A stretch of 17,344 nucleotides of DNA from Abditibacteriaceae bacterium (GTDB lineage: Bacteria > Armatimonadota > Abditibacteriia > Abditibacteriales > Abditibacteriaceae), in NCBI GenBank assembly GCA_031372065.1, contig JANMKN010000310.1, positions 1 to 17,344 on the forward strand, read 5' to 3'. Made by a program: the position numbers and the translations under genes. The notes under the pieces were generated by a model. It was not told where the DNA came from. It did no database searches and was given only the letters and a program-made list of their open reading frames with translations. Below are positions 1 through 17,344 of this stretch, piece by piece. Position 1 is the first letter of the stretch. Each line of letters begins with the position of its first letter.

Positions 1-95
1 AACTGCCAGGCGGACTGCCTTTAAACGGCGAGCCGGTTTTGGAGGATGCCGTTTTTGAGGCTCAGCTTCATTTGTTGGAAACTGCACTGGGTTAA
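1..95 (+). CDS. 3' end of an upstream gene (partial, product unknown)
   Basis: Frame 3 is open from the window edge to TAA at 93-95 (LPGGLPLNGEPVLEDAVFEAQLHLLETALG*). Too short to identify. Confidence 0.45.
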   Translation, partial: LPGGLPLNGEPVLEDAVFEAQLHLLETALG

Positions 96-148
96 ATCGG
101 ACTGTTGAATCGCATTGTCGTTTATGCCGATAAAATAAAAGGAATATC

Positions 149-814
149 ATGCCTGAAGAACGCGACGAAGAACCAAAAATCCGCATCGTTGACCGGCGGA
201 TGCTGAACGAAGAAGAACGCCAAGGCCGCGCGCCTGTGCCAGATGTGCCAGAAGAAAATGCCGCGCCTCCCAAGTTGGAAATCATCGGCGGTGGCCCTTC
301 TTCGGCGCCGCAAGAATCTATGGACGACCCATCGCCCGACGATTTGGAAGGCGAATTGACCGCAGAAGAAGCCGAACAATTGCGTTTGGAAATCGAAGCC
401 GAACAATTTGCCGAAATCGAACAGCGCATGGGACGGCCTTTAACTGAGCAAGAAAAAAACGATGTGCGCGCCGAAATGGAGCGTCGCGCGCAATCGGCGG
501 CTTCGCTGGAAGTGGCGCCGATGCTCTTGGAAATCGTGATGCAAATGCGTGCGTGCGCCGAGGTGCATATGGGTTTTCAGCCCAATCCTTACACTGGCCT
601 CATTGCCCGCAACGACACACAAGCGCGCCTTGCCATTGACGCCTTCGGTGCGCTTTTATCGGTGGTGAATGCGCAACTTCCGCCCGAAGCCTCGCGGGAA
701 TTAGAACGCATTCTCAACGATTTGCGTGTCAATTTCACTTCGATTACCGGCTCGAAAATAACCGGCAACACCCCCGGCCCCGGCGGTTTCGGCGGCCCAC
801 GCATCATTCATTGA
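149..814 (+). CDS. DUF1844-like domain protein with acidic N-terminal region
   Basis: AAAGGAA Shine-Dalgarno before ATG. N-terminal KIRIVDRR motif; C-terminal 'HMGFQPNPYTG...QARLAIDAFGALL...ELERILNDLRVNF' resembles DUF1844. Confidence 0.7.
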   Translation: MPEERDEEPKIRIVDRRMLNEEERQGRAPVPDVPEENAAPPKLEIIGGGPSSAPQESMDDPSPDDLEGELTAEEAEQLRLEIEAEQFAEIEQRMGRPLTEQEKNDVRAEMERRAQSAASLEVAPMLLEIVMQMRACAEVHMGFQPNPYTGLIARNDTQARLAIDAFGALLSVVNAQLPPEASRELERILNDLRVNFTSITGSKITGNTPGPGGFGGPRIIH

Positions 815-843
815 CGATTTAAAGTTCGCCAATCGCCAATCAA

Positions 844-1902
844 ATGAAACTTATTGTCGTCGAAGAAAGCCCCGAAAATTTTCTGCCGATGGCGTTCACG
901 CGCGCGACTTTTGAGTTGCGCTACGGTGCCTTGTGCCCGTTAGATCGCGCTTTGCTGCGCAGCAAAGACGTGGCGCTGAAATGCCGCGCGCATCTCGCGC
1001 CGTATCTGCGGGCGCGCACTGGCTTGCCGGTCAACGAGGACATTCACGACGAAGCCGAACGCGAACTGGCGCCCGGAATGCCCGCCGCCACGCCGTGGGA
1101 GATTCTGGGCCAAAGCGACAAACTCATCGCCGCCGATTGGGAATTGTGGAATGAACTGCACCGCAATGTGCGCGGCGCGGTTTCGTGGCGCGGCGTGCAA
1201 ATTGTCGGCGAATCGCATCTGATTCACATCGGCGCGGGCGCCATTGTGCAGCCCGGTTGCGTTTTAGATGTTTCGGGCGGCCCCATCATCATCGCGCCGG
1301 GCGCGCAGGTGAAATGGTCGCAAATTCAAGGGCCGGTTTTTATTGGTCAAAATTGCACCATTGACGGCGCGCGTTTGCGTCCCGGCACCAGTTTGGGGCC
1401 GAATTGCAAAGTCGGCGGCGAAGTGTCGGCGACGATTTTTCAAAGTCGCGTCAATAAAGGCCACGATGGCTTTGTTGGCCACACTTGGGCCAGCCGGTGG
1501 GTGAATTTCGGAGCCGGAGCCACTACCAGCAATCTGAAAAACACTTACGGCCCGATTCGCTTTCAGCGCGACGCGCAAACGACTATCGAAACCGGCGTGC
1601 AGTTTCTCGGTTCGCTGATCGGCGACCACACCAAAATCGGCATCGGGCAATATCTGACAACGGGATCGCATATTGGCCCGTGTTGCAACATTTTCGGCGG
1701 TGGCGTAGCGCCCAAATACATTCCCGCGTTCAGTTGGGGCGGTATAGGTGGCTGGCAGGAATACCGTTACGACAGTTGCCTGAAAACGGTTTATGCCACC
1801 TTAGCGCGCCGCAACGCCGTTTTGCGCTCCGAATCCGAAAGCGTGCTGCGCCATGTTTTCGACGAAACACGCGGCGAACGCGAAGTCATCTGGAAAATAT
1901 GA
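844..1902 (+). CDS. GlmU-related putative sugar nucleotidyl-/acyltransferase (NTP_transf_4-like N-terminus plus hexapeptide left-handed beta-helix)
   Basis: N-terminal 'FLPMAFTRATFELRYG', then hexapeptide repeats and family motifs 'GPVFIG', 'KVGGEV', 'NKGHDGFVGH', 'WVNFGAGATTSNLKNTYG', 'FLGSLIGDHTKIGIG', 'PKYIPAFSWG'. Confidence 0.8.
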   Translation: MKLIVVEESPENFLPMAFTRATFELRYGALCPLDRALLRSKDVALKCRAHLAPYLRARTGLPVNEDIHDEAERELAPGMPAATPWEILGQSDKLIAADWELWNELHRNVRGAVSWRGVQIVGESHLIHIGAGAIVQPGCVLDVSGGPIIIAPGAQVKWSQIQGPVFIGQNCTIDGARLRPGTSLGPNCKVGGEVSATIFQSRVNKGHDGFVGHTWASRWVNFGAGATTSNLKNTYGPIRFQRDAQTTIETGVQFLGSLIGDHTKIGIGQYLTTGSHIGPCCNIFGGGVAPKYIPAFSWGGIGGWQEYRYDSCLKTVYATLARRNAVLRSESESVLRHVFDETRGEREVIWKI

Positions 1903-1905
1903 GGA

Positions 1906-2049
1906 ATTTCACCGCAGAAGCGCGGAGATGCAGAGAAGAAGGAGACAAGAAAATAAAAAGAGACACTCAAGTGCCGATTAAAATCTCCCCTTCTCCGAGT
2001 TTTCCTCTCGCCCCCTCTTCTTTGTATCTCCGCGCCTCTGCGGTGAAAT
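1906..2049. repeat. Long intergenic inverted repeat (REP/MITE-like), 34-bp arms
   Basis: 1906-1939 ATTTCACCGCAGAAGCGCGGAGATGCAGAGAAGA matches the reverse complement of 2016-2049 at 31/34; two of the three differences are G-U compatible in the + transcript. Confidence 0.85.
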
Positions 2050-2055
2050 AAAACT

Positions 2056-2430
2056 ATGCCCCTTTTTGAATTTCGTTGCCTTGATTGCGATAAGCAATTT
2101 ACGTTTTTGACGGGCGTCATTGTCGAAAACCGCGACCCAAAGTGCCCACGTTGCGCTTCGACGCAGTTGAAAAAGCTCATTTCGCGCGTTGGGCGTGGGC
2201 GCAGCGACGATGACCGCATGGAAGCGATGGCGGAGCGTCTCGAAAGCGCCGACATGGACGATCCGCGCGATTTGCGACGCTTCGCGCGCGAAATGGGCCG
2301 CGAAATGAGCGCTGAAACCGGCGAAGACATGACCGACGAATTGGAACAAATGATCGAAGCCGAAGCGCTCGGCGAAAACGAGGGCAACGGCGCAATGGGC
2401 GGCGGTGGCGATGATGGGACGATTTATTAA
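2056..2430 (+). CDS. FmdB-family zinc-ribbon protein
   Basis: MPLFEFRCLDC...CPRC...KKLIS signature followed by an acidic helical tail (DDPRDLRRFAREMGREM). Confidence 0.85.
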   Translation: MPLFEFRCLDCDKQFTFLTGVIVENRDPKCPRCASTQLKKLISRVGRGRSDDDRMEAMAERLESADMDDPRDLRRFAREMGREMSAETGEDMTDELEQMIEAEALGENEGNGAMGGGGDDGTIY

Positions 2431-2437
2431 ATGCGGA

Positions 2438-3991
2438 ATGTGGAAATCGGAGTGCCGAAAATGGCGGCGATTGTGCGTTTTTCTGTGTGTTGTTGTTTTT
2501 TTCAATGCGTCACCTGTTTTTGCGGATAACGAATCGTTAATCAATTCTCCCGATTGGGCGCCGTATCAGTGGTTTGCCTCGACTGATAAAAAGCACGAAA
2601 ACGAAGATTACATTGCGCTCAAACCCGGCGAAACTCGCAAAATTCCTTTGGTCGCCGGAGAGTTAGAGCGATTGTGGTTCACAGCGATAGAGCCGGATGC
2701 TATTGATGTGTCACTACAAAACGTAAGCTATGTTTCCCAAAATCAATCACTCACGGTGCCGTTTGCCCGCATGGGAAAACCTTTAAATATCGCTCATTAT
2801 TTGGTAATTGCTCATGAAAAAGCAGTTGGATTTTACTTAGTGCCGCTGACCGCGCGACAAGCGGCAGATAAAACTGTGCCTTTTGTCCATCTAAAACAGA
2901 ATTCGTTTCTTGTTGTGACCAACCACAGCAGTAAATCAGAAGGCAATAAATTCTTTTATCAGGCTTCGATTCGTTCCTTGCAAAATCCTATTGCTGCGAT
3001 GCAGGGCAGGCATCAGTCCGTCACGCAAAAAGTTGAACTACCGCCCGGCGGGGAGAAAACTATTGAAATTACCGGCGCGGGACTGATTGAAACGCTTTCG
3101 TTGTCGTTCGATCAGCCGTCGGACGTGCAAAGTCTGATCTTGCGGGCCGCGTGGGATGGCGACCAAAAAAGTGCCGTAGATGCACCACTTGCGGCCTTAT
3201 TGGACTTGTTCCAGCACGGCGAATCGGTCAACAGCGCCGCATTCGATTTCGACGGCAAAAAGGCGAATCTAAAATGGCCGATGCCGTTTGGCAAAGGCGC
3301 GAAAATTACTTTGCAGAATGGCGGTAGCGCACCTGTAAATGTCGGCGTGCAAATCAGTTATATAGTCCTTGCTCAGGTGCCGAAATATCGATTTTATGCT
3401 GCTTACGGCTCGGCGCGCACTGTCGAGAAAAAACCGGTGAAAATGCTGAAAGTGGCTGGCAAAGGCGCGTTTTGTGGACTCAATTTGTCAATTACGCCCG
3501 CGCCCGATTCGGGACGGCGCACTTACGCTTATCTCGAAGGCAACGAAACCATTACGGCGGACGGCAAAAAATACGAGGGCACTGGAACCGAAGATTTCTT
3601 TTCGTCAGCGTGGTATTTTCCGAAAAAACCATTCAGTTTTCCGTATCACGGCCTGACTTCAAAAACCGCCGCGCCGCCTGCGGTTTCTGCTTATCGTTTG
3701 ATGATTCCCGACGCCTTGCCTTTCAAAAAATCATTGCAATTCGATTTTGAACATGGCAACAACAACAATTCCAATGATTTACTGTTTCGCTGGGTCGCGT
3801 TTTGGTATGGCGAACCGGCGATGCGCTTTGAAATCGCCGATGCCCTACAAGATAACGTTCAACGTAGCCCGTCGGAAGGCCCGGCGCACCTTAATATATT
3901 TGTCTTGGCACTTGTCACGGCCTTAATCGTTGGTGGCGGAGGCGGTTTCATCGTCAAAATGGCCCGCAAACGGGCCGAAAAGTCGTCCTGA
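2438..3991 (+). CDS. Exported, C-terminally membrane-anchored DUF2961 (GH172-like) protein
   Basis: ATG at 2438 preferred over GTG 2405, which overlaps the previous gene. Signal-peptide-like N-terminus ending SPVFA. Motifs 'LRAAWDG', 'WPMPF', 'YLEGNE', 'GTGTEDFFSSAWYF', 'SAYRLMIPDALPF', 'FEHG', 'VAFWY'. C-terminal hydrophobic helix with basic tail. Confidence 0.8.
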   Translation: MWKSECRKWRRLCVFLCVVVFFNASPVFADNESLINSPDWAPYQWFASTDKKHENEDYIALKPGETRKIPLVAGELERLWFTAIEPDAIDVSLQNVSYVSQNQSLTVPFARMGKPLNIAHYLVIAHEKAVGFYLVPLTARQAADKTVPFVHLKQNSFLVVTNHSSKSEGNKFFYQASIRSLQNPIAAMQGRHQSVTQKVELPPGGEKTIEITGAGLIETLSLSFDQPSDVQSLILRAAWDGDQKSAVDAPLAALLDLFQHGESVNSAAFDFDGKKANLKWPMPFGKGAKITLQNGGSAPVNVGVQISYIVLAQVPKYRFYAAYGSARTVEKKPVKMLKVAGKGAFCGLNLSITPAPDSGRRTYAYLEGNETITADGKKYEGTGTEDFFSSAWYFPKKPFSFPYHGLTSKTAAPPAVSAYRLMIPDALPFKKSLQFDFEHGNNNNSNDLLFRWVAFWYGEPAMRFEIADALQDNVQRSPSEGPAHLNIFVLALVTALIVGGGGGFIVKMARKRAEKSS

Positions 3992-4007
3992 CCCCATTTA
4001 TTGACTT

Positions 4008-6731
4008 ATGAAGCAACTCAAATTTTTCTCAGTAATTCCGGCGGCGACAGTGGTTTGTGTGGCCGCCGGTTCTTTTATGTCTTGCGCTTCTGCGCAAGAA
4101 GGCACTGGTTTTGTCAAACCTGCCGACATCAAATCGCTGCCCGAATCGGCCAAGGAAGCACAAAAAACAGCGCCGCCGCGCGCCTCAACTTCCAAACTGG
4201 CCGTTGCACTGCCCGAACCTGTCAAGCGCATTTTGCCTAATGGCCTCACGGTTTTAGTGCTGGAAAATCACGCTGCGCCTGTCGTGGCGGTGCGGGCCTA
4301 TGTGCGCACGGGTTCGATTTACGAAGGCGAGCATTTGGGGGCGGGCATTTCGCACTTATTCGAACACGTTTTGGGCGAAGGCACGACCAAGCAGAGTAAG
4401 CAGCAATTAGATGATGAAGTGCAGGCCATCGGCGGGCAATCGAACGCTTACACGTCCTACGATGTCACGGTTTATCATCTAACAACAGCGGCGCAGTATT
4501 TTCGAAGAGCGCTGGACATTACTGCCGATGAATTGCAAAATGCGACGTTTCCCGACAAGGAAGTCAAAACGCAAATCGGCGTGATTCACAAAGAAATGAA
4601 CATGGGCGCAGACGACCCGGATAGCGAATTGTATAAGTTGTTTTACAACACGGCGTTTCAAGTGCATCCTGTGCGTTATCCCGTGATCGGTTATCCCGAA
4701 ATCTTTGATAAATTGACGCGCGAAGACATCGTAAATTACTACAAAACGCACTATACGCCGGATAACACGGTGATTTCGATTGCGGGCGATGTAAACGCTA
4801 ATACTGCCATTGACGCTGCCGAAGCCGCATTTAAAAGCTGGGAACGTCGCGCGCCCGTGACGCCCACTTTGCCCGCCGAGCCGACTCAAACCACTCGCCG
4901 CCGTGCCATTTTGGAAAAAGACATCCGCCAGACTTACATGATGATGGGTTGGCACACGGTTCCGCTGCAACATCCTGATTTATACGCTTTGGATGTGCTG
5001 GCGCAAATTGTGGGCGGCGGCGAAAGCAGCCGTTTGGTGCGCGTTTTACGAGAAAAGCAAAATTTAGTCACGGCGATTTCGGCGTGGTCTTCGACGCCCA
5101 ACTACAACGCGGGCATTTTCGCCATCCGCGCCGAAATGCCGCCGGGCAATTTGCCCAAAGTGGGCACGGCCATTTGGAACGAAACCACAAAACTGTGGAC
5201 AGAAAAAGTGACGCCCGAAGAATTGCACGCTGCCAAGCGGCAAATCGAATCAACCTTCATTTTCAATAATCAGGATGTGGCCGAACAAGCCGAGCAAATT
5301 GCCTATGATGAACTCGGCACCGGCGATCCCACATTTTCGCGTTCTTACGTTGAGCGCATCAAAGCGGTGACTGCCGAACAAGTGATGGCTGCCGCAAAAA
5401 AATATCTGACGCGCGATGGATTTTCGACGGCTTTGGTGGTGCCCAAAGGCCAAGGCGACAAATTTTCTGCAAGCACCACAAGGGCCAACGTGAAGCCACC
5501 GCAAATGGTGACTTTACCCAATGGAATGCGCTTGATTATTCGCGAAAATCATGTGTCGCCTACGGTTTCTATTGTGGCACAAGGTTTAGGCGGCGCGCGC
5601 TTAGAACCCGCTACCAAACCGGGCGTGGCGAATATGTTTGCCGAATTGCTAACCCGTTCCACGCGGGCGCATTCGTATGAAGAAATCGCTGCCAAAGTAG
5701 ATGCGATGGGCGGCACGCTTTCGTCGTTTAGCGGCTACAACTCGTGGGGTATTGATTCGGCGTGGCTGAGTCACGATTGGCGAACCGGCTTTCATTTGGT
5801 CGTGCAGGCCATGTTGCAACCGACCTTCACCAACGACGATTTATCGCGCGTGCAGCAGCAAACTTTGGCGGCGTTGCAGCAACAAGATGACGAACCCGAA
5901 ATCGCTGCCGGACTTTTGCTGCGCCGCACATTTTTCGGCAATCATCCTTATGGTCGCACGCCATTGGGCACGCCTTATTCGGTGCGCACCATTAAGCGCG
6001 AGGATTTGGTGGATTTTTGGAAGAAGGTAATGCTGCCCAAAGATATTGTGCTGTCGGTTTACGGCGATGTGGATGCTGGCGAAGTGCGCCGCCTTGCCGA
6101 AGAACAATTCCGCAGTTTCAACCGCACGGGAAAATTACCACCACCACCCGCGCCGCCGCTGGCGTTAGCGCAGTTCACAACCACGGAAGTGAAAAAACCG
6201 GGCATTAAACAGGCGGTTTTATATTACGGCTATCCCGGCATAGACATTCGCAACGCAGATCGCTACGCCATTGATGTGCTGGACGCCGCACTTTCCGGCT
6301 CCAATTTGCCCGGCGGACGCTTGCACGCCCGTTTGCGTGACAATCAATTGGTGTATTACGTTCATGCTTACGATTCGCCCGGCCTTGATCCCGGAATGTT
6401 TGTGGTTTACGCGGGCACTAACAAAGACCAAGTGGACGAAGTAAAAAGCATCATCACGGAAGAAATCAAAAAGGTGCGCGAAGCCGATATTTCCGCCGAA
6501 GAATTAGAGCGCGCCAAAAGCATGGCAATTAGCGCCGATGCCATTGAAAAGCAAAGCAACAGTGCCCAAGCGCGCGTTTCAACAGGCGACGAGCTTTTTG
6601 GCCTCGGCTATCGCAACGGCGATTCTTACGCGGAGCGTATCAATGCCATCACGCTTGAGGATGTGCGGCGCGTCGCCGAAAAATATCTGCGCTCCGATTC
6701 GGCGGCTTTTGCAGTTGTGCAACCAGAATAA
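4008..6731 (+). CDS. Fused two-module M16 (pitrilysin/insulinase family) zinc peptidase, probably exported
   Basis: Inverted zinc motif HLFEH and 'NAYTS' in the first module. Second module starts 'LPNGMRLII', lacks HxxEH (NMFAE), and retains the R/Y pair 'RLHARLRDNQLVY'. Signal-peptide-like N-terminus. Confidence 0.93.
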   Translation: MKQLKFFSVIPAATVVCVAAGSFMSCASAQEGTGFVKPADIKSLPESAKEAQKTAPPRASTSKLAVALPEPVKRILPNGLTVLVLENHAAPVVAVRAYVRTGSIYEGEHLGAGISHLFEHVLGEGTTKQSKQQLDDEVQAIGGQSNAYTSYDVTVYHLTTAAQYFRRALDITADELQNATFPDKEVKTQIGVIHKEMNMGADDPDSELYKLFYNTAFQVHPVRYPVIGYPEIFDKLTREDIVNYYKTHYTPDNTVISIAGDVNANTAIDAAEAAFKSWERRAPVTPTLPAEPTQTTRRRAILEKDIRQTYMMMGWHTVPLQHPDLYALDVLAQIVGGGESSRLVRVLREKQNLVTAISAWSSTPNYNAGIFAIRAEMPPGNLPKVGTAIWNETTKLWTEKVTPEELHAAKRQIESTFIFNNQDVAEQAEQIAYDELGTGDPTFSRSYVERIKAVTAEQVMAAAKKYLTRDGFSTALVVPKGQGDKFSASTTRANVKPPQMVTLPNGMRLIIRENHVSPTVSIVAQGLGGARLEPATKPGVANMFAELLTRSTRAHSYEEIAAKVDAMGGTLSSFSGYNSWGIDSAWLSHDWRTGFHLVVQAMLQPTFTNDDLSRVQQQTLAALQQQDDEPEIAAGLLLRRTFFGNHPYGRTPLGTPYSVRTIKREDLVDFWKKVMLPKDIVLSVYGDVDAGEVRRLAEEQFRSFNRTGKLPPPPAPPLALAQFTTTEVKKPGIKQAVLYYGYPGIDIRNADRYAIDVLDAALSGSNLPGGRLHARLRDNQLVYYVHAYDSPGLDPGMFVVYAGTNKDQVDEVKSIITEEIKKVREADISAEELERAKSMAISADAIEKQSNSAQARVSTGDELFGLGYRNGDSYAERINAITLEDVRRVAEKYLRSDSAAFAVVQPE

Positions 6732-6758
6732 GTGCGTTTTTTGCTTTTCTTCGTCCGT

Positions 6759-8303
6759 TTAAGAAATATCCGCTTGTGACATCCATTCGGATTCTTCTCT
6801 GGACTCTTCCGTGGAGCGGGAGCCTTGCAAGGTGATAGTCATGCGGCTTTCGCGGCCTGTATCACGGTCTTTGGCGACGGCCATGATGCGGCCATTTTCG
6901 TCGCAGCGAAAGGCAACGCTGAGGTTGGGACGCCCTTTGGGGCGGGGCGGGGTCGTATCAAGTTCAAATATACCAACCGGGCCTTTGCCGTAGCTTTCGG
7001 GGTCGTTGCTTTCGCCTTCGTAAACGCGAATTTGCACAAAGGTTTGGTTATCCACGGTTGTGGTATAGCCATGCCGCACTTGTGTGCAAGGCAAGGGCGA
7101 GAGGCTGGGAATGATGTGGTCAATCGTCGGCTTGCCGTTCGCCATGACGGCCACGCCGAGCGAATGCGATAAAACGTGCCCCACTTGCACTTGCGGCACA
7201 TGATCGTCTTTGTCGAGCAAGGCGGCTTGCAAGGCAGCACCTTTGGCAACGCATTCGTCGGGATCATGCAGCGTGGGCTTTTTGCCGGAGACGCGCTCGA
7301 TCATTTCGCCGACCATTGGCATTCGCGAACTGCCGCCCACGAGCAGCACATCGTCAATGTCTTGCCACTGCATATTGGCTTTATCCAACACGGCGCGCAG
7401 CAGCATTTCGGTGCGACCCAATAAATCAGCGGTGACGCGATTGAACGTGTCGCGGGAGATTTCGATTTTGACCGGGATTGACGTGCCGGTTGGCGAGCCA
7501 TCGGCATCGCGGCTGGGCACTTTCATCGAAATCGGCACCGAGTTTCGTCCCGATAGCTGGCGTTTGGCGGCGTTGGCTTTCAATCGCAGTTCGGCGATGA
7601 GTTCGTTGTCGTCGCCGATGTCCACATTATGCTCAGATAGAATTTGTTCTTCTACATAAGCCATAATGCGGTCATCCCAGTCTTTGCCTCCTAAACGGTG
7701 GTCGCCACCGATAGATAGCACATTCAATTGGTCGCCGCCGACGGAAAGGATGGTGACATCGAAAGTGCCGCCACCCAAGTCGTAAACCAGACATTTGCGT
7801 TCTTTGGTTTGACCACTGGCGACGCGATTGAGACCATAAGATAAAGCGGCGGCTGTTGGCTCGTTGATGATGCGCATGACCTGCAATCCGGCCAATTGAC
7901 CGGCTTCGTAGGTGGCGTGGCGCTGCGTTTCGGTGAAATAGGCTGGAACCGTGATCACAGCGCGTGTAATTTCATCGCCGAGTTCCGCTTGGGCATCTTG
8001 CACAATTTTTCGCAAAATGAGAGCGGAAATGAATTCGGGCGAATAAGAGCGATCACCAATGCGCACTCGATAATTGGGCTGACCCATGAAGCGCTTGATG
8101 AACTGCACCACATGATCCGAATCGGAAATGGTGCTTTGCAAGGCGGTTTCGCCCACCACATAAGTGGGAGGATCAAAAAACACCACCGAAGGAGTGGTGG
8201 TCTGACCATCGGCATTTTTCATAACGACTGGTTTGCCAAAGTCATCCACGACTGCGACTGCTGAATATGTTGTGCCCAAGTCTATGCCCACGGACCGGCC
8301 CAT
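6759..8303 (-). CDS. Hsp70-family protein (non-canonical DnaK paralog lacking the helical lid)
   Basis: GIDLGTTYS, TVPAYF, INEPTAAAL, DLGGGTFD and VGGSSRMP motifs. Beta substrate-binding domain 'TTTVDNQTFVQIRVYEGE'. Protein ends at 514 aa. GGGAG Shine-Dalgarno upstream. Confidence 0.93.
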   Translation of the reverse strand: MGRSVGIDLGTTYSAVAVVDDFGKPVVMKNADGQTTTPSVVFFDPPTYVVGETALQSTISDSDHVVQFIKRFMGQPNYRVRIGDRSYSPEFISALILRKIVQDAQAELGDEITRAVITVPAYFTETQRHATYEAGQLAGLQVMRIINEPTAAALSYGLNRVASGQTKERKCLVYDLGGGTFDVTILSVGGDQLNVLSIGGDHRLGGKDWDDRIMAYVEEQILSEHNVDIGDDNELIAELRLKANAAKRQLSGRNSVPISMKVPSRDADGSPTGTSIPVKIEISRDTFNRVTADLLGRTEMLLRAVLDKANMQWQDIDDVLLVGGSSRMPMVGEMIERVSGKKPTLHDPDECVAKGAALQAALLDKDDHVPQVQVGHVLSHSLGVAVMANGKPTIDHIIPSLSPLPCTQVRHGYTTTVDNQTFVQIRVYEGESNDPESYGKGPVGIFELDTTPPRPKGRPNLSVAFRCDENGRIMAVAKDRDTGRESRMTITLQGSRSTEESREESEWMSQADIS

Positions 8304-8376
8304 TCTTTAATGCTCCCGTTTTCCCAATGCCGAATTCTGCTTGGTGTTCATGTGGTGTGTTGGAAATCTACAACTC

Positions 8377-8385
8377 ATTTTAGCA
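8377..8385 (-). promoter_or_regulatory. Putative extended -10 promoter (TGcTAAAAT) of the Hsp70 gene
   Basis: Reverse complement of ATTTTAGCA, about 75 nt upstream of the ATG. Similar motifs precede the two other - strand genes. Confidence 0.45.
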
Positions 8386-8394
8386 AAGCCCGAT

Positions 8395-8466
8395 AGGTTC
8401 CAAGTTCAAAGTTTCAAGTTCAAGGTTGAAATGGACTTTGAACCTTCAACTCGAAACCTTGAACTT
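8395..8466. repeat. Palindromic array of degenerate heptamers (AAGTTCA / TGAACTT)
   Basis: aggttcc aagttca aagtttc aagttca aggttga ... tttgaac cttcaac tcgaaac cttgaac. Perfect 12-bp arms at 8416-8427 and 8455-8466, directly after the stop of the J-like gene. Confidence 0.8.
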
Positions 8467-9365
8467 TACCTCGCGCAACGCCGCAACAATTCGTCGTAGG
8501 GCATTCGCGATAAGGCTACTACAATGTTGCGGCGCGCGGCGCGCAGGGCATAGCGCCCGGCCAAAAGGCCGGAAGTGAGGCCAAGCACCGCGCCGCCGAT
8601 AATCATCGGCATTTTGCCGCCACTGATGAAATAACCAATCGCCGTAATGATTAAGAACACCAAGATGCCAGCGCTATAGCCCCAAGTTTGTCCGGCGGCT
8701 TCGAGTTCGCCTTTGATCAGTTCTCGCCGCTTGTGGTCGCGCCGTCGCTCCATGTCTTCGATATCCACCGCCACGCGCCGCCCAGCACTGGAAGCCAGAG
8801 GAGTGGAAGCCGGTGTAACGCGTTTGGGTGCCGCTGGTGTCGCGGGTCGAACGGGTATGGCAGGCTTGGGCGTCGCTGGAGCCGCCGGACGCGCTACTTT
8901 TTGGGCTGGAGGCGCGCCTGATGTAAGAGGAGCCTTCGCGGACGCCGCAGAAGGTGAAGAGGTGGTTGGCAATGCTTCGCCTCCAGCACCCATGCTGGGA
9001 ATCATGTCGTCGGTTAGACCGGAGGAGCGTCCCAATTCGCCGCTGGTAACATCCGCTTCACTTGTGGACGCGGGCAAATCTTCAGGGAACGGCTCGCCTT
9101 TGTTGAAGGCATTTAAGAAACGGTCATATTCGACGCGCCGGGTGGCATCCAATAAAAGCTGATGGGCTTGCGGCAAATGCACTTCATAAAGCTGCTGATA
9201 ATAGAAGCGCTTGCGGAAATTGTGGTGGTCAATGTTGCGCTGGGCTTCGAGATACAGTTGGTTGACTCGTTCGCGCAATTCCGATTCGCTGGCAGTCGCT
9301 GAAATGTCCAGCATCTTATACAAGTCAACGAATTCGTCCAGTGGCAGCACGTCGGTGACGGCCAT
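8466..9365 (-). CDS. Membrane protein with degenerate J-domain-like N-terminus (no HPD), Pro/Ala-rich linker and two C-terminal TM helices
   Basis: ATG at 9365 with AAGGAAAGGT upstream. 'DLYKMLDISATASESELRE...AHQLLLDATRRVEYD' matches J-domain helices I, II and IV. Hydrophobic segments 'GILVFLIITAIGYFI' and 'MIIGGAVLGLTSGLLAG'. Confidence 0.7.
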   Translation of the reverse strand: MAVTDVLPLDEFVDLYKMLDISATASESELRERVNQLYLEAQRNIDHHNFRKRFYYQQLYEVHLPQAHQLLLDATRRVEYDRFLNAFNKGEPFPEDLPASTSEADVTSGELGRSSGLTDDMIPSMGAGGEALPTTSSPSAASAKAPLTSGAPPAQKVARPAAPATPKPAIPVRPATPAAPKRVTPASTPLASSAGRRVAVDIEDMERRRDHKRRELIKGELEAAGQTWGYSAGILVFLIITAIGYFISGGKMPMIIGGAVLGLTSGLLAGRYALRAARRNIVVALSRMPYDELLRRCAR

Positions 9366-9494
9366 GAGATGCACCTTTCCTTGAGCGATGATGTTTGTGA
9401 CTTTCCGTGGCGGAAAGTGGGAACGTGGCCTGTTTCAGAGAACAACTGCCACCGTTATGCCACGCGGCGCGAAGGAGTTTAATCGCTGAACGCA

Positions 9495-9503
9495 AAATTA
9501 GCA
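9495..9503 (-). promoter_or_regulatory. Putative extended -10 promoter (TGcTAATTT) of the J-like gene
   Basis: Reverse complement of AAATTAGCA in the intergenic region, about 130 nt upstream of the ATG. Confidence 0.35.
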
Positions 9504-9527
9504 CGTTTTAGGCGGTTTGCGTTGGTC

Positions 9528-11231
9528 TTAGGCGCGAAACAACGCGCCTAACTGCTTGCCCAGCACGCGATTGGCCACCAAGAAGGTGCCTGTCAGCAAA
9601 AGCATTCCCAACACGCCTAAAGCGCACGCCTTGTATTCATTCTGTTTGGCTAACAAATAAATCGCCTGCGCAATCGGACGCGTGTTGTTGTCCAGCGATA
9701 AAATCAGCGAGTCGGACACTTCTAACACGGCAAAAGCGAAGGTTAATAAACCTGCTGCCATCAAATTGGCCGAAACCAAGGGCCGTGTCACGTTCCAGAC
9801 AGTTTTTAAGGGCGTGGCGCCCATGTTCAGGCTGGCTTCTTCGAGTGTTACGCTCATTTGTTGCAAGCCCGACGACACCGCGCGTAAGGCATACGGCAAG
9901 CGCCGCACAGCATAGGAAATTACCAGCAGTGGCACCGAGTTTTCAAAGGGATTCAGCGGCGAATTGGTGTAAGCCAGCATCAAACCATAGGCCAAAATGA
10001 GGCCCGGCAGCGCCAACGGCAGCATGGCGAGGCTGTCCAGAAAGCCTTTGCCCCACACTTTGCCACGCGTGAGCGCATAAGCCAAAGCAAAACCGGCAAT
10101 CACATCAATGGTCATCGAAAGCGCCGCGCAGAGCAGCGAGGTTTTGATCGCCGACTTAGTCATATCGTTGGCGAACACATCTTTATAGTTGTTAAGCGTC
10201 CATTCGGGCAGCAAGCGCGCCGACCAATCGCGCGCGAGACTGGCTAAAATCACGCCGAAATGCGGCAATAGCGAGAGGCCTATCACCAAAGAGAAAACCG
10301 TGTAAACCAAAATCAATTTCCAGCCGCGCACCGGCGTTTCGCGTTCGCGCCGCGTGCCCCGCGCCAGAGTTGCGATGCGCCCGCCTTCCAAGAAATGCCG
10401 CGAACCCCAGAACACCAGCATCGCTACCACAAGCATCCAACAAGCCAAGGCATACGGTGTCGGGCTGTCAATTTCTTTGTAAGAATTGAAAATTTTCACT
10501 GCCGCCACTTGTTCGTAGCCAAAGATGAGAGGCGTGCCCAAATCGGTGAAGGCGAAGACAAAAACAATGAGCGCGCCCGAAAGATAGCCGGGTAAAAGCA
10601 TCGGCAGCGTGACCGTGCGAAAGACACGCCACGCCGAAGCGCCCATATTTTCGGCGGCTTCTTCGAGCGAAGAATCAATATTGGCCCACGCCGCCGAGAG
10701 ATTCAAATAAATCAGAGGATACAAATGCAGCGCCGCGACAATCGCCACCATCGGCGCGCCCCATTGCAATAGATCAAGGCGCTCCGAGCCTTGCGTCAAA
10801 CCGATTTTCTGTGCCAGCAACTCCACCACGCCCTCGCGGTTGAGCATTCGCTGAATACCGATGGCGCCGACCAAAGGCGGCAGCAAGAGCGGCACTAAAG
10901 TCAGGCCGGTCAGCGTTGATTTGCCCGCGAAACGCAGGCGCGCGGCGGCATAAGCCAAGGGAAACGCCATCAGAGACGCGATAATCGTCACGGCGAAGCC
11001 CAACACAAACGAATTGCGCATTGCAGCGCGCAAATCGTCGTTGGTCAGCGGCAAGAGTAACAATCGCGGTGCGAAATGACCGTCCTCAAGCAGCGCGCCG
11101 CCCAACACAAGCAGCACCGGATAAATCAAAAACGGCCCCAGCAGCAAGGCGCACAATGCCCACGTCGCTAAACCGCCCCAAAAGGCGCGTGTTGGTTGGA
11201 ATTTGAAGGTGTTTTTCGAAGAGGCGGTCAT
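9528..11231 (-). CDS. ABC transporter permease, FbpB/ThiP-type (two fused BPD_transp_1 domains)
   Basis: About 12 hydrophobic helices. Two EAA loops: 'LEEAAENMGASAWRVFRTVTLP' and 'LEEASLNMGATPLKTVWNVTRP'. Also 'FTDLGTP'. ATG 11231 chosen; TTG 11243 is possible. Confidence 0.9.
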   Translation of the reverse strand: MTASSKNTFKFQPTRAFWGGLATWALCALLLGPFLIYPVLLVLGGALLEDGHFAPRLLLLPLTNDDLRAAMRNSFVLGFAVTIIASLMAFPLAYAAARLRFAGKSTLTGLTLVPLLLPPLVGAIGIQRMLNREGVVELLAQKIGLTQGSERLDLLQWGAPMVAIVAALHLYPLIYLNLSAAWANIDSSLEEAAENMGASAWRVFRTVTLPMLLPGYLSGALIVFVFAFTDLGTPLIFGYEQVAAVKIFNSYKEIDSPTPYALACWMLVVAMLVFWGSRHFLEGGRIATLARGTRRERETPVRGWKLILVYTVFSLVIGLSLLPHFGVILASLARDWSARLLPEWTLNNYKDVFANDMTKSAIKTSLLCAALSMTIDVIAGFALAYALTRGKVWGKGFLDSLAMLPLALPGLILAYGLMLAYTNSPLNPFENSVPLLVISYAVRRLPYALRAVSSGLQQMSVTLEEASLNMGATPLKTVWNVTRPLVSANLMAAGLLTFAFAVLEVSDSLILSLDNNTRPIAQAIYLLAKQNEYKACALGVLGMLLLTGTFLVANRVLGKQLGALFRA

Positions 11232-11313
11232 AAACTGGCCCAATGGCAGCGAAATTTTCGTCGTTCCTGCCGTCTAATAGATTATCGAAATCCCTCACGC
11301 GCGCGGCAAAAGA

Positions 11314-11354
11314 AATATAGCATAGCTGTTTTGCTCCATAATTGAAAGATTATC
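11314..11354 (-). promoter_or_regulatory. Putative permease promoter: extended -10 TGcTATATT (11322-11314) with ATAAT-N6-ATTAT palindrome (11338-11353) over the -35 region
   Basis: Motifs read directly from the sequence; function is inferred. Confidence 0.35.
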
Positions 11355-11361
11355 CCCGTAG

Positions 11362-11587
11362 CAGGGCAATCGCATGAGAAATAAGGTAGGAAAGAGATTC
11401 CTGAAACTGGGTTCGTGCTACTCTGGGCAAATTGATGCTCAATCTGCTGCGTCAAGACACCAAAACCAAATGTGGCATCAAAGGCCGCCGAAAAATGTCG
11501 GGCTGGAACGAGGATTATATGAGGATTATATGCTTCACATCTTGGCTGGCCCCTAATGCTCATGCGATTGCTCATGCGATTGCCCTG
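11362..11587 (+). mobile_element. Internally deleted ISAs1-family IS remnant (MITE-like, 226 bp)
   Basis: Perfect 17-bp terminal inverted repeats CAGGGCAATCGCATGAG (11362-11378, 11571-11587). 11438-11556 encodes LNLLRQDTKTKCGIKGRRKMSGWNEDYM(LHILAGP*), resembling the ISAs1 transposase C-terminus, with a frameshift caused by an 11-nt tandem duplication. Confidence 0.8.
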
Positions 11588-11589
11588 TA

Positions 11590-11820
11590 GGGAAACGATG
11601 TGTAGGGTCAGAGTAGCGCTAAAATCAGTCTCGGTAGCTTAGTGCAGGGTTCGGTTAGCTTAGTGCAGAGTTAGGGGAACGATGGGTAGGGTCAGGGTAG
11701 CCTTGTGCGGAGTTCCGGTAGCTTAGTGACGAGTCCCGGTAGCAATAAAATCAGTCTCGGTAGCTTAGTGCGGGGTTCGGTTAGCTTAGTGCAGAGTCAG
11801 GGTAACCTTGTGACGCGTCC
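11590..11820. repeat. Non-coding tandem array, 11 units of exactly 21 nt (consensus about CGGTAGCTTAGTGCRGRGTTC)
   Basis: Units start at 11590 and every 21 nt after with no indels. Units 2-4 resemble 8-10, unit 1 resembles 5, unit 6 resembles 11. All six frames contain stops. Confidence 0.9.
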
Positions 11821-11949
11821 GATTAATTCTGAAAAGCGTTTTTAGTTTGCAAGGGAGGAAAACCATAAATTTCGGGAACGTTCTTACGGGCATTCGTTGG
11901 GAACACGAAGCATCTCGGTGTTGTGCCAAGAGAGTGCCGCTTTTTCGAG

Positions 11950-11986
11950 TATAATTTTTGATGACATAGTCATCGTTTGTAGGAGA
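11950..11986 (+). promoter_or_regulatory. TATAAT -10 box, GATGAC-ata-GTCATC palindrome and AGGAGA ribosome-binding site
   Basis: TATAAT 11950-11955, palindrome 11960-11974, AGGAGA 11981-11986 before ATG 11991. No recognisable -35 box. Confidence 0.45.
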
Positions 11987-11990
11987 CCTT

Positions 11991-14126
11991 ATGGCCGCTG
12001 CTGATCTTCCCCGCGAAGCGTTAGCTCCCCAATCAGAATCAGGAGTTCAATTAAGGCGCCATCTTGACCGTTTGGCCGCGCGCCGCAACGCGCAAATGTT
12101 GTGGCAGGAAATCGCCCGCGCGCTGTGTTGGGGCTGCGGAGTCGCCGCGCTCTGCGTTTTGGCTTACAAACTGTATCTCGTGGACGGCTTGTGGTGGCAG
12201 CCGTTGCTGATTGTGCTGTTTTCGGCGCTTATCGGCTGGCGCAACGGCGCTTTGCGGCGCAATGGCACCTTCGACGCCGCAATGGATGCCGACAACACGC
12301 TGCAATTGAAAGATCGCCTTGCTTCGGCGCTGGCCTTCACTTATCCCGAAGAAATGCGCCGCCGTCAGCCCAGTGCGGGGGACAAAAAACTTTTAGCGCG
12401 CCTGCGTAATTTTTTCGTGGCGCGTCCGGCTTATGCCAAAGCCATCCCGACAGCGCAAACCTTTCTGGTGCCTGCGCTCATTAACGACGCCGCGACGCGC
12501 GCCGGACAATTAAATCCCAAAGAGGTTTATCCTTTTCAGTTTGGCCGCCCGCAAAAAGTGTTAGTTGCCTTGCTTTTGGCCTTTGGCGGCTCGTTTTTGG
12601 TGCCGAATCTGCCATTTTTGTTGCCCAAAGAAGAGCAAAACGACGCCAAGAAAACGCTGCCCGAAACCGGCAAAAAATTGCAGGCCATCGCCAAAGAAGT
12701 CAAAGACGACAAGAACATCAAAGAAACCGACGAGGCCAAGAAATTCGCTAAAAAGTTACAGGCACTCGGCCAACGCATCGAACGGGCGCGCATGGGCAAA
12801 AAAGAAGCGATGGTCGAAATGGCCCAACTGCGCGAAAAAATCGCCAAAGCCGCCAACAAACCGCAAGCGCCGTTCAAATCGCCCGACGAACCCGATGCCG
12901 GACTCGGTCAGCAGCAAATGCAAACCGACGAAGGCAAAAAAATGCAGGAGCAACTGAAAAAAGGCGACTTGGAAAAAGCCGCCAAAGAACTCGAAAAATT
13001 GGCCGATAAAATCGAGAAAAACGCCATGTCCAAGGAAGAGCGCGACAAAGCCGCGCACGACCTGCAAAAAGCCGCCGATGCATTGCGCAAACAAGGTGGG
13101 CAGCAAAATCAGGACATGGCGCAAAAACTCGAAGACGCCGCCAAAGCCCTGAAACAAAATCAGCAATCTCAACAAGGTCAGCAAGACAAACAAAACGGCC
13201 AGAAAGATAAGCAAAACGGCCAACAAGGTCAAAACGGTCAAAAGCAGGGCCAGAAACAAGGACAACAGGGCCAACAAAACCAGCAAGGTCAAAAACAAGG
13301 TCAGCAACCGGGACAGCAAGGCCAGCAGAATCAGCAAGGCCAGAAACAAGGTCAACAACAGCAAGGCCAACAAGGTCAGAAACAAAGTCAGGGCCAGAAA
13401 CAAGGACAGCAGCAAGGTCAACAATCCGGCTCGCAACCCGGCAACAAGCAAGGTCAGCAGCAGGGTCAGCAATCGCTTTCCAACGGCGCCAACGCGCTTC
13501 GCAAAATGGCGCAAGGGATGCAGCAAGGCCAAAGCGGGCAAGGCCAGGGACAGGGCAATTCCAACAGCGAATCGCTGCAAAAAATGCTCGGCCAAATTCA
13601 AGAAGCCGAACGCGGCGCTGGCAACAACGGACAAGGCCAGCCCAACCCCACCGATTGCCCGCCAGGCAGCACTTGAGAGGGTGGCGGCTCGTCCAGTTCG
13701 GACGGCAAGAGTCTCACCCCCGGCAAAGATTTAAAACCCAGCGATCCGCATTCCGCAGTTGGTGGCGGCGCCGGTCTTGGCCCGCGCAACAATGTGCAAG
13801 GTTTCAACAACAAGGGCGGCGGCCTATCAAATCAACACGCCAAGAAAACAGGCGACAAGCGTCGTTGGGGCGATGTCTGGGCCTCGAAACTGCCTGCCAC
13901 GCGCAAGCAAAAAGACCGCATTTTTGGCAAGCTGAACAAGAACGGCGAAATCGAACAAATTCAAGTCGAAGGCAACGCCAAAGGCGGCTCCGTCAAAACG
14001 CCGTATTACGACGTTTACAGCACTTACAAAAAAGAAGCCGACGACGCTGTCGGCAAAGAAGTTATCCCGCCCGCTTACAAACAGCCGGTGCGCGATTATT
14101 TTGACAGCATCAAACCCAGCAAGTGA
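11991..14126 (+). CDS. MoxR-associated membrane protein (three TM segments, coiled coil, Gln/Gly-rich; DUF4175-like architecture), 711 aa through an in-frame TGA at 13674-13676; candidate selenoprotein
   Basis: ORFs 11991-13676 and 13794-14126 are in the same frame and the 39 codons between them are open (EGGGSSSSDGKSLTPGKDLKPSDPHSAVGGGAGLGPRNN). The distal part carries the C-terminal motif 'TPYYDVYSTYKKEADDAVGKEVIPPAYKQPVRDYF' expected of such proteins. A SECIS-like hairpin follows the TGA. Confidence 0.75.
13155..13560 (+). repeat. Coding low-complexity Gln/Gly/Lys repeats (QQGQKQG, QQGQQNQ)
   Basis: Repeated CAA/CAG/GGT/GGC/AAA codons with varied synonymous positions. Boundaries are approximate. 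Confidence 0.85.
13677..13721 (+). promoter_or_regulatory. Candidate bacterial SECIS element
   Basis: GGGTGG(13679-84)/TCACCC(13714-19), GGCTC(13686-90)/GAGTC(13709-13), GTCC(13691-94)/GGAC(13700-03). Apical loop AGTTC starts 18 nt after the UGA, with G at loop position 2 followed by U. Confidence 0.65.
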
Positions 14127-14127
14127 G

Positions 14128-14182
14128 CAGTGGTCAGTGGACAAAAGAAAACGACCACTGACCCCTGACTACTGACCCCTGA
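14128..14182. repeat. Palindromic heptamer array (CAGTGGT / GACCACT-like)
   Basis: cagtggt cagtgga ... gaccact gacccct gactact gacccct. 8-bp perfect arms at 14128-14135 and 14153-14160. Confidence 0.75.
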
Positions 14183-14185
14183 ATT

Positions 14186-15178
14186 ATGGAAGCTACCGCA
14201 GCCGTCCACGAATTTGTCGAACGCGTCAACTCTGTCAAAGAACAGATGGCGAATGTTTTAGTCGGGCAGGAAATGATCATCGAAGGCGTGCTGATGTGCC
14301 TTTTCGGGGGCGGTCATGTCTTGCTCGAAGGCGTGCCCGGTTTGGGCAAAACGCTGCTGGTGCGCACGCTTTCACAATCGCTGGGCCTCAAATTTTCGCG
14401 CATTCAGTTCACGCCCGATTTAATGCCCGCCGATGTCACAGGCACCAACATCATCGCCGAAACACCCGAAGGTCGCAAAGAATTTCAATTCCAAGCCGGG
14501 CCGGTTTTCACCAACGTGCTTTTGGCCGACGAAATCAATCGCGCCACGCCCAAAACGCAAAGCGCCCTGCTCGAAGCGATGCAGGAGCGCAGCGTCACCG
14601 TCGCAGGCAAAACCTACAAACTCAGCGAGCCGTATATTGTGCTCGCCACGCAAAACCCGCTGGAAATGGAAGGCACTTATCCACTTCCCGAAGCGCAGCT
14701 TGACCGCTTTTTGTTCAAACTAAAAGTCTACTTCCCAACGTTCGACGAGCTTCTTCAAATCCTCAATCGCACCACAACATCCGCCGCGCAGGAAGCAAAC
14801 GAAGCGCTCGGCAGCGAAGAGATTTTGCAAATGCGCCGCTTAGTGCGCGAAGTGCCGATTGCGCCTCATGTGCAGGAACACGCCGTGCGTTTGGTGCTCG
14901 GCACTCACCCAGACAGCGAATATTCTACAGAACAAGTCACTAAATTTGTTCGTTATGGTGCCAGCCCGCGCGGCGCGCAAGCGCTTTTGCTCTCAGCCAA
15001 GGTGCGCGCACTCTTGCAACATCGCTTTCATGTCGCCATCGAAGACATTGATTGGGTGGCCCGCCCGGCGCTTCGCCATCGCATGATTCTCAATTTTGAG
15101 GGACAAGCCGAAGGCATCGAAGCCGATCAATTGATAGACGACCTTATCACACGGCACGCGCCTTTGGCAACAGCATAG
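14186..15178 (+). CDS. moxR: MoxR-family AAA+ ATPase (MoxR proper subfamily)
   Basis: Walker A 'LLEGVPGLGKT', 'RIQFTPDLMPADVTG', Walker B 'LLADEINRATPKTQSALLEAMQE', 'ATQNPLEMEGTYPLPEAQLDRF', 'GASPRG', 'ALRHR'. Confidence 0.96.
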   Translation: MEATAAVHEFVERVNSVKEQMANVLVGQEMIIEGVLMCLFGGGHVLLEGVPGLGKTLLVRTLSQSLGLKFSRIQFTPDLMPADVTGTNIIAETPEGRKEFQFQAGPVFTNVLLADEINRATPKTQSALLEAMQERSVTVAGKTYKLSEPYIVLATQNPLEMEGTYPLPEAQLDRFLFKLKVYFPTFDELLQILNRTTTSAAQEANEALGSEEILQMRRLVREVPIAPHVQEHAVRLVLGTHPDSEYSTEQVTKFVRYGASPRGAQALLLSAKVRALLQHRFHVAIEDIDWVARPALRHRMILNFEGQAEGIEADQLIDDLITRHAPLATA

Positions 15179-15216
15179 CAAAAGGCGCCGCGAGATAAAG
15201 AATAAGGAGAGTTGTC

Positions 15217-15618
15217 ATGACTGAAAACACTGCTCGTTCTGTCGGGGGCGACCCGATTCGCATTCTTTTAGTGGACGACCACAACGATTTGCTCGCCATG
15301 TTGCGTCTGGTTTTGTCACGTCGCAGCTACGATGTGGTAACAGCTTCCAGCGGCAAAGAAGCATTAGCCGTCGCGGGCGATTTTTCGCCTGATGTGGTGG
15401 TCAGCGATTTGGGAATGCCGGGCATGAATGGCCTTGAAATGATGGCGCAGATGCGCGCCATGAGCCAACTCGGAGCGTTTAAATCCATCGCACTCAGCGG
15501 TTTCGGCGATGCTGCCGATGAAGCCTCCACGCAGGCCGCCGGTTTCGATGCCCATCTTGCCAAACCGGTGGATTTTGAGAACCTCTTCGCTACGATAGAC
15601 AAACTGGCGCAGAAATAA
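15217..15618 (+). CDS. Single-domain response regulator (CheY-like receiver)
   Basis: ILLVDD, phospho-acceptor 'SDLGMPGMNG', 'ALSG', 'AGFDAHLAKP'. AAGGAG Shine-Dalgarno. No output domain. Confidence 0.93.
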   Translation: MTENTARSVGGDPIRILLVDDHNDLLAMLRLVLSRRSYDVVTASSGKEALAVAGDFSPDVVVSDLGMPGMNGLEMMAQMRAMSQLGAFKSIALSGFGDAADEASTQAAGFDAHLAKPVDFENLFATIDKLAQK

Positions 15619-15628
15619 AATCCAATTC

Positions 15629-15667
15629 AAAAGCGGCGCGAAATTTCCCTATTCGCGCCGCTTTTTT
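15629..15667 (+). terminator. Intrinsic terminator, possibly bidirectional
   Basis: AAAAGCGGCGCGAA-atttcccta-TTCGCGCCGCTTTT followed by further Ts, 10 nt after the receiver stop. Confidence 0.85.
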
Positions 15668-15692
15668 GTGCTCGTTTTGTTTTACTTGGTGC

Positions 15693-16325
15693 ATGAAAAT
15701 CCTGCTGCTGTCCAACTCGATGCCACATTATCATCGCATCGAAAACACCTTGCCGGCGTTGCAAAAAGCGCTTGATGGCCTCGAAATCGTTCATTCGCAA
15801 GACACAAACGATTTGAACGCCGCGAATTTGGAGAATTACGATGCGGTTTTGGTTTATTGCACCGGCCAGAATTTAGACGACGCGCCTTGCGAGGCTTTGG
15901 AGGAGTTTGTGAGCGGCGGCGGCGCGCTGATTGGCATTCACAACGCCACCGACACTTGGAAAAATCAGCCGGATTATATCGAACTCATCGGCGGCGCTTT
16001 TGTAACGCATCCGCCGCAATTGTCATTGCAAATCGAAGTCGTAGACGCCCAGCATCCCATCACGCAAGGGCTTGAACCCTTTGAAACGTGGGAAGAATTG
16101 TATGTGATGGACACCGACATCACGACGTATCATTTGCTGCTGCAAACGCACTCCTACGAAGCGCGCGCCTTGCCGATTGCGTGGTGCAAAAGCTACGGCA
16201 TGGGACGCGTTTTTTATACCGCGCTCGGCCACGAACCCGTCGAACGCGCCGATGGCGGCCCGTTTAATGCCCACTTTCAAAAGTTACTGCATCGCGGCGC
16301 GCTGTGGGCGATGAAGCAGATTTAG
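15693..16325 (+). CDS. ThuA-like (class I glutamine amidotransferase-like fold) domain protein
   Basis: ATG 15693 (MKILLLSN). Motifs 'LENYDAVL', 'FVSGGGALIGIHNATD', 'LIGGAFVTHP', 'HPITQGL', 'EELY', 'YGMGRVFYTALGH'. Confidence 0.9.
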   Translation: MKILLLSNSMPHYHRIENTLPALQKALDGLEIVHSQDTNDLNAANLENYDAVLVYCTGQNLDDAPCEALEEFVSGGGALIGIHNATDTWKNQPDYIELIGGAFVTHPPQLSLQIEVVDAQHPITQGLEPFETWEELYVMDTDITTYHLLLQTHSYEARALPIAWCKSYGMGRVFYTALGHEPVERADGGPFNAHFQKLLHRGALWAMKQI

Positions 16326-16337
16326 TGGCTTGCATAC

Positions 16338-16547
16338 GCGAAAAACAGCCTCGTTTTCGGCGTAAACGTCCTCGAACACGCCAAAGACGGACTTGAATAG
16401 GACGTATTCACACTTGAATTTTCCCTATTCAAGTGTGAATTTTGAAAATTCAAGCTCGCTTTTGGCGCGTTCAAGCTCGTTTACGTCGCGTTCAAGGGCG
16501 TTTTTGCCAAAAACGAGGCTGTTTTCGGCTAAAAACACTTCTTTTGA
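16338..16547. repeat. Palindromic array of ten 21-nt units between convergent genes; likely bidirectional terminator or REP-like element
   Basis: Central perfect 14-bp arms ATTCACACTTGAAT (16406-19) / ATTCAAGTGTGAAT (16427-40). Outer arms AAAACAGCCTCGTTTT / AAAACGAGGCTGTTTT. CTTGAA and TTCAAG recur every 21 nt. Confidence 0.8.
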
Positions 16548-16549
16548 GG

Positions 16550-17344
16550 TCAAGCCGGGTGCAAATAGAAGATTTCGGCGACGACGACGGCCAAAAAGAC
16601 CACGCTGATAATGCCGTTGAAAGTGAAAAACGCGGCGTTGACGCGGCGTAAATCGTTGGGATTGACAATCGCGTGTTCGATCAGCAAAAACAGCGCAATC
16701 AGGCCGACGGCATAGGAAAACCACACGCTCAGTCCGGCAAGAGTGCCGAACCAAAACAGCAGGCCGATAAATAGCAAATGAAATAAGCGCGCGACGTTTA
16801 AGGCACCGGGAATGCCGAATCTTTGCACCATCGAGTGCAAACGCATTTTGCGGTCAAATTCGGCGTCCATCGTGGCGTAAATGATGTCGAATCCGGCCAC
16901 CCAAAACATAATCGCGGCGGCTAAAACCAGCGGCGCCAAAGCGAAAGATTGCTTCACCGCCAGCCATGCGCCCACCGGCGCGATGCCGAGACATAAGCCC
17001 AAAACGAGGTGCGCCAGCGAGGTGAATCGCTTGCAATACGAGTAGAAAAACAGCATAAACAGCGCCGGAAATGCCAGCCAGAACGTCAAAGTGCCAAGAC
17101 GAAAGGCCGCAAAAAGAAAAATCGCGGATGAGATATTTACCAGCGCTGCGGCTTCGGCCACCGAGACTTTTCCGGCGGGGATTTCGCGGTTTTGCGTGCG
17201 CGGATTTTGCGCATCAATGTGACGGTCAACGATGCGATTAAAGCTCATGGCCGCTGTGCGCGCCGATACCATTGCCACCAAAATCCAGATAATCGTCCAT
17301 TTATCCGGCCAGCCGCCTTTGGCAATCAGCATCGAAGCCAAAGC
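16550..17344 (-). CDS. UbiA-family polyprenyltransferase (4-hydroxybenzoate/MqnP-like); 5' end lies outside the window
   Basis: 'ARTAAMSFNRIVDRHIDAQNPRTQNREIPAG', 'YSYCKRFT', 'WVAGFDIIYATMDAEFD', 'VNAAFFTFNG'. Frame stays open to the window edge. Confidence 0.92.
   Translation of the reverse strand, partial: ALASMLIAKGGWPDKWTIIWILVAMVSARTAAMSFNRIVDRHIDAQNPRTQNREIPAGKVSVAEAAALVNISSAIFLFAAFRLGTLTFWLAFPALFMLFFYSYCKRFTSLAHLVLGLCLGIAPVGAWLAVKQSFALAPLVLAAAIMFWVAGFDIIYATMDAEFDRKMRLHSMVQRFGIPGALNVARLFHLLFIGLLFWFGTLAGLSVWFSYAVGLIALFLLIEHAIVNPNDLRRVNAAFFTFNGIISVVFLAVVVAEIFYLHPA

Follow-up and report, generated by a model that had tools for sequence, protein, structure and literature searches.

Bacterial selenoprotein genes whose SECIS element lies within the reading frame offer the nearest described parallel to the gene reported here, both combining an in-frame UGA with conserved flanks, sel genes, a hairpin and pairs of homologs with selenocysteine (Sec) or Cys (accessible parts of PMC13188914). 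The consensus given in those parts has a G in the first two loop positions, a distance of 16-37 nt from the UGA and a stable stem. Compared with the selenoproteins catalogued there, Sec would here lie in a low-complexity, disordered arm of a membrane protein that does not look like an enzyme; its place along that arm differs from lineage to lineage, and some members have two. Table 1 of that source describes, in its accessible form, no family as MoxR-linked or as carrying a GG[TG]U motif. A second likeness is to metal-binding selenoproteins with CU/UxxU motifs, such as MbdU and the FmdB-family zinc ribbon (accessible parts of PMC13188914), in which Sec replaces a probable metal-binding Cys, whereas the family described here has no NCBIfam match and bears its variable patch on a large membrane protein.

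A third parallel lies in gene order. MoxR-DUF58-BatA-VWA operons of the Bat and RL3499-RL3502 types have been tied to envelope integrity and aerotolerance (accessible parts of PMC5700661 and PMC3893208), and for the Bat-type clusters periplasmic reducing power has been proposed, while being called unproven (PMC5700661, in its accessible parts). Genes for the same MoxR (AAA_3), DUF58 and BatA+VWA proteins follow our gene in its relatives; in contrast to the described operons, an ABC ATPase and an ABC-2 permease lead the cluster and our three-helix protein stands between them and MoxR, and the accessible descriptions of those operons mention no selenoprotein.

A UGA-interrupted membrane protein gene and its neighbours

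The window, by which we mean the whole stretch of 17,344 nt analysed here, contains a plus-strand frame that is broken at a single internal TGA (codon 562) and yields 711 aa on read-through, the context of the putative Sec being PNPTD-C556-PPGST-U562-EGGG (Table 1). The original prediction had described this frame, the lack of a Shine-Dalgarno-like motif upstream of the GTG at 13794 and a conserved motif beyond the TGA, and inspection of the sequence confirmed all three. The gene is single-copy in this genome. Positions 13260-13760, TGA included, are matched without any difference by a contig of another sample (run X3, depth 3.5), which makes a one-off assembly error unlikely; this comparison is one of contigs, and a further run, X1, is not independent, as it may be the window's own source.

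Table 1. Features of the gene and of its downstream neighbour, in window positions
Feature	Position	Strand	Basis
Shine-Dalgarno-like AGGAG ahead of ATG 11991	11980..11984	+	sequence
Full gene, 711 aa with Sec562	11991..14126	+	terminal stop TGA 14124-26; stop-free full-length homologs
Membrane anchor, three predicted transmembrane helices (residues ~40-60, 64-85, 187-212)	12108..12626	+	hydropathy, K/R flanks, AlphaFold
Helical/coiled-coil stalk, residues 213-404	12627..13202	+	AlphaFold; nearly Cys-free family-wide
Gln/Gly low-complexity tether, predicted disordered	13203..13460	+	pLDDT <50 at 406-487
Cys556, local partner of the putative Sec	13656..13658	+	read-through translation
In-frame TGA, putative Sec562, GST-U (family consensus GGT-U)	13674..13676	+	homolog comparison, hairpin, second-sample contig
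SECIS-type upper stem-loop TCGTCC-AGTTC-GGACGG, loop 18 nt past UGA	13689..13705	+	consensus model
Conserved C-terminal helical hairpin PYY.VY..Y...A..A...E.IPP.Y...V..YF	14001..14123	+	family consensus, AlphaFold
MoxR AAA+ ATPase (AAA_3), 59 nt downstream	14186..15178	+	family match; only conserved cluster neighbour still adjacent here

AlphaFold (146 sequences) predicts an all-helical protein (mean pLDDT 72.9, pTM 0.47) in which the membrane helices lead into a helical stalk and then a disordered Gln/Gly stretch, followed by a low-confidence Sec region and a C-terminal helical hairpin. The anchor contains a conserved loop, D..L.L.ERLSSA ... DA in the family consensus, which is predicted to be cytoplasmic. 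The stalk holds only 5 Cys in 25,192 residues across the family; the Gln/Gly tether is lineage-specific, most of the distant homologs in the alignment being without it. The most conserved motif of the family lies C-terminal of the TGA, and its residues Y703 and F704 do not vary among 146 sequences.

The association with MoxR that had been proposed for this gene holds both here, where MoxR adjoins it, and in relatives: at 78 of their loci we counted MoxR (47), DUF58 (51) and BatA-VWA (35) downstream and the ABC-2 permease (53) and ABC ATPase (10) upstream, all of them lower bounds since the loci were cut at about 4 kb. In the present genome the cluster is dispersed, with DUF58, BatA-VWA and ABC ATPase genes on other contigs. 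Between the gene and MoxR lie short repeated units (window 14132-14185; cagtgg.. / ctgacccctga..), and analogous heptamer repeats, e.g. TTCAAAG/CTTTGAA, occur in that position in relatives of the genus. Elsewhere in the window (6759-9374, minus strand) an Hsp70-family gene follows an ORF of 302 aa that has no Pfam match, a start resembling a J-domain and hydrophobic helices at its C-terminus.

Probable selenocysteine at the internal UGA

Homologs were found in 158 of 401 genomes of the phylum, and the comparison below covers 148 loci, i.e. all 150 matches listed minus two contig-end fragments, with 9 further matches lying outside the set and with L058 (frameshift upstream) and L068 (TAA upstream) included. 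An in-frame TGA occurs in 45 of the 88 genomes with selA and in none of the 60 in which selA was not found, a result that in an incomplete genome does not amount to proven absence; as the genomes are related, the Fisher P of this association (1e-13) is overstated. The remaining 43 selA-bearing genomes lack a TGA in this gene, as do 103 of the 148 homologs overall. Where it occurs (45 loci, 46 sites), the TGA stands 110-198 codons ahead of the gene end and is preceded by GGT (30/46) or GGG (7/46), so that GG[TG]-U accounts for 37 of the 46 sites. The C-X5-U arrangement that had been put forward as the family motif did not survive this comparison: the Cys nearest to the UGA sits anywhere between -12 and +10, and C-X5-U is particular to this genome.

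Several relatives replace the UGA by a Cys codon, namely G029 (AGGT-C, versus AGGT-U in G038), G288 (KAGQT-C-QSC, versus QAGGT-U-LSC in G176) and, between sister genomes, G079 (C-QQAGACALDARQW, versus U-LSSGACALDARQW in G197), with CPGGT-U versus CPGGD-C as another pair within the family. At the counterpart of codon 562, which the original prediction had advised comparing, close relatives have Cys, and coding sequence is conserved on both sides of the UGA. Sec is not confined to one alignment column, and when its presence is mapped on an N-terminal-domain tree of 139 sequences, 22 changes are required as compared to a mean of 36 for shuffled labels, from which it follows that the Sec state is clustered and yet has been gained or lost many times. 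Four loci, L077 (in G385), L175, L185 and L193, have two putative Sec codons in tandem, separated by 7-12 codons. The hairpin of the first UGA contains or adjoins the second in L077, L185 and L193, the second one being inside the loop in L193.

The hairpin was sought with the SECIS model of PMC13188914 (as given in its accessible parts; limit -7.5 kcal/mol, contiguous stem), implemented in a script of our own and not in bSECISearch. In the window the stem 13689-94/13700-05 encloses the loop AGTTC (13695-99) with G in second position, and its contiguous stem, at -7.1 kcal/mol as computed here, narrowly misses the published limit. Folded as a whole, the 60-nt segment (-20 kcal/mol) is no stabler than dinucleotide shuffles (z -0.78, 45/200 as good), and taken alone its stability is not significant. 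Synonymous re-coding of this peptide gives -6.5 kcal/mol or better in only 3 of 100 cases, and of the 1261 long ORFs that end in TGA in this genome, only 22 are followed by a comparable hairpin at 18-24 nt. Across the phylum a stem of -7.5 kcal/mol or better, with G in the first two loop positions, is found at 42 of the 46 TGA sites, compared with 22.5% of synonymous shuffles, 30/206 Cys codons of non-TGA homologs and 263/3496 other codons, and the loop starts 18-23 nt past the UGA in 44 of 46. Two subfamilies show two-sided stem pair changes with the register fixed, and at one site a change from Cys to Ser accompanies a compensating base in the stem; some downstream Cys codons that fall within a SECIS stem may be kept for the RNA.

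The genome (93.9% complete) possesses tRNA-Sec, selA, selB and a selD-type ORF, the machinery whose presence had been proposed as a check. The selD-type ORF adjoins selA and has an in-frame CAG-TGA motif of its own at its start; it is from this motif and this position that we take it to be selD. The genes for selA, selD (in-frame TGA) and tRNA-Sec are clustered (L001:1343-1430, G000:C287), and selB lies on a separate contig, C44. When the whole genome was scanned for TGA codons with coding-like flanks and a hairpin, 10 sites emerged, among which codon 562 ranks third, beside sites of the CxxU, TxxU and UxxC types. Other probable selenoprotein sites lie on G000:C129(-), C351(-), C355(+) and C65(-); judging by their motifs, NRCFY-U is presumably AhpD/CMD-like, CFTGG-U and RGEF-U-PTT peroxiredoxin-like, and FSSG-U-GTC a UxxC thioredoxin-like protein. 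Two more, WNST-U-MDS and ANTY-U-NTV on G000:C107(-) and C371(-), have coding-like flanks and SECIS-type hairpins and no familiar motif, and may be true stops or unfamiliar selenoproteins. Formate dehydrogenase alpha with Sec gave no match above cut-off in this genome. In G002, of the same genus, the homolog has lost the Sec motif and selA and selB are fragmented (G002:C8:669353-670369 and 915747-916553), either because the Sec trait is decaying or because the assembly contains indels; given the latter possibility and an intact tRNA-Sec, this genome is not counted as evidence of co-loss.

The family extends to a second phylum (the record is titled Planctomycetota), with homologs in 61 of 201 genomes. 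Among the best 30 of these loci, 14 carry an in-frame TGA in the same arm (17 sites, often GGT-U; two TGAs in each of three loci), and 15 of the 17 sites are followed by a hairpin of -7.5 kcal/mol or better. selA is present in all 14 TGA-bearing genomes and in 28 of the 30, and hence discriminates little there. Taken together, the machinery, the restriction of TGA to selA-bearing genomes of the phylum and the Cys counterparts in close relatives uphold the reading of the codon first proposed, and on these sequence features we regard the decoding of UGA as Sec as close to certain.

The arm, its chemistry and competing explanations

Three hydrophobic segments are recognizable in 118 of 146 sequences. 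Lys/Arg counts of 3.8 before helix 1, 0.9 in loop 1 and 2.1-2.4 in loop 2 favour an N-in arrangement, and the bias flanking the third helix is flat (2.43 vs 2.34), so that the orientation rests on parity, N-in implying C-out. On this model the Sec arm probably lies outside the cytoplasm, facing the periplasm. Cys and Sec make up 2.07% of the arm as opposed to 0.02% of the stalk; at least one such residue is found in 108 of 147 arms, at least two in 97 and none in 39.

We consider it very likely, as a whole and on comparative sequence grounds, that the gene encodes, through UGA-specified Sec, a membrane subunit that belongs to an ABC-2/MoxR/DUF58/BatA-VWA system and bears a Cys/His/Sec cluster on a probably periplasmic arm. 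The product would be an inner-membrane protein that starts with three helices and continues as a long helical stalk, followed by a flexible arm rich in Gly and a conserved C-terminal hairpin; SelB and tRNA-Sec would decode the UGA of the arm by means of the RNA hairpin just downstream. It would act as an accessory subunit of the envelope system, a physical association that we infer from gene neighbourhood, and Sec would be interchangeable with the other members of a small Cys/His/Sec cluster that is found in the arm only. This cluster may bind a soft metal, with ligands from a single chain or from two, and may tune or sense the state of the complex. The arm site would be accessory, as roughly a quarter of homologs have neither Cys nor Sec in the arm.

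We favour only tentatively the suggestion that Zn, Cu or another soft metal is bound by the cluster. Metal-like patterns do occur, among them CPKCGKYHPGGT-U, H..H....C....U, CPTH...C......U and CKICQGMG..P-U-ATCDGQG, the last of which resembles the DnaJ CxxCxGxG repeat. CxxC or CxxH is nonetheless found in no more than 27 of 147 arms. Sec has at least three further Cys/His/Sec residues within -25 to +15 at 10 of 46 sites and at most one other Cys/His at 26, which makes a complete metal site a minority condition. Zinc-finger-type sites are moreover unusual in the periplasm, so that one of the two, predicted topology or metal binding, may be mistaken. The window protein retains a single further ligand, Cys556, so that a dimer site and a plain Se-S bond are equally possible for it. 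A Sec-free clade (L097, L098, L109, L111, L116, L145) has as many as 11 Cys, which recur at intervals of 6-7 residues on helices (ECL..A..C...G.C..A..CL), a spacing that suggests inter-helix disulfides or a multi-metal site.

The strongest competitor, possible though somewhat doubtful, is a redox pair: Sec and Cys on a swinging arm would undergo selenylsulfide exchange and so reduce or cross-link periplasmic clients of the Bat-like system. A Cys or a second Sec within 12 residues at 42 of 46 Sec sites (U-x2-C in 6), the predicted disorder of the arm, the proposed, unproven periplasmic reducing power of Bat-type clusters (PMC5700661, accessible parts) and the predominance of redox proteins among catalogued selenoproteins (PMC13188914, accessible parts) all speak for it. 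Against it, neither Pfam, NCBIfam and AlphaFold nor Foldseek searches of the PDB (no match at E <=0.001) reveal a thioredoxin or other known fold, the spacing is variable, His is frequent, some arms contain up to 11 Cys, and the neighbour clusters of relatives hold no conserved reductase.

That the UGA serves mainly as a selenium-dependent switch, low selenium giving a 561-aa form without the C-terminal hairpin and thereby turning the complex down, appears improbable. It would suit the invariable position of the UGA upstream of the most conserved motif, the tandem UGAs of four loci, which would steepen the response, and the four Sec sites with no Cys nearby. The direct Cys counterparts and the roughly 100-fold enrichment of Cys in the arm of homologs, on the other hand, point to the chemistry of the residue, the C-terminal hairpin is probably across the membrane from MoxR, and no known selenium-related gene occurs in the neighbour clusters of relatives. 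The more specific idea of a selenium switch acting on MoxR is unsupported given the predicted C-out arm and the 39 of 147 arms devoid of Cys and Sec, to which may be added the many homologs without TGA, and although the 561-aa form may arise when selenium is low, nothing marks this truncation as regulatory.

A true stop, whether it arose by nonsense mutation or in assembly or marks a conserved division of the gene in two, is very improbable. Gene callers do split the gene, and 38 of the best 150 database representatives (picked by eye; 7 identical to phylum loci) end at the Sec motif, as is expected if callers stop at UGA; an ATG also follows the UGA closely in some relatives. Yet the stop at the motif is TGA at all 46 and 17 sites of the two phyla and never TAA or TAG, it occurs in the phylum loci only with selA, the frame is kept, the hairpin is present, the second sample has the same TGA, and the first downstream ATG lies anywhere from +1 to +96 codons away and is missing at 6 of 46 sites, the window gene included. 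A genome-wide reassignment of UGA to Trp or Gly, or a suppressor, would fit the Gly-rich context and is excluded for practical purposes by the 1261 ORFs of at least 250 aa, this gene among them, that end in TGA, by tRNA-Sec being the sole tRNA with a UCA anticodon in this genome, and by the Cys that close relatives have at the counterpart position.

A probably uncatalogued family and its meaning

Scans of 18 read-through or Cys members against Pfam and NCBIfam found no family above cut-off. A weak coiled-coil match to CarD_C (22 bits) was below the cut-off of that model, and DUF4175/TIGR02302 reached at best 14.1 bits against a cut-off of 27.3 in the 18 members, PF13779 having 0 matches in the genome. 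The layout of DUF4175/TIGR02302, with N-terminal membrane helices, a Gln/Gly-rich region and a similar C-terminal motif, is presumably comparable; the actual likeness is one faint N-terminal match (E 0.012), and the members described here have ~520-710 aa as against an 825-position model. In the ESM Atlas, the homolog P0002 retrieved unnamed clusters only, most commonly from Chloroflexota and Planctomycetota. A profile search returned 13,970 database representatives at E <=0.001, many of the weaker of which may be coiled-coil noise; one truncated NCBI homolog is labelled Armatimonadota. No such family is listed among the 119 of Table 1 in the accessible catalogue (PMC13188914), where entries defined by cd or PTHR models were compared by name only, and the accessible parts of BSepDB and deep-Sep make no mention of it. 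Nor did searches of the accessible literature on selenoproteins, MoxR/DUF58/BatA, DUF4175, RL3499, Armatimonadota and Planctomycetota turn up a description of it. The claim of a new selenoprotein family is in keeping with these searches: the gene encodes a very probably Sec-containing member of a family absent from the catalogues covered, with a known decoding mechanism in an unusual setting.

The finding would add a large family, with Sec forms in at least two phyla, to the approximately 119 catalogued prokaryotic selenoprotein families, and the many truncated public entries (the 38 of 150 noted above) make annotation correctable. Because Sec here would sit in an arm that is disordered and lets it change place, the family could escape searches that depend on Sec and Cys sharing an alignment column. 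On a more speculative note, the sequences are compatible with a multi-phylum class in which Sec, rather than being a fixed catalytic residue, belongs to a portable GG[TG]-U plus SECIS cassette. Gains, losses, shifts and duplications of this cassette would have taken place in a periplasmic, disordered arm, where it would act as metal or redox sensor for a conserved ABC/MoxR/VWA envelope machine; we think this conceivable without favouring it, and if true, it would provide the first chemical handle on that long-unexplained system. As Sec usually marks a chemically active site, its presence suggests that MoxR-DUF58-BatA systems involve redox or metal chemistry, which a one-codon change would make testable.
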